This document shows positions 1 to 64,000 of a stretch of 64,000 nucleotides of DNA, in pieces. The notes beneath the pieces are model-generated. The model was not told where the DNA came from and searched no databases. It saw only the letters and a program-made list of their open reading frames with translations. How positions within the stretch are numbered: position 1 is the stretch's first letter; every line of letters starts with the position of its first letter. The translations under genes and the position numbers were made by a program. The DNA is from an uncultured Mycoplasmatota bacterium (GTDB lineage Bacteria; Bacillota_I; Bacilli_A; RF39; UBA660), in NCBI GenBank assembly GCA_947426265.1, contig CANEDJ010000002.1:367-64366 (forward strand), in the 5' to 3' direction.

Positions 1-1176
1 GTCAAAAGCTTTGCAGAAAGCGATCATATAGAAAATTACTATTATACATATAACATTTCATTAAATGGCAATAATATTGAAAAAGCTGAAAATGAATTAG
101 AAAATAATGATACCAAAAGACCAAATATGTCAGGTGGAAGATTTAATTTTGGTGAGTCATCTTATGACTTTACTCTAAATGGATATAGTTCATTAGATGC
201 AATGAGTGAGTTTGTAGAAGGAACTTATGAAATGAAGGAGCTTGCTCTAAACGCATGGGATATAGCATTTGATGGCAATTATATTTTCATCAATGAAGAA
301 TTAGCTTCTTATAATAGTTTAAGTCTAAATGATAAAATAAAGTTAGAAGATGAAAGTGGATTAACTTATGAGTTTGAAATTATAGGTATTTACAAAGAAA
401 ATGAATCTAGTTCGGAAAGTCCTATGAGTTTCTTCTCAAATTCAGCGAATACTTTAATCACTAATGCTGATGCTTTGGTGAAAATAACTACTTCAAATGA
501 AAATGTAAAAGGAAGTGTTACACCTACATTTATCATTGATGATTACAAAAATAAAGATAAGGTGCAAGAAAAATTTCATGAAAAAGGACTTGATGAAAAT
601 TACATTCTTGAAACAAATGAAGAATTAGCAAATTCAGGAGTCTCATCCGTTCAAAATGTTAAATCATTTGCTACTACATTTTTAATTATTACATTGCTAA
701 TTGGTGGAATCGTATTATTTATTATTAATATGATTAATATTCGTGAAAGAAAATATGAAATTGGAGTACTTAGAACGATAGGTATTAGTAAAGTAAAACT
801 TACTATGCAATTTGCTTCAGAACTATTGATAGTTGGTTTTGTTACTTTAATGCTTGGAGCAGTAGTAGGTGCCACTATGTCTAAAGGTATTAGTAATTCT
901 CTATTATCTAGTGAAATTAAAGCTTCACAAGATAAGACAGAGAAAATCAATAATAATTTTGGAGGTCCAGGAGGATCTGGTGGTGGAAAAAAAACATTTG
1001 GAAATAAAGGAATGCCTGTTGTTCAAGCATACAACTCTATAGATGCTGTTGTTAGTGTAACAGTGATATTAGAACTATTAGGAATTGGACTAACATTAAT
1101 ATTAATAAGTAGTTTATCATCGATGATAAGTATTCAAAGATTTTCGCCATTAACTATATTGAAAGAGAGGTCATAA
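1..1176 (+). CDS. ABC transporter permease, FtsX/MacB-like (5' end truncated by the window edge)
   Basis: Frame 1 is open from base 1. The C-terminal part has the FtsX-type TM bundle (FATTFLIITLLIGGIVLFIINMINIRERKYEIGVLRTIGISK...). Its stop overlaps the start of the downstream ATPase. Confidence 0.75.
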   Translation, partial: VKSFAESDHIENYYYTYNISLNGNNIEKAENELENNDTKRPNMSGGRFNFGESSYDFTLNGYSSLDAMSEFVEGTYEMKELALNAWDIAFDGNYIFINEELASYNSLSLNDKIKLEDESGLTYEFEIIGIYKENESSSESPMSFFSNSANTLITNADALVKITTSNENVKGSVTPTFIIDDYKNKDKVQEKFHEKGLDENYILETNEELANSGVSSVQNVKSFATTFLIITLLIGGIVLFIINMINIRERKYEIGVLRTIGISKVKLTMQFASELLIVGFVTLMLGAVVGATMSKGISNSLLSSEIKASQDKTEKINNNFGGPGGSGGGKKTFGNKGMPVVQAYNSIDAVVSVTVILELLGIGLTLILISSLSSMISIQRFSPLTILKERS

Positions 1177-1883
1177 TGATGGAAAAGAAAAAAAGTATTA
1201 ATTCAGAAACAAAAATAAATAAGGATAATATATTGCTTTCTATTCAAAACGCAAGTTACCAGTATAGTGATGCAGAAGAAGATGAGTATGCACTAAAGAA
1301 TGTAAGTTATGATTTTGAAAAAGGAAAAGTATATGCTATACGAGGAAGAAGTGGAACAGGAAAAACAACTTTGCTATCTTTAATTAGTGGTTTAGAAAGA
1401 TGTACTGAAGGAAGTATAGTATTTGATGGCAAAGATTTAAAAGATATAAATTTAGATTATTATCGTAATCATGAAATTGGTATAGTTTTTCAAAGTTATA
1501 ATTTACTGCCATTTATGACTGCAAGTGAGAATATTATTCTATCAATGGATGTTAGTGGAATAAAAATAGGAAATAAAAAAGAAGAAGCAATTAAACTTAT
1601 GAAAAGCGTTGGTTTAAAAGAGACATATGCTAATCGTAAAGTTTTAAGAATATCGGGAGGGGAACAACAAAGAGTTGCAATAGCTAGAAGTCTTGCCTAT
1701 AATCCTAAAATGATTGTTGCTGATGAACCAACAGGAAATCTTGATAAGCAAACCGAAAAAGAAATTTTAGAAATATTTAAGAAATTAGCTCATGAAGATG
1801 GAAAGTGTATAATAATTGTTACTCACTCTCCTAATGTTTGTGAGTCTGTGGATCAAGTTTATGATTTAAAAAAGATTAAATAA
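1176..1883 (+). CDS. ABC transporter ATP-binding protein (MacB/LolD-type)
   Basis: Walker A GRSGTGKTT, ABC signature LSGGEQQRVAIARSL, Walker B IVADEPTGNLD. Start overlaps the permease stop (ATGATGG). Confidence 0.9.
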   Translation: MMEKKKSINSETKINKDNILLSIQNASYQYSDAEEDEYALKNVSYDFEKGKVYAIRGRSGTGKTTLLSLISGLERCTEGSIVFDGKDLKDINLDYYRNHEIGIVFQSYNLLPFMTASENIILSMDVSGIKIGNKKEEAIKLMKSVGLKETYANRKVLRISGGEQQRVAIARSLAYNPKMIVADEPTGNLDKQTEKEILEIFKKLAHEDGKCIIIVTHSPNVCESVDQVYDLKKIK

Positions 1884-1991
1884 GAGAAAGGAGATAAAAT
1901 TACAATTGATCTTAAAGATTAAAACTATTAGGAACAAAACTCTAAAAAAGGGTACATTTGATTAGTCAAATCAAATTTAGTCCATTCGGTA

Positions 1992-2036
1992 GCATCTGAT
2001 TTCACAATTAAGTGATTTCAGATGCTTTTGCTATTT
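1992..2036 (+). terminator. Probable rho-independent terminator after the ABC operon
   Basis: Inverted repeat GCATCTGA...TCAGATGC followed by TTTTGCTATTT. Confidence 0.4.
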
Positions 2037-2289
2037 GAGGAGTAATATTATAAAAATAGAGAACTGGATGCTAGTAGATTTTATTTTTTCATGTATTACC
2101 TATAGAAAAGCTTTCTATAGCAAAAGAGAGAAAAGTCTGGCGACAAACCCATGATTATAATGTTATTTTCAAAGAAGCAGATTATGAAACACTATTAAAA
2201 AGAAAAAGACCAGAATTTGTGAAAAAGAAGCAGGTTTGATTTGAAAAAAATATAGAATTATGCTATAATTTAAAACAGGAGGGGATTTT

Positions 2290-2754
2290 ATGAAAAAAAC
2301 AGTAGCAATTTTATCTCTTTGTATTTGTGTAGGAATTCTTACAGGATGTGGAGAGAAAAAGAAAGAGGAAACTAAAGTAGTAGAATGTACACAAACACAA
2401 ACATTATCTACTTATGAAATTAAATCAAATTTTAAAATAACTGCAAAAGGAGAAGTTGTTGAAAAAGTAGAAGCAAATGAAACATACACTTCAGAAGATA
2501 CTTCTATTGTAGACCAATTGGAACAAACTCTAAATTTGCAATATGAAAATTTAAATAGTTCATATGGTGGATATACACATAAAGTGACAAAAGGAGAAAA
2601 AGAAGTATCAGCTTCTGTAACAATTGATTATAGTAAATTTGATTCTAAAAAATTTGCAACTGATAAGAAATTAGAAAGCTATATCAAAGATGGCCGTTTA
2701 ACTTTAGATGGTGTTGTAAAACGCTATGAATTAAATGGAGCAACATGTAAATAA
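2290..2754 (+). CDS. Small lipoprotein (possibly YehR/DUF1307-like), paralog 1
   Basis: Signal peptide plus lipobox LTGCG. Own extended -10 (ATGCTATAAT) and RBS AGGAGG. Ends ...NGATCK like its neighbour. Confidence 0.65.
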   Translation: MKKTVAILSLCICVGILTGCGEKKKEETKVVECTQTQTLSTYEIKSNFKITAKGEVVEKVEANETYTSEDTSIVDQLEQTLNLQYENLNSSYGGYTHKVTKGEKEVSASVTIDYSKFDSKKFATDKKLESYIKDGRLTLDGVVKRYELNGATCK

Positions 2755-2775
2755 CTCGAAAGAGTTATTTTTTGT
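2750..2775 (+). terminator. Rho-independent terminator
   Basis: AATAACTC-GAAA-GAGTTATT followed by TTTTTT. Confidence 0.7.
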
Positions 2776-2843
2776 TATCGACGCAAAAAGAGTGAAATTC
2801 TTGTGAAAAAGTGCTATAATGAATAATGAGGAGGAAAGATAAG

Positions 2844-3302
2844 ATGAAAAAAATGATATCTGTTTTATTACTTTGTGTTTGTATTGGAATTGTATCAGGA
2901 TGTGGTGCAAAAAAGAAGACTGTTGAGTGTACAGTAACTCAAACTTTATCAAATTATAAGTTGAATGCAACTTACAAAATTTATGCAACAGGTGATGTAG
3001 TGGATAAAGTGGAAACTGTAGAAGTTGTAGAATCTTCTGATACATCTATCTTAAAACAATTAGAAACACAAGTAACCACACAATATGAAGACAATAATAA
3101 AAAATATGGTGGAACAGATTACAAAATTACAAATAATGGTTCTAAGCTTGAAAGCAAGGTAACGATTGATTATAGTAAGTTTGATATGGAAAAAATGGTA
3201 AGTGATAATAGTGCTATGAAAAGTTTAGTAAATAAGAAAAATCGCTTAACAGTAAAAGGAGCAACCTCTCTTTATGAGACTATGGGAGCAACATGTAAAT
3301 AA
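2844..3302 (+). CDS. Small lipoprotein, paralog 2 (tandem duplicate)
   Basis: MKKMISVLLLCVCIGIVSGCG lipobox. Shares the TIDYSKFD and NGATCK blocks with paralog 1. RBS GAGGAGG lies 8 nt upstream of the ATG at 2844, so the ORF-track start at 2826 is probably too long. Confidence 0.65.
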   Translation: MKKMISVLLLCVCIGIVSGCGAKKKTVECTVTQTLSNYKLNATYKIYATGDVVDKVETVEVVESSDTSILKQLETQVTTQYEDNNKKYGGTDYKITNNGSKLESKVTIDYSKFDMEKMVSDNSAMKSLVNKKNRLTVKGATSLYETMGATCK

Positions 3303-3322
3303 CTCTTTTTGAGTTATTTTCT
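3298..3322 (+). terminator. Rho-independent terminator (near-identical copy of the one at 2750)
   Basis: AATAACTC-TTTTT-GAGTTATT followed by TTTC. Duplicated together with the gene. Confidence 0.65.
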
Positions 3323-3400
3323 TTATATCTAAATCATATTCTTAAGTGAAACTTAACAAATGAAGAGAAACATGATATAATTTTTTAGGAAGGTGAAAAC

Positions 3401-4732
3401 ATGTTTGAAAATAAAAAAGTGTATATCATGGGAATGGCAAGAAGCGGATATGAAGCAGCCAAACTTTTAGCGCCATTTCATAATGATATCTTAATAACAG
3501 ATGGAAAAGAGCAAGATCGAGCTCAAGTAGAAGAATTAGAAAAATTAGGTGTTAAAATCGTAATTACAGATAAACAGGAAGACTATTTAGATGAAACATT
3601 TGATCTTGTTATAAAAAATCCAGGCATTCGATTTGATACTCCTTGTATAAAAAAGGCAGAAGAACTTGGAATTAAAATTATAAATGAGGTAGAATTAGCT
3701 TATCATTTTTTACCAAAAAATACTCACATTGTAGCAGTTACAGGTTCTAATGGAAAAACAACAACAACAACCTTAATTTATGAGTTCTTAAAAGAAATGA
3801 AAGCCCCAGTTCATTTGGGTGGAAACATTGGATTTCCAATGTGTTCTTTAATTAAAAATGTAAAAGAAGGAGATTATATTGTACTTGAAATTTCAGCACA
3901 ACAGCTTCATGATATGTATGATTTTAAAACAGAAGTTTCTGTGTTAACCAATTTGACTCCAGTACATATTGATTTTTTTGGAAACTACGAATACTATCAG
4001 GAAATGAAGAAAAAAATATTTATGAATCATACATTATCAGATATAGCAATTATTAATTTAGATGATGAAACAGAAATCGCTTTAACAAATGATATTAAAT
4101 CAAACAAAACATATTTCTCAATAAAAAAAAGCGCGACAGCTTATTATAAAGATGGGGCTATATATTATGGAGATGAAAAAATTATAGATACAAATGATAT
4201 TCGAATTCAAGGAAAACACAACTATCAAAATATCATGTGTGCTATCATTGCTACAAAACGTTTTGGAATTCCAAATGATGTTATTAGAACGGTTCTTTCT
4301 CGTTTTGCAGGAGTAGAACATAGACTAGAATTTGTAGCGAAAATAAAGGGAAGAGAATTTTATAATGACTCAAAAGCAACAAATGTGAAATCAACAGAAA
4401 TCGCTTTAGGGTCTTTTGACAAAGCTATGATTTTATTATTAGGCGGACTAGATAGAGGACATTCTTTTGAAGACCTAAAAGATGATATGCGATATGTAAA
4501 ACATGTAGTTTGTTATGGAGAAACAAAAAATAGAATTAAAGAATTTTGTGAATCCATGAATAAAGATGTAACAGTAGTTGATACGTTAAAAGAGGCTACT
4601 AAGGTTGCATATAATTTATCAGAAGAAGGAGAAGTAATTCTATTATCTCCAGCTTGTGCTTCTTGGGACCAATATGAATCATTTGAAAAGCGTGGGGAAG
4701 ACTTTAAGCAAGCAGTAGAAGCGTTAAAGTAA
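3401..4732 (+). CDS. murD: UDP-N-acetylmuramoylalanine--D-glutamate ligase
   Basis: N-terminus MFENKKVYIMGMARSGYEAAKLL and P-loop VAVTGSNGKTTTTTLI, both typical of MurD. Length 443 aa. Confidence 0.9.
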   Translation: MFENKKVYIMGMARSGYEAAKLLAPFHNDILITDGKEQDRAQVEELEKLGVKIVITDKQEDYLDETFDLVIKNPGIRFDTPCIKKAEELGIKIINEVELAYHFLPKNTHIVAVTGSNGKTTTTTLIYEFLKEMKAPVHLGGNIGFPMCSLIKNVKEGDYIVLEISAQQLHDMYDFKTEVSVLTNLTPVHIDFFGNYEYYQEMKKKIFMNHTLSDIAIINLDDETEIALTNDIKSNKTYFSIKKSATAYYKDGAIYYGDEKIIDTNDIRIQGKHNYQNIMCAIIATKRFGIPNDVIRTVLSRFAGVEHRLEFVAKIKGREFYNDSKATNVKSTEIALGSFDKAMILLLGGLDRGHSFEDLKDDMRYVKHVVCYGETKNRIKEFCESMNKDVTVVDTLKEATKVAYNLSEEGEVILLSPACASWDQYESFEKRGEDFKQAVEALK

Positions 4733-4740
4733 GTGAATTT

Positions 4741-4766
4741 TATTCACTTATTTTTTAAAGTTTGTG
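4741..4766 (+). terminator. Rho-independent terminator after murD
   Basis: AAGTGAAT-TTT-ATTCACTT followed by ATTTTTT. Confidence 0.6.
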
Positions 4767-4807
4767 CTATAATGAATAAGGATAGATAATTAGGAAAGGA
4801 TGATACA

Positions 4808-6037
4808 ATGTCAAAAATTAAAGATGTTATAGGAAGAGAAATTTTAGATTCAAGAGGAAATCCTACTGTAGAAGTAGATGTCATTCTTGAAAGTGGAATT
4901 ATTGGAAGGGCTGCTGTTCCAAGTGGAGCATCAACTGGGGAAAGAGAGGCTTTAGAATTACGTGATGGTGGAACTCGTTATATGGGAAAAGGAGTTTTAA
5001 AAGCTGTTAGTAATGTCAATGGAGCTCTTAGAGATTTGGTGCTTGGAATGGATGTTTTAGATCAAAAAGCATTAGATTATAAAATGATAGAAGCAGATGC
5101 AACTGAAACAAAATCAAAATATGGAGCCAATGCAATTTTAGGAATTTCTATGGCCGCATTAAAAGCAGCTGCTTTATATGAAGAAAAACCTCTTTATGAA
5201 TATGTTGGAGGAGGTATGAAATTACCTGTTCCAATGATGAATATTATTAATGGTGGAGCTCATGCTGATAATAAATTAGATTTTCAAGAATTTATGATTA
5301 TACCACAAGCAGATACCATTCATGAAAGAGTTCAGATTGGAGCAGAAGTATTTCACAATTTAAAAAAAGTATTGAATGAAAAGGGACTTGCAACAGGAGT
5401 AGGAGATGAAGGAGGATTCGCACCTGATTTAAATAGCAATCAAGAAGGTTTTGAACTCATCATGGAGGCAGTCAAAAAAGCAGGCTATACATCAGATGAT
5501 GTTAAGCTAGCAATTGATGTGGCTGCTAGTGAATTTTATAAAGATGGAAAATATGAATTAGTTGGAGAAGGAAGAAGTTTAACAACAGAAGAACTCGTTA
5601 CATACTATGAAGATTTAATTTCAAAATATCCAATTATTTCAATAGAAGATCCAGTCGATGAAAATGATTGGGAAGGATTTACATTGATTACAGAGCGATT
5701 AGGAGATAAAATACAACTTGTTGGAGATGACTTATTTGTTACAAATAAAAAGTGTCTACAAATGGGAATTGACAAACATGCTGGAAATGCAATTTTGTTA
5801 AAAGTAAATCAAATAGGGACTATTACAGAGACAATCGAAACTATTGAATTAGCAAGAGAACATGGATATGCAACAATTATTTCTCATAGAAGTGGAGAAA
5901 CAGAAGATACTACTATTGCAGATTTGGCAGTTGGTCTTAATCTTGGCCAAATTAAAACAGGTTCTATGTCTAGAACAGATAGAATTTGTAAATATAATCA
6001 ATTAATGAGAATCGAAGAAGAAATTGCAAGAGACTAA
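4808..6037 (+). CDS. eno: Enolase (phosphopyruvate hydratase)
   Basis: [33 protein letters not shown] and [12 protein letters not shown] motifs. Preceded by TGCTATAAT and a GGAAAGGA RBS. Confidence 0.95.
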
Positions 6038-6090
6038 CGTTTCTTGCTTTTTTTAATGGTTATGTTATGATAATAAAAGGAAGTGATGAA

Positions 6091-6717
6091 ATGTTATTAT
6101 TAAACGTTCCTTATGAGGAAAAAGAGGAAGCTAAAAAATTAGGTGCAAAATGGAATCCAGAAATTAAAAAATGGTATGTTACAAATCCTAAAACATATGG
6201 AAATTTTTTGAAATGGATAGAAGGTGGGGAAGTTTCTTATATTTTGTGCGATGAACTATATTTGGTAGAAGGGAAAACACAATGTTATTGCTGTAAACAA
6301 CAAATCCCAGTGATTGGATATGGGATCAAAAAGATGGTAACTTTATATGAGGATGATATAGAGTTCATAGATGGAACCATTCATATTGGAAGTATAATAG
6401 ACCCAATTCCAAAAGCACTATTAAAATATATTCAAAAACATTATAATTATAAAATGAGATATTCAAAAACAATAGGTGATAAATATTTGGCGAATGGTTG
6501 TCCAAATTGTGATTCTTTACAAGGAAATTTCTTTCTTTTTCAAGAAGTAGGTTCTCCGTTTTTTATCGATTCAGATGAAACAGCATCCAATTTAACGCTT
6601 TATAAAATAAAATTGCCATATGATTTGGTATTAAGAAATGTCGAAGTTGGATATGGAAGTGAAGATGACAGAATTGAAAAATGCGCAAAAATAATATCGT
6701 TAGATATCCGTTTATAA
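6091..6717 (+). CDS. DUF5710-like N-terminal domain protein with a C-terminal Cys-rich (zinc-ribbon-like) region
   Basis: N-terminus LNVPYEEKEEAKKLGAKWNPEIKKWYV resembles the DUF5710 module seen on primase/topoisomerase-associated proteins. C-terminal cysteines: CYCCKQQ...CPNCDS. RBS AAAGGAAG is upstream of the internal ATG at 6091. Confidence 0.45.
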   Translation: MLLLNVPYEEKEEAKKLGAKWNPEIKKWYVTNPKTYGNFLKWIEGGEVSYILCDELYLVEGKTQCYCCKQQIPVIGYGIKKMVTLYEDDIEFIDGTIHIGSIIDPIPKALLKYIQKHYNYKMRYSKTIGDKYLANGCPNCDSLQGNFFLFQEVGSPFFIDSDETASNLTLYKIKLPYDLVLRNVEVGYGSEDDRIEKCAKIISLDIRL

Positions 6718-6811
6718 AATTTCTTGTAAAATTTATGTAAATCCTATGAATTTTATTTAGATTTTTGCCGATTTTTAGTATAATGGATATAGTGAGTCTA
6801 GGAGGTATATC

Positions 6812-9040
6812 ATGGCAAAAAAGAAGAAAAGAAAAGAAGAAAAGAAAAAGAGTACTGGATATAGTACAGAACTAGTAGGCTTATTATTTATTATTACTGC
6901 AATTATTGGGTTTTGTGCTTATGGTCCATTAGGTGCTTTGATTCGTTCCTTTTTTATATTTGTATTTGGAGCTTGGTATGGACTTCTTTTTTTAGCTCTT
7001 TTCATAGTAGGCGTTTATATGATCGTAAAACGAAGCAAACCAAATTTTTTCACTTCAAAACTTTTTGGACTTTATATAATCATTATTGGAATTTTGATGA
7101 TGGCTCATACTAGTTATTTATCACAAAATGATTTAAAAGGATTTGATGTAGTAACCGAAACGATCACTAACTTTTTAGATGCAACAACGAAAGTTAGAAG
7201 TGCTCAAGGCGGAGGAATTATTGGTGCCATATTTTCTTTAATTTCTGTAAACTTGGTTGACTTAAAAGGGACTACAATTGTTGTATGGACTATGATTATA
7301 TGTGGAACTGTAATGTTTACTGGCGTTTCTATTTGGGATTTTGTACAGGCTTGTAAGAAAAAATCTGAAACTTTAGTTGCTCATAATCAAGAGAGAAAAG
7401 AAAAACTTCGACTTGAAAAATTAGAAAAGAAAACAGCAAAAGAAACTGAACCAGAAGTAGTAGAAGAAGAGGACAATAAAATTGTTGTTTCTAGTGTTGA
7501 TGAACTCATTCATGTAGCAGAACCAAAAGAAGAAGTTCCAACAGTCACTCCAGAAATTCCTGTAAATGATGGAGAAGATTTTGTGGTAAATGAAAGTTAT
7601 AAATATCCTCCAATGAATTTACTTGCAAAGCCTCAAAGAGGAAATAACAAAGAAAATCAGAATGCAATTAAAGATAATGTGGTTGCATTAGAACAAGTAT
7701 TAAAAGATTTTGGAATAGAAGGAAAAACGGTAGCAGCCAACATCGGGCCTGCAGTAACTCAGTATGAATTAGAAATCAAAGCTGGAACGAAAGTGAGCAA
7801 AATCTTAAGTATTCATAGAGAAATAGCTCTTGCCTTAGCAGCTAAGGAAGTGCGTATTGAAGCTCCGATTCCAGGGAAAAAAACAATTGGAGTAGAAATT
7901 CCAAACATCAAATCAATTCCAGTATGTGTAAGAGAAGTTTTAGAATCCGTTCCAAGCAATATGGAAAAAAGCAAACTATTAGCTGTACTTGGAAGAGATA
8001 TCATGGGAAAACCACAATGGATGGAAATCAATAAAACACCACATCTTTTGGTTGCAGGTTCAACAGGAAGTGGTAAATCAGTTTGTATCAATAGTTTGCT
8101 TGTTTCTATGTTAATGAGAAGCAAACCAGATGAAGTGAAACTGATTTTAGTAGACCCTAAAAAGGTAGAACTTTCTATGTATAATGGGGTTCCACACCTT
8201 TTAGCACCCGTTGTAACAGATGCCAAAAAAGCTAATATTGTTCTAAAAAAAATGGTTGTAGAAATGGAAAGACGTTATGAAGCCTTTGAGCAATCAGGAA
8301 CCAAAAATATTGCAGGTTATAATGATTATGTAGATAAAAAAAATGAAGGGATTCCAGAACGTGATCAACTTCGAAAAATGCCTTATATTGTTGTAATTAT
8401 CGATGAACTTGCAGACTTGATGCTAGTAGCTGCAAAAGAAGTAGAAGATTCTATTATGCGTATTACGCAAATGGCACGTGCAGCAGGAATTCATTTGATT
8501 GTAGCAACTCAAAGACCATCAACAGATGTCATTACTGGAGTTGTAAAAGCCAACATCCCATCTAGAATATCTTTTGCTGTATCAAGTAGCATTGATTCAC
8601 GTACAATTTTGGATATGACAGGAGCAGAAAAGCTTCTTGGAAAAGGAGATATGTTATTTAAGCCACAAGGAGAAAACATTCCAATTCGTATTCAAGGAAC
8701 ATTTATATCAGATGAGGAAATCAAAGCAGTAGTAGATTATGTCTGTGCCCAACAAAAAGCACGTTATGATGAAACTTTAACTATGGATGAAGAGGAAAAA
8801 GGAGCTACCACTATGGTGGAAGATGGTGACGAAGATGAACCACTTTATAATGATATTGTAGAATTTGTAGTGACTTCAGGAAAAGCAAGTGCCTCTTTAT
8901 TACAACGCCGTTTTAGACTAGGTTATAATCGGGCTGCAAGATGCATTGACTTATTAGAAGAACGTGGTATCATAGGGCCAGCTAATGGATCAAAACCAAG
9001 AGAAGTCTTGGTAAAAATAGAAGGAAATGAAGAGGAATAG
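6812..9040 (+). CDS. ftsK: DNA translocase FtsK/SpoIIIE
   Basis: N-terminal TM domain, Walker A GSTGSGKS, and a C-terminal gamma winged-helix (LLQRRFRLGYNRAARCIDLLEERGIIGP). Confidence 0.9.
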   Translation: MAKKKKRKEEKKKSTGYSTELVGLLFIITAIIGFCAYGPLGALIRSFFIFVFGAWYGLLFLALFIVGVYMIVKRSKPNFFTSKLFGLYIIIIGILMMAHTSYLSQNDLKGFDVVTETITNFLDATTKVRSAQGGGIIGAIFSLISVNLVDLKGTTIVVWTMIICGTVMFTGVSIWDFVQACKKKSETLVAHNQERKEKLRLEKLEKKTAKETEPEVVEEEDNKIVVSSVDELIHVAEPKEEVPTVTPEIPVNDGEDFVVNESYKYPPMNLLAKPQRGNNKENQNAIKDNVVALEQVLKDFGIEGKTVAANIGPAVTQYELEIKAGTKVSKILSIHREIALALAAKEVRIEAPIPGKKTIGVEIPNIKSIPVCVREVLESVPSNMEKSKLLAVLGRDIMGKPQWMEINKTPHLLVAGSTGSGKSVCINSLLVSMLMRSKPDEVKLILVDPKKVELSMYNGVPHLLAPVVTDAKKANIVLKKMVVEMERRYEAFEQSGTKNIAGYNDYVDKKNEGIPERDQLRKMPYIVVIIDELADLMLVAAKEVEDSIMRITQMARAAGIHLIVATQRPSTDVITGVVKANIPSRISFAVSSSIDSRTILDMTGAEKLLGKGDMLFKPQGENIPIRIQGTFISDEEIKAVVDYVCAQQKARYDETLTMDEEEKGATTMVEDGDEDEPLYNDIVEFVVTSGKASASLLQRRFRLGYNRAARCIDLLEERGIIGPANGSKPREVLVKIEGNEEE

Positions 9041-9073
9041 GAAGTTTATCACTTCCTATTTATAGGTGATTGT

Positions 9074-9778
9074 ATGCAACGATATTTTGGAAAAGAAAAA
9101 AAGGAAAATAATATGATATTAGAACCAGGAGATATGCATCATATCAAAAAAGTGATGCGTATGAAAGATGGTGACGAAATAGAAGTTGTAGTTGATGGAA
9201 AACTTTATTTGTGTAATTTAAAAAACAATTTAGAGACTATTGTTATAAAAAAAGAATTAGAAATTCCGAAAGATTTTATGAAATATATTACTTTGGTGAT
9301 CCCAGTTTTGAAAGAACAAAAAATGGATTTGATTTTACAAAAAGCAACAGAATTAGGGGTAACAGAAATTATTCCTGTTTCAATGAAACGGTCAATGGTA
9401 AAAATTGGAGAAAAAGAAGAAAAGAAATTAGAGCGATGGAACAAAATTATGAAGGAAGCCAGTGAACAATCGATGAGAAATTGTATTCCAAAACTTCAGT
9501 CAGTTACTACATTTGCTGAAATTACAAAATTAGAAGGGCTTAAAATAATTTGTAGTACAAGAGAAAAAGAAAATACTTTCAAAAAGCTTTTGCAAACATC
9601 GACAAATTATGATAAACTGATTATAGTGATTGGACCAGAAGGTGGACTCGATATAGAAGAAGAAAAACTTTTAGAAAAGTATAATTTTATTCCTGTCACA
9701 TTAGGGCCTAGAATTATGAGAGTTGAAACAGTTCCAATTTATGTATTGAGTGTATTAAACTATGAATATATGGAGTGA
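9074..9778 (+). CDS. rsmE: 16S rRNA (uracil1498-N3)-methyltransferase
   Basis: MQRYF N-terminus typical of RsmE. C-terminal SPOUT-type block GPEGGLDIEEEKLLEKYNFIPVTLGPRIMRVETVP. Confidence 0.75.
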   Translation: MQRYFGKEKKENNMILEPGDMHHIKKVMRMKDGDEIEVVVDGKLYLCNLKNNLETIVIKKELEIPKDFMKYITLVIPVLKEQKMDLILQKATELGVTEIIPVSMKRSMVKIGEKEEKKLERWNKIMKEASEQSMRNCIPKLQSVTTFAEITKLEGLKIICSTREKENTFKKLLQTSTNYDKLIIVIGPEGGLDIEEEKLLEKYNFIPVTLGPRIMRVETVPIYVLSVLNYEYME

Positions 9779-9782
9779 TTCT

Positions 9783-10478
9783 ATGAAATGGATTGAAAAT
9801 ATTATGAGTAATCAAGTATTATTTTATAGCTTCTTAGCGATCTTTTGCATAGGAGCAATTGTTCTATTTACATTAATTTATATGGATCGTAAAAATTTAA
9901 AATTATTTCAAGCAGAAGAAAAAAACTTGTTGGATGAATTAACACAGTTTGAAGACTCTAAAGAAGAAATTAAAATAACTCAAATTAATGAAGAAGAAAA
10001 ACCAAAAACAAATTTAGAAGAAGTTTTAGAAAAAATGCAAGCAGACTTAGATAAAAAGGAAGATGTTGTTGCAATATTTGAACAAGAACAGGAAGAAAAA
10101 GCAATCATCAGTTATCAAGAATTACTACAGAGCAAAAATAAAAATGTAGAAGGCTCTAATAAAGAATTGCTTTCTGTAATTGAACAAATTAGTAAGCCAG
10201 ATATAAACATTTATGAAGAAATAGAGGAACCAATAGAAGCCATTTCACCTATTGTAGAAGAACCAAAAAAATTCAAAACAACAGACTTTATTTCTCCAGT
10301 TTATGGAAAACAAAATAGCAATATTAAATATCCAAAAATTCCTAATTTTAATGAATTAAAAGAAGCTAGTAATAGTATTGAATTAGAAAAAAAAGTGGAT
10401 GCTTTTGAAGAATTAGATAGCAATCACAATGATGCTTTCTTAAATGCTTTAAAAGAATTTAGAAGTCATTTGGAATAA
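9783..10478 (+). CDS. Hypothetical membrane-anchored acidic (E/K-rich) protein
   Basis: One N-terminal TM helix (VLFYSFLAIFCIGAIVLFTLIY) followed by a low-complexity E/K-rich region. GGAGTG RBS before the ATG at 9783. Confidence 0.45.
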   Translation: MKWIENIMSNQVLFYSFLAIFCIGAIVLFTLIYMDRKNLKLFQAEEKNLLDELTQFEDSKEEIKITQINEEEKPKTNLEEVLEKMQADLDKKEDVVAIFEQEQEEKAIISYQELLQSKNKNVEGSNKELLSVIEQISKPDINIYEEIEEPIEAISPIVEEPKKFKTTDFISPVYGKQNSNIKYPKIPNFNELKEASNSIELEKKVDAFEELDSNHNDAFLNALKEFRSHLE

Positions 10479-10510
10479 GCCCTTAAGGCTTATTTTTTAG
10501 GAGGTTGTAT

Positions 10511-11785
10511 ATGAAATTTTATATTTATACATTAGGTTGTAAAGTAAACATGTATGAAAGTAATGTTATGATAGATGCTTTAAAAAATGCTGGTTATATA
10601 GAAGTACCAAAAGAAGAAGCAGACATTTTTATTATTAATACTTGTACAGTTACGAATGCTGCAGATAACAAATCTATGAAAATGATAAGACAAGCGATCA
10701 AACAAAATCCGAATGCAATTATTGTAGTAGCTGGATGTATGACACAAGTGAGCAAAGAAAAAGCCTTCAATTTAGAAGGTGTTGATATTATTTTAGGGAA
10801 CAAAAACAAATCCAAAATTGTAGAATATATAGAAACATTTAAAACAACACAAAAACAATTAGAAGATATTCAAAATTTGGAAAATGTTCCTTTTGAAACA
10901 ATGAAACTGAATAATTTTAGTCATACAAGAGCATTTGTAAAAATAGAAGATGGATGCAATAACTATTGTTCTTATTGTATTATTCCTTATTCTAGAGGAA
11001 CTGTTAGAAGTAAAAAAAGAGAAGATGTTTTAGAAGAAGTAAAAACTTTAATTCAAAAAGGGCATCACGAAATTGTTTTGACAGGAATCCATACAGGTAA
11101 CTATGGAGCAGAGTTTAAAGATTATAAATTTGCTGATTTGATTTCTGAACTAATTAAAATAGACGGGCTAGAAAGGCTTCGTATTTCCTCTATTGAAATG
11201 AATGAACTAACAGAGCAAGTATTGGAAATTATGCAAAAAAGTTCAGTTTTGGTAGATCATTTACACATTCCACTTCAATCTGGAAGTGACACAATTTTAA
11301 AAGCAATGAACCGCAAATATCTGAAACAGGATTTTATTGAAAAAATAGAGACGATTAGAAAAATAAGACCAAATATTTCAATTACAACAGATGTGATTGT
11401 AGGTTTTCCTGGAGAGACAGAAACGCTTTTTGAAGAAACATTAACAACCATAAAAAAAATTAATTTTTCAAAAATTCATGTTTTTCCATATTCTAGAAGA
11501 AAAGGAACTGTAGCAGACATGATGGAAAATCAAGTGTCAGAAGAAGTTAAGAGAAAAAGAGTTCAAGTCTTATTAGAGCTTTCTAGAAACTTAGAAGAAC
11601 AATATTTTAAAAAGTTTATTGGAAAAACACTCTCATTTATTCCAGAAATTGTAAAAGATGGATTCATTATTGGTCATACAGGAAACTATTTATTAGTAAA
11701 GAAAAAAGGAACTGAACTAAATAATCATATAGAACAAATAGGAAAAATAGTAAAAATAGAATATCCTTATGCCATTATGGAATAA
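10511..11785 (+). CDS. mtaB: MiaB-like tRNA methylthiotransferase (MtaB-type), radical SAM
   Basis: MTTase N-terminus FYIYTLGCKVNMYES, radical SAM CNNYCSYCIIPYSRG, and a TRAM-like C-terminus. Confidence 0.75.
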   Translation: MKFYIYTLGCKVNMYESNVMIDALKNAGYIEVPKEEADIFIINTCTVTNAADNKSMKMIRQAIKQNPNAIIVVAGCMTQVSKEKAFNLEGVDIILGNKNKSKIVEYIETFKTTQKQLEDIQNLENVPFETMKLNNFSHTRAFVKIEDGCNNYCSYCIIPYSRGTVRSKKREDVLEEVKTLIQKGHHEIVLTGIHTGNYGAEFKDYKFADLISELIKIDGLERLRISSIEMNELTEQVLEIMQKSSVLVDHLHIPLQSGSDTILKAMNRKYLKQDFIEKIETIRKIRPNISITTDVIVGFPGETETLFEETLTTIKKINFSKIHVFPYSRRKGTVADMMENQVSEEVKRKRVQVLLELSRNLEEQYFKKFIGKTLSFIPEIVKDGFIIGHTGNYLLVKKKGTELNNHIEQIGKIVKIEYPYAIME

Positions 11786-11806
11786 TAAGAATAGAAAGGG
11801 AAAAAT

Positions 11807-12148
11807 ATGAAACAAGTAATGAATGTAGAGTTTTTAGATAATGAAACAGTTGAAATTAAATATGGCGGAAAAACAAGCAATGATTTAAAAGAAAAACTTT
11901 TGAATTCTTTTAAATACGATATTTTTAAAAAAGGTTATATTGTTGAAGATGATATTCATAGGCAAGATATTGGGGATTTTATTTATTATCAATTTTATTA
12001 TTTTGATGGAACAAGCTCTAGAGATGTTTGGTTTCAAATTCCTAAAAATGATTTGAACTCAATTCATTTTGTTGACCAAATACTATTGGAAATTGAAAAG
12101 AAAAAAGAAGAAGAAATTCCAGATATTATTTTTGAAGATGAAGAATAA
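11807..12148 (+). CDS. Hypothetical small acidic protein
   Basis: 113-aa ORF with RBS. No motif recognised. Confidence 0.4.
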   Translation: MKQVMNVEFLDNETVEIKYGGKTSNDLKEKLLNSFKYDIFKKGYIVEDDIHRQDIGDFIYYQFYYFDGTSSRDVWFQIPKNDLNSIHFVDQILLEIEKKKEEEIPDIIFEDEE

Positions 12149-12180
12149 AGACTTTAAATAAAAAGTCTTATTTTTGTTTT
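12148..12180 (+). terminator. Rho-independent terminator
   Basis: AAGACTTT-AAATAA-AAAGTCTT followed by ATTTTTGTTTT. Confidence 0.65.
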
Positions 12181-12263
12181 GTTGAATCAAAGAATCCTAA
12201 GTGAAAAACCATTGACGAACAAATGTACTCTGTGATATACTGAAATAAGAAGTTGGTGATATC

Positions 12264-14516
12264 ATGGAAGAAAAAAAATATATCAAAGGAAATTTTAAAC
12301 GAAGCATTTTTTCTTCTGAGAAAGGGTATATAATTGGTGTATTTAAAATAAAAGAGACAAATATAGAAACACTAAATATCTATATTGGAAAAACGATCAC
12401 GTTTACAGGATATTTTCACGAACTAAATGAAGATGATACTTATTTTTTTTATGGAGAAGAATTAGAACATCCGAAATATGGTTTGCAATTTCAAGTTACA
12501 GAATATGAAAAAGTAAAACCAGAAGATAAAGATGGAATTGTAGAATTCTTATCAAGTGATTTATTTAAAGGTGTTGGAGAAAAGCTAGCATTAACTATTG
12601 TAGAAACCTTAGGAGAACAAACTTTAGAACGCATTTTAGAAGATCCAACTTGCTTGACATTGGTTCCAAAATTATCTGATAAAAAAGCGAATCAAATTTA
12701 TCAAACTTTAATGAAATATGAAGAAAGCCATAAAACAATTGTATATTTGACAGAACTTGGTTTTAGTATGAAAGATGCTCTTTTGATTTATAATAAATAT
12801 AAAGGAAATACTGTTTCTATGGTAGAACACAATGTTTACCTTTTAATCGATGATATCGAAGAAATTACATTTTCTAAAGTAGATGATATTGCACATAAAT
12901 TAAATATGTTAGAAGATGATGAAAGTAGAGTAAAGGCTTGTATTTTATATTGTATGAAAGAACTTACTTTTAAAAATGGTGATACATTTTTAGAACATGA
13001 TGAAATATACAGAACAACTCTTAATTTTTTAAAAATTGATTTGGGAGAAGATTTATTTTCAGAATATTTAGAAGAACTTGTGATAGATGAAAAATTAATA
13101 AGAGAAGAAAGCTTTTATTATTTAAAAGACATGTATGACTCAGAACAACAAATTTTAAAAAAATTTGAAGTTTTGTCTAGAAGGCCAGAAGATCATTATA
13201 GGAAATTGGAAAAAAAATTAAAAGAACTAGAAGAAGCTTCTGGAATTATTTATAATGAAAAGCAAAAAGAAGCGATTACCAAAGCACTTACTAAAAATTT
13301 ATTGATTATTACAGGAGGACCAGGTACTGGAAAAACAACTATTATAAAAGCGATTGTAGAACTTTATAAACGATTACGAAATTTAGATGATGATGGAGTC
13401 AATAAAGAACTCGCTTTGCTAGCACCAACAGGAAGAGCTTCCAAACGTATGAGTGAAGCAACTTTATTTCCAGCAACAACCATTCATCGCTTTTTAAAAT
13501 GGAATAAGGAAAATAATCGATTTGGGGTTGATGAATATAATAAGGATAATAGTAGGCTCATTATTATAGATGAAGTAAGTATGATAGACTTATCTTTATT
13601 TGATCATTTGTTAAGAGGACTCACTGATCATATCAAACTGATTTTGGTAGGAGACTATAATCAACTACCAAGTGTTGGACCAGGTGAACTTTTAAAAGAC
13701 TTTACTTTAAGTGAAGCAATTGAAACTGTCCATTTAGATTTGTTATACAGGCAAGATGAAAACTCATATATTACAACTTTAGCTGGTGAAATTAAAGACA
13801 ATGATATTAGTAATACATTTAGAAAAACAAGAAGCGATTATACGTTTTTAGAATGTAGTTCGAATCATATTCGTGAAAATTTAAAACGTCTTTGTAAACA
13901 AATTACAGAAAAAGGATATGATTATAAGAGAGTTCAAGTGATGGCCCCAATGTATGCAGGTGTAAATGGAATTGATAATTTAAATAAAGAACTTCAAGAT
14001 GTATTCAACCCTAAAGAGGAATCAAAAAGGGAAATCAAAGTAGGGGATATTATTTTTCGTGAAAATGATAAAGTATTAGAATTAGTCAATATGCCAGAAG
14101 AAAATATTTTTAATGGAGACATTGGTATTATTACTCGTATTATGTATGCAAATACAAGTAAAAGCGGAAAAAATGAAATCTATGTTGACTATGATGGCAA
14201 TGTTGTAAAATATATGCCAAAAGATTTTAATAAAATTAAGCACGGCTTTATTATTAGTATCCATAAGTCTCAAGGAAGCGAATTTGAAATTGTAGTCATG
14301 CCAGTAAGCTCGAGTTATAAAAGGATGCTTTATCGAAAACTTATTTATACAGGAGTAACTAGAGCAAAGCGAAAATTAATATTGCTTGGAGAGCCAGATG
14401 CATTTTTATATAGTGTAGCGCATGAAGCAGAACGAGAAAGAAAATCAAATTTGTGTAAAAAATTAAAAGAAACTTTACATAAAATAGAAGAAAATGGAGA
14501 AGATAATATTGTATAG
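12264..14516 (+). CDS. recD2: ATP-dependent RecD-like DNA helicase (RecD2/YrrC family)
   Basis: N-terminal OB/HhH region, Walker A ITGGPGTGKTT, Walker B IIDEVSMID, and a C-terminal helicase/SH3-like region. Length 750 aa. Confidence 0.85.
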   Translation: MEEKKYIKGNFKRSIFSSEKGYIIGVFKIKETNIETLNIYIGKTITFTGYFHELNEDDTYFFYGEELEHPKYGLQFQVTEYEKVKPEDKDGIVEFLSSDLFKGVGEKLALTIVETLGEQTLERILEDPTCLTLVPKLSDKKANQIYQTLMKYEESHKTIVYLTELGFSMKDALLIYNKYKGNTVSMVEHNVYLLIDDIEEITFSKVDDIAHKLNMLEDDESRVKACILYCMKELTFKNGDTFLEHDEIYRTTLNFLKIDLGEDLFSEYLEELVIDEKLIREESFYYLKDMYDSEQQILKKFEVLSRRPEDHYRKLEKKLKELEEASGIIYNEKQKEAITKALTKNLLIITGGPGTGKTTIIKAIVELYKRLRNLDDDGVNKELALLAPTGRASKRMSEATLFPATTIHRFLKWNKENNRFGVDEYNKDNSRLIIIDEVSMIDLSLFDHLLRGLTDHIKLILVGDYNQLPSVGPGELLKDFTLSEAIETVHLDLLYRQDENSYITTLAGEIKDNDISNTFRKTRSDYTFLECSSNHIRENLKRLCKQITEKGYDYKRVQVMAPMYAGVNGIDNLNKELQDVFNPKEESKREIKVGDIIFRENDKVLELVNMPEENIFNGDIGIITRIMYANTSKSGKNEIYVDYDGNVVKYMPKDFNKIKHGFIISIHKSQGSEFEIVVMPVSSSYKRMLYRKLIYTGVTRAKRKLILLGEPDAFLYSVAHEAERERKSNLCKKLKETLHKIEENGEDNIV

Positions 14517-14563
14517 AAATTATCTATACAGTGATCATAGGTTCTAGCTAAGAGGTGAGATTT

Positions 14564-14707
14564 ATGAAGATGAAAGATATGGCACTTATGGGATTAGGTG
14601 CAGGAGCTGTTTTGATGTATCAGAAATACAATAAACCAGTAATGAAGAAAATGGAAAAGGCTATGAATAAGGTAGCAAAAAAAGCAGATAAACAGTTAGA
14701 AAATATG
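14564..14707 (+). CDS. Small hypothetical protein (about 47 aa), absent from the ORF track
   Basis: RBS AGAGGTGAG precedes the ATG at 14564. Sequence MKMKDMALMGLGAGAVLMYQKYNKPVMKKMEKAMNKVAKKADKQLEI. A strong terminator follows immediately. Confidence 0.35.
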
Positions 14708-14712
14708 ATGTA

Positions 14713-14738
14713 GAAAAAAGCTCTTTTGAGCTTTTTTT
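14713..14738 (+). terminator. Rho-independent terminator
   Basis: AAGCTC-TTTT-GAGCTT followed by TTTTT. Confidence 0.7.
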
Positions 14739-15123
14739 GATTATAGTATTAAAAAAGCTGTTTGTGATATAATCATATTATAAGTGAGAGATGAAGAAAG
14801 AATGAAAAAATGATTCTTTAATACCAACAATTTGTCCACAATATGGTGTTAATATAGAGCAAAGGAAAAATCTTCATATAGATGGTATGTTGTTTATAGG
14901 GAAGGGTTATCAAATCTCTAAAATAAATTTTCTGTGGATATTTTTTTAAATTCCTTGTATCATTTTACTGATAATGTCAATTTTTCAAAAGATATACATA
15001 TAATAAAAGTAGAGAAATCTTAGGATTAAGGTTTCTCTTTTACTTTACATTTTTATGATAACGCTCTATACAAAAAAGATAAAATTTGGTATAATATAAT
15101 GTGAGAAAAGGTAAGGTGATAGT

Positions 15124-18069
15124 GTGAAAAAATTGGCTAATTCAGTAATTATTGTTTTATTGTTACTTTGTTTTTTTGCACCATCTTTTCATACAAGCGC
15201 AGCTGCGGTTTATGAATTATATATAGAAAATGCAGAAGGCAATCATTTAGTACTGAGTGCAGGAAATTATAAAGAAGCTTACTTACTAGCTTTAGAGAAG
15301 GAAAAAGAGAATCCAAACAATAATGCTGTAATTTATGCAGATGGGAGGGTTGTTTATGCAACCTATGCATTGGTAAACCTTAAAACAAAAGCGTCAATAG
15401 GAGAAAATACAAAGTATAAAATTGAATTTAATAACTTAGATGGTTATGTCAACGGATATTATGGAGCAGATGCTGCCTTTTTAGGAACCAATGAAGATGG
15501 GACACAGGTTAGGTTTATGCAAGCAGGGGTAATTGGTTGGGTAAATTCAAGTGAAGTAGAAATTCTAAATATCAACAGTACTTCTTATACTTCTTTATAT
15601 ACATCTTCTTATAGTATGATATATACAGATGCATGGGAATTAAGACATTATATTACTCTTGATGTTAGAAATTATAAATCTGTGACAAAATTGATGTTAG
15701 GACAAGAAAGACCAACAGGAATGGTCAATGAAACAAATTATTTAAGTTATGATGGTCACTATTTTTATCCTGAGAGTTTAGATGGATTTCGCACAATGAT
15801 TCGTGATTATAAATTAGGAGTTAGAACGAATTCCATTAATCCAAATGATCCATATTATAATTATTATCAATTTTTATCACATCGTTCTATATCAAATTAT
15901 ACAAGTGCTCAGATAAAACAAGATTTAAGTGTTTATACTTCAAAGCCAACTAGCTATCCAGCAAAGACCAATCAATCTCAATTATTTGGAGAAGAAATTT
16001 CCTTTGTTCAATATCAAAATGAATTTGGCGCAAATGCAATTATGATGCTTGGAACAGCTAAAAACGAATCTGCAAATGGAACTTCTAATATCTCTATCAA
16101 TAAAAATAATTTATTTGGTCATAGTGCATTCGATTCTTCTCCAGGAGCAAGTGCAGATGGTTATGTAACAGTTGCACAAAGCATTTTCGCGCATTCTAAA
16201 AAATTTATTTCAGAAGGATATTTAGATCCTTGTGATGGCTATGCAGTTAATGGCAATGGAACCAATGATAAATGTTTACGTGGAAGATATTATGGTGGGA
16301 ATTTAGGAGATAAATCATCTGGTATGAATGTGAAATATGCTTCAGATCCATATTGGGGTGAAAAGGCAGCTGCTAAGTATTATACGTTTGATAAAAAATA
16401 TGGTTTACAGGACTATGGAAAATATAGTATTGGTATAAAAACTTCTACAACAAGTTACCCAATTAAAGCAGAAGCAAACAATAGTAGTAAAACATTATAT
16501 ATGACAGGAAATTCTAATAGTTATGCGATGATTATATTGGAAACAGTAACAGGAGAAGCAATAAATGGAAATAATACTTGGTATAAAATTCAATCGGATC
16601 CTACTTTGAATAGTGCAAGAACAGGTATTGTACAAGATCAAGGAGAATACAACTTTGAACATAATATTGCTTATATACATTCTTCTTATGTAGGATTTGT
16701 AAGAAATGGAAAATCAGGAAAAGCACGATATACAATCAAATTTAATCCAAATGGAGGAAAATTTACTGACAATATTACAAGTACAAAAAGTTTAACAGTA
16801 GAAGAATATGTAATTCCAGAAATTAATAATCCAGTAAGAGATGGTTATATCTTTAAAGGTTGGGATAAAGAAATCGTGGGTGCTACAGAAAATGTAACAT
16901 ATAAAGCAGTCTGGGAACCAATTGTTACAACATATAAAATTACATTTGATGCAGGACAAGGAAGTTTTAGTGATAAATCTAAAAAGAAAGAAATAGAAGT
17001 AAAGGCGGGGGAAATCCCAAGTATAGAAAATCCAAGCTTGGATGGATATACATTTACAGGTTGGAGTCCAAGCTTAAAAGAAGCCACTCAGAATGTAACT
17101 TATGTAGCACAGTATACAAAAAATGGAGAGATTCAATATAAAGAGACAGAAGGAGAGTTTTACTTTCACAATTTGAGTTCATCTGATAAAGGGCTTACCA
17201 TTACTGGATATAGTACTATTAATGGAATATCTATGAATAGTGGAAGTCAAGTAACTTATGAAATTGAATTTGAAAATATGAATACGAACGAAATCACATC
17301 TATTCCTTTAAATCGTATCATGAATCAAAATGATATGCCATTTATCGTTGGAAATATTAATGGAGTAGATGCTACATATTCTTGGTTTACAGGAACAATT
17401 TCATTGAGCGCCTTAAAAGCTGGTGATTATAGAGCTTATATTATTACAAAATCAGGAAATCTATATACAAAAAAATTAGTGAGAAATTTATTTGGCAAAA
17501 GTATGATAAGTAATTATACTTTAAATGGGAAGCAGATCTGGATTAGAAATAATTATTATTTAAAAACAGTTCCTATGGAATTCTTTATAAGAAACCAGGT
17601 AGTTGCTTCAAAAAATAATGATCCTCTTGATAATATGATGACTGGATATTCAAGTATCTCTTTTGAGGGGAATTCATTGAAAATAAGAGGATTCGCTCAT
17701 AATGTAAACGGAAATTATGCAATTGGAGAAACTGTGACAAGAACTATGGTTTTAGAAAATATAGAAACTTATAAGACAATTAGCAATTCTATAGCGACAA
17801 TAACGAATGGAGATTATTTAATTAGTCTTAGAGTTTCAGATGGATTTGATAAAACAAAAGCTTGGTTTGAAGGAACTATTGATATTAGTTCTTTAGAAAA
17901 AGGAACTTATGTTATTTATATTGCCAATTCAGCCAATATTAATGATTTTGCGGAATTGAATGATATATTTGGAAAAACAATAGGGGCCACTACAACAATA
18001 AATGGAAAAAATTATTCACTAAGAGTGAATACAGACATACGATATAGGATTGAACTGATTGTAAAATAG
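15124..18069 (+). CDS. Secreted cell-wall hydrolase: glucosaminidase-domain protein (mannosyl-glycoprotein endo-beta-N-acetylglucosaminidase-like) with two Flg_new (Listeria-Bacteroides) repeats
   Basis: GTG start with RBS AGGTAAGGTGA. Signal peptide. The central region (NNLFGHSAFDS...YYGGNLGDKSSGMNVKYASDPYWGEKAA) resembles the LytD/Atl glucosaminidase domain. Two repeats end KGWDKEIVGATENVTYKAVW and TGWSPSLKEATQNVTYVAQY. Confidence 0.65.
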   Translation: MKKLANSVIIVLLLLCFFAPSFHTSAAAVYELYIENAEGNHLVLSAGNYKEAYLLALEKEKENPNNNAVIYADGRVVYATYALVNLKTKASIGENTKYKIEFNNLDGYVNGYYGADAAFLGTNEDGTQVRFMQAGVIGWVNSSEVEILNINSTSYTSLYTSSYSMIYTDAWELRHYITLDVRNYKSVTKLMLGQERPTGMVNETNYLSYDGHYFYPESLDGFRTMIRDYKLGVRTNSINPNDPYYNYYQFLSHRSISNYTSAQIKQDLSVYTSKPTSYPAKTNQSQLFGEEISFVQYQNEFGANAIMMLGTAKNESANGTSNISINKNNLFGHSAFDSSPGASADGYVTVAQSIFAHSKKFISEGYLDPCDGYAVNGNGTNDKCLRGRYYGGNLGDKSSGMNVKYASDPYWGEKAAAKYYTFDKKYGLQDYGKYSIGIKTSTTSYPIKAEANNSSKTLYMTGNSNSYAMIILETVTGEAINGNNTWYKIQSDPTLNSARTGIVQDQGEYNFEHNIAYIHSSYVGFVRNGKSGKARYTIKFNPNGGKFTDNITSTKSLTVEEYVIPEINNPVRDGYIFKGWDKEIVGATENVTYKAVWEPIVTTYKITFDAGQGSFSDKSKKKEIEVKAGEIPSIENPSLDGYTFTGWSPSLKEATQNVTYVAQYTKNGEIQYKETEGEFYFHNLSSSDKGLTITGYSTINGISMNSGSQVTYEIEFENMNTNEITSIPLNRIMNQNDMPFIVGNINGVDATYSWFTGTISLSALKAGDYRAYIITKSGNLYTKKLVRNLFGKSMISNYTLNGKQIWIRNNYYLKTVPMEFFIRNQVVASKNNDPLDNMMTGYSSISFEGNSLKIRGFAHNVNGNYAIGETVTRTMVLENIETYKTISNSIATITNGDYLISLRVSDGFDKTKAWFEGTIDISSLEKGTYVIYIANSANINDFAELNDIFGKTIGATTTINGKNYSLRVNTDIRYRIELIVK

Positions 18070-18074
18070 AGTAT

Positions 18075-18118
18075 AAAAAATAAGTTAGAGATTATTTCTT
18101 CTAACTTATTTTTTTTGA
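18075..18118. terminator. Bidirectional rho-independent terminator between convergent genes
   Basis: AAGTTAGA...TCTAACTT flanked by A-run and T-run. Confidence 0.55.
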
Positions 18119-18135
18119 ATGAATTTTGATTTTCT

Positions 18136-20094
18136 TTATTCAACTACATAAATAGTATATGTCTTACAACTAACAATAGGAGTTCCATTATTAGTAGGAG
18201 AAGATGGATGAATTAATCCTGAATTAATACTATTGTGATCTTTGGTGACTATATTGAATATTGCACCAGGATAAGCAGATGCCAATTTTGATTTTAAACT
18301 TGAAATTGTCTTACTTGAATTTCCAGGGCTAAGCCATCCTTCTTGAATATTTAAATTTCCTAATGATTTTTCAGTACATGTTGGAGTAGTTGGTTTATTT
18401 GTAGAATTAGAACCATTTCCAGAAGGTTTCGGACCATTGCTAACTGTTAATACAACTGTTGTGCCATCAATAACTTTTGATCCAGAGCTCATGCTTTGAT
18501 TGAATATAATACCTTTGGTTTTGCTACTGTAGACATAGGACATTTTACAAGTAATTCCTAAGTTATTACAAGTCGTTTGTGCTTTGCTCGCACTCATTCC
18601 AATAAAACTAGGGAGTTCTATAGAAGCACCTAAAGATATAACAACTTTAAATTCATCACCTGGATTAATTTCTTCGCCTGGTTTTTTAGAAATACTGATA
18701 AATTTTCCTTTTTCAACTGTTTCGCTAAATTCTGATTCTTCATTTAAGGTTAGTTTATTTTCGTTTGCAAAGTTACGAAGAGCTATAATATCACCATCTG
18801 CAATAGTAATCATTTTTAAAGTACCCTTAGAAGTGATAATATGAATTCTGGCATTTTCTTCTAATGTATCTCCTTCTTTAACACTAACTCTAATAATTTC
18901 ACCAGCTTTAATTTCGCTATTGTATTCACTTTCATAAATAATGACTAATTTATTTTTTATTGCCCATTCTGTAATTTCATCTAATGACATTTTCATTAAA
19001 TCAGGAGCAATAATTTTTGGACCTTTTGAAATAATAATTTGTACAGTAGTTTCCTTTTGGTTGATTAATGTACCACTATCTGGGGTTGTAGAAATAACAT
19101 TTCCTGCTTTGATATCATTGCTGAATTCATAGGAAATTTCATATCTAATTCCGTTTCTTTTTAACCATAAAATAGCATCAAATTCTTCTAAATTGGCTAA
19201 ATCTTTTAAATTAACTGGTTTTAAATCTGCCTCATTTCCTAATGAGAATGTAATGTTAATTTCTTCATTTCTTCTAACTTCACCAGATTTATTTTGCTCA
19301 AATGCAACATCTTTTTCGATTGCTTCATTAAACTGATATTCTATATTTACATTATTTAATTTTAATTCTTTAATTTTTAAAACCACATCATCTATATTCC
19401 AGCCAATCATATTGGGAATGCTAACAATAGATTCATAATTAGGCCCGTTAGAAACAACAACTTCTAAAGATTTTATTTCTTTTACTAAAGTATTAGCGGG
19501 AATGCTTTGACTAATAACGTGATCACTTTCTATAGAATCGCTATATTCATAAGTTTGCTCTAAAGTTATCTTATTTTTATTAGCCCATTTTACAACTTCA
19601 TTGATACTAACATTACTAAAGTCTCCAACGGTTTTTAAAGTGGGCAATGTAAGAATGTTAGAAGTAACAAGAAATTGAAATCCAGTATATAAAGTAATTA
19701 ATACGATACCAAATAGTTCCAATTTTTTTTGAATTTTTTGATTTGTTGTAAAACCAGTTAGAACCATAAAAGAACTAATTAGTAATAAACATGTACTTGT
19801 AATAATTAAATAGGGTTGATTTACTTGATCAGTAGATTTTACGATTGTATATATTAGAAAGCTTAAACTAGATACAAGTGCAATAAAAGAGATGACTGTA
19901 AGTAAAGTACGAGGCTTTTGCTGTCCAGCTTTTATTTTCTCTTTAGACCCCTTCGACTTTTTTTGTTCTTTTTTCTGGACTTCTTTTTTCTTAGAATCCT
20001 TTCTTTCTTTTTTTTCACTTTTTAAGCTTTCTTCGTCTTCTTTTAAAGCACTTAATAAGTCTAATTTTTCTTTTAATCTCTCATTTTCATTCAT
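18136..20094 (-). CDS. PASTA-domain membrane protein without a kinase or PBP domain
   Basis: K/E-rich coiled-coil N-terminus, one TM helix, then at least five ~70-aa repeats each ending SNGP/SKGP (PASTA-like). RBS AGGTGA on the minus strand. Confidence 0.6.
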   Translation of the reverse strand: MNENERLKEKLDLLSALKEDEESLKSEKKERKDSKKKEVQKKEQKKSKGSKEKIKAGQQKPRTLLTVISFIALVSSLSFLIYTIVKSTDQVNQPYLIITSTCLLLISSFMVLTGFTTNQKIQKKLELFGIVLITLYTGFQFLVTSNILTLPTLKTVGDFSNVSINEVVKWANKNKITLEQTYEYSDSIESDHVISQSIPANTLVKEIKSLEVVVSNGPNYESIVSIPNMIGWNIDDVVLKIKELKLNNVNIEYQFNEAIEKDVAFEQNKSGEVRRNEEINITFSLGNEADLKPVNLKDLANLEEFDAILWLKRNGIRYEISYEFSNDIKAGNVISTTPDSGTLINQKETTVQIIISKGPKIIAPDLMKMSLDEITEWAIKNKLVIIYESEYNSEIKAGEIIRVSVKEGDTLEENARIHIITSKGTLKMITIADGDIIALRNFANENKLTLNEESEFSETVEKGKFISISKKPGEEINPGDEFKVVISLGASIELPSFIGMSASKAQTTCNNLGITCKMSYVYSSKTKGIIFNQSMSSGSKVIDGTTVVLTVSNGPKPSGNGSNSTNKPTTPTCTEKSLGNLNIQEGWLSPGNSSKTISSLKSKLASAYPGAIFNIVTKDHNSINSGLIHPSSPTNNGTPIVSCKTYTIYVVE

Positions 20095-20278
20095 ATTATC
20101 ACCTAATATACATTATACCGCATTTTAATAAATATGAAAACGGATGAATACGTTTTTTGTTTATAGTTTACAATTGGAAATTATAGAAATAACAAAAAAA
20201 AGAAGATAAGGTGGTAATATGTGTCAAATTTTGCTATAATTGTAATAGAACAAAGAAAATAATGTAGGTGAACAGTTA

Positions 20279-23200
20279 ATGAGAAAACAATTATCAATGA
20301 AAAACTTTATTACAGGAATTATTCCATATTTTGTTTTAGCAATCCTTGGATTTGTACGAGTGGATTTTTTTGTAGATAATCTTGGGGATGAAATTTATGC
20401 AATTAATCAATTGTTTTTTCAAATATTTGCTTATATTTCTTTGGTAGAAGCAGGTATTGGACCTCTTATTACGCAACAATATTATAAATTCTTTGCAGAT
20501 CAAGACCATAAATCTATTAGTGGACTTTATACAACCTCAAAGAAAATGTTACAAAAAATTTCAATTGCTATTTTAATAATTGGGTTTATCGTTTCTTTAT
20601 TTTTAAAATTTTTGACAAATAATAACTTAGCGCTTGGATATATGCAAATTGTATTTATGATATTCTTATTTCGCAGCATTTTGGAATACCTAATGCTTTC
20701 TCCGCGATTGGTATTACAAGCAGATCAAAGAATTTATAAAATTAATGTGTTATTGAATGCTTATAAAGTAATAGAAATTATTGTAGAAATTACACTGTTA
20801 CAATGTGGAATTGATTATTTAGTTATTTTGTTATCTTCTATTGTAGTAAGATTCTTGTCTTATTACTATACTAATCGTAAAATCTTTAAAGAGTATCCTT
20901 GGTTAACTGTGGTAAATAAAAATGAAGTGGTAAAATTAAAAAATTCAACTAGTGTTTTATGGCATAAATTGGCAGATGCCATTTATAATAATACGGATAT
21001 TTTATTAATATCTGCTAAGTTGGAACCAATAAGTGTTGTTATTTATTCTGCTTATAAGTATATTGTAAAATTTATTGTAGATGGAGTTTATATCTTATCA
21101 AATGCTTTGACAGCAAGTTTTGGAAATGTAGTTTATAAAAGCAAGAAAGCGGACAAACATCTGATATTTGAAGAAATGAATATGGCCTTTTTAGCGGCAG
21201 CTAGCTTTTTTACGATTACTGTTTATGTATTAAGTCATACTTTTGTGTCTTTGTGGTTAGGCCCAAATAAGTTAATGGATAATTTAGCTTTTATTTTTAT
21301 GATAATAGTATTATTCAACGATATTGCTAGAAGACCATTTCTTATTTGTAGGGATGCTAATGGATTGTTTAAAGAAACACAATTGATTACAATTGTAGAA
21401 TCCTTTTTAAATTTAATATTATCAATAGTACTAGTTTTTAAATATGGTGTAGTTGGAGTTTTATTTGCAACAGCTTTTTCAACACTTGCCACAAGTTTTT
21501 GGTTTTATCCACGTTATATTTATAAACAGGCATTTTATATGGATTCAAAGCAATACTTTCTCAAATACTTTACTTGTGTAATAATAACCATAATAGGATG
21601 TTTTGTTGGAAGACATTTGTTTGAAATTTTACCCTCTTCTGGTTATGTTAGTTGGATTTTCAGCGCTGTTGTTATTTGTCTATTAGCAATTGTTTTGATT
21701 GCTATAACATTTATAATATGTTTTAAAGATTTTCGCAGATTGTTATATAAAGCAAAATTATTGTTGGAGGAGATGAAAATAATGGAAAGATTGAAAAATA
21801 TGAAGAAGATGATGATTGATAAAGAAGTTCTTATAAAATTATTGATGTTCTTTTTAATGTTACAACCTGTTTTAGATATTTATATATTATTTGAACCTAC
21901 AGTTGTTTCATTTTTTCACTTTTCTCCAACGACAATTATAAGAATCCTTTTTGTTGGGCTATTGCTTTTAATGTTAGGATTTACATTAAAATATTCAAAA
22001 AAATATTTTTTGATGTTGGGATATATATTTTTGGTTGTTTTATATGCAATATTTCATCATTTGAATGCGATGCAGTTTCAATCTAATGTGCCAGGGAATT
22101 TTGGTTATTCTTTTACGTCAGAAATTTTCTATATTATTCGAATGTTATTGCCACTTATTATGATTATAATATCCTATCATGTAAAATTTAGTGAGAAGCG
22201 AATGCAAACAGTAATTCAAACTTTAATACTTCTTATTTCTGGAAGCATTGTTATAACTAATCTTTTTTCTATATCTTTAGCTTCTTATACAAAAACATCA
22301 ATAGCAGCGAATATATTTACATGGTTTACTGATCAATATGAAAAATATAATTATTTACAATTGGCATCAAGAGGTTTTTTTGTGTCAGCAAATCGTATTT
22401 CAGCATTAGAACTTCTATTGACACCAATTTGGTTATTTTTCTTTATTAAAAAACCTACCAAAAAAAACATAGTTATTACTATTATACACATTATTGCAAT
22501 GCTTATGCTTGGAACAAAAGTTGCAACTTTGGGAATAATTTTGTTATTAATCTTATCGTTTTTAATATATTGCTATTGTTGCTTTATACAAAAAGAATTT
22601 GAATTTTCTAAAAAAATTTTATATTCATTTATTATGTTTGTAATCATTTGGAGCTCTATATTTCCGCTATCGCCTGCAATGAATCGAAATAATATTGATA
22701 ATAATAGAGAACAAAATTCTGAAACGATGGTAACTTGCAAAAAAATGAAGCAAATACCGTTAGGTCAGATAAAATATGAAGATCCTTTAATTGAATATGA
22801 AACTGATGATCTTACGAAATGCTCATTAAATAAGGATTTAGAAAAGCAAAAATTGGAATTAGTAGAAAGAAATTTAGCATTTCTTTCAAAAGAAGAAGAA
22901 AAAGTAGAATATTTAAAATCTTTTATAGAAGTAGAATATGAGAATTTCAATATAAAGACGGAGTTTCTTTTTGAATCTTATCCGTATCAATATAACCCTT
23001 ATTTTTGGTATGATATTATGAAAGAACCTTTAATGGTGCGAACTAATTTTAGAATTTTAGAGGAACGAATGCTTTCCAATATAAAAAAACAAAATAATAA
23101 TTACTATGATAATTATTTTGGCATTACATTTACTAGAATGAGTAATATTTTTGATTTAGAAAGAGATTTCATTTCACACTATTATACATTAGGATGGTGC

Positions 23201-24619
23201 GGGTTAATTTTATTGTTATTCCCTTATTTGATAATTGTGGTGTTTGGAATTATTTTAATGTTATTTCAATTTAAAGAAAAAATTAATTTTTATAATATAA
23301 TGCTATTATTTTCGATTGGAATTACATTATTTGCTGCATATTATAGTGGAAATATAATGGATGGTTTAATTGTTACCTTGATTTTAGGATTTATTATTGG
23401 ACAATTTGTACAATGTGTATATAGGAGGAATAAAACAATGAATGAAAAGAAAAAAATATCCATTATTATGCCAACTTATAATGATGCAAAAAGTATTTGT
23501 GAAACACTAGATTCTGTCATAGAACAAACTTATCAAAATTGGGAATTAATTATTGTTGATGATGGTTCAAAGGATGAAACAAGATCAGTGATAAAAAGTT
23601 ATAAAAAAGCCCACAAAAATGATAATAGAATTCAATATGTATACCAAAAAAACACAGATCAATTAAAGGCTATTATACATGGAATGGATTACATAAGCGG
23701 AGATTATATTTATATTCTTCATTCTGATGACTTGCTAGCAACAAAAATGGTATTTGAAAGGGCAGTTCAATACTTAGAAAAGTATACAGAAGTTGATGCT
23801 ATAATAGGAGATTTGATTGTAATTGATGAAAATAGTAAAATAACAGGAAGGCAAGAAGTATTATCATACTTAAAAAAAGAAAAAACTCCAGCAATTCAGC
23901 TACTTTGGCTTGGAAGAAATTTATATGTTGATTTTGCTTTTCATAGAAAAAAATTTTTTTTTGAAAATGTAAAAGAAAATTATTTAACTTGGAATACTCC
24001 TTTTTGGTTAAACACCTCTGATTCTTTATCTATGCTAAATGTAAAAAAAGTTGATTTTGAATTTATTAAATATAGGGTCCATAGTGGCAATTATATCAAT
24101 AATGATATTGGCAAATTAAATGTTATAAATGGAGAACTAAGAACGGTTACTCGTTTAATGAAATATTATGACATTCCAAATTATAAAAAACAATTTTATA
24201 TTTTTCGTATTTTCAATCGATTAAATTTTTTACAGATTTATAAGCCTCTATATAAAAAACGAGAATTTACAAATAAAGCAGAAGTTTTGGATTTTATAAT
24301 TCGAAAGAGATTTTCAAATGGATATAATGATAATTGTTTTTTAAAAAGTCTTGTAAGTTTTTATGAAAATTTTCATTCAAGAAAAATATATTTTAAAGAT
24401 ATTTATAATAATGAAATTATATATAAGGGAAATGAAATGAGGCAATTTAACAAAGAATTAATAGATAATAAATTACCAAATCTATATTTATCTATATTCA
24501 AAGAAATGCAAGTTGGCTTTGATGAGATTATAGTGAAGACTGAAGAGGAAAAAGAAAAAGCGATTAATTTAACAAAATTTTTATGTATTTATCCATTTGT
24601 AAAAGTTACGAAGAAGTAG
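20279..24619 (+). CDS. Tri-modular glycopolymer protein: Wzx-type polysaccharide flippase (aa 1-~490), Wzy/O-antigen-ligase-like polytopic module (aa ~499-1050), family-2 glycosyltransferase (aa ~1054-1446)
   Basis: Continuous 1446-codon frame in AT-rich DNA. The N-terminal module has a 12-14 TM MOP-flippase pattern. The middle module has many TM helices plus a ~190-aa hydrophilic loop. The C-terminus reads ISIIMPTYNDAKSICETLDSVIEQTYQNWELIIVDDGSKDET (GT2 DXD region). Internal RBS+ATG pairs sit at both junctions (GGAGGAG at 21766 then ATG 21773/21782; AGGAGG at 23423 then ATG 23438). Confidence 0.65.
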   Translation: MRKQLSMKNFITGIIPYFVLAILGFVRVDFFVDNLGDEIYAINQLFFQIFAYISLVEAGIGPLITQQYYKFFADQDHKSISGLYTTSKKMLQKISIAILIIGFIVSLFLKFLTNNNLALGYMQIVFMIFLFRSILEYLMLSPRLVLQADQRIYKINVLLNAYKVIEIIVEITLLQCGIDYLVILLSSIVVRFLSYYYTNRKIFKEYPWLTVVNKNEVVKLKNSTSVLWHKLADAIYNNTDILLISAKLEPISVVIYSAYKYIVKFIVDGVYILSNALTASFGNVVYKSKKADKHLIFEEMNMAFLAAASFFTITVYVLSHTFVSLWLGPNKLMDNLAFIFMIIVLFNDIARRPFLICRDANGLFKETQLITIVESFLNLILSIVLVFKYGVVGVLFATAFSTLATSFWFYPRYIYKQAFYMDSKQYFLKYFTCVIITIIGCFVGRHLFEILPSSGYVSWIFSAVVICLLAIVLIAITFIICFKDFRRLLYKAKLLLEEMKIMERLKNMKKMMIDKEVLIKLLMFFLMLQPVLDIYILFEPTVVSFFHFSPTTIIRILFVGLLLLMLGFTLKYSKKYFLMLGYIFLVVLYAIFHHLNAMQFQSNVPGNFGYSFTSEIFYIIRMLLPLIMIIISYHVKFSEKRMQTVIQTLILLISGSIVITNLFSISLASYTKTSIAANIFTWFTDQYEKYNYLQLASRGFFVSANRISALELLLTPIWLFFFIKKPTKKNIVITIIHIIAMLMLGTKVATLGIILLLILSFLIYCYCCFIQKEFEFSKKILYSFIMFVIIWSSIFPLSPAMNRNNIDNNREQNSETMVTCKKMKQIPLGQIKYEDPLIEYETDDLTKCSLNKDLEKQKLELVERNLAFLSKEEEKVEYLKSFIEVEYENFNIKTEFLFESYPYQYNPYFWYDIMKEPLMVRTNFRILEERMLSNIKKQNNNYYDNYFGITFTRMSNIFDLERDFISHYYTLGWCGLILLLFPYLIIVVFGIILMLFQFKEKINFYNIMLLFSIGITLFAAYYSGNIMDGLIVTLILGFIIGQFVQCVYRRNKTMNEKKKISIIMPTYNDAKSICETLDSVIEQTYQNWELIIVDDGSKDETRSVIKSYKKAHKNDNRIQYVYQKNTDQLKAIIHGMDYISGDYIYILHSDDLLATKMVFERAVQYLEKYTEVDAIIGDLIVIDENSKITGRQEVLSYLKKEKTPAIQLLWLGRNLYVDFAFHRKKFFFENVKENYLTWNTPFWLNTSDSLSMLNVKKVDFEFIKYRVHSGNYINNDIGKLNVINGELRTVTRLMKYYDIPNYKKQFYIFRIFNRLNFLQIYKPLYKKREFTNKAEVLDFIIRKRFSNGYNDNCFLKSLVSFYENFHSRKIYFKDIYNNEIIYKGNEMRQFNKELIDNKLPNLYLSIFKEMQVGFDEIIVKTEEEKEKAINLTKFLCIYPFVKVTKK

Positions 24620-24629
24620 GAGGAAAAAT

Positions 24630-25331
24630 ATGATACCAAAAAAAGTACATTTTATTTGGGTAGGTGGAAAAGAAAAACCGAAAGATATAGTGAAATGCAT
24701 GAAAACTTGGAAGAAACATTTGAAAGGTTATGAAATTGTTGAGTGGAATGAATCTAATTTTGATATTCATTCACATCCGTTTGCAGAAGCAGCCTATAAA
24801 GCAAAAAAATGGGCTTATGTAAGCGACTATATTAGGGCGTATGTGATTTATCATGAGGGAGGAATTTATGTTGATACTGATGTGTTGATCTTAGATAATT
24901 TTGATAAGTTCTTAATGCATAAAGCATTTGTAGGGTTTGAACGGCCAGAATTTCCTTTTACAGCTGTATTTGGTGCAGAAAAAGGTCATCCTTTTGTAAA
25001 AGATATGTTAGATTATTATGACTCTTTAGATAGTTATCAATTCGATTTTCAAAATAATAATACTATTTCTGTATCAGATATTTTAGTAGATAAGTATGGA
25101 TGTAGGAAAGATAACCAATATCAAGAATTAAAAGAGGGAATTATTGTTTATCCTGACACAGTTTTATGTAATCCATCAATTAATTCTGTTTCAATTCATG
25201 TTTTTAATGGTTCTTGGCTAGAAGAAAAAAAACCTTTTAAAAGAAAAATTAACAAATTTTTAAAATTAAAATTAACGAGTCAAAAACGATCAGCTTGGTA
25301 TCGAAAGAATATTCAAAAAATAAAAGATTAA
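24630..25331 (+). CDS. Glycosyltransferase, GT32-like (Gly_transf_sug DXD family)
   Basis: PKKVHFIWVGG and SDYIRAYVIYHEGGIYVDTDV motifs. Confidence 0.7.
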   Translation: MIPKKVHFIWVGGKEKPKDIVKCMKTWKKHLKGYEIVEWNESNFDIHSHPFAEAAYKAKKWAYVSDYIRAYVIYHEGGIYVDTDVLILDNFDKFLMHKAFVGFERPEFPFTAVFGAEKGHPFVKDMLDYYDSLDSYQFDFQNNNTISVSDILVDKYGCRKDNQYQELKEGIIVYPDTVLCNPSINSVSIHVFNGSWLEEKKPFKRKINKFLKLKLTSQKRSAWYRKNIQKIKD

Positions 25332-25363
25332 AACAACACTTGAAAATTTAGGAGAAAAATGAT

Positions 25364-26503
25364 ATGAAAAAAGTAGCAATTTTAGGGCTTCATTTAGGAT
25401 ATGGTGGAGTCGAGCAGTCAATTGTTAATTTAGCTAATATGCTTTGTGAAAAATATGAAGTAGAGCTTGTGATTACATATCAGGTAGTAGAAGAAGTACC
25501 TTATAAAATAAATCAAAAAGTAAAAATTACTTATCTTACTGATTTGAAACCTAATCGGGAAGAATTTAAAAAAGAATTAAAAGAAAGACATTTGATACAG
25601 GCTTTTAAAGAAGGATTAAAAAGCATTTTGATTTTACATAAAAGGATATCTGTTATGAAAAAGTATATAAAAAACAGTGATGCTGATATATTAATATCTA
25701 GTAGAGTTTTATATACAAAGCTAGTAAGTAAGTATGCAAAAAAAGGAGTTATTACCATAGCGCAAGAACATTGTCACCATAATAATAATCAAAAATATAT
25801 TAATAAAGTTAAAAGGGCTTGTCGAAACATAAACTACTTAATACCAGTTTCAAAAGAATTAACAAGTGACTATCAAAAAATGATTCAAAATGGGAAAACC
25901 GTCTGTTTATTTATTCCAAATTCGTTAGAATTTTGGCCAGAAAAAACCTCTAACTTAGATTGTAAAAATCTAATATCTGTTGGACGTATTTCCAAAGAAA
26001 AAGGATATCTAGATTTAATTGATGTATTTGAATTGATTCATCAAGTGAACCCAGATTGGAAGTTAAACATTATTGGTAATGGTGGAGAGATGTCAAAATT
26101 AAAAGAAAAAATAACAGAGAAAAAATTAGAGAAATATGTGATACTTCACGGCTTTCAAAATAAAGCTTATATTTATGAGCAACTATTACAATCTTCAATT
26201 TATGTGATGTGTTCCTATGAAGAATCATTTGGTATTGTTTTATTAGAAGCCGCATCGTTTGGTATACCACTGATTGCATATTCTAGTGCTCAAGGAGCTC
26301 ATGAAATTATCGAAAATAATGAAAATGGATATTTAATAGAAAATCGTGATAAAAATAAAATGGCAACCAAAGTTAATGAATTAATTGACAGTCAAGAACA
26401 GCGAATAAAATTGGGAACTTTTGCAAGAACAAGTGTAGAGCAATTTGCATTTGAAAATGTAAAAGAACAATGGCTTAAGTTCCTAGATAGTATGGAGGAG
26501 TAG
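25364..26503 (+). CDS. Glycosyltransferase family 4 (GT-B)
   Basis: EESFGIVLLEAASFGIPLIAYSS (E-x7-E) motif. Length 379 aa. Confidence 0.8.
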   Translation: MKKVAILGLHLGYGGVEQSIVNLANMLCEKYEVELVITYQVVEEVPYKINQKVKITYLTDLKPNREEFKKELKERHLIQAFKEGLKSILILHKRISVMKKYIKNSDADILISSRVLYTKLVSKYAKKGVITIAQEHCHHNNNQKYINKVKRACRNINYLIPVSKELTSDYQKMIQNGKTVCLFIPNSLEFWPEKTSNLDCKNLISVGRISKEKGYLDLIDVFELIHQVNPDWKLNIIGNGGEMSKLKEKITEKKLEKYVILHGFQNKAYIYEQLLQSSIYVMCSYEESFGIVLLEAASFGIPLIAYSSAQGAHEIIENNENGYLIENRDKNKMATKVNELIDSQEQRIKLGTFARTSVEQFAFENVKEQWLKFLDSMEE

Positions 26504-26504
26504 T

Positions 26505-27245
26505 ATGAAGAACTTTTTTGAAAGAATGTATAGTGCTTCCTATCAAGAGTTTGAAAAGGAATTAGAAAAAAATTTAAGGGAAAACCGAAAAATGTTTGTC
26601 GTAACAGCGAATCCAGAAACTTTTATGATTGGAACAAACAATCAAGAAGTAAGTCAAATTCTATTAGATAGAAAAGTAACAATTGTACCAGATGGAATCG
26701 GCATTGTGAAAGGCGCTAACATGCTGGGCTATAAAGTGAAAGAAAGAATTCCTGGAATTGAGATTGCTTGGAGTTTGTTAAAACTAGGAAATGAACAAAA
26801 AAAATCGATTTTTCTCTTAGGAGCCAGCGAAGAAGTAAAAGAAAAAATGATAGAAAAATTAAAAGCAGATTATCCAAATTTAAAAATTTTAGGAGCTATA
26901 AATGGCTATGGTAAAAACAAAGATAAAGATTTTGAACGAATAAAAAAAGAAAATCCAGATATCATTTTAGTAGCGCTAGGAATACCAGCTCAAGAAAAAT
27001 TAATTTATAAACATTTAGATGACTTTTCAAAAGGAATTTTTGTAGGTGTAGGAGGTTCTTTAGATGTAATTAGTGGAGCTAAAAAAAGAGCACCAAAAAT
27101 ATTTCAAAATTTGGGACTTGAATGGTTATATAGATTGGCAAAAGAACCAAAAAGAATTAAACGTTTTTATAATAGCAATGTGAAATTTATATTTGAAATA
27201 AAAAAATTGAAGAAAGGAAAAAATAATGAAATGGTTAAAAAGTAA
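26505..27245 (+). CDS. tagA: WecG/TagA/CpsF-family (GT26) N-acetylmannosaminyltransferase
   Basis: VTANPETFM...VPDGIGIV...LLGASEEV, characteristic of TagA. Confidence 0.8.
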   Translation: MKNFFERMYSASYQEFEKELEKNLRENRKMFVVTANPETFMIGTNNQEVSQILLDRKVTIVPDGIGIVKGANMLGYKVKERIPGIEIAWSLLKLGNEQKKSIFLLGASEEVKEKMIEKLKADYPNLKILGAINGYGKNKDKDFERIKKENPDIILVALGIPAQEKLIYKHLDDFSKGIFVGVGGSLDVISGAKKRAPKIFQNLGLEWLYRLAKEPKRIKRFYNSNVKFIFEIKKLKKGKNNEMVKK

Positions 27246-27446
27246 CTATTTAATATTGTGTCAGTTTCATATATTATTTTTTAGTATAGAATGAAACTTA
27301 TATTTTAATATTATTTACAGGAAGATTGACTGCTGCAAATTTTAGTACTGGAAGTGTCGCCAAGCTATTTTTTACGAACGATGACAACTCTTGCTATATG
27401 TGTTTTAGTAGCACTAGACAAGTTAATTACGAAGGAGGATTAAAAA

Positions 27447-28550
27447 ATGATAAAAGTAATGACTATATTTGGAACAAGGCCAGAGGCTATTAAAATGGCC
27501 CCTTTGGTAAAAGAATTGAAAGCTAGAAAAGAAATAGAGACCATTGTATGTGTAACCGCTCAACACAGAGAAATGTTAGACCAAGTGTTAGAAGCATTTG
27601 ATATAAAACCTGATTATGATTTAAACATTATGAAGCAAGGACAGACTTTAGGAGAGGTTACAACAAGAGCGCTAACTGGGTTAGAAGATGTTATCAAAAA
27701 GGAAAAGCCAGATATAGTGTTAGTACATGGAGATACAACAACAACGTTTTCAGGAGCCTTAGCTGCTTTCTATAATAGTGTTGCAATTGGTCATGTAGAG
27801 GCAGGGCTTAGGACTTGGGATAAATATTCGCCCTATCCTGAAGAAATGAACCGTCAAATGGTAGGGTGTATGGCAGATATGCATTTTTCACCAACAGAAG
27901 TAAGTGCAAGGAATTTACTCAATGAAGGAAAGAAAAAAGAGAATATCTATATTACTGGAAATACAGCCATTGATGCTATGAAAACAACTGTCAAAGATGA
28001 TTATCATCATGAAGTATTTGATTGGATTGGCAGTAGTCGAATGGTTTTATTAACTGCACATAGAAGAGAAAACTTAGGAGAACCGATGTACCATATTTTT
28101 AAAGCTGTTAAAAGAATTGTTGATGAATTTGAAGACATTAAAGTTGTATATCCAATTCATATGAATCCAAAAGTTCGGGAAGTGGCTAATGAGGTTTTAA
28201 AAGACACAAACAGAGTAAAATTGATAGAGCCATTAGAAGTAGTTGATTTCCATAATTTTATTAATAAATCTTATATTATTTTAACAGATAGCGGAGGAAT
28301 ACAAGAAGAAGCACCTTCTTTAGGAAAACCTGTGTTGGTACTTAGGGATACTACAGAAAGACCAGAAGGGATTAATGCAGGAACTTTAAAATTGGTTGGA
28401 ACTGATGAAGATATTATTTATAATGAAACTAAAACTTTACTTATTGATAAAGATGTATATGAAAAAATGAGTAAAGCTAGCAATCCTTATGGAGATGGGG
28501 AAGCTAGTAGAAGAATAGCAGATGCGATTATAGAAAAATTTTCTAAATAG
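27447..28550 (+). CDS. mnaA: UDP-N-acetylglucosamine 2-epimerase (non-hydrolysing)
   Basis: MIKVMTIFGTRPEAIKMAPLV N-terminus and HVEAGLRT motif. Confidence 0.9.
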   Translation: MIKVMTIFGTRPEAIKMAPLVKELKARKEIETIVCVTAQHREMLDQVLEAFDIKPDYDLNIMKQGQTLGEVTTRALTGLEDVIKKEKPDIVLVHGDTTTTFSGALAAFYNSVAIGHVEAGLRTWDKYSPYPEEMNRQMVGCMADMHFSPTEVSARNLLNEGKKKENIYITGNTAIDAMKTTVKDDYHHEVFDWIGSSRMVLLTAHRRENLGEPMYHIFKAVKRIVDEFEDIKVVYPIHMNPKVREVANEVLKDTNRVKLIEPLEVVDFHNFINKSYIILTDSGGIQEEAPSLGKPVLVLRDTTERPEGINAGTLKLVGTDEDIIYNETKTLLIDKDVYEKMSKASNPYGDGEASRRIADAIIEKFSK

Positions 28551-28570
28551 ATAGCAGTAAGGAGTGTATT

Positions 28571-29419
28571 ATGAAAGATTATATATCTTTAATGAGGCCA
28601 AAGCATTATTTGAAAAATACCTTGATATTTTTTCCATTAATATTTTCAGCTCTCATTTTTGAAAAACAAAATTTTCTGTCTTGTTTGTTTGGGTTTATTG
28701 CCTTTTCTTTATCTGCATCTACTATTTATATTGTTAATGATATACGAGATAAAGAAAAAGATAGAAATCATGAAAAGAAAAAAAATAGGCCGATTGCTTC
28801 TGGAAAAGTGAGCATACCAAGTGCGATTATATTGGCTTGTATCCTATTTCTTATATCGTATATCTTTCATTTCTTTGCAGTTAAAGAAATAGCTCATTCG
28901 AGCTATATATATATACTAGTATATATAATTATTAATCTTGCCTATAGCTTTGGACTTAAAAATGTACCACTAGTAGATGTAACAATTTTAGTAATTGGAT
29001 TTTTACTGCGTGTACTATATGGTGCAGCAATCATAGGCATTGAAGTATCAAATTGGCTTTATTTAACTATTATTTCTATTTCGTTTTATTTGGGTTTGGG
29101 TAAAAGAAGAAATGAGATAAAGAAATCAGGAACTAGATCAAGAAAAGTGTTAGATTATTATAATGAAGAATTTTTAGACAAAAACATGCATATGTGTATG
29201 TCACTTGCTATTGTATTTTATTCCTTATGGTGCGCTAGTAGTCCAAATCATTTAATAGTTTGGACTGTTCCACTAATAATATTATTGTGTATGCGTTATA
29301 GCATGGATGTTGAAGGTGATAATTTTGGAGATCCTATTGACGTGATATATGCAGACAAATTTTTAGGTCTATTAGCTTTAATTGTTGGAATAATACTATT
29401 TGGAATTATTTATATGTAG
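28571..29419 (+). CDS. UbiA-superfamily polyprenyl-phosphate phosphoribosyltransferase homolog (DPPR-synthase subfamily)
   Basis: Seven to eight TM helices. Motif NDIRDKEKDRNHEKKKNRPIASG, compared from memory with mycobacterial Rv3806c (NDxxDxxxDRxHPxKxxRPIAxG). RBS AAGGAGTG. Confidence 0.65.
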   Translation: MKDYISLMRPKHYLKNTLIFFPLIFSALIFEKQNFLSCLFGFIAFSLSASTIYIVNDIRDKEKDRNHEKKKNRPIASGKVSIPSAIILACILFLISYIFHFFAVKEIAHSSYIYILVYIIINLAYSFGLKNVPLVDVTILVIGFLLRVLYGAAIIGIEVSNWLYLTIISISFYLGLGKRRNEIKKSGTRSRKVLDYYNEEFLDKNMHMCMSLAIVFYSLWCASSPNHLIVWTVPLIILLCMRYSMDVEGDNFGDPIDVIYADKFLGLLALIVGIILFGIIYM

Positions 29420-29431
29420 GGAGGAAATTGT

Positions 29432-31012
29432 ATGAAACAGAAAATAAAATTCTTTTTTAAAAATAAAAATTTAATAGTTCATTTATTTCTTATATTTTCT
29501 ACATTAATTTTTATTTGTGCAAGTATTTCTCCAATAAGGACATTATTCAAAAATAATTTTATGTATACAATCATCTCATTAATCGTATTTTGCGTTTTAA
29601 TATACTGTATCTGGAAATTTTTAAAAAGAGCAGAAGTAGAAAAGAAATGGATTGAATATCTAATTGTGGGCATCCTTATTTTATTGGGCTTGTTATTGCG
29701 AATAGGAACTAATAATATAATCAAGACACAACCAATTTCAGATTTTAATACGCCACATGATGTATATAAACAATTACATAGTGAAAATAATGATATTTTC
29801 GCACCAAAGAGTGATTATCAAAGTTTAAGTTTTTATCAGCGATATTATTCATCCTATCCAGCATGGTTTCCTTATATGAAAGTAATTAGTTTCATATATG
29901 ATACATTTGGAGAAAATCTTAAATATATTAAGCTAATGAATTGGGGGCTTTATATAATCACGTCGCTTTTGCTGTATTGGATTGGGAAAAAAATAAAATC
30001 AAAAAAAGCAGGGATTATTGCATTATTGTTGTTTTCCTGCTTTCCTTCCTTAATTGTTTATACAAACATTACAACACCAGATCATTTTACAATTTTGTTG
30101 TTTACTTGTTTTATTGCAACTTGGGTAAAATTATTAGAATATAGAAAGAAAAAAAGCAAAAAAATTATTTTATGGTGTTTTTTAAATGTTTTATCAATTA
30201 TAGGAATTAATTTATTTAAACCGCTTTCAATTTTAGGACTATTAGTGTTTATTTGCACTGAGTTGTTATGTATTTTATTTCCTATTTTACGCGAAAGAGA
30301 AAGTAGAAAACAATATTTTAAACAATCATTTGCTTTTGCTGTTGGCTTTATAATAGCATGCTATTTGGGTATCAGCATATCAAGTCATATATTAAATGTA
30401 CAAGTAGAAAAAACAATTCACACTGAGGTAGTAGATTCAACTCCACTTTATTTACTTTGGGCTTATTCTTTAGATGAAAAAGGGAATTATAACCCAGATA
30501 TTGCTACTCAAACTTATACCGAATTATTAATAAAATACAATGGGAATCAGAAAGAGGTAATGAAAGAACTTGCAATACTGGCGAAAACACAAATTGTAAA
30601 AAATATTTCAAAATTACCAAAGATTTTTTATCAAAAGTTTAAAGTTGTATTTTCAAGCGAAGAGGATATCTTTTCATTTGCAAATTATAGTAATAATGAA
30701 ATATATGAACAAAAATTAAGAAAAACAATACTAAAGTATTATATATATATTTCAAATACATTTATGGGGGTTTTATTTCTACTTTGTACTTTTTCTCTTA
30801 TAAAAGAAATAAAGGATAAAGAGAAAAATCCAATCATCATCGTAATTACGTTAACAATTATAGGCTATTTTTTAATTTTATTATTAGGTGGAGTTCAAGG
30901 GCGATACAAAATGCTTATGGCTTCATTATTGTGTATTTTAGCTGGAACTATTTTTAGCGAAAACAGAAAGGAAGATGAGTATGTTAATAAGTGTTGTCAT
31001 TCCTTGCTATAA
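29432..31012 (+). CDS. Polytopic GT-C-fold glycosyltransferase (ArnT/PMT/Aft-like, GT39/83-type)
   Basis: 526 aa, at least 12 TM helices, periplasmic loops, aromatic-rich first loop. Call rests on architecture only. Confidence 0.5.
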   Translation: MKQKIKFFFKNKNLIVHLFLIFSTLIFICASISPIRTLFKNNFMYTIISLIVFCVLIYCIWKFLKRAEVEKKWIEYLIVGILILLGLLLRIGTNNIIKTQPISDFNTPHDVYKQLHSENNDIFAPKSDYQSLSFYQRYYSSYPAWFPYMKVISFIYDTFGENLKYIKLMNWGLYIITSLLLYWIGKKIKSKKAGIIALLLFSCFPSLIVYTNITTPDHFTILLFTCFIATWVKLLEYRKKKSKKIILWCFLNVLSIIGINLFKPLSILGLLVFICTELLCILFPILRERESRKQYFKQSFAFAVGFIIACYLGISISSHILNVQVEKTIHTEVVDSTPLYLLWAYSLDEKGNYNPDIATQTYTELLIKYNGNQKEVMKELAILAKTQIVKNISKLPKIFYQKFKVVFSSEEDIFSFANYSNNEIYEQKLRKTILKYYIYISNTFMGVLFLLCTFSLIKEIKDKEKNPIIIVITLTIIGYFLILLLGGVQGRYKMLMASLLCILAGTIFSENRKEDEYVNKCCHSLL

Positions 31013-31985
31013 TGTAGAGAAGTTCATTGATAAATGCTTAAATTCGATATTAAAGCAAACATATAAAAATTTAGAGATTATATTATATGATGACTGTTCA
31101 GAAGATAAGACAAATGAAATATTGAAAACTTTGCAAAAAAAAGATGGTAGGATTAAAGTATACTTTGGAAAAGAAAATGCAGGACCAGGAGGAGCGAAAA
31201 ATGAGGGTTTAAAAAGAGCAACGGGTGATTATGTTTTATTTATTGATAGTGATGATTATGTTGGAAAAACTTATATTGAGGAAATGGTGAATGTTGCTTT
31301 GAAAAACCCTGCTTTAGATATAATAACTACAAATTTTACCAAAATAGATCAGAATGGAAAAATTGCCTATATAAGAGACTATAAGAATAGTGAAGTTGCC
31401 TTATGGCAAAAAATAACTACATGGGGAAAATTATTCAAAAGAGAGTGGTTAACTAGCAATACTTTGTCATTACCATATGGAAAGGTATTGGAAGATGTTT
31501 TATTCCATGGAGCTTGTATGATTGTCAATCCTAAATCAGAGCTTTGTCATAATCAAGAATATTATTATGTTTTTAATAGTCATTCGATCTCACATACAAC
31601 ATTAAATCAGTTTAAACCTGGAGCTTTAAAGCAGGGACAAGAATACTTAATTTCACTAAAAAACATAGCAAAAACAGAAGAAAAAGAAGAACTTCTTAGC
31701 TATTTTGCCTTTCAATATATTTGTTGGCATCTTTTAAAAAGTGGTAATAATGTTGGAAAAGAAGCAATGGAAAAAGAATATGATCAAGCATTTTCTTTCT
31801 TAGAAATAGAATTTCCTAAGTTCAAAAAAAATAGATATATTTCTATATTTCATCCTCAAAAAGAAAGACGAATTATATTTTTTGTAATGTACAATACAAA
31901 AATATTATATAAATTGCATTTAGCAAAATTCTTTTTTAAAATTTATAGTAGGGTTAATTTGGAGAAATTATGGCCAAATTTATAA
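30981..31985 (+). CDS. Glycosyltransferase family 2
   Basis: VVIPCYNVEKFIDKCLNSILKQTYKNLEIILYDDCSEDKT and FIDSDD motifs. RBS AAGGAAG 6 nt upstream of the ATG at 30981. Confidence 0.8.
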   Translation: MLISVVIPCYNVEKFIDKCLNSILKQTYKNLEIILYDDCSEDKTNEILKTLQKKDGRIKVYFGKENAGPGGAKNEGLKRATGDYVLFIDSDDYVGKTYIEEMVNVALKNPALDIITTNFTKIDQNGKIAYIRDYKNSEVALWQKITTWGKLFKREWLTSNTLSLPYGKVLEDVLFHGACMIVNPKSELCHNQEYYYVFNSHSISHTTLNQFKPGALKQGQEYLISLKNIAKTEEKEELLSYFAFQYICWHLLKSGNNVGKEAMEKEYDQAFSFLEIEFPKFKKNRYISIFHPQKERRIIFFVMYNTKILYKLHLAKFFFKIYSRVNLEKLWPNL

Positions 31986-32398
31986 CCCCAAAAGTAAAGG
32001 AATTAATTCGTTTTGTTTTTGTAGGTGGGGTAATGACTGTTATTAACTTTGCTTTACTCGCATTTTTTAAGGAATTTATAGGTATGAATTATATGATAGC
32101 AAATGTAGTTTCCTATATTATTGCTGTTATATTATCATATTTTATAAATGTTATCTTTACATTCAAACAACAAGTGACAAAGACAAAAGAAGAATGGAGT
32201 AAATTAGTAAAATATTGTATTATGAAATTAATTATATTAGGAATGGATAGTGCATGCTTGTATATTATGGTGAGTAAAATTGAAATGAATATATATATTG
32301 GTAAATTAATCTTAACAGTCGTTTTTACATTTGCTTCATTTGGAATTAGTAAAATTATTGTATTGGAAGGAAAAAATTATGAAAATAATCGCTTATGA
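31970..32398 (+). CDS. GtrA-family membrane protein (polyprenyl-phosphate-sugar handling)
   Basis: 142 aa, 4 TM. N-terminus IRFVFVGGVMTVINFALLAFF is typical of GtrA. Confidence 0.7.
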   Translation: MAKFITPKVKELIRFVFVGGVMTVINFALLAFFKEFIGMNYMIANVVSYIIAVILSYFINVIFTFKQQVTKTKEEWSKLVKYCIMKLIILGMDSACLYIMVSKIEMNIYIGKLILTVVFTFASFGISKIIVLEGKNYENNRL

Positions 32399-33356
32399 TT
32401 TTGATGGAACTATTTATGATGGAGATTCTTCAGCTGATTTTTATAAATTTTGTTTTAAAAAGAAAAAAAGTATTTGCAAATATTGTATAAAACAACTGTG
32501 GTTTCTTGGACTTTATGTTTTAGGGCTAAAAACAAAAACAGAAATGAAAGAAGTGTTATTTTCTTTCTTAAAAGAGTTCAAAGACCAAGAAAAATTAGTA
32601 GAAGAATTTTGGGATAAACATTATGTAAAGATGAAGAAATGGTATTTAGAAAAAAGTCATTCAAATGATATTATTATTTCTGCTTCTCCAGAGTTTCTTT
32701 TAGAAGTTCCTTGTAAAAGATTAAAAGTAAAAGATTTAATTGCCACAAAAGTAGATATGAAAACAGGAGAATTTTTAAGTGAAAATTGCCATGGAGAAGA
32801 AAAAGTAAAAAGAATTAAAAAAAAATATCCAAAAGCAGAAGTAGAAGAAATGTATACAGATAGTCATGTAGACTTACCAATGATTGAATTAGCAAAAAAA
32901 GGATTCAAAGTGAAAAAAAATGTAGTCATGCCTTATTATGACTATAAAGAAACAAAATTAGAAAAAATAAAGCATACATTTTTAACTCCTAAATTTATAC
33001 GATTTGTATTTGTAGGGTGTTTAAATACCTTTAATGGAGTATTGTTTTCATTTTTATATTCATTATTTATAGAGAATGCTACTATAGCATTTATGGTAGG
33101 ATATATGACAAGTTTAATATTTTCTTACTTATTAAATAGTTTTATTACATTTCATGATAAAAAAATTACTATTTTTAAATTTATTAAATTTTGTATTTCT
33201 TACATACCTAACTTTATCATTCAACTCATTTGTGTATATATTGTTATTGATTTATTACATTGGTATAAATTGATAGCCTATATTATTGCAGCAGTTATAG
33301 GAATACCAATTACTTATTTAGCACTATTATTATTTCCGTTTAAAGAAAAGAAATAA
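32379..33356 (+). CDS. HAD-superfamily phosphatase fused to a C-terminal GtrA-like membrane domain
   Basis: HAD motif I MKIIAYDFDGTIYDG. C-terminal 120 aa repeat the GtrA pattern (FIRFVFVGCLNTFNGVLFSFL...). RBS GGAAGGA before the ATG at 32379. Overlaps the upstream gtrA-like gene by 20 nt. Confidence 0.6.
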   Translation: MKIIAYDFDGTIYDGDSSADFYKFCFKKKKSICKYCIKQLWFLGLYVLGLKTKTEMKEVLFSFLKEFKDQEKLVEEFWDKHYVKMKKWYLEKSHSNDIIISASPEFLLEVPCKRLKVKDLIATKVDMKTGEFLSENCHGEEKVKRIKKKYPKAEVEEMYTDSHVDLPMIELAKKGFKVKKNVVMPYYDYKETKLEKIKHTFLTPKFIRFVFVGCLNTFNGVLFSFLYSLFIENATIAFMVGYMTSLIFSYLLNSFITFHDKKITIFKFIKFCISYIPNFIIQLICVYIVIDLLHWYKLIAYIIAAVIGIPITYLALLLFPFKEKK

Positions 33357-33394
33357 ATATTAAAATAAGCATATAATATATTGATTTTATCAAT

Positions 33395-33423
33395 TTGACA
33401 TTTTATTTTAACTATGATAGAAT
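33395..33423 (+). promoter_or_regulatory. Consensus sigma-A promoter driving the structured RNA
   Basis: TTGACA, 17 nt, TAGAAT. Confidence 0.6.
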
Positions 33424-33429
33424 GTTGAA

Positions 33430-34035
33430 TTGTAAATTGAAATGGCACATTATTCTAGTCAATTTCGTTTATTATGAAGGTGGCCCTAAAAAGTCACTAA
33501 AGAGCATATCTGTGAAACTTCTGGTGCTTGCTTCTTACGCCCAGTTTGGGGTGAGTGCTGGGAGGTATGGATGTTTAGGCAACTGTAATGGCATACAGAA
33601 CAATCGACCCACCATCTTGGAGACCTAACCTTGTTATTTCCCTATACACGAAAGTTGATGGAGAAGTGACGACTTAGGATTAAACCTACTATGTGATGAT
33701 AAGTTACGAGTAGTGTAGCTTGTCCTGAGTGAGTATTTGGGGATTATTGAACGGCTTTTATTTGATTGGCCAACCAAATAAAAGAATTGCAATATGAAAC
33801 AATACTTGCAAAAAGGAACTAATAATAAACAGAGTTGTCGAGGAAATCTCCTAGAGTGTCTATTTATATAGGATTGCAGTGCGTACTCAGTGGCAATCAA
33901 GTCATATATTCGGTGACGATATATTTACTTCTATAATGGGGAACCCCTCGTCTGGTAACGGAAGAGTTTGAAGTAAGGGAAATCCTACTTGACCTTAAGA
34001 CGTAAAGTTTACTATATAAATAGCCATTTTTTTGT
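33430..34035 (+). ncRNA. Large (~600 nt) structured ncRNA; candidate OLE-like (ornate large extremophilic) RNA
   Basis: GC content is clearly above the flanks. Six-frame ORFs here are short and on both strands. Own perfect promoter. Immediately upstream of a 4-TM ~21-kDa membrane protein, matching the reported OLE-oapA arrangement in anaerobic/extremophilic Firmicutes. Confidence 0.45.
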
Positions 34036-34055
34036 ATATTTTTAAGAGGTGTATA

Positions 34056-34637
34056 ATGGGAAAATATATTGATGAATTAAATAAAAATAAGAAACTAAAA
34101 AAAGAAAAAAAATTAGTTGATTATAGGTGGATCTTGAAAATATCGATTATAGCTTTTACTTTATCTATTGTATTTTCGCTACTTTCAGAAACAGTTATGC
34201 CAAAGGTGAATCTTTGGATAGGAATTATTATATTAATTCTGTTTATTGGAATCGGAATTATGTTTGATATGGTAGGAGTAGCAGTAACAGCAGCAGCAGA
34301 AACCCCATTTCATTCTATGGCAGCAAGAAAAGTAAGAGGAGCTAAAGTAGCTGTAAAATTTAAAAAGAACGCCGCTCAAGTGTCTTCCTTTTGTAATGAT
34401 GTAATAGGAGATATTTGTGGCATTGTATCAGGATCGACAGGAGCTATTTTAGCAATCACGATTTCTTCTTCCTTGCGAGTTGATGCTCTATTAGTAAGTT
34501 TACTTGTAACTGCTTTGATAGCAGCCCTAACAATAGGAGGAAAAGCAATGGGAAAAGGTTTTGCTGTCAGTAAAAGTAATATCATTTTATATGAATTTTC
34601 TAAAATAGTATCATTATTTTATAATCCCAAAAAATAA
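34056..34637 (+). CDS. OapA-like small polytopic membrane protein (4 TM)
   Basis: RBS AAGAGGTG precedes the ATG at 34056 (MGKYIDEL...). Four hydrophobic helices. Position directly downstream of the large ncRNA. Confidence 0.45.
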   Translation: MGKYIDELNKNKKLKKEKKLVDYRWILKISIIAFTLSIVFSLLSETVMPKVNLWIGIIILILFIGIGIMFDMVGVAVTAAAETPFHSMAARKVRGAKVAVKFKKNAAQVSSFCNDVIGDICGIVSGSTGAILAITISSSLRVDALLVSLLVTALIAALTIGGKAMGKGFAVSKSNIILYEFSKIVSLFYNPKK

Positions 34638-34668
34638 GTAGGAAACTATTAAAGTTGTAAGATAAATG

Positions 34669-34725
34669 TTGACAATTATTGCTAAATTTAGATATAATAA
34701 TAATTAGAAATAGTAATCATTACTA
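34669..34725 (+). promoter_or_regulatory. Promoter (TTGACA-18-TATAAT) plus a perfect 7-1-7 Fur-family (PerR-like) box TAGTAATcATTACTA at the transcription start
   Basis: -35 at 34669-34674, -10 at 34693-34698, palindrome at 34711-34725 directly upstream of the Fur-family gene. Confidence 0.6.
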
Positions 34726-34741
34726 CTTAGGAAGTGATATT

Positions 34742-35125
34742 TTGAAATATTCTGATAGAAGAGAATGTATATTTGAAAGAATAAAAAATTCTTATGATCA
34801 TCCAACTGCTGAAATGATTTATGAAGACGTAAGGAAAAGTATTCCAAATATTAGTTTAGGAACTGTTTATCGCAATTTAAATCAATTAGTAGAGGAAGGG
34901 TATATCAGAAAAATTACAAACCTTGATGAAAACGCTCGTTATGATAAAAATGATATGCATGCTCATATGAAATGTCTAAATTGTGGACTGATTTTAGATT
35001 TAGAAAAAACAATGATACCAAATATTTCAGAGTACGTAGAAGAAAAAAGTGGTAATAAGATACTATCTCAAGAATTATTGCTTACAGGAATCTGTAAAGA
35101 ATGTAGAAAGAAGGAAAAAGTATGA
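34742..35125 (+). CDS. Fur-family transcriptional regulator, PerR-like (peroxide regulon repressor-type)
   Basis: Fur fold [36 protein letters not shown] and two CxxC pairs (CLNC...CKEC). TTG start after AGGAAGTGA. The ORF-track N-terminus runs through the promoter and is not real. Subtype assignment rests on rubrerythrin adjacency. Confidence 0.65.
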
Positions 35126-35661
35126 ATTTAAAAGGAACGAAAACAGAACAAAATTTAATGGCAGCATTTGCTGGTGAAAGTCAAGCTAGAAACAAATATA
35201 CTTATTATGCATCAAAAGCTAAAAAAGAAGGATACGAACAAATTGCAGCAATTTTTGAAGAAACTGCTAAAAACGAAAAAGAACATGCTAAAATGTGGTT
35301 CAAATTATTACATGAAGATCAAGTTCCATCAACAATTGAAAATTTAGAAGATGCAGCGAATGGAGAAAATTATGAATGGACAGAAATGTATGCAGAATTC
35401 GCTAAAATAGCTCGTGAAGAAGGATTGGAAAAAATCGCATTCCTTTTTGAAGGAGTAGCTAAAATTGAAAAAGAACATGAAGAAAGATATAAAGCATTAC
35501 TAGCTAATATCAAAGAAGGAAAAGTGTTTGAAAAAGAAACAAAAACAATGTGGGTATGTCGTAACTGCGGGCACGTTCACTTTGGAGAAAAAGCTCCAGA
35601 GGTTTGTCCAATTTGTGCTCATCCACAAGCATATTTTGAATTAAGAGCTACAAACTATTAA
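35122..35661 (+). CDS. rbr: Rubrerythrin
   Basis: Di-iron ferritin-like motifs ([32 protein letters not shown]) and a C-terminal rubredoxin-like CRNCGHVH...CPICAHP. Confidence 0.9.
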
Positions 35662-35664
35662 TAA

Positions 35665-35689
35665 AGAGCATCAAAAGATGCTTTTTTTA
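35665..35689 (+). terminator. Rho-independent terminator
   Basis: AGCATC-AAAA-GATGCT followed by TTTTTTT. Confidence 0.7.
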
Positions 35690-35784
35690 CACTTCAAATG
35701 TAAAACATGTTAAAAAATATTTTTTTTCACTTTTATTAATGATATAATAATGATAAGAAAGATAAAGCACATAGAGGTGATTTT

Positions 35785-36627
35785 ATGAGTCAAATAATAG
35801 ACGGAAAAGAAATAAGTAAGCAAATTAAAGAAGAACTTGCTTCTAAAGTAAAAACATGTATGATTAAGCCAAGTTTAGCAGTAATACAAATTGGGGAAGA
35901 TCCAGCTAGTAATGCTTATATCAAAGGAAAAGCAAAAGCAGCAAATGAAATAGGAATGAACTTTAGACTATTTCAATATGCTTTTGATACAAGTGAAAGA
36001 GAAATTGTAAATAAAATTGTAGAACTGAATAATGATGAATATATTGATGGAATTATTGTTCAATTACCACTTCCAAGTGGAATGAGTACAAAAAAAATTA
36101 TTAATGCAATTGATGTATCAAAAGACGTGGATGGATTAACAGATAAAAGTATAGCTAGGTTTTATAATAACAGAAAATGCTTTGTTCCATGTACACCACA
36201 AGCAGTTATGGAATTATTAAAACGAAAAGAAATTGAAGTAGCAGGAAAACATGTAGTTGTAGTAGGAAGAAGCAATTTAGTAGGAAAACCATTGGTACAA
36301 CTTTTTTTAAAAAAAGATGCAACAGTTACAGTTTGTCATTCTAAAACAGAAAATTTAAAAGAGCTTACAAAATTAGCTGATGTTTTGATTGTGGCTGTTG
36401 GGAAAAAACATTTGATTACTGCTGATATGGTAAAAGAAGGAGTAATCATTATCGATGTAGGAATTACAAGAGAAGATGGGAAACTATATGGAGATGTTGA
36501 CTTTGATAAGGTGGAAAAAAAGGCATCTTATATTACACCTGTACCAGGTGGAGTTGGCCCAATGACAGTTACTATGTTATTAAGAAATGTAATAGAATGT
36601 TATAATAATAAGAACACCAGTAAATAA
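35785..36627 (+). CDS. folD: Bifunctional methylenetetrahydrofolate dehydrogenase/cyclohydrolase
   Basis: MSQIIDGKEISKQIKEEL N-terminus, GRSNLVGKP and PVPGGVGPMTV motifs. Confidence 0.9.
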   Translation: MSQIIDGKEISKQIKEELASKVKTCMIKPSLAVIQIGEDPASNAYIKGKAKAANEIGMNFRLFQYAFDTSEREIVNKIVELNNDEYIDGIIVQLPLPSGMSTKKIINAIDVSKDVDGLTDKSIARFYNNRKCFVPCTPQAVMELLKRKEIEVAGKHVVVVGRSNLVGKPLVQLFLKKDATVTVCHSKTENLKELTKLADVLIVAVGKKHLITADMVKEGVIIIDVGITREDGKLYGDVDFDKVEKKASYITPVPGGVGPMTVTMLLRNVIECYNNKNTSK

Positions 36628-36645
36628 TAATACTGGTGATTTTTT

Positions 36646-37428
36646 ATGAAAACAATTTTAATAACAGGTGCAAGAAGCGGAATTATGCATCAAGTAATAG
36701 AACAATTACTAAATAAAGACTATCATATTTATGCATCTGTTCATACAGAAAAAGAGTTAGAGCGGATTCAAAAAAAGTACCAGGAGGAATTACATGTAAC
36801 TTGTTTAAAACTAGACATTAAAAATAAAAATGATTACAAACAATTGGATTTATTAGATATTGATATTTATATAGCAAATGCAGCAAATGGAATGGGTGGA
36901 AGTATTATGAACATGGATATAAATAGAGTTAGAGAAAACTATGAAACAAATGTGTTCGCAAATTTAGAACTTCTACAATATATTTTAAAAAAAATGATAG
37001 AAAGGAAAAAAGGGAAGATCATTTTGATGGCATCTCTAGCTGGAATTTTACCAGTACCTTTCTTAGGAAGCTATTGTTCCACAAAAGCAAGTCTTATTAA
37101 ATGGGCAGAATGTTTGAAACTAGAACTTTTAGAAACAAAACTTCCCATTACTGTTACTTTAATAGAACCTGGACTATACAGGACTGGTTTTAATCGAATT
37201 ATGTTAGAAAACAAATATCCTGAAGTGGAAATGGAAAGTTATTTTAATAAGATTATAGAATTGCTTCATATGCAAGATCAAATGTTATTGAGGTTTTCTA
37301 GAAAGAATTTAACATCAATTAGTAATAAAATATGTGAAGCAATTGACAGCAAAAAAACAAAATTTATTTATCGAGCTCCATTCATAGAAGTTGTAACAGC
37401 AAAATTATTTCAGTTGTTTTTCGAGTAG
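36646..37428 (+). CDS. SDR-family oxidoreductase
   Basis: TGARSGIM Rossmann motif and YCSTK catalytic motif. Confidence 0.75.
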   Translation: MKTILITGARSGIMHQVIEQLLNKDYHIYASVHTEKELERIQKKYQEELHVTCLKLDIKNKNDYKQLDLLDIDIYIANAANGMGGSIMNMDINRVRENYETNVFANLELLQYILKKMIERKKGKIILMASLAGILPVPFLGSYCSTKASLIKWAECLKLELLETKLPITVTLIEPGLYRTGFNRIMLENKYPEVEMESYFNKIIELLHMQDQMLLRFSRKNLTSISNKICEAIDSKKTKFIYRAPFIEVVTAKLFQLFFE

Positions 37429-37459
37429 CTTCATGTTATACTTAGAAAGGTGATATTAA

Positions 37460-37750
37460 ATGCTAGAGTTTAAAGATAATGAGACAATAGAGGTTATTGA
37501 TACACAAGCCTGGATAGAATCTAATAATGAAAAAATAGAAATTCAGTTAATTGTTACAAATATGCGCTTTTTAGCAGTTAAGGAGACTCCAAAAGGAAAA
37601 TTTGTAATCTGTGATTTCAATTTGGAAGAAATGGAAAGAATAGATCATCAAACACAAAATACAACTTGCTGGTTAGTTGAAAATCGATTTGTAAAATTTG
37701 ATAGTGATCCGATTGGAGAATATTTACTAAAATATATTTCAAACAAATAA
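37460..37750 (+). CDS. Hypothetical protein
   Basis: 96-aa ORF. No motif recognised. Confidence 0.35.
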   Translation: MLEFKDNETIEVIDTQAWIESNNEKIEIQLIVTNMRFLAVKETPKGKFVICDFNLEEMERIDHQTQNTTCWLVENRFVKFDSDPIGEYLLKYISNK

Positions 37751-37818
37751 AATTAAAAAAGGAATAATAAAGTATTGTCAAACAAAAATAAATATGATAT
37801 CATTATATTGTTCCAAAT

Positions 37819-37895
37819 GGCGATGTAGCTCAGTTGGCTAGAGCAACTGGTTCATACCCAGTAGGTCGAGAGTTCGAATCTCCCCGTCGCTACCA
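37819..37895 (+). tRNA. tRNA-Met (anticodon CAU; elongator or lysidine-modified Ile2, not initiator)
   Basis: Cloverleaf folds by eye. Acceptor GGCGATG pairs with CGTCGCT (including G-U). Anticodon loop TTCATAC. T-loop TTCGAAT. CCA end encoded. Confidence 0.8.
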
Positions 37896-37905
37896 TAAGA
37901 TTATA

Positions 37906-37936
37906 AACTAGATAAGTTAACATCTAGTTTTTTTGT
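37906..37936 (+). terminator. Rho-independent terminator after the tRNA
   Basis: AACTAGAT...ATCTAGTT followed by TTTTTT. Confidence 0.7.
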
Positions 37937-38042
37937 TAAAAAAGCATTATAATTTCTTATATGTTATGAAAGAATTGTGAAGTTTCTCTAAATCCTTTGA
38001 CTTTTAAAGGAGAAACTATTATAATTTTTATGGAGTGAGATT

Positions 38043-38765
38043 ATGAAGCAGAAAATATTAGTTTTAATAATTGCAATGGTAGCATTATTTCCATGGCAAG
38101 TAAAAGCAGAAGAAAATTTATATCATTCTAAAAATTTGGAAGAGATATTAACAGAAGAAGGAATTGAGCATGATTTGACTGGCTACACAGAAACAGAAGA
38201 TCAAGCTATTATATATTTATTTAGAGGGAATGGATGCGGATATTGTCGTAATTTTTTAACTTTTCTCAATAGCATTGTTCCAGAATATGGAAAATATTTT
38301 AAAGTCGTTTCTTATGAAGTATGGCAAGATGCTAGCAATACTCCTTTATTAAATGGTTTTTCAAAATCACTAAAAGTAGAAGTAGAAGGAGTTCCTTTTA
38401 TTATTATTGGTAATCAATACTTTCCAGGATATGCTAATGTATATGATGATAGAATAAAAGAAGCAATTTTAAAAGAGTACGAAAATAAAAATGAGAATAA
38501 CATGATCGAGGAAGCGATGAAAAATGCTGGAAGTGAAGGTTATATAGATCCAAATAAAGAAAATAATAACGGAGAAATATATAATACTTCTACTGAAGCA
38601 AACCAAACAGAAACATCAATTGTTTTGTGGAATTTGGTATTTATCATAATTGGAACTGGCATTATTTTAATTGTAAATTATATGCAAAATAAAAAATTGG
38701 AAGAAAAGTTGGATGATATAATGTTTCAACTAAAAAAACAAAAGAAAGCCAAAAAGGAAGACTAA
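38043..38765 (+). CDS. Secreted, membrane-anchored thioredoxin-fold protein (CxxC)
   Basis: Signal peptide, LFRGNGCGYCRNF active-site-like motif, and a C-terminal TM anchor. Confidence 0.55.
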   Translation: MKQKILVLIIAMVALFPWQVKAEENLYHSKNLEEILTEEGIEHDLTGYTETEDQAIIYLFRGNGCGYCRNFLTFLNSIVPEYGKYFKVVSYEVWQDASNTPLLNGFSKSLKVEVEGVPFIIIGNQYFPGYANVYDDRIKEAILKEYENKNENNMIEEAMKNAGSEGYIDPNKENNNGEIYNTSTEANQTETSIVLWNLVFIIIGTGIILIVNYMQNKKLEEKLDDIMFQLKKQKKAKKED

Positions 38766-38791
38766 AATTCTTTCTTTTTCTATAGAAAAAT

Positions 38792-39679
38792 ATGATTCTA
38801 AATGTGAGTGGAAGAACAGATATTGTAGCATTTTATACAAATTGGTTTATAAAACGTTATCAAGAAGGATTTATAGATGTTAGAAATCCATTTTCAAAAA
38901 AAATAGTAAGCAGGATTTATTTTGAAGATGTTGATGCTATTCTTTTTTGTACCAAAAACCCAATTCCAATTATAAAATATTTGCCAATCATTCAAAAGCC
39001 TATTTTGTTTCATGTGACTTTAACGCCTTATAAAAAAGACATTGAACCTAATGTTCCACCAAAAGGAGTCATTATTGAAGCCATTAAAAAAGTTTCTAAT
39101 ATTGTAGGAATTGACCATATTATGCTTCGTTATGATCCTATATTTTTAAGTGATATATATAACCTAGAATACCATAAAAAAGCATTTGATAATATGTGTA
39201 GTTTATTAGAAGGATATGTAAAAATAATTATTGTTTCATTTATTGATGATTACAAAAACGTTAGAAAAAACAAAAACATACTAAAGATAAAACCATTTAC
39301 AGAAAATGACTTTAAAGAAATTGGGAATTCTTTTAGTAAGAGTGCTAAAAAATATGGTATGACTGTTCAAACATGTTTTGAAAATAATAATTTAACCGAA
39401 TATGGTTTTGTAAAAGGAGAATGTATCAGTCATGAACTTGCGTTTAAGTTAACTAAAAAAACATATAAAAAGTGGAAAGCTAGAAAAAATGGAAATTGTG
39501 AGTGTGTAGAAATGGTTGATATTGGAGCATACAATTCTTGTAGACATTTTTGTAAATACTGTTATGCGAATTATGATGAAGTAAAAGTAAATCAGAATTT
39601 TTCAAAACATGATTTAAATAGCACAATGCTAATTGGGAACTTAGAAAAAAGTGATATAATAAAGAAGAGAAATGCTTAA
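38792..39679 (+). CDS. DUF1848-family protein (Cys-cluster protein)
   Basis: N-terminus MILNVSGRTDIVAFY resembles the DUF1848 signature. C-terminal cysteine cluster CECVEMVDIGAYNSCRHFCKYCYAN. Confidence 0.5.
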   Translation: MILNVSGRTDIVAFYTNWFIKRYQEGFIDVRNPFSKKIVSRIYFEDVDAILFCTKNPIPIIKYLPIIQKPILFHVTLTPYKKDIEPNVPPKGVIIEAIKKVSNIVGIDHIMLRYDPIFLSDIYNLEYHKKAFDNMCSLLEGYVKIIIVSFIDDYKNVRKNKNILKIKPFTENDFKEIGNSFSKSAKKYGMTVQTCFENNNLTEYGFVKGECISHELAFKLTKKTYKKWKARKNGNCECVEMVDIGAYNSCRHFCKYCYANYDEVKVNQNFSKHDLNSTMLIGNLEKSDIIKKRNA

Positions 39680-39727
39680 AAGATGAAATTTTTATGTTAT
39701 AATAAATATAAGAAGTAAGGATGTGGA

Positions 39728-40219
39728 ATGATGGAAAGAATTGATAAGATTAATTATTACTTAGATATGGCAGAGGTTGCTTTGGAAAGAGGAACTTGTC
39801 TTAGAAGAAATTATGGTGCAGTTATTATTAAGAATGATGAAGTCGTGTCAACTGGTTATGTAGGAGCTCCTAGAGGCAGAAAGAATTGTTGTGAAATGCA
39901 AGTTTGTGTAAGAGAAAAATTAGAAGTTCCAAGAGGAGAGCGTTATGAATTATGTCGTAGTGTTCATGCTGAACAAAATGCAATCATAAGTGCAGAACGT
40001 AGTAAAATGATAGGAGCCACATTATTTTTATGTGGAAAAGATTATAAAGATGGTAGTTATGTAGAAAATTCTAATCCATGTGCATTATGTAAAAGAATGA
40101 TTATTAATGCAGGAATAAAAGATATTTATATTAGAGATTCCAAAGATAAATATAGACATATTTTAGTAAGTGAATATATAGAAAATGATGAATCGTTAGA
40201 AGGCGTAAAAGGGTATTAA
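39728..40219 (+). CDS. Deoxycytidylate (dCMP) deaminase / ComEB-like
   Basis: CDA zinc motifs HAEQNAI and PCALCKRMI. Confidence 0.8.
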   Translation: MMERIDKINYYLDMAEVALERGTCLRRNYGAVIIKNDEVVSTGYVGAPRGRKNCCEMQVCVREKLEVPRGERYELCRSVHAEQNAIISAERSKMIGATLFLCGKDYKDGSYVENSNPCALCKRMIINAGIKDIYIRDSKDKYRHILVSEYIENDESLEGVKGY

Positions 40220-40298
40220 GCTTTAGAGAAAAGCTTTTTTTCTTGAAAAAATAATTTTTTTCAGTATAATAAAAAGTGGTAAAAAAGGGGAGATAATC

Positions 40299-41114
40299 GT
40301 GATTAAAAAGTTTTACTTGCAATGTAGTGAATTTCCAAAATTTTATCGATTTGAAGGAACAAACTCCTATAATCATTTCGATTTTTCTAATAGAAAATTT
40401 TTGAGAGGAGCGAATAGTTATGCTTACTTTTCAAAATCATTTAAACATCATCGTTTTTATACAGCAAAAAGACTTCGACAATTAATTAATCAAGGGCTTT
40501 TAAACGGAACTAAATTAAGTTTAAAAAAAACTGTCATAACACGCCCAGAACAATTTAGTGAAATTCTTCGGATAATAAAGACAACTCCTCTTGATGAGCC
40601 ACAAGTTAGTATTGAATTTACTGTTTCGCCTTTGTTTACAAAATTGATGAAAAATAATGCAGTTCGTCATACAGAAAAGAAAGAGGGAGAAGCTTACATT
40701 GAAAAAGTAGATTTAAAACAATCTGGAGGAGGCTATGGTTTCTGTGATGAATGGTTAGAGCTATTTGACTTTTTTACATATTTTTATGCTCACCAAAGAA
40801 TAACAAGAACAGATTTAGTTAATTTCTTATATGCATATAGGAGTAATGTCGTTCATCATTTTTTTCAAAATTCACCAGTTCCCTTTTTGGCGTATCCAGA
40901 ACGCCGAATTGTAGAAGTAAGTCAACATATAGCATCTTCTTTTGATAAATACGAATTGATGGATATTTTAGAACGTATATTATTAAAAAAATTATATTTT
41001 CCAAATTCTTTTTTAGCAGAGCAACAAGAAAGTGGAATCAAACAAGTTGTAGCAGAATATTTAATGGAAAAAGAAGCGATGGCAGACATTCAAGAATACT
41101 CAAAAAAATTTTAG
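40299..41114 (+). CDS. Hypothetical protein
   Basis: GTG start after AAGGGGAG. Length 271 aa. No motif recognised. Confidence 0.45.
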   Translation: MIKKFYLQCSEFPKFYRFEGTNSYNHFDFSNRKFLRGANSYAYFSKSFKHHRFYTAKRLRQLINQGLLNGTKLSLKKTVITRPEQFSEILRIIKTTPLDEPQVSIEFTVSPLFTKLMKNNAVRHTEKKEGEAYIEKVDLKQSGGGYGFCDEWLELFDFFTYFYAHQRITRTDLVNFLYAYRSNVVHHFFQNSPVPFLAYPERRIVEVSQHIASSFDKYELMDILERILLKKLYFPNSFLAEQQESGIKQVVAEYLMEKEAMADIQEYSKKF

Positions 41115-41214
41115 GCAACTTCTGGTTGCACCAAAAATGATAAGTGCAATTAATAGTTGGTAGTAAATAAGGATGTTCTATTTTATAATAAATTGAGAAA
41201 AGGAGGTGTAGTGT

Positions 41215-42108
41215 TTGAACTTTGGAGAAAACCTACAAAACATTAGAAAACGTGAAAATTTATCACAAGAAGAATTAGCAGATAAATTGAATGTTTCAAG
41301 ACAATCTGTGTCAAAATGGGAAAGTGGAATCAGTTATCCTGAAATTGAAAAAATAATTATGATTTGTGAGATTTTCCAATGTAGTATGGATGAATTAGTA
41401 AAAGGAGAAATAAAAACATCAGTATTAGAAGGAAAGCGAGAATATGATAGCTTTTTAACCAAATTTTCAAAAGGAATGGCATTTGGTGTATTTTTAATAT
41501 TATTTGGAGTTACATTATTGTTAATGATTATGTCTTGTGCACCAAATAAAGAAGCATTAGAGCAATATATCATGATAGGAGCTATTGTATTATTGATCTT
41601 TGTTGTAATTGCTGTTCCTATTTTTATTATATTAGGGATGAGAATGAATGAAATCCAAAAAAAGTATAAAGATTTTTCTAATTTTTATTCTGAAAAAGAA
41701 AAGGAAATTTATAATCATAAATTTTCCATACTGATAGCAACTACAGTTAGTATTATATTAATTGGTGTGATTGTATTATTATCTTTATATGGTTTTCAGA
41801 TTTGTGATGAAGAAAGTCTATTTCCAGTTGCTTTATTTATGATATTTATTACTTTCTCAGTGCCATTCATTGTAAATGCAGGAATTCAAAAGTCAAAATA
41901 TGAAATGACATCATATAAAGAATGTCATAAAGTAGAAAAAAATGATGAAATCATAGGGAAGATTAGCGCAGTTATTATGATCAGCGCAACGATTTTATAT
42001 TTTATTTTAGGATTTGTCTTTCATTTGTGGAAACTAAATTGGCTGGTTTTTCCAGTAGGTGGAATGCTATGTGGAATAGTTTCAGTTATATTTAGTAAAG
42101 AAGTTTGA
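41215..42108 (+). CDS. XRE-family HTH regulator fused to a polytopic membrane domain
   Basis: N-terminus LQNIRKRENLSQEELADKLNVSRQSVSKWESG (HTH_3), followed by at least six TM helices. TTG start after AGGAGGTG. Confidence 0.7.
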   Translation: MNFGENLQNIRKRENLSQEELADKLNVSRQSVSKWESGISYPEIEKIIMICEIFQCSMDELVKGEIKTSVLEGKREYDSFLTKFSKGMAFGVFLILFGVTLLLMIMSCAPNKEALEQYIMIGAIVLLIFVVIAVPIFIILGMRMNEIQKKYKDFSNFYSEKEKEIYNHKFSILIATTVSIILIGVIVLLSLYGFQICDEESLFPVALFMIFITFSVPFIVNAGIQKSKYEMTSYKECHKVEKNDEIIGKISAVIMISATILYFILGFVFHLWKLNWLVFPVGGMLCGIVSVIFSKEV

Positions 42109-42165
42109 AAGGGTGTAGCTTTACATTCTTTTCTTTTCGCTATAAAATAGTATTATGGTGGTAAT

Positions 42166-43023
42166 ATGAATTTATTTAATTTATGGGAAACATGGGTGAT
42201 TATTTACCTGATATCAGCAGTATTATTTGCTCAAGTTTTTAAATCGGCTAATAGAAATATGAAGAGTGCAGGAGCCCTCACAATTTTACTAGAATTTTTT
42301 ACTGCTCTTTTGGCAATTTTATTTCTGCCATTTTTCAAATTTACATTACCAAATGATATCCACATTTATATAGTGTTACTGGTTGTGACCTTCATATATG
42401 CTATCACAGATAGACTTAATATAGAAGCAAGATATGGATTAGAGCCTTCCACCTTTAGCGTTTTAAAACAATTATCTACTGTTTTTATGATCTTTTTTGG
42501 AATTCTTTTTTTAAAAGAAAAACTAATTTTTACTAGAATTCTGGGAGCTATTATTATCATATCAGCAAATTTAATATTGGCCTTTGAAAATGGTAAAATA
42601 AGAATGAATAAATATTTTGTTATGTCATTAATTTCCAACTTTTTATTTGCAATTGCAATGCTTATTAATGTGAATATTTCAGATCATTTTAATCTTGCAT
42701 TTTATACCATTATTACTGTATCAGTTCCAGCAATTTTAATTAAAACATTTGGAAGATATAAAATGAAAGACTTGAAACAAGAGTTCCATACATATAATAA
42801 AAAGGAATTTTTAATAGCTGCTTTTTCTTGGGGTTTGATGTTAATATCTTCAGTGAAAGCTTATCAACTGGGCGATATTGCTATAGTTGCCCCTATCTTT
42901 ACGTTAACTTCAATTATTAATGCAATAATAGAATTTTTCGTTTTTCAAAATAAAAATAGAATTGTTCAAAAAATAATCGCAGCAGTTTTATTGACTCTTG
43001 GAGTAATTTTAGTAAAAGTATAA
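42166..43023 (+). CDS. DMT-superfamily (EamA-like) membrane transporter
   Basis: 285 aa, about 10 TM helices, duplicated 5-TM pattern. Confidence 0.55.
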   Translation: MNLFNLWETWVIIYLISAVLFAQVFKSANRNMKSAGALTILLEFFTALLAILFLPFFKFTLPNDIHIYIVLLVVTFIYAITDRLNIEARYGLEPSTFSVLKQLSTVFMIFFGILFLKEKLIFTRILGAIIIISANLILAFENGKIRMNKYFVMSLISNFLFAIAMLINVNISDHFNLAFYTIITVSVPAILIKTFGRYKMKDLKQEFHTYNKKEFLIAAFSWGLMLISSVKAYQLGDIAIVAPIFTLTSIINAIIEFFVFQNKNRIVQKIIAAVLLTLGVILVKV

Positions 43024-43169
43024 AGAGGGAAATCATATGAAATTTTTAAATAAAATTGTACAATTTATGTATGGGAGATATGGTACTGATGAACTAAATC
43101 ATTTTTTATTAGCTTTTTATGTATGCAGTTTTATTATCAATTTATTTCTATGTATTAAGGAAAGAGGAA

Positions 43170-43823
43170 GCTATGATTGAACAAGAATTATTAAAACAAT
43201 ATGAAATAGAATATCAAAAATTATTAGAATTTGGATTTAAGAAAGAAAAAGATTCATATATATTCAAAAAAGAATTAAATTCAGATTTATATGTTATCTT
43301 TCTTATACAATGTAAAACTTTGAAAATTGATGTATATGAGAAATTAACTAACGAAAAATATCTTCCCTTTTATATAAAAGAAGGAGAAGGATCCTATAGC
43401 AAAGAATTAAAAGAAAAAATCGAAACAATAAAAAAAGAATGTATGAAAACGTGCTTTCAAAGTATTAATATAAAAGAACAAATCTTGTCTTATGTAAGAA
43501 AAAAATATCAAACAGAACCAGAATATCCTTGGATAAAATTTCCTGATTATTTTACTTTAAAAACGTCAAAAAGTCAGAAATGGTATGGGTTAGTTATGAA
43601 TATTTCAATAGAACGATTAGGCGTCAAAAGAGATTATATGGTAGATGCCATGAACTTAAAGAATATACCAGATAAAATTCAAAGTCTGATTGATTATAAA
43701 ACAGTATTTCCTGCTCATCATATGAATAAAAAATATTGGATTACAATTCTTTTAAATAAAGAAACAGATATGGAATTGTTAAAACAGCTCATTGATGAGA
43801 GTTACCAACTTGTAGAAAAATAG
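43170..43823 (+). CDS. MmcQ/YjbR-family protein
   Basis: C-terminal WYGLVMNI...KKYWITILLNKETDMELLKQLIDESYQLV matches the YjbR pattern. RBS AGGAAAGAGGAAG before the ATG at 43170. Confidence 0.55.
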   Translation, partial: AMIEQELLKQYEIEYQKLLEFGFKKEKDSYIFKKELNSDLYVIFLIQCKTLKIDVYEKLTNEKYLPFYIKEGEGSYSKELKEKIETIKKECMKTCFQSINIKEQILSYVRKKYQTEPEYPWIKFPDYFTLKTSKSQKWYGLVMNISIERLGVKRDYMVDAMNLKNIPDKIQSLIDYKTVFPAHHMNKKYWITILLNKETDMELLKQLIDESYQLVEK

Positions 43824-43831
43824 AAAAATGT

Positions 43832-43862
43832 TTGACATTCCCCTTAGGGGATAGCTTATCAT
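43832..43862 (+). promoter_or_regulatory. MerR-type promoter: TTGACA, 19-bp spacer holding the dyad TCCCCTTAGGGGA, then TATCAT
   Basis: A 19-nt spacer with central dyad symmetry is the hallmark of MerR-regulated promoters. It sits directly upstream of the MerR-family gene. Confidence 0.45.
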
Positions 43863-43893
43863 ATTTATCATATCTTTTAGAAAGGAGGAGCAT

Positions 43894-44538
43894 ATGCTTA
43901 TCAATGAAGTAGAACACATGGTCGGATTATCCAAAAAAAGCATTCGTTACTATGAAGAAAATGGCTTATTAACACCAATGCGAAATCAAGAAAATGATTA
44001 TCGTGTTTATACAGAAAAGGAGATTCAAAAGTTAAAAATTATTAAATTTTTAAGAGAATTAAATGTCCCTATTAGAGAATTGAAACAACTTGAAACTGGT
44101 GAATTAACTCTACAAGAATGTATGGTAGATAGGATTCGGAAAATTGAAAGTGAAGAAGAAAATTATCAAAAAATAAAGGCTATGTGTACTTCAATTAGCA
44201 CTTCAAATGATACTTACGAAACAATTGAAATTGAGGAATATTTTAAAACAATGAATATTTTAAATAAGGAAGGATTTACAATGAGAGATACAAAAACAAG
44301 CAAAACCAAAAAAATTGCGGGTGCAATCATATCTAGTTTTTTATTTGGAAGCTTTTTTCTTTTTTTAATAGGAATAATTACCTATTTTCAATGCACTGAG
44401 CCTAAAAATATTCCATGGCTTATTTATGTATTTATTATATTAATTTTAGGAGTTCCATTACTTGGTATTATTGTAAATTTGATTAGCAGAATAAAGGAGA
44501 TTAATGGAGGTGAAGAAGATGAAGCTAGTAAATATTGA
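43894..44538 (+). CDS. MerR-family transcriptional regulator with two C-terminal TM helices
   Basis: HTH block VGLSKKSIRYYEENGLLTPMRNQENDYRVYTEKEIQKLKIIKFLRELNVPIRELK, then a hydrophobic C-terminus. Confidence 0.7.
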   Translation: MLINEVEHMVGLSKKSIRYYEENGLLTPMRNQENDYRVYTEKEIQKLKIIKFLRELNVPIRELKQLETGELTLQECMVDRIRKIESEEENYQKIKAMCTSISTSNDTYETIEIEEYFKTMNILNKEGFTMRDTKTSKTKKIAGAIISSFLFGSFFLFLIGIITYFQCTEPKNIPWLIYVFIILILGVPLLGIIVNLISRIKEINGGEEDEASKY

Positions 44539-44842
44539 TTATATTCCAGGAGAAGAGATAATAGAAGCGTTGGGAATTGTAAAAGGACAAATTGTTCAAT
44601 CTAAAAATATAGGAAGAGATTTTATGGCAGGAATGAAAACGATTGTAGGAGGAGAAATTGCTGGATATACAGAAATGATAGCGACAGCCAGACAGATGGC
44701 TACAAAAAGAATGGTAGATGATGCGAAAAACTTAGGGGCTGATGCAATCATTAATATTCGTTATGGTTCATCAGCTGTTATGAATGGAGCGGCAGAAATC
44801 ATTGCATATGGAACTGCTGTAAAACTAAAGAAAAGAGATTAA
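44519..44842 (+). CDS. YbjQ/UPF0145-family protein
   Basis: GIVKGQIVQSKNIGRDFMAGMKTIVGGEI...ADAIINIRY. GGAGGTG RBS before the ATG at 44519. Confidence 0.7.
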   Translation: MKLVNIDYIPGEEIIEALGIVKGQIVQSKNIGRDFMAGMKTIVGGEIAGYTEMIATARQMATKRMVDDAKNLGADAIINIRYGSSAVMNGAAEIIAYGTAVKLKKRD

Positions 44843-44898
44843 AGTCTCTTTTTCTATTATGAAAAGTGTGATAAAATAAAGTTAGAAAAGAGGATAGT

Positions 44899-45330
44899 AT
44901 GGAAAATAGAAAAAAGGTTGTAGGAACATTATTTTTTAGAGATGGTAAATTATTGATTGATAAGCCACGAAAAAGACCAACTTATCAAATGATAGGCGGA
45001 AGCGTAGAGGAAAGTGAAAGTGAGTATGATGCTGCAATTAGAGAGTGTCGAGAAGAATTAGGCGCAAAAGCGATCTTTGACCCTAAAAAGATTGTTCCAT
45101 TTATGGATTTTGATGAAATAGCAACAAGTGATCAAAAAACACTTTTACATATGTATATTTTTATGTATGAAGGAGAGTTAGAAGGAGACTTAACAACATC
45201 TGAAGAAATAGAAGATTTTATGTGGTTTGGAGCTGAAGACGATTTTTCAATTCTTTCTAATACATTAAAAAATGAAATCGTTCCAACTTGCATTAAAGAA
45301 GGGTATATGAGATTACCAAAACAAAAATAG
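44899..45330 (+). CDS. NUDIX hydrolase
   Basis: Nudix box GGSVEESESEYDAAIRECREELG. Confidence 0.75.
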   Translation: MENRKKVVGTLFFRDGKLLIDKPRKRPTYQMIGGSVEESESEYDAAIRECREELGAKAIFDPKKIVPFMDFDEIATSDQKTLLHMYIFMYEGELEGDLTTSEEIEDFMWFGAEDDFSILSNTLKNEIVPTCIKEGYMRLPKQK

Positions 45331-45345
45331 AATGGAGGGATAATA

Positions 45346-46023
45346 ATGGCAAATATAAGTCAGAATGATTATTACTATTATTTACATAAAACAAATGTCA
45401 GCAGTCCAGAAAAGATTGAAAGTATATTTAATGAAGGATTAAAAAGTAATTATGATTATAGCATTCATTCTACATTGATGCCAATTGATGAAGAAGCTTT
45501 GAAAAATATAGGATTAGAACAGATCGTTATAAATTATTTAGGGAATAGTGAAGATTATAACTGCGTATTTGTTGTTAAAATTCCAAAAAGATATATGTCT
45601 TGTGTTATGCATAGAGATGGAAATGTAGATCCAACAATGCCTTTATGGCGTTCATTAGAAGGATATGACCCAATGTTTTCAACTTTATTTACTCCTAAAT
45701 TAATACAAGGGGTATATTGCAGGGATATTAATAAATCATTTACAAACCCTAATTTTAATCCAGTATTTGACCCAAGTGGTTCACAAGTTTCAGATGAACA
45801 ACTTAGTGCACTTGCATCTTTCAATTTATACCATTTAGTAGCTTCGTTAAAAGAGAGAAGAAAGATACCATTTCATATTTTATATAGTGATGATAGAAAC
45901 TCTAATAGATGGAAACCAATAATTGATTATTATTCAAAATTATATGGTGTTATTCCAACTCCAATGATTACTTATCAAATGCCAGAGGAAGATAAAGAAT
46001 TGTTTAGAAGAAAACATTTATAA
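45346..46023 (+). CDS. Hypothetical protein
   Basis: 225-aa ORF with RBS. No motif recognised. Confidence 0.45.
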   Translation: MANISQNDYYYYLHKTNVSSPEKIESIFNEGLKSNYDYSIHSTLMPIDEEALKNIGLEQIVINYLGNSEDYNCVFVVKIPKRYMSCVMHRDGNVDPTMPLWRSLEGYDPMFSTLFTPKLIQGVYCRDINKSFTNPNFNPVFDPSGSQVSDEQLSALASFNLYHLVASLKERRKIPFHILYSDDRNSNRWKPIIDYYSKLYGVIPTPMITYQMPEEDKELFRRKHL

Positions 46024-46306
46024 AGAACTATACATGTCTTTTATATTGTTCTTTGTAAGTATAATTCAATTCATAATGAAAGTAGAGACATTCTAAATTC
46101 CTGATGTTGATAATTCATTCTTGATCTTATATTAAACTAACAATTGTTCTAGAACATTTTTCATTCTATAGAATAAATTTTTGTTAATATACATATATTT
46201 CTAGTAAATTCAATGACCATTAAATACGTTTTTAAAAATATGCAAAATAGGAAAACAATTCTTTTGTTTCAATATAGATTATGGTATAATTGATATTACT
46301 AGCATT

Positions 46307-46380
46307 TGCCGCAATAGTATAATGGTATTACGAGGCCATGGTAAGGCTTTAACGTAGGTCCGATTCCTACTTGCGGCACC
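46307..46380 (+). tRNA. tRNA-Thr (anticodon GGU)
   Basis: Acceptor GCCGCAA pairs with TTGCGGC. Anticodon stem AGGCC/GGCTT with loop ATGGTAA. T-arm GTAGG-TCCGATT-CCTAC. CCA encoded. Preceded by TGGTATAAT. Confidence 0.75.
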
Positions 46381-46428
46381 AGATTAGTTTGTTATTTAAA
46401 ATTTTTATTTATCAAAAAGATGATTTTA

Positions 46429-46456
46429 TTCTACTGATTATCAGTAGATTTTTTTT
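46429..46456 (+). terminator. Rho-independent terminator after tRNA-Thr
   Basis: TCTACTGA...TCAGTAGA followed by TTTTTTTT. Confidence 0.7.
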
Positions 46457-46507
46457 GATCATTTAAATAAATTTGTAGTATAATAAAATTACAAAGGAGT
46501 GAATACA

Positions 46508-47266
46508 ATGCTTAAAGTAAAAGATTTAAAAAAGAAATTTATTAAATATAATTCAAAAAAACAAAAAGAAGAATTTTATGCAGATAATGGGATTTCATTT
46601 GAAGCCAAAGAAGGAGAAATCATAGGAATATTAGGACCAAATGGGGCAGGAAAGACCACATTGCTTCGGATGATTGGTGGAATTTTAGAACCAACTTCTG
46701 GAACGATTGAAATTGATGGGTTAAATTATATTGAAAATGAAATCGAAATAAAAAAGAATATTGCCTATTTATCGGGAAATACCAAAATTTATAATACTTT
46801 ATCAACTTATGAACTTTTAAAAATGTGTGCTGAAATATATGAAGTTGAAAAGGAAGAAATTGATAACAGAATCAAAAATATTTCAAAGACGTTAAACATG
46901 GAAGCCTTTCTTTACAATAGGATTGCAAATCTTTCAACTGGTCAAACACAAAGAGTCAATATTGCGCGTTGCTTAGTTCATAACCCAAAATATTATATTT
47001 TAGATGAAGCAACAAGTGGTTTAGATATTATTTCTAGCCAAGTGATTTTAGACTTTATGAAAGAAGAGAAGAAGAAAGGGAAGACAATCCTTTATTCTAC
47101 ACATTATATGGAAGAAGCTGAAAATATATGTGATTATGTTGTTATGATTAATAAAGGCGTTATTATCAAAGAAGGAACACCAGAAGAAATTAAAAAAGGA
47201 ACAAAGACAACAAACTTAAGAGATGCATTTTTCTCTTTGATAGGAGGCAAAAATAATGAAGAATAA
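46508..47266 (+). CDS. ABC transporter ATP-binding protein (ABC-2 exporter type)
   Basis: Walker A GPNGAGKTT, signature LSTGQTQRVNIARCL, Walker B ILDEATSGLD. AAAGGAG 7 nt upstream of the ATG at 46508. Confidence 0.85.
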   Translation: MLKVKDLKKKFIKYNSKKQKEEFYADNGISFEAKEGEIIGILGPNGAGKTTLLRMIGGILEPTSGTIEIDGLNYIENEIEIKKNIAYLSGNTKIYNTLSTYELLKMCAEIYEVEKEEIDNRIKNISKTLNMEAFLYNRIANLSTGQTQRVNIARCLVHNPKYYILDEATSGLDIISSQVILDFMKEEKKKGKTILYSTHYMEEAENICDYVVMINKGVIIKEGTPEEIKKGTKTTNLRDAFFSLIGGKNNEE

Positions 47267-48404
47267 TTTATGGAATATGCTAAAAAAAGAAACTAGAGAA
47301 ATGTTTCGTGATAAAAAATCATTATCAATGATGCTAATAATCCCAATTATGATTCCATTATTGGTAATTGGAATGTCAGCATTATTTGAGTCCCAAATTA
47401 ATAAATCAGTAGAAGAATATAATAAAATTGGTTTTTCTTATGAATTATCAGAAGTAGAAAAAGAGATAGCAAAGGAATTACAAATTGATGTCGTAATGAA
47501 AGATAAAGAAGAATTAGAGCAAGCTTATAATGAAAAAAGCATTGATCTATATATTACAAAGGAAGGCAATAAGTATGTTGTACATGGAGATGATAATGAG
47601 ACAACAAGCTATGCTACCTCATTAACGGATCGTTTTTTTGCATCTTATAAGGAATATTTACAAGAAGAATATCTAAAAGAACATAATATGAAGGCAGAAG
47701 ATGTCATTTCTATTATTACAGTAGAAAAAGACATCAAAGAAGTAGAAAATTTTTATGCTAACTACATTATTAATTATGCATTTTTATTTATTATTATGGC
47801 AATTACAGTATCTGCCACTTATCCAGCAACAGATGCTACAGCAGGAGAAAAAGAAAGAGGAACATTGGAAACATTACTCACTTTTCCAATTAGAAGTAAA
47901 GATATTATTATTGGCAAATTTTTAAGTGTTAGCTTATCCTCAATTATTACTGGAGCAATCAGTTTATTGTTGACTATTATCTCTTTAATGATTGCTGGAA
48001 ATATGTTTAAAATATATGATGGAATCAACTTGATGTTACCAATAGAAAGTATTGTGTTTGCGACCTTAGTAATTATTGCTTATTCTTTTTTAATTAGTGG
48101 ATTATGTATTGCAATTGCAAGTCGTTCTAAATCATTTAAAGAAGCACAAAGTGCTTTAACTCCACTTACTTTTATTTCCTTTTTTCCAGGAATGATAGCA
48201 TTTATGATTAAAATTGAATCTTCTACTTTATTATCGCTTGTTCCTTTTTTGAACTTCACCCTTTTATTTACCGATATAACAGCAGGAACAATAAATTACT
48301 TACATATTTTATTAATGCTTATATCAACGATTGCAATTATAACGATTGTTCTTGGAATTATAATCAAACAATATAAATCTGAGCAAGTTCTTTTTTCAAA
48401 TTAA
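47256..48404 (+). CDS. ABC-2 family transporter permease
   Basis: N-terminal TM helix, large extracytoplasmic loop, then five C-terminal TM helices. Overlaps the ATPase gene end. Confidence 0.7.
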   Translation: MKNNLWNMLKKETREMFRDKKSLSMMLIIPIMIPLLVIGMSALFESQINKSVEEYNKIGFSYELSEVEKEIAKELQIDVVMKDKEELEQAYNEKSIDLYITKEGNKYVVHGDDNETTSYATSLTDRFFASYKEYLQEEYLKEHNMKAEDVISIITVEKDIKEVENFYANYIINYAFLFIIMAITVSATYPATDATAGEKERGTLETLLTFPIRSKDIIIGKFLSVSLSSIITGAISLLLTIISLMIAGNMFKIYDGINLMLPIESIVFATLVIIAYSFLISGLCIAIASRSKSFKEAQSALTPLTFISFFPGMIAFMIKIESSTLLSLVPFLNFTLLFTDITAGTINYLHILLMLISTIAIITIVLGIIIKQYKSEQVLFSN

Positions 48405-48422
48405 AAGACTTGCTCTTTTTTT
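48381..48422 (+). terminator. Rho-independent terminator overlapping the permease stop
   Basis: GAGCAAGT...ACTTGCTC followed by TTTTTTT. Confidence 0.55.
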
Positions 48423-48493
48423 GATAAAATTCGCGAAAATTTTTGTTTCTTTTTTTTGTATTAACTGCTATACTTAAAATAGAAGGTGAGAGA

Positions 48494-49531
48494 GTGAAAA
48501 AAAAGATAATTTTATTCATCTTGAGTTTACTAGTATTGGGAGTTAGTATTCCACTTTTATATCAAACATTTACAAAGAAGGAAAAGAAGCAAGAAGAACA
48601 AAAGAGTCAGTCAATCGTAGAAGAGGAAAAACCAGTTCCCAAACTACAAATTGTAGATGAAGATTCTAAATCGAGGCCATATGCTGTTATGATTAATAAT
48701 AATCAAGCAGCTTGGAAAAATCACGCTGGTTTAAAAGACGCTTATTTGGTTTATGAAATTATAACAGAAGGTGGTATTACTAGAATGATGGCTTTATTTA
48801 AAGACCAAAATACAGAACGTATTGGATCTGTTCGAAGTTCTAGACATTATTTTTTAGATTATGCCTTAGAAAATGACGCTATTTATGTACATTTTGGTTG
48901 GAGTCCAAAAGCACAATCTGATATTCCAAGCTTGGGAATCAATAACATTAATGGAATTTATGATAATAGTTTTTGGAGAGACCAGACATTAGGGGTAGCT
49001 TATGAACATACTGCTTTTACAAGTATAGAACTGGTAAATCAGTTGGCTTTAAAAAGAAACTATATAAGAGAAACAGATAAAGATTTATTATTGAATTATA
49101 ATATTGAAGAATTGAATATCAATGATAAAGAAGGCGCTTTGATAGCAAATACGATTACAATTCCTTACTCAAAATCTTATACCGTTAGTTATCAATATAA
49201 TATAGAAACCAAACGTTATATGCGATATATGAATGATTGGGCTCATACTGATGGTGTAACTGGAGAACATTATTCTACAAAAAACATTATTATTCAAAAT
49301 GTTGAGAACTATTCTATGGATTCTTATGGAAGACAAGATTTAAAAAATATTGGTAATGGCAACGGTTATTTTATTACGAATGGCTACGCAGTACCAATCT
49401 CTTGGTCAAAAGAAAGTAGAAGTGGTCAAACAAAATATTCTTATTTAGATGGAACAGAAATAATAGTAAATGATGGAAATACCTTTATCCAGATAGAACC
49501 AGTCAATATGACACCTACCTTTTTAGAATAG
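48494..49531 (+). CDS. DUF3048-family secreted/lipoprotein-like protein
   Basis: GTG start after AGGTGAGAGA. Signal/TM segment. YAVMINNNQAAWKNHAGLKDAYLVYEIITEGGITRMMALF is typical of DUF3048. Confidence 0.55.
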   Translation: MKKKIILFILSLLVLGVSIPLLYQTFTKKEKKQEEQKSQSIVEEEKPVPKLQIVDEDSKSRPYAVMINNNQAAWKNHAGLKDAYLVYEIITEGGITRMMALFKDQNTERIGSVRSSRHYFLDYALENDAIYVHFGWSPKAQSDIPSLGINNINGIYDNSFWRDQTLGVAYEHTAFTSIELVNQLALKRNYIRETDKDLLLNYNIEELNINDKEGALIANTITIPYSKSYTVSYQYNIETKRYMRYMNDWAHTDGVTGEHYSTKNIIIQNVENYSMDSYGRQDLKNIGNGNGYFITNGYAVPISWSKESRSGQTKYSYLDGTEIIVNDGNTFIQIEPVNMTPTFLE

Positions 49532-49548
49532 TGAAAACTATTCTTTTT
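49525..49548 (+). terminator. Rho-independent terminator
   Basis: AGAATAGT-GAAA-ACTATTCT followed by TTTT. Confidence 0.7.
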
Positions 49549-49631
49549 GACATTTTATTTGAAAAGTTATGGAAAGAGCATACTATTTTTTTAAAATTTG
49601 TGATATACTATAATAGTTCGAGGTGAAATTC

Positions 49632-50132
49632 ATGACGATGGAACTTGATAGAGAATATAATAATATTGTATATCATATCTTAATAAATGAAGAGTTTAAT
49701 AAAATAAAGTTAATAGAACACCATGGAGTGACAAGATTTGAGCATTCTTTGAAAGTATCTTATTATTCATATAAAATTGCAAAATTTTTGCACTTAGATT
49801 ACAAAGATGTAGCACGTGGAGGCTTACTACATGATTTTTTTCTAAGCGATGAAGATAGAACATCCAAAGAACGTTTTTTATCTACTTTTGTGCATCCTAA
49901 AAAAGCAGTTGAAAAATCATTAGAAAATTTTGATTTAAGTGACAAGGAAATTGACATGATTCGGGCTCATATGTTCCCAATTAATATAGCCATTCCAAAA
50001 TATGCTGAAAGCTGGGTAGTGAGTTTTGTTGATAAAGGAGTAGCAATGATAGAATTTGAAAAGAAATTTCAAGTACGTTTGGCATATCTTTTTAACGTTT
50101 ATTTTTTATTGTTATTGAATCATATAAGATAG
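49632..50132 (+). CDS. HD-domain phosphohydrolase
   Basis: HHGVTRFEHSLKVS...GGLLHDF (H...HD...D motifs). Confidence 0.65.
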   Translation: MTMELDREYNNIVYHILINEEFNKIKLIEHHGVTRFEHSLKVSYYSYKIAKFLHLDYKDVARGGLLHDFFLSDEDRTSKERFLSTFVHPKKAVEKSLENFDLSDKEIDMIRAHMFPINIAIPKYAESWVVSFVDKGVAMIEFEKKFQVRLAYLFNVYFLLLLNHIR

Positions 50133-50178
50133 AAATCTATCTTTTTTTTCATTTTAAAACGTGCTATAATATAAATAT

Positions 50179-50255
50179 GTCTCCGTAGCTCAGCTGGATA
50201 GAGCGACCCCCTCCTAAGGGGTAGGCCGAAGGTTCAAATCCTTTCGGGGACACCA
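50179..50255 (+). tRNA. tRNA-Arg (anticodon CCU)
   Basis: Acceptor GTCTCCG pairs with CGGGGAC. Anticodon stem ACCCC/GGGGT with loop CTCCTAA. T-loop TTCAAAT. CCA encoded. Preceded by extended -10 GTGCTATAAT. Confidence 0.75.
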
Positions 50256-50417
50256 TTTATGATTAAAAAGTCTTGTAAATAAAGTTTTGCAAGATTTTTT
50301 TTGCCAAAATATTAAAAACTAAAACAAAAAAATAACCAAACAATTACAAAAATGGTGTATAATAGGAATAGAAGATAGCAAAGGATATCTTGGAGTTTAA
50401 AGAGAGGATTAGAAAAT

Positions 50418-50858
50418 ATGGAAGTAAGTTTTAAAATCGCAACCATAGATGATGTAGAAGCAATTATTACATTATGTAATGAGTGTTTCAATGAAAACAC
50501 AGATATGGAATATGCTAAAAAAGTATTTTTAGAAACAGAACATGACAAAAATCAAATTTATTTGATAGGAGTGGCAAATGGAGAAGTTATTGCACATAGC
50601 AAAATAACAATTATACCTACAATTTATGAAGATATGAATACATATTCAATCTTAAATCATGTTTGTGTAAAACCAGAATACAGAAGACATAACATTGCAA
50701 GTAAAATGTTAATAGAATGTGAGCGTCTTTCAAAAGAGAAAGGATGTGTAGCTATGGAGCTTTGGTCAAAAAACTTTAGACAACCTGCACATGCTTGTTA
50801 TAAAAAATATGGCTTTGTAGTAAATGATGCAGCATTTTTTTCAAAAACAATAGGTTAG
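50418..50858 (+). CDS. GNAT-family N-acetyltransferase
   Basis: Acetyl-CoA-binding motif region VKPEYRRHNIASKML. Length 146 aa. Confidence 0.7.
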   Translation: MEVSFKIATIDDVEAIITLCNECFNENTDMEYAKKVFLETEHDKNQIYLIGVANGEVIAHSKITIIPTIYEDMNTYSILNHVCVKPEYRRHNIASKMLIECERLSKEKGCVAMELWSKNFRQPAHACYKKYGFVVNDAAFFSKTIG

Positions 50859-50868
50859 GAGTATAGAT

Positions 50869-52050
50869 ATGAAGATTAGTAACGTTTATATAGGTGGCTG
50901 GTTTCAAAGAACGATGCTACAATTATCAGAAATATATGATTTTTTAAGAGATTGCAAATCTCAATTAGATTTAGACCCAGAGAAATTAATTGAATATAGA
51001 AAAAATTTAGCCATTGGAAAAATAGATTATGGTGTTTCAGGAGAAGAATATATTGAATTTACAACTGCTGTCAATATAAAAGTTAAAATTTTTGAAGATG
51101 GGCTTATCATTTTAAACAATGAAAAAGTAAGCGAAGATACTTTATTTGCAGACATTGAACATGTAACTGATTATTACGAAAATAAGCTATCACCTGCATT
51201 TAGCTATCTGTTTAGTTTAGGAGCTCCTGTTCCAAAAGAATTAGCAAATATTGAAACAGTATATCCTTACTTTGTAGTTTGTGATAATGCGACGAAAGAA
51301 GAAATCTCAGATTTATTATCTAGAACAGAAAAACAAAAATATTTTGAATTTGTAAATGATAAATATGATGTAATTAGAGGAGATAAATATTATTTTATCA
51401 ATAACAAAAAACAATCTTTTGATAACATTGAAAGATATATAGAAGAACAAGTATTTATTAGAGAATTTAAAGGTCAATTGCATCGTTACTTAAATATGCA
51501 TAGAATTATATGGGAGAAAATTGATGCTGTAAAAGAAAACGTCAATGTAAAAGGTTCAGAAATTATTAAATTTACAACAAAATTAGAGGGATATGCCAAA
51601 ACAATTAACTTAATTGATGGAAGAATTGATCAAATGAGCACTTATATTGCAACAAGAGAGAAAATTGCTAAAAGTGATGCCGAATTAGCTGAGTTTTTAG
51701 CTATTTCAGGATATCGCTATGAAACTTTACGTGATACATTAAATTATATTAAATATTTATGGTCAATGACCAAAAATTATGTAGGGTCAGCCCAAAAACT
51801 ATTTGAAGGAATAAAACAAGATGTTACAAACAAGTCTGTAGATAGTTTAACAATCGTTACATCGATGAGTGCAGGAGCAGCCATTATAGGATTATTAACT
51901 GAAACAGCACCAGAATTTACCATTTTTGGAGTATTGTATTTCTTTATCCTAGCAATATTAGGATGGTTCTCTACTAAAATATTGGGGGCTATTTCGAAAA
52001 AAAGAAAATATGAAGTTTCAGATATTGAATATGATAAAAATATCAAATAA
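50869..52050 (+). CDS. Hypothetical protein with a C-terminal TM hairpin
   Basis: 393 aa, soluble N-terminus, two C-terminal TM helices. No motif recognised. Confidence 0.45.
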   Translation: MKISNVYIGGWFQRTMLQLSEIYDFLRDCKSQLDLDPEKLIEYRKNLAIGKIDYGVSGEEYIEFTTAVNIKVKIFEDGLIILNNEKVSEDTLFADIEHVTDYYENKLSPAFSYLFSLGAPVPKELANIETVYPYFVVCDNATKEEISDLLSRTEKQKYFEFVNDKYDVIRGDKYYFINNKKQSFDNIERYIEEQVFIREFKGQLHRYLNMHRIIWEKIDAVKENVNVKGSEIIKFTTKLEGYAKTINLIDGRIDQMSTYIATREKIAKSDAELAEFLAISGYRYETLRDTLNYIKYLWSMTKNYVGSAQKLFEGIKQDVTNKSVDSLTIVTSMSAGAAIIGLLTETAPEFTIFGVLYFFILAILGWFSTKILGAISKKRKYEVSDIEYDKNIK

Positions 52051-52169
52051 GAGCTTTTGCTCTTTTTCTTTTAAACTTAAATTATGAACATTTTAATTTT
52101 ATTTTTCACTTCTTTCTTGAATTTGCATTAAAAAATGTGTATGATAAATATGGCAGGGGGGAATTTAAT

Positions 52170-53288
52170 ATGATTACAAAAGAAAATTTAGATAAAGTAG
52201 AAAGACATGCAAATGCAGGATATTTATTGACAGTAAAAACGCTAAAAGACTTTGGCTTTCATATTGGTGAAATAGCATATTTAATAGAAACAGGAAGGTT
52301 AATTGATAGAAAAGATGGAAGCTACTGTTATTTTACACAAGAGAAAGAAGATTTTTGTGATTTTGAAAAGATTCCTTCTAAGGATCAAGTAATAGAACCA
52401 TTACTATCCATATTATTAGAAGAAAAAAGGCGAATTGATATTGATACAGGAGATCCAGATTGGAAGCTTTTAGAAGAAAAAAGCAAAATACTAGAAGCTA
52501 GAAAAGGAATCATTGTTTTAAAAGCAATGTCAGAAGAAAGACAACGCAAAATATGTCAATTTGCACAAGCAATTCCTTGTATCATTGCTTCTTCAATTGA
52601 TCAAGGCTCAGAAAAGAAAAGCGTTATTTTAAAATTTCATATAAATGAACTGATAGACACTAATAGACTTATGAAAGCAGGAGATAGCGCCTATCACAAA
52701 AAAGCATTTCGAAAATGTATAAAATATTACTTGGAAGCGTTTTCTCATTTTAGAAAACCTTCTCCTTATTTGTATGGAAGATTAGGACTTTCTTATATGA
52801 AAATAGGACAAACCAGAAAAGCAGCCGAATTTTTAACTGTTGCTGATTCACTATATAAAATAGCAGGAAAACATTGCCGATTTTCAGATTTAATTGAAGA
52901 CTTGAAAAGAAAAAACAAAAAGACTGGTGATAGAAAATTTCATGTTCCATTTGAGGAATCAGACTTTCAAAATAATATGAATGAATATTATGGTTTAGAA
53001 GCGATAGAAGAAATGGCAGCCTTTGTATCAAGCGGAAAAACAATAGAAGAAGTACAGGAAAAATTTTCCTTAACAGAAGAACAAACTACTTTATTAATGC
53101 TTGTATTTGCTAGAGTTTGTTATACAAATGGAGACTTTATTTTAGGAGATCAATATTTAAGAAAAGTAGAAAAAAGAAAGAATAAAACAAAACAAATCAA
53201 ACAGTTATTAGAGGAAATTAGAAGAAAGAAGAAGTTCTATAAAAATCAAGTTTCTGAGGACGCAAAATCTTTTATATTAACAAGATAG
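52170..53288 (+). CDS. Hypothetical protein with a TPR-like segment
   Basis: AYHKKAFRKCIKYYLEAFSHF...YGRLGLSYMKIGQTRKAAEFL. Start chosen at MITKENL. Confidence 0.4.
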   Translation: MITKENLDKVERHANAGYLLTVKTLKDFGFHIGEIAYLIETGRLIDRKDGSYCYFTQEKEDFCDFEKIPSKDQVIEPLLSILLEEKRRIDIDTGDPDWKLLEEKSKILEARKGIIVLKAMSEERQRKICQFAQAIPCIIASSIDQGSEKKSVILKFHINELIDTNRLMKAGDSAYHKKAFRKCIKYYLEAFSHFRKPSPYLYGRLGLSYMKIGQTRKAAEFLTVADSLYKIAGKHCRFSDLIEDLKRKNKKTGDRKFHVPFEESDFQNNMNEYYGLEAIEEMAAFVSSGKTIEEVQEKFSLTEEQTTLLMLVFARVCYTNGDFILGDQYLRKVEKRKNKTKQIKQLLEEIRRKKKFYKNQVSEDAKSFILTR

Positions 53289-53312
53289 TTATGATATTTG
53301 TCATAACTTTTT
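53288..53312 (+). terminator. Rho-independent terminator
   Basis: GTTATGA-TATTTG-TCATAAC followed by TTTTT. Confidence 0.65.
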
Positions 53313-53365
53313 CTTTTGGTTTTATTTTCCTATGGATTTTGATATAATAGAATAGAGGTAAGAAT

Positions 53366-53950
53366 ATGAAAAAGAATGATGCAATGTTATATCGTTTCGC
53401 CAGACCAATAATTACTGGACTATTTAAAACTTTTTTTACGCCAAAAATAGTAGGAAAAGAAAACATTCCAATTTCTGGGAGAATTATTTTAGCAGGAAAT
53501 CATACAAGTAACTTTGATTGTTTGCTTTTAATCAGTTCTACAAAAAGATCTATTCATTTCTTAGCAAAAAAAGAATTATGGACTGGCCCTAAAAAAATTA
53601 TTTTTGGAAATATGGGATTGATTCCTGTTGATCGAAGTAAAAAAGATCATAAGTCTTTAGAGGCAGCAGAGAATTATTTAAAAAGTGAGTGCTTAATTGG
53701 AATTTTCCCAGAAGGTACCACGGAAAAACAAAAAGGAAAAATTCTTCCATTTAAAATGGGAGCTATAAAAATGGCTGTAGATACGAATACCAAAATAGTT
53801 CCATTTGCGATTTCAGGGAATTACTCTTTGTTTTCAAGAAATTTAAAGATTATATTTGGTGATCCAATATCTATTAAGAATAATGACCTAGAAAAAGAAA
53901 AAGAAAGCTTAGAAAAAACGATTCAAAAATTAATGAGAGGTGATTTATAG
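53366..53950 (+). CDS. 1-acyl-sn-glycerol-3-phosphate acyltransferase family (PlsC/LPLAT)
   Basis: HxxxxD motif GNHTSNFDC and FPEGT motif. Confidence 0.8.
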   Translation: MKKNDAMLYRFARPIITGLFKTFFTPKIVGKENIPISGRIILAGNHTSNFDCLLLISSTKRSIHFLAKKELWTGPKKIIFGNMGLIPVDRSKKDHKSLEAAENYLKSECLIGIFPEGTTEKQKGKILPFKMGAIKMAVDTNTKIVPFAISGNYSLFSRNLKIIFGDPISIKNNDLEKEKESLEKTIQKLMRGDL

Positions 53951-55683
53951 TGTCTATATTTGATATCTTTAGACGAAAAAAAGAAATACCAGCTCCTTGG
54001 AGTAAATATTATAAAGAAGAAGACTTAAACATTAAAATTCCAAATATTAGTATGTATGAACAAGTAAAAAGAAGTGGCGCCAAATATCCAAACTATACAG
54101 CTTATGAGTATTTCGGAAGAAAAACGAACTATAAAACATTTTTAAAGGAAATTGATGCAGCGGCAGCAGCTTTCAAAGTCATGGGGATAAAAAAAGGAGA
54201 TATCATAACATTATGTATGCCAAATGTTCCAGAAGTTTTAATTTCCTTATACGGACTTAATAAATTGGGAGCGATTGCCAATATGCTTCATCCTCTTTCG
54301 GCGGAAGAAGAAATCAAAGAGAACTTGCTTTCAACAAAAAGTGAATATTTAGTTATGATTGATATGTTTTATCACAAAATAGAAAAAAACATAGAAGAGA
54401 CAAAAGTAAAAAAAGTTATTTTTGTTTCTGCTAGCGATTCTATGGGCATTTTGATGAAGATTGGCTACAAATTAACACAAGGTAGGAAGTTTTTAAAATA
54501 TCCAAAAAAAGACCAATTCTTAAATTGGAAACAATTTATGAAATTGTCCAAAAAGTCAATCGAGAGAATAGACATGAAATTTGGAAAGGATACTCCAGCA
54601 GTAATTATCCATAGTGGTGGAACAAGTGGCACACCAAAAAATGTTGTTATCCAAAATAGAGCTTTTCTTTTGGCAGCAAAGCAAGAACAAATTTCCTTAA
54701 AAAAATTGAGGCCTGGAGATTGCTGTTTAGCAATTATGCCAAATTTTCATGGTTTTGGTCTCAGTGTATTGATGCATACTCCTTTAGCGCTTGGCTGTTA
54801 TACAATTTTAGTACCCCAATTTAATTCTAAAAAATTTGATATTTTATTTAAAAAAACGAAACCAACTTGTGTTTTAGGAGTACCAACTTTATTTGAAGCT
54901 CTTTCTGAAAACAATAATATAAAACATTTGGATTTGTCATTCTTAAAATATGCAGTGAGTGGAGGAGATCTTTTAAATAGCAATTTAGAAAATAAAATTA
55001 ATGAATATTTCAAAGCACATAACTCTCAGGCTAGAATTACCCAAGGATACGGATTATCTGAAGCTTTAGCTGCTGTATGCTTGGCAGCAGATGACGTTAA
55101 TAAAAGTGGATCAGTTGGAATTCCACTAGCAGGAAATCATGTGAAAATTATTGATCCAGCAACAAGAGAAACACTTCCTTATAACGAAGTGGGAGAAATT
55201 GTAATCCACACGAAAGCACTTATGATGGGGTATTTAAATAATGAGGCAGAAACCAACGAAGCATTACAAGTTCATAAGGATGGGCATGTATGGCTACATA
55301 CAGGAGACCTAGGATATATGGATGAAGACGGATTTGTTTTTTATAAAGGAAGGCAAAAGAGAATGATTATTTCCAGTGGTTATAACGTATTTCCTTCCCA
55401 CATAGAAGAAGTGATAGAAGCACATCCAGCTGTTTTACAATGTACAGTAGTTGGAATACCTCATTCATATAAAGGGGAAGTTCCAAAAGCTTTTATTGTA
55501 TTAAAAGAAGGATTTCATGGACTATTTATCAAATCAGAAATTAAAGAATATTGTAAAAAAAACATGGCTAAATATATGGTTCCAGCTGAATTTGTTTATC
55601 GAAAAAAATTGCCAAAAACGAAACTGGGAAAAGTAGATTTTATAAAATTACAAAGTGATATAGGAGTTGATGATGATGAATAA
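53950..55683 (+). CDS. AMP-dependent synthetase/ligase (acyl-CoA or acyl-ACP synthetase)
   Basis: AMP-binding motif IHSGGTSGTPK and YGLSE/GDLG blocks. Start overlaps the upstream stop. Confidence 0.85.
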   Translation: MSIFDIFRRKKEIPAPWSKYYKEEDLNIKIPNISMYEQVKRSGAKYPNYTAYEYFGRKTNYKTFLKEIDAAAAAFKVMGIKKGDIITLCMPNVPEVLISLYGLNKLGAIANMLHPLSAEEEIKENLLSTKSEYLVMIDMFYHKIEKNIEETKVKKVIFVSASDSMGILMKIGYKLTQGRKFLKYPKKDQFLNWKQFMKLSKKSIERIDMKFGKDTPAVIIHSGGTSGTPKNVVIQNRAFLLAAKQEQISLKKLRPGDCCLAIMPNFHGFGLSVLMHTPLALGCYTILVPQFNSKKFDILFKKTKPTCVLGVPTLFEALSENNNIKHLDLSFLKYAVSGGDLLNSNLENKINEYFKAHNSQARITQGYGLSEALAAVCLAADDVNKSGSVGIPLAGNHVKIIDPATRETLPYNEVGEIVIHTKALMMGYLNNEAETNEALQVHKDGHVWLHTGDLGYMDEDGFVFYKGRQKRMIISSGYNVFPSHIEEVIEAHPAVLQCTVVGIPHSYKGEVPKAFIVLKEGFHGLFIKSEIKEYCKKNMAKYMVPAEFVYRKKLPKTKLGKVDFIKLQSDIGVDDDE

Positions 55684-56269
55684 AAAAGTACCATTTTTAT
55701 ATAAATTTGGAAAAATAATTCTGGGACCTATTTTTAAGTGGTATTATCATCCAACCATTATAGGAGCAGAGAACATTCCTTCTACAGGTTCTATTTTAAT
55801 TGTTGGGAATCACAAACATCTATATGACCAGTGTTTAACGATTATTGCTACTAGAAGAGGAATACACTACATGGCTAAAAAAGAATACTTTGATGATAAA
55901 AAAGTAGCTTGGTTTTTTAAAGGAACAGGATGTATTTCAGTCGATAGAAGTAAAAAAGATGAGCACTCAAAAGAATTGGCTTTATCTGTTTTAAAAGATG
56001 GAGGAGCTGTAGGCTTATTCCCAGAAGGAACTAGAAACAAAACAGAAGAATTTCTTTTGCCATTTAAATTTGGTGCAGTTAGTATGGCGAGTAAAACCGA
56101 CTCTTATTTGGTACCATTTGGAATTACAGGAGATTATGTTTTTAGAAGTAAAAATCTGGTAATTCGATACGGAAAGCCGTTTAAAGTTGGAGAAATGACA
56201 TTAAAAGAAGCCAATCAGTATCTCCATGATGAAGTAGAAGCTTTGATGAAACAAAATTTAAACATGTAA
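55667..56269 (+). CDS. Second PlsC/LPLAT-family acyltransferase
   Basis: GNHKHLYDQC (HxxxxD) and FPEGTRN. Overlaps the ligase gene by 17 nt. Confidence 0.8.
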   Translation: MMMMNKKVPFLYKFGKIILGPIFKWYYHPTIIGAENIPSTGSILIVGNHKHLYDQCLTIIATRRGIHYMAKKEYFDDKKVAWFFKGTGCISVDRSKKDEHSKELALSVLKDGGAVGLFPEGTRNKTEEFLLPFKFGAVSMASKTDSYLVPFGITGDYVFRSKNLVIRYGKPFKVGEMTLKEANQYLHDEVEALMKQNLNM

Positions 56270-56336
56270 AATTTGAAAAGTTTTCTAGTGAACAGAAGAC
56301 TTTTTTGGTATAATAATTAAGAATGGAGGATAAACT

Positions 56337-57740
56337 ATGTCATTAAAAGATAAATTGGGGAGTACTTTAAAGCAGGCAACAAATTATTTAGGAAACGTTA
56401 ACATAAAAGATAAAGTGATTGAAATGAAAGATAAAACAATCGATAAAGTAAAAGGGATTGATAATCCAGATCATTATACTGCACCAGTAGGATTTGAATT
56501 GTTTAAAATCCCAGTAGCAATTAGCACTGCAGAAATTACAAGAACATTAGATAAGGTAGAACCATTTCATTTGAAAGAAAAAGATAAGATCATAGATGCT
56601 TATGTAAGATTGCTATCATTATTAGGACAAGATGAAACAATTATAAACGCCATAACTGCAACAATGAAAAAAACATACTTGATTGTTTGGACGAGCAAAG
56701 ATAGACTTTTGATTGTTCACAAAGAACATTATAAAGTGTTGCCAAGAGAGGAAATGAAGTCTTTCAAAGTGATTGGAACAGGAGCTTTTGGATTAATTTT
56801 TACTTTAAATCAATATCAGTTTACAGGAAACGAAAAATCAAAGGTATATTGTTTTATTCGGTCTTATTGCCATGAGAATACCAATCCATATATATTTACT
56901 CCATATATTTCTATATCAAAAACACTCAATTATTATGAACGCTTTAAATATGGAAAGCTTGCTAAAGAAAATGATGCAATCAATGAAAATAAAGAACTAA
57001 GCATATTGTTTGAACCAACTGAATTTCCACTGGTAAGCATCTATGGAACATTTGTTGATAAAAAATATGTGATAGCACTTTCAACAAATAGAAAAATATA
57101 TTTGATTGATCAAAATGAATATACAGTGGTCCCAATGAACCATATTAAGAAGATTGAACTTATGAATAAAGGTATGTTTAGCTATGAATTCTATATGGAC
57201 AATTATTACTTTACTGGAAGTGGTCCAGAAGCAAGTGTTATCAAATTTATTGAATATATAAATAACCCAGATTGTTACGAAAATGCTAGAAATGAGTTTT
57301 TAAAAGCCAATCAAGTTTTGGTAACTTTCCCATTTGCTAACGCTATATCTTATCAGACTCCAGGAGGAGAAGGACTTGTTGTTAGTGCCTCTGGAAACAG
57401 CTTTTTAGTAAGCCATGGAATGAACCAAATGGAAATGTATTCTAAAAATGATTTTGACCGCTATGAGCTATTAATGGAATTAGGCATTAATAAAGATGAT
57501 ATGTGGAATGTAGAAAATGCGAAACTAGAGGAAAAAAAGACAATAACAAAAGAAGAAGCCATCTATAACTATGATAAAGTAAGAGTGCGAATCTTTATAA
57601 AACATAAATTAGAACATGTAGTAGAAATACCTTTTATTTTAATGAAAAAAGTTGTTTACCATGAAATTGAAGAAACGACAGAAGCAGGAACAGTAGTTAC
57701 TCAAGAATTTTTAGATAAATTAGATCGTTTTAAATATTAG
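56337..57740 (+). CDS. Hypothetical protein (467 aa), possibly tandem bacterial PH-like domains
   Basis: No catalytic motif recognised. First gene of a tightly packed operon behind a TGGTATAAT promoter. Confidence 0.45.
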   Translation: MSLKDKLGSTLKQATNYLGNVNIKDKVIEMKDKTIDKVKGIDNPDHYTAPVGFELFKIPVAISTAEITRTLDKVEPFHLKEKDKIIDAYVRLLSLLGQDETIINAITATMKKTYLIVWTSKDRLLIVHKEHYKVLPREEMKSFKVIGTGAFGLIFTLNQYQFTGNEKSKVYCFIRSYCHENTNPYIFTPYISISKTLNYYERFKYGKLAKENDAINENKELSILFEPTEFPLVSIYGTFVDKKYVIALSTNRKIYLIDQNEYTVVPMNHIKKIELMNKGMFSYEFYMDNYYFTGSGPEASVIKFIEYINNPDCYENARNEFLKANQVLVTFPFANAISYQTPGGEGLVVSASGNSFLVSHGMNQMEMYSKNDFDRYELLMELGINKDDMWNVENAKLEEKKTITKEEAIYNYDKVRVRIFIKHKLEHVVEIPFILMKKVVYHEIEETTEAGTVVTQEFLDKLDRFKY

Positions 57741-57753
57741 AAAGAGGCAAAGA

Positions 57754-58488
57754 ATGACAGTTATATTATTATCACCAGATGGAAAAAAATTTGAGTTAGA
57801 GTGGGAAGACTTATTGGAATGTAGTAAACAAATATGTGAGCAATGGATTTCAGAATCGGAAGAGAATAAAAGAATTTTTGATTCTTATGCATCACAATAT
57901 ACATTGTTTACTCCTTATTATGATTTCCTATTACACCGACTTCGATATATACAAGTAGGATTTCCTTTTTTTGAAAACGCATGTGCAATTCCAAGCTTAC
58001 ATTTTAAGAAAATAATATCTTTGGATGGAGAGGACCCATTAAACTATGATTATTTGAAAAATAGAAAGAATCAATTTTGTTTAGATATTTATACAGGTTC
58101 AGATAAGCAATTAGACTATCAAAAGCCATACAGTGAATATAAAGAAGGATTTTTACTTCCAGATGGTTCTTTAATTTCTATAGACCAATTAGGAAATCAT
58201 AAAAATATTGCCTATGCATATTTGCTTCAAAAAATGATTGAGGATCCTTCTTTGTTGACTGATTATTTGAATTATAAGGACAAAATAGGAGATATCAGAG
58301 AATACTTTTTTTATAGATTGGGCTGTGCTCAAACTTTTGGTTTAGAATGTAGAGTTGCAATTTATGATGTTGCTTTATTAACGTCAATTCAAAGAAAATT
58401 ATTGAATTCTATGGATTTAGATAGTGATTTGCAAAACTCTATTTTAGAAGAATTTCAAAATCCATTTACATCGGAGATAAGGAAGTGA
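57754..58488 (+). CDS. Hypothetical protein (244 aa)
   Basis: ORF with RBS AAGAGGCAAAGA. 4-nt overlap with the next gene. Confidence 0.45.
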   Translation: MTVILLSPDGKKFELEWEDLLECSKQICEQWISESEENKRIFDSYASQYTLFTPYYDFLLHRLRYIQVGFPFFENACAIPSLHFKKIISLDGEDPLNYDYLKNRKNQFCLDIYTGSDKQLDYQKPYSEYKEGFLLPDGSLISIDQLGNHKNIAYAYLLQKMIEDPSLLTDYLNYKDKIGDIREYFFYRLGCAQTFGLECRVAIYDVALLTSIQRKLLNSMDLDSDLQNSILEEFQNPFTSEIRK

Positions 58489-58772
58489 TATGCATGAAAA
58501 TTAATGGTTATAATGTTAATATTGATTCCTTAATGGAGGATTTAAATATTGATCATGATTTTTATATAAAACGGAAAAACGGATTAATGTTAAAAGATTC
58601 ACAAATAAAAATATTAGAGCGTTACCACATTTTTTATCAAAATTACAATAGTCTTTCTTCTTTATTATTTGAAATAGAAGAAGTTTTAAATGAAATGCCA
58701 GAAGCAGAAGAACTTGAAAAAGTATCGGAAGAATTATCAGAGCTTCATTATTATAACGAAACAAATAAATAG
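58485..58772 (+). CDS. Hypothetical small acidic protein (95 aa)
   Basis: ATGA overlap with the upstream gene. Confidence 0.35.
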   Translation: MICMKINGYNVNIDSLMEDLNIDHDFYIKRKNGLMLKDSQIKILERYHIFYQNYNSLSSLLFEIEEVLNEMPEAEELEKVSEELSELHYYNETNK

Positions 58773-58779
58773 GAGTATT

Positions 58780-59523
58780 ATGGAATTATTAGAAAAAATA
58801 GAAATTTTATTATCATATTATAAGAAGGGAATATTAGGAGGAGAATTCATGCCAGAGGATGAAAATCCAAATTTAGAAAAGTCATCTTGTCAAAATTATT
58901 TGTATTTTACACTTCCTATGGCATTAAATTATCAAAGGAATTCTTATACATTATGGGAAAGTGCTAATAAAACATATAATGATGCAGAAACACGTTTTGT
59001 ATTTGATCCTAAAAAAGTAGTGGAATCAAGTTTTGAAAAAGTTCAAGAAGCCCTTACAAAATATAAAGTAGCACTTCAAAAAAATAAACAAACAGAAGTC
59101 TGGATAAGACTTTGTAATACTATTGTGAATGATTTTGATGGAGATGTTAGAAATATCTTTTTGAAATTTCATAACAATGTGAATGAAATCCGAAAGTTTA
59201 TGCAAATAGAAGAAAAGAAAAAATTTCCATATTTATCAGGAACAAAAATTTGTAATTATTGGCTTTATGTAATGAGTCAGTATGCAGATCAAAGGTATGA
59301 AGACCCAGAGAACTTAACAGTTGCTCCAGATACTCATCTATGTAAAGCTACTTACCATTTGGGGCTGATTACAGAAGAGGAGCTAAACTCTAACAATGTT
59401 CAGAAACTGGTTATTGAGAGGTGGAATCAGGCTTTAAAAGGGACCAAATATCACCCAATAGATATTCATACCCCATTATGGCTTTGGAGTCGAAATGGTT
59501 TTAAAAAGATTGAAAAAGAATAA
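58780..59523 (+). CDS. HhH-GPD-superfamily DNA-glycosylase-like protein (no Fe-S cluster)
   Basis: FPYLSGTKICNYWLYV (HhH/GPD-like) then VAPDTHLCKATYHLGLI, which resembles the VDTHVxRVxxRLGL catalytic-Asp block of endonuclease III/Ogg. AGGAG RBS before the ATG at 58780. Confidence 0.4.
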   Translation: MELLEKIEILLSYYKKGILGGEFMPEDENPNLEKSSCQNYLYFTLPMALNYQRNSYTLWESANKTYNDAETRFVFDPKKVVESSFEKVQEALTKYKVALQKNKQTEVWIRLCNTIVNDFDGDVRNIFLKFHNNVNEIRKFMQIEEKKKFPYLSGTKICNYWLYVMSQYADQRYEDPENLTVAPDTHLCKATYHLGLITEEELNSNNVQKLVIERWNQALKGTKYHPIDIHTPLWLWSRNGFKKIEKE

Positions 59524-59540
59524 AAATATTCTTTTTTTTG
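59516..59540 (+). terminator. Rho-independent terminator
   Basis: AAGAATA-AAAA-TATTCTT followed by TTTTTTT. Confidence 0.65.
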
Positions 59541-59616
59541 TTGGCGTTTTACTATTGCTTTTCAATGATTATTCAAGATTCAATTGATTTGTTTTTAAAA
59601 AAATGATAAAAAGTAG

Positions 59617-59645
59617 TTGACAAATTAAAATCTTTTTCATATAAT
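59617..59645 (+). promoter_or_regulatory. Consensus sigma-A promoter (TTGACA-17-TATAAT)
   Basis: Perfect hexamers with 17-nt spacing upstream of the 229-aa hypothetical gene. Confidence 0.6.
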
Positions 59646-59721
59646 GTTATTAACAGAAGGGCCAATCTGTATAAATTTTAATTAAAGATATTAACAAAAA
59701 GATAATAAGAAGGAGATTAAA

Positions 59722-60411
59722 ATGGAAGAAAAAGAAATATGGAAGCTAGTTCAAAATTGGATTTCGATAGAAAAACATAAAGAAGATAAAAACTTTTTAG
59801 AACATATAGCTTCTTTAAATCATCAAAACGAAAGGCTGAAACCTTACAATTTAGAACTGTATTATGGAAAAAGAGATACTAGAAAGAAATCGATATATTT
59901 CATTATTACACCATATTTGATTCAAGTGTATCAAGGAACTATAACAGAAGTGAATGGAAGGCTTAAAATAGAAAGCTGGGAAATGTTAGAGCAAATTTCT
60001 TGTGATTCTATTAGAATGCCAGAAATTATCGGAAGAGGAGAAGTACCTACAGAGCCGTTTGATTTAATAGCGCCATTCGTAAAAGAAGAAGCTTATATTT
60101 TGAATGGACTTAGTAGTGGAAGTTTAAATTATTATCAAGAAAAGGATGAAAATGGTTTATATGGAAGAACATTAGAAACCGAACATTTTATTAAAATAGG
60201 TCCTAGAAAAGAACACAACCAATTAGATGTTCAAATTGAAAGAGCTTGTGTTTCAGATTTTCAGAACATAGAAGAATTAGAATTGTTACAAGATGGAGAA
60301 ACAATTTTGCCAATTTTAAAAAATCAAAGTCAAGGATCCTATTTGATTGCAATAGAAGCAATTAATAAGTTATTAGAAAATAAGGTAGGGAAAGTCTACC
60401 AATTATTATAA
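59722..60411 (+). CDS. Hypothetical protein (229 aa)
   Basis: RBS AAGGAG. No motif recognised. Confidence 0.45.
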   Translation: MEEKEIWKLVQNWISIEKHKEDKNFLEHIASLNHQNERLKPYNLELYYGKRDTRKKSIYFIITPYLIQVYQGTITEVNGRLKIESWEMLEQISCDSIRMPEIIGRGEVPTEPFDLIAPFVKEEAYILNGLSSGSLNYYQEKDENGLYGRTLETEHFIKIGPRKEHNQLDVQIERACVSDFQNIEELELLQDGETILPILKNQSQGSYLIAIEAINKLLENKVGKVYQLL

Positions 60412-60450
60412 AATATATTTTTAACAAAAAGATAGAAAGAAGGAAATGAA

Positions 60451-61047
60451 ATGAAAAAGAAATTAATTGTAGTAGTAGATATGGTGAATGGATTTGTAAA
60501 TATAGGAGCATTACATGATTCTTATATTAATCACATTGTACCAGGAATTAAAAACTTAGTAGAAGAAAGTATAGCAGAAGGAAATGATGTGATCAGTTTT
60601 AGAGATTGTCACAGTTTGGATGATATAGAATTTGAAACTTATCCAATCCACTGTTTAAATGGGACAGAAGAAAGCGAACTAGTTCCAGAATTAAAACCTT
60701 TAGGAGCAAAAATGATAGACATTCCTAAAAATACGACCAATGGATTTAATACAGAACGTTTTAGGGAATTTTATCAAGCTCATTATGAAGAATATGACGA
60801 GATTGTTGTTGTAGGATGCTGCACAGATATTTGTGTGACAGACTTCACAACTTCTTTAGCAGAATTCCAAAAGGAAAATGGAATAAATACTCCAATTACA
60901 GTTCCAATGGATTTGGTAGAAACTTTTGATGGCCCAAATCACGATAGAAAAGTGATGAACGAAGTTGGTTTTGAAAAAATGCGAAGAGCAGGAATCAATC
61001 TTGTAGAAAGTTATGTAAGTCAAAAACAAAAACAATATGTACTTTAA
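60451..61047 (+). CDS. pncA: Isochorismatase-family hydrolase, probable nicotinamidase
   Basis: IVVVDMVNGF and VVGCCTDICV catalytic-Cys block. Adjacent to pncB. Confidence 0.65.
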   Translation: MKKKLIVVVDMVNGFVNIGALHDSYINHIVPGIKNLVEESIAEGNDVISFRDCHSLDDIEFETYPIHCLNGTEESELVPELKPLGAKMIDIPKNTTNGFNTERFREFYQAHYEEYDEIVVVGCCTDICVTDFTTSLAEFQKENGINTPITVPMDLVETFDGPNHDRKVMNEVGFEKMRRAGINLVESYVSQKQKQYVL

Positions 61048-61070
61048 AAAAGGAAAGAAGGAAGATTATT

Positions 61071-62531
61071 ATGAAAATGAATGAAATTATGTCAACAGAC
61101 CGTTATGAATTTACAATGTCAAATGGATATTTTGAGGAGGGAATGAAGGATCAGATCGCATATTTTGATGTTTTCTTCAGAAGAAATCCATTACAAAATG
61201 GATATACCATTATGGCAGGATTAGACCAGATTATTAGAGATGTTAAGAATATACATTTTGAAAAAGAAGATATTGAGTACTTTGAAAATCAAGGAGTATA
61301 TTCAAAAGAATTTTTAGAATATTTAAGAAATTTTAAATTTACTGGTGATATTTATGCAATTCCTGATGGAACACCAATATTTCCAAATGAACCAGCAATC
61401 ACAGTAAAAGCCAATCTAATAGAAGCGCAGATTTTAGAAACTTTATTATTAAGCCATTTCAACAGTGCTTCTTTAGTGGCGACTGCAGCCAAAAGAATTG
61501 TATTAGAAGCAAAAAAACCAGTTATGGAATTTGGAAGCAGAAGAACGCATACTAAAGCAGCTATAGACGCAGGAAAAAATGCTTATCTAGCTGGTTGCTG
61601 TGGTACATCTAATGAAGCAACAGGAAGATATTATAAAGTTCCAACTTTAGGAACAATGGCCCATTCATGGATTACTGCTTTTGATAGTGAATATGAGGCT
61701 TTCTTAAAATACGCGAAACACAATCCAGATAATACTGTTTTCTTAGTAGATACTTATGATGTTCTTAGAAGTGGAGTTCCAAATGCAATTCGAGTTGCCA
61801 ATGAATATTTGAAACCAAATGGGTTACCTTTCAAAGGAATCAGAATTGATAGTGGAGATTTGGCCTATCTTTCAAAAGAAGCAAGAAAAATGCTAGACGA
61901 AGCTGGATATCAAGATGCTACAATTTGCTTATCAAATGGATTAACAGCAGAAACAGTAAGGGATTTGAATGCGCAAGGAGCAAAAGTAGATTCTTATGGA
62001 ATTGGCGATAATATTGCAGCACCTTTAGATCGCCTTGGTGGAGTTTATAAATTGGTTGCAATTGAAGAAATGGGAAAAATAATTCCAAAAATAAAAGTAA
62101 GTGCAGATGAAATTAAAACCATTAATCCAGGAAAAAAACGAGTATATCGTTTCTATGACAAAAAAACTGGTTATGCTCTTGGAGATGTTGTAGCACTTGC
62201 TCATGAATTAATCCCAACAGATCAATTCACATTAATAGATCCAACAGACACTTGGAAGCAAACGACAATTACAGATTATGAAGTGAAAGAATTGCAAGTT
62301 CCAATCTTTCAAAATGGTACACTTGTTTATAAAGAACCAACTTTAACAGAAAGCAGAAATTATTGTATAGCTCAAATGGATACTTTATATGAGGAAGTAA
62401 AACGTTTAGAAAAGCCACATAAATATTATGTTGATTTAACTTTAGAGCTTTTAAAATTAAAAAGGGAATTAATAGCAAGTACAACGGAAAAAGTAACTCC
62501 AAAAGAAAAGAGTATTGGTGGATTATGGTAA
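61071..62531 (+). CDS. pncB: Nicotinate phosphoribosyltransferase
   Basis: 486 aa. TDRYEFTM N-terminus and GTMAHSWI block typical of NAPRTase. Confidence 0.85.
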   Translation: MKMNEIMSTDRYEFTMSNGYFEEGMKDQIAYFDVFFRRNPLQNGYTIMAGLDQIIRDVKNIHFEKEDIEYFENQGVYSKEFLEYLRNFKFTGDIYAIPDGTPIFPNEPAITVKANLIEAQILETLLLSHFNSASLVATAAKRIVLEAKKPVMEFGSRRTHTKAAIDAGKNAYLAGCCGTSNEATGRYYKVPTLGTMAHSWITAFDSEYEAFLKYAKHNPDNTVFLVDTYDVLRSGVPNAIRVANEYLKPNGLPFKGIRIDSGDLAYLSKEARKMLDEAGYQDATICLSNGLTAETVRDLNAQGAKVDSYGIGDNIAAPLDRLGGVYKLVAIEEMGKIIPKIKVSADEIKTINPGKKRVYRFYDKKTGYALGDVVALAHELIPTDQFTLIDPTDTWKQTTITDYEVKELQVPIFQNGTLVYKEPTLTESRNYCIAQMDTLYEEVKRLEKPHKYYVDLTLELLKLKRELIASTTEKVTPKEKSIGGLW

Positions 62532-63121
62532 GAAAAGAAAAGTTAGAAGAATTAAAAAGTTATATTGAAGAATTAAAAACGGTAAAAGTAGAACCACTTT
62601 CTACCAGTCCAAAATTTTTAACGATTGAACCTGCCATATATCATTTGAATAATGGGAAAATGATGACTAGAGAATTATTAAAAAAACAACAAAAAGATGG
62701 CAGTGCAGCAATCATACTTCCTGTAACGAAAAATGGGGAAACTGTTCTTGTAGTAGAGCCAAGATTAGGCTCTACTAAGACAGTAGCTGTTGGACTTCCC
62801 GCTGGATATATAGAATATGGAGAAGAACCTTTAAGGGCAGCCAAAAGAGAATTAGAAGAAGAAACAGGATATGTTTGTAATGACTATCAATTGCTTGCCA
62901 AATATTATCAGGATCCTGGTATCAGTAGAGCTTATAATTATGCTTATCTAGGAATGGGAGCAGAAAAACAAAAACAACAATCATTAGATCCAGAAGAATT
63001 TGTAAGATTTTTAGAATGTCGTTATGAAGAAGCTTTAGAATTAGTAGAATTAGGATATATTGAAGATTTGCAAGCACAGTTAGCGTTAGAAAGAGCCAAG
63101 CAATATTTACTTAAAAGATAA
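62525..63121 (+). CDS. NUDIX hydrolase (ADP-ribose pyrophosphatase-like)
   Basis: Nudix box GLPAGYIEYGEEPLRAAKRELEEETGY. Confidence 0.75.
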   Translation: MVRKEKLEELKSYIEELKTVKVEPLSTSPKFLTIEPAIYHLNNGKMMTRELLKKQQKDGSAAIILPVTKNGETVLVVEPRLGSTKTVAVGLPAGYIEYGEEPLRAAKRELEEETGYVCNDYQLLAKYYQDPGISRAYNYAYLGMGAEKQKQQSLDPEEFVRFLECRYEEALELVELGYIEDLQAQLALERAKQYLLKR

Positions 63122-63256
63122 AAAAAATTACAAAGCTTTTCCTAGTATTATAAGAATAACTTATAATTTATATTATGAAACAATATTATACTTTTGATAA
63201 AAACGAGCTTATAATGGATATAGAAGCAAAGAGAAAGCTTTGAAGGAGGAATATTT

Positions 63257-64000
63257 ATGAAATTTGATGCAAAGAAAGAAAAGGAAAGAATTGTTGATTT
63301 TATTAGAGATTATTATAGCAAAAATCATGTTGATGGGGCTATTTTAGGAATTAGTGGTGGAAAAGATAGCGGAGTTGTAGCTGGATTATTTGTAGAAGCC
63401 TTAGGAAAAGAAAATGTAATTGGAGTAACACTTCCATGTCATTCTGTAGAGACAGATAAGAGTGATGCCAAACTAGTAAGCGATTATTATGGTTTTCCAC
63501 TTTACAATTTTGACTTAACTGGAATTTATGATTCTTTTAAAGAAGAATTAAAAAATATTGGAGACTTTAATGAAGAAATCACAAAAGATAGTGATATTAA
63601 TTTGAAACCACGTCTTAGAATGGCAACTGTTTATTATTTGGCTGCTTTATTTAGCAAATTAAAATCTAAGACATATTTGGTAGCTGGAACAAGCAATAAA
63701 TGTGAACTTTATGTTGGGTATTTTACAAAAGGTGGAGATAGTGTGCATGACATTTCACCAATCGCCGATTTAACCGTAGAGGAAGTAATCGCACTTGGAG
63801 CAGAACTAGGTGTTCCAGATCCTGTTTTATACAAAGCACCAAATGATGGCTTATCAAATAAAACGGATGAGGATAAATTAGGAGTTACTTATAAAGCAAT
63901 TGCCGATTATATGGAAGATCCAAATAAAGTAACAGAAAAAGACAGAAATACAATTGAAAGATTACATAAAAATAATGCTCATAAATTTGTAATCCCAACT
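63257..64000 (+). CDS. nadE: NH3-dependent NAD+ synthetase (3' end truncated by the window edge)
   Basis: PP-loop GISGGKDSGVVAGL. Open frame continues to the window end. Confidence 0.85.
   Translation, partial: MKFDAKKEKERIVDFIRDYYSKNHVDGAILGISGGKDSGVVAGLFVEALGKENVIGVTLPCHSVETDKSDAKLVSDYYGFPLYNFDLTGIYDSFKEELKNIGDFNEEITKDSDINLKPRLRMATVYYLAALFSKLKSKTYLVAGTSNKCELYVGYFTKGGDSVHDISPIADLTVEEVIALGAELGVPDPVLYKAPNDGLSNKTDEDKLGVTYKAIADYMEDPNKVTEKDRNTIERLHKNNAHKFVIPT

Follow-up and report, generated by a model that had tools for sequence, protein, structure and literature searches.

The window analysed here is a stretch of 64,000 nucleotides from an uncultured Mycoplasmatota bacterium, and it carries a 3.2-kb block of four genes, P1 through P4, which lie on the same strand (Table 1). 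The four open reading frames and their order, as given in the original prediction, were confirmed by the ORF read-out and by codon-position divergence. In all four genes, third codon positions diverge far more than first and second positions, indicating that these are real coding genes. The gaps of 13 nt between P1 and P2 and of 7 nt between P3 and P4 were also as described. However, the 4-nt ATGA overlap announced for P2 and P3 is not present: the window reads GTGA at this junction, and an overlap requires that P3 start at GTG, which is also the only start giving the 95 aa originally assigned to this protein. Since P3 homologues uniformly start with MKI(N/K)G, we place the P3 start at the ATG located 5 nt past the P2 stop codon, which gives 92 aa. 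In two relatives (loci L018 and L022), P3 does overlap its preceding gene by a genuine ATGA.

The promoter predicted before P1 is supported by the extended -10 element TGGTATAAT, which is identical in L003, L022 and L019 and is replaced by the variant TGATATAAT in L024. In these four other species, whose P1 proteins are 55-86% identical to that of the window, the hairpin and T-run upstream of this element are also kept. This upstream hairpin is likely the intrinsic terminator of the preceding plsC/AMP-ligase/plsC unit. At the other end of the block, the P1-P4 unit has a shared terminator, a hairpin that overlaps the stop codon of P4. This is the 'clean' terminator proposed earlier: the hairpin and its U8 tract are conserved in L003, L024 and L018, the stem is AT-rich, and a consensus terminator scan did not pick it up because it contains too few G-C pairs. 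This element follows P4 in L003 and L024, but it follows P3 directly in L018, as does the promoter of the next gene, which lies behind P4 in the window. In the window's subclade, P4 is placed between the P3 stop codon and this pre-existing terminator, so it would borrow the P1 promoter. Judged from the sequence, P1-P4 constitute a probable single transcription unit. Of the 55 same-strand junctions in the window, 18 measure at most 15 nt, and another stretch of the window has four tight junctions in a row, so the packing of P1-P4 is not unusual.

Table 1. Genes and expression signals of the P1-P4 block (positions in the window)
Feature	Position	Strand	Remarks
Hairpin plus T-run behind upstream plsC	56275..56306	+	Fold -10.4 kcal/mol; conserved in L003, L024, L022, L019
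Extended -10 element TGGTATAAT for P1	56306..56314	+	Direct sequence read; conserved
Ribosome-binding site GGAGG of P1	56325-56329	+	Sequence read
P1	56337-57740	+	467 aa; clade-limited core gene
P2	57754-58488	+	244 aa; orphan, optional insert between P1 and P3
P3	58494-58772	+	92 aa from ATG; 95 aa if GTG start (58485-58772)
P4	58780-59523	+	247 aa; AGOG-like, HhH-GPD superfamily
AT-rich hairpin plus U8, overlapping P4 stop codon	59512-59539	+	-8.9 kcal/mol, z = -1.75

The families to which these genes belong are of very unequal size, with 19 homologous clusters for P1, 3,325 for P4 and only 4, among 5.8 billion proteins, for P2. When the window proteins were compared by tblastn with 17 P4-carrying genome loci (L001-L017), all four genes were found in L001, which belongs to the same species, while L002 and L003 contain P1-P3-P4 and miss P2. 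The remaining 14 of the 17 loci (L004-L017) have P4 alone, 63-73% identical to that of the window, without P1, P2 or P3, and additional locus look-ups beyond these 17 again gave P4 without the others. P4 is a single-copy, stand-alone gene, ∼70% identical across many MAG lineages. It lies behind P3, with a gap of 7-8 nt, only in the subclade of the window (L001, L002, L003 and L024), where a local functional tie to P1-P3 is possible.

The sole conserved pair is P1-P3, which is confined to a narrow clade of MAGs of uncultured low-GC gut Bacilli/"Tenericutes" and occurs without P4 in four lineages (L018-L022). At all loci, P3 (72-93% identical over 8 loci) directly follows P1, or P2 when this gene is present. 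P2 is found in L001, L024 and L022/L023, is absent from L002, L003 and L018-L021, and has homologues located solely between P1 and P3. The pair is flanked by plsC/AMP-ligase/plsC on one side and by an NAD-salvage cluster on the other. The order plsC-AMP-ligase-plsC-P1-P3 is retained at nine of nine independent loci, including L018-L021, where P1 is 50-55% identical and both P2 and P4 are absent; plsC and P1 are 11 nt apart in L020 and are separated by an inserted 472-aa gene in L018. However, the genomes carrying P1 are fairly close relatives (75-92% identity of the AMP-ligase), and this synteny could therefore reflect mere shared ancestry. We consider it probable that the block consists of three evolutionarily independent pieces in one probable transcription unit, and is no conserved four-component system.

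As had been proposed, P1 contains repeated PH-like beta-sandwich domains, a point supported by the AF2 model (mean pLDDT 83.4) and by Foldseek. According to the DSSP assignment of this model, a seven-strand beta-sandwich with a C-terminal helix cap occurs three times, and the corresponding beta-sandwich-plus-helix domains cover residues ∼102-177, 231-309 and 337-466. Residues 1-40 form a flexible helical N-terminus modelled with low confidence. This segment is Lys-rich and amphipathic-looking. Foldseek matched P1 to the tandem PH domains of Rtt106 and Pob3, also to Lam6, and, among viral proteins, to 'Bacterial PH domain' and SHOCT proteins. These fold matches are weak, with E-values of 1e-4 to 1e-2 and TM scores of at most 0.2 across the whole chain, and P1 gave nothing at E < 0.01 in Pfam, including the bPH models. 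No membrane segment is predicted in P1. P2 and P3 are acidic proteins (pI 4.8 and 4.6, respectively). No remote homologues of either were found, so roles for these two proteins are guesses. The absence of recognisable catalytic motifs from P1, P2 and P3, noted before, agrees with the profile searches, in which no catalytic family was found. The P1-P3 pair is clade-restricted, with a clear P1 fold and no functional lead.

The block had originally been linked, as a speculation, to coupled anti-phage or DNA-modification-sensing modules. In such a system, P1, P2 and P3 would sense or target, and P4 would cut modified bases out of invading DNA. Although the tight same-strand spacing with one promoter and one terminator would suit such a system, closely packed genes are frequent in this genome, and the P3-P4 adjacency of the window's subclade has to be set against the many loci in which P4 occurs without the others, the lineages in which P1-P3 occur without P4 and the optional presence of P2. 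One IMG/VR contig encodes a P4 homologue, 55% identical to that of the window, in the vicinity of genes for a ParE toxin and for the S subunit of a type I R-M system; however, the neighbours of P4 in other lineages are varied housekeeping genes, and its conservation across MAG lineages is unlike that of fast-evolving, patchy defence genes. The lipid and NAD-salvage flanks of P1-P3 constitute no defence island and GC content is uniform across the region. Moreover, five proteins tested against PADLOC-DB v2 gave no meaningful match, and the PHROGs and NCBIfam profiles gave no matches. The module reading fails because the orthologues are scattered, the four-gene set not being co-conserved, and because P1-P3 sit in housekeeping synteny, two outcomes that had been named beforehand as speaking against it. 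As far as the distribution of the sequences can tell, a four-gene defence system is close to refuted and appears highly improbable, and the idea is not to be pursued as such. A functional tie of P1-P3, with or without P2, to the upstream plsC/AMP-ligase/plsC genes, with the pair serving as a membrane-peripheral, lipid-binding adaptor through the PH-like domains, also seems unlikely, albeit less so. The gene order retained at all nine loci, the short plsC-P1 gap in L020 and the PH-like folds and N-terminus of P1 are in line with this possibility, but the close kinship of the genomes makes synteny weak evidence. Furthermore, the conserved terminator-like hairpin and the P1 promoter separate plsC from P1 in most species, another gene is interposed in L018, and P1 lacks a predicted membrane segment.

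The fourth protein had been described as having an HhH-GPD-like core with an Asp-containing block, and the AF2 model, Foldseek, residue conservation and the family profile all bear this out. The model (mean pLDDT 89.3) is all-helical, with 15 helices and no beta strands, and shows the two lobes and the central helix-hairpin-helix of the HhH-GPD fold. The leading PDB matches in Foldseek are all HhH-fold N-glycosylases (probability 1.00), in the order Qng1 (TMq 0.60-0.62), MjOgg, EndoIII, MIG, MUTYH and MagIII. The HhH hairpin reads G-T-K156-I-C-N, and the Asp block PDTHLCKATYHLGLI at residues 183-197 contains P-D184-T-H; the corresponding EndoIII motifs are GxK..N and DTH. Asp184 does not vary among 46 close or 34 diverse homologues; Lys156 is likewise unchanged in the close set and reaches at least 90% conservation across the diverse family; Trp234 is also conserved, and P4 carries a Tyr at position 160. 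Given the conservation of the catalytic Lys and Asp, we do not regard P4 as a non-catalytic, structural HhH protein. It is most likely an N-glycosylase. The predicted lack of an Fe-S cluster also proved right: the C-terminus ...LWLWSRNGFKKIEKE has no Cys cluster and no Fe-S loop, and the whole P4 clade ends in LWLWSRNGF without a Cys loop. Among family members, only the more distant half carry a C-terminal 4-Cys loop (C-x7-9-C-x5-C-x5-C), which aligns weakly to the [4Fe-4S] loop of EndoIII. The median pI is ∼6.9 for the core of the Fe-S-less clade versus 8.97 for the basic Cys-loop clade.

Pfam AGOG (PF09171) is the sole recurrent Pfam match of the P4 family and is found at E < 0.01 in 20 of 34 diverse members (best E 5.8e-9). 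P4 itself scores 17.1 bits, under the gathering cut-off of 26.1 bits (E 0.0037, profile positions 74-231 of 248). HhH-GPD (PF00730, cut-off 26.2 bits) does not match P4 and reaches 21.7 bits, below the cut-off, with the L015 homologue. A profile of the diverse family matches Pae-AGOG (1xqo) with an E-value of 5.3e-6, although AGOG is absent among the best 50 Foldseek matches of P4. This profile alignment pairs AGOG D172 with Asp184, W222 with Trp234 and D218, the guanine-reading residue, with His230; it spans residues 166-227 only, and the pairing of K140 with Lys156 comes from motif position. Further 8-oxoG-specific recognition residues of Pae-AGOG are W222, K147 and Q31 (PMC9638937), of which K147 corresponds by motif spacing to Tyr163 of P4 and Q31 is not alignable. 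The replacement of D218 by His230 and of K147 by Tyr163 makes an AGOG-like specificity unlikely for P4.

In other lineages, domains of the P4 family are fused to a SAM methyltransferase (class I; L004, L006, L007, L010 and L014), to Qng1/Q_salvage (PF10343; L015 and P0144), to a Ham1 ITPase (P0152) or to DUF6884. A methyltransferase gene lies immediately upstream of P4 in L005 and L031-33, and a guanylate-kinase-methyltransferase fusion lies upstream of P4 and overlaps it in L025. Further neighbours include HD phosphohydrolases, a Nudt16-like NUDIX protein, PHP, His-phosphatase, AAA_28 and an adenylosuccinate-synthetase-like gene; some lineages have enzymes acting on nucleic acids, namely UDG and an RNase_T/DnaQ-like exonuclease. 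Since these neighbourhoods are variable, the nucleotide-metabolism theme is only suggestive.

P4 might be a bifunctional DNA glycosylase/AP lyase, replacing Nth/Ogg-type purine repair in this lineage and parked behind an unrelated pair. We hold this to be a serious candidate, at somewhat less than an even chance. The significant family-profile match to AGOG, the resemblance of the hairpin and Asp motifs to those of EndoIII, the conservation of P4 as a single-copy, stand-alone gene and the presence of UDG and exonuclease neighbours all argue for it; the distant members, basic and with an EndoIII-like loop, point in the same direction, but P4's own clade has lost this loop and its pI is near neutral. 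In addition, enzymes of nucleotide metabolism dominate the fusions and neighbours, and the residues with which AGOG recognises 8-oxoG are not retained. Alternatively, the Fe-S-less clade may have left DNA to free a modified or non-canonical purine from a nucleoside monophosphate, in parallel with Qng1. It would then contribute, often with a SAM methyltransferase, to the salvage of nucleotides or the cleaning of their pool in gut Bacilli with reduced genomes. This is a more tentative proposal. It fits the clade's lack of the 4-Cys loop and its near-neutral core, the top structural matches (Qng1/DUF2419), the fusions to Q_salvage, Ham1 and methyltransferase domains, the upstream methyltransferase and kinase-methyltransferase genes and the phosphohydrolase, NUDIX and phosphatase-type neighbours. 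However, P4 has neither the beta-hairpin insertions nor the C-terminal tail that close the DNA cleft in Qng1 and are specific to it (PMC9881137), as its model has no beta strands. Moreover, P4 has no Pfam match to Q_salvage and an hhalign probability of 0.3% with it, the HhH hairpin and Schiff-base-type Lys are kept, and the neighbourhoods vary and include nucleic-acid enzymes. It is, just as tentatively, conceivable that this clade of uncultured gut Bacilli (>3,000 clusters, no Pfam model) is a new enzyme family whose target shifted from DNA to free modified nucleotides, representing a second independent Qng1-like offshoot of the HhH-GPD DNA glycosylases, with a SAM methyltransferase, NMP kinase or ITPase as partner; the base freed would then be of a non-guanine type, given the His in place of the guanine-reading Asp.

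Taking the three-piece reading of the block, P1-P3 would be a core pair equipped with a terminator and a conserved extended -10 promoter of its own, most likely forming a non-enzymatic adaptor or scaffold complex, and P3 would be translationally coupled to whichever gene precedes it. P2 would be a clade-specific orphan put between them in some species, and P4 a member of a large, mostly stand-alone bacterial HhH-GPD branch that joined the pair in the window's subclade. In P4, Asp184 would promote cleavage of the glycosidic bond, Lys156 in the HhH hairpin would act as Schiff-base nucleophile or position the ribose, and Tyr160 and Trp234 would sandwich the freed purine-like base. As in AGOG, the substrate could be a damaged DNA base; as in Qng1, it could instead be a modified nucleotide in free form. 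P4 belongs to a very large, strongly conserved and unannotated HhH-GPD branch of uncultured gut Bacilli, whose recurrent Qng1, Ham1 and methyltransferase fusions make base release at the nucleotide level versus AGOG-like DNA repair a testable question.

Compared with known systems, the block resembles glycosylase-type anti-phage systems in having a glycosylase beside genes of no assigned function, and in nothing more. P1 shares the tandem beta-sandwich with a C-terminal helix with bPH/SHOCT-bPH proteins, Rtt106 and Pob3/FACT; however, it lacks a sequence or Pfam match to them, has three copies and a helical N-terminus and carries no transmembrane segment, and function is not transferable to P1 from bPH proteins or tandem-PH chaperones. 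P4 matches the G-x-K-x-x-N and D-T-H motifs of EndoIII/MutY and their fold (2abk, 1orn and MutY, TMq 0.5-0.58), but sequence similarity to them is not significant (E 0.026-1.4), and these enzymes carry the four-Cys [4Fe-4S] loop that P4 and its clade lack. Qng1 (DUF2419, 7u1o etc.), the queuosine-5'-monophosphate N-glycosylase, is the best structural match (E ∼1e-3) and a fusion partner in the P4 family. It shares the Lys/Asp pair, as K199 and D231 (PMC9881137), whereas P4 is ∼75 residues shorter. The nearest characterised relative is the archaeal 8-oxoguanine DNA glycosylase/lyase AGOG (1XQO). Both have the HhH-GPD fold without an Fe-S cluster, a catalytic Asp and a stacking Trp (D172 and W222 in AGOG; D184 and W234 in P4), a hairpin Lys that is paired by motif position (K140 and K156), an aromatic residue four positions past the Lys (F144 and Y160) and a long Lys-Asp spacing (32 and 28 residues, versus 18 in EndoIII/MutY). 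Unlike AGOG, P4 is bacterial and near neutral in pI, and in its relatives methyltransferase, Qng1 and Ham1 domains occur as fusion partners or neighbours.

The physical observation of four tightly packed, consecutive genes on the plus strand was essentially right and needed small corrections: the gaps of 13 nt between P1 and P2 and of 7 nt between P3 and P4 were both confirmed, but the ATGA overlap claimed for P2 and P3 is absent in the window, where the P2 stop codon TGA (58486-58488) overlaps a GTG. Because all eight P3 homologues begin MKI(N/K)G, we place the start of P3 at the ATG, which lies 5 nt after the P2 stop and has an AGGAAG ribosome-binding site ahead of it. In relatives L018 and L022, P3 does share an ATGA with the gene before it. 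In all four genes, divergence from the orthologues is two to twenty times higher at third than at second codon positions, which indicates that they are genuine coding genes and rules out spurious, non-coding ORFs. Tight packing is not special here, as 18 of the window's 55 same-strand junctions measure 15 nt or less and a second run of four tight junctions is present elsewhere. Recent horizontal acquisition of the region was rejected on its uniform GC content (0.26-0.33 across 50-64 kb). The window also carries three tRNA genes and an OLE (ornate large extremophilic) RNA of full length (Rfam RF01071, 398.9 bits, E 1e-113), whose host is a low-GC gut MAG-like genome; in the 56.2-59.8 kb interval, Rfam gave no match at E ≤ 1.

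Features of the window and of related loci (L-numbers) and proteins (P0-numbers), with the fusions and neighbours of P4 homologues
Feature	Location	Strand	Detail
P1	56337-57740	+	467 aa
P2	57754-58488	+	244 aa
P3	58494-58772 (ATG) or 58485-58772 (GTG)	+	92 or 95 aa
P4	58780-59523	+	247 aa
plsC/AMP-ligase/plsC	53366-56269		
Promoter TGGTATAAT	56306-56314	+	directly after hairpin + T-run
Promoter TTGACA-17-TATAAT	59617-59645		
Promoter + leader of gene at 59722	59600-59721; L003 6830-6928; L024 3820-3927; L018 8860-8971		
OLE RNA	33426-34043	+	
tRNA genes	37819; 46308; 50179		
Prepilin-type gene	L018 5496-6914		472 aa
P0131, P1 homologue	L018 7001-8488		
Fusion, class I SAM methyltransferase	L004 5992-7365; L006 1526-2980; L007 5977-7365; L010 4663-6045; L014 5989-7365		
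Fusion, Q_salvage/Qng1	L015 3081-4766; P0144		E 6e-41 and 1e-44
Fusion, Ham1 ITPase	P0152		
Fusion, DUF6884 (YaaA-like)	P0267; P0207		
P4 and overlapping genes	L025 2225-6828		
Neighbour, HD phosphohydrolases	L009; L014; L026-28		
Neighbour, Nudt16-like NUDIX, PHP, TrmB	L026-28		
Neighbour, UDG	L011		
Neighbour, ASCH	L013		
Neighbour, RNase_T/DnaQ-like exonuclease	L029		
Neighbour, His-phosphatase	L007		
Neighbour, adenylosuccinate-synthetase-like gene + methyltransferase	L005; L031-33		

The idea of P1-P4 as one co-conserved module fails: look-ups of the P4 loci and of P1 and P2 homologues showed scattered orthologues. Counted as homologous clusters in a collection of 5.8 billion proteins, the families number 3,325 for P4 (most about 70% identical to the window, from 'Bacilli', 'Tenericutes' and 'Clostridia' MAGs), 19 for P1 (50-100% identical) and 4 for P2 (63-100% identical). 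When one genome per species was scanned, P4 proved to be encoded at 17 loci, against which 13 window proteins were compared by tblastn. All four genes are present at L001, from the window's own species; L002 and L003 (P4 81-86% identical) have P1-P3-P4 without P2, and at L004-L017 (P4 63-73% identical) P4 is present and P1, P2 and P3 are all absent. Loci reached from distant P1 homologues (L018, L019 and L020/L021; P1 50-55% identical) show the order plsC - AMP-ligase - plsC - P1 - P3, with P3 72-76% identical to that of the window and with P2 and P4 absent; downstream of P3, L018 matches the window order (homologue of the gene at 59722, isochorismatase, NAPRTase, NUDIX). P2 homologues were found solely between P1 and P3; at L022/L023, an O-antigen ligase gene comes after P1-P2-P3 and P4 is absent, and L024 has P1-P2-P3-P4. 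Moreover, the intergenic DNA 3' of P4, compared in the window, L003 and L024, can be aligned with that directly 3' of P3 in L018. It bears a hairpin/T-run followed by a perfect TTGACA-17-TATAAT promoter and a leader that is conserved, so that P4 fills the exact space between the stop codon of P3 and a terminator that was already there. From this alignment and the locus distribution, P1-P3 is the conserved unit, P2 an optional insert, and P4 an independent gene that either entered the unit in the window's subclade alone or was removed from it by a precise loss elsewhere.

At the 5' side, the hairpin and T-run before TGGTATAAT resemble a terminator for plsC, the gene upstream, and this arrangement is kept in four other species (P1 55-86% identical); a promoter scan was uninformative, with promoter-like sites no commoner than in shuffled sequence. 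The predicted clean terminator is indeed present at the 3' end as an AT-rich hairpin followed by U8 (-8.9 kcal/mol, z = -1.75), its hairpin kept in L003, L024 and L018, but it was missed by the consensus scan, whose G-C rule overlooks the AT-rich terminators of this genome. The next promoter precedes the gene at 59722 and a NAD-salvage cluster (isochorismatase, NAPRTase, NUDIX); promoter and leader are near-invariant in four species across which the protein of that gene is just 28-44% identical. Immediately past the -10 element, the leader, which has no Rfam match, contains an inverted repeat ACAGA-N9-TCTGT resembling a repressor operator.

Upstream of P1, two PlsC-type acyltransferase paralogues (41% mutual identity) flank an AMP-binding ligase; the start and stop codons of the trio overlap, and it is kept at every P1-bearing locus (also L003, L018-L022). 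Two or three tandem sigma-70 paralogues lie upstream of it at several loci (L018-L020), and the extra gene of L018, between plsC and P1, has a prepilin-type N_methyl motif. A functional tie of P1-P3 to the plsC genes is countered by the conserved terminator and promoter that divide the two units and by the gene intervening in L018; their constant position may be due to common descent and not to function.

The guess that P1 is built of repeated PH-like domains is supported by a good AF2 model (mean pLDDT 83.4, pTM 0.73), which predicts a low-confidence helical stretch (residues 1-40) and three beta-sandwich units, each with a C-terminal helix, at about residues 102-177, 231-309 and 337-466. Foldseek matches are weak but mutually consistent (tandem PH domains of Rtt106 and Pob3/FACT, PH-GRAM and Lam6 domains), and include viral proteins annotated as 'Bacterial PH domain protein' or 'Short C-terminal domain'. 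Such a fold gives no function. The helical N-terminus is made up of a Lys/Asp-rich 'KDKT-x-D' repeat, which in P0131 shows a 22-residue expansion at about residues 28-50. As predicted, P1, P2 and P3 have no recognisable catalytic family, with nothing credible in Pfam, NCBIfam, PADLOC or PHROGs and chance-level matches only for their profiles against the PDB. P2 (pI 4.8) and P3 (pI 4.6) are acidic; P3 is more conserved than P1 and carries an invariant HYY-x-ET motif at its C-terminal end. No relatives of P2 beyond the P1-P3 locus were found in the protein collection, the PDB profile search or phage genomes (zero tblastn matches in 50,697), and the P3 alignment gave 353 pattern matches and 0 relatives in JGI metagenomes. 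Very tentatively, P1-P3 might be a non-enzymatic adaptor pair.

For P4, the earlier description as HhH-GPD-like, with an Asp block and no Fe-S cluster, holds up. Its AlphaFold2 model (46 homologues) is confident and all-helical (mean pLDDT 89.3), and the leading Foldseek matches in the PDB are all HhH-fold N-glycosylases, headed by the queuine-salvage enzyme Qng1/DUF2419 (E about 1e-3, TMq 0.60-0.62) and followed by MjOgg, endonuclease III, MIG, MUTYH/MutY, MagIII, Mag1/2 and OGG1. In Pfam, the one match is sub-threshold, to the N-glycosylase/DNA lyase AGOG (E 0.0037, 17.1 bits, cut-off 26.1; P4 residues 78-238, profile positions 74-231 of 248). By sequence, P4 alone and its close-homologue profile A2 reached only chance level in the PDB; only the profile of 34 diverse members (A7) reached AGOG (Pae-AGOG, 1xqo; E 5.3e-6), and this profile showed a weak alignment to the [4Fe-4S] loop of endonuclease III as well. 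Pfam AGOG is matched by 20 of these 34 members (best E 5.8e-9), and the family profile gave 609 clusters at the 50% identity level in a full HMMER search. Asp184 is invariant among close homologues and family-wide, as is Lys156 (in FPYLSGTK) among close homologues, with at least 90% conservation in the family. AGOG uses K140 as its Schiff-base nucleophile, requires D172 and stacks W222 against the base (PMC9638937); in Qng1, K199 and D231, equivalents of the family's Lys/Asp pair, position the ribose and attack C1' (PMC9881137). The A7 alignment pairs Asp184 with D172 and Trp234 with W222, and P4 does not resemble a degenerate structural protein. The distant half of the family (P0199-P0292) is basic (median core pI 8.97) and carries a loop of the form C-x7-9-C-x5-C-x5-C at the C-terminus; P4's half, ending LWLWSR(N/G)GF, lacks the Cys loop and is close to neutral (median about 6.9, with 6.55 for P4 itself). 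The distant half thus joins an AGOG-like core to a Cys loop aligning weakly with that of endonuclease III, a combination that, to our knowledge, has not been described.

P4 homologues are found in varied surroundings, none of them a defence island. In five species, the C-terminus of the P4 homologue is joined to a TehB/Methyltransf_25-like methyltransferase in one continuous ORF of about 460 aa; at L005 and L031-33, the methyltransferase is encoded separately, 8-10 nt ahead of P4. BLAST of the window proteins against these methyltransferase partners and against each other revealed no hidden paralogy and excluded the gene at 59722 as a remnant of the fused domain. The one IMG/VR contig carrying P4 (L025; 55% identical; UViG_3300029543_000099, 47.6 kb, classed viral) has it overlapping an upstream guanylate-kinase-methyltransferase fusion and a downstream peptidase-U32-like gene; close by are genes for a ParE toxin, a GP88-family phage protein and the S subunit of a type I R-M system. 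The region could represent a cassette for modifying nucleotides or DNA. PADLOC, NCBIfam and PHROGs scans of P1-P4 gave no meaningful matches, and with scattered orthologues and a P1-P3 core in housekeeping synteny, the speculated anti-phage role is not borne out. What retains value is P4, which belongs to an AGOG-like branch of the HhH-GPD proteins that is large and unannotated and whose fusions hint at nucleotide metabolism.

Two substrates may be considered for P4. Its sequence kinship to AGOG and the retained HhH hairpin and Lys point to DNA, a reading that we regard as possible, if somewhat short of even. The fusions and neighbours described above, together with the lost Fe-S loop, the lost positive charge and the Qng1-like predicted fold, suggest instead a role at the nucleotide level, a reading that we rate slightly below the first. 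Two further results speak for DNA: the cleft-blocking beta-hairpins specific to Qng1 are absent from the model, which is strand-free, and hhalign showed no relation between the P4 family and the fused Q_salvage domain. With either substrate, the comparison with AGOG bears on specificity. At the position that the A7 alignment pairs with D218, the guanine-reading residue of AGOG, P4 has a histidine (His230), and this replacement argues against 8-oxoG or queuine specificity.
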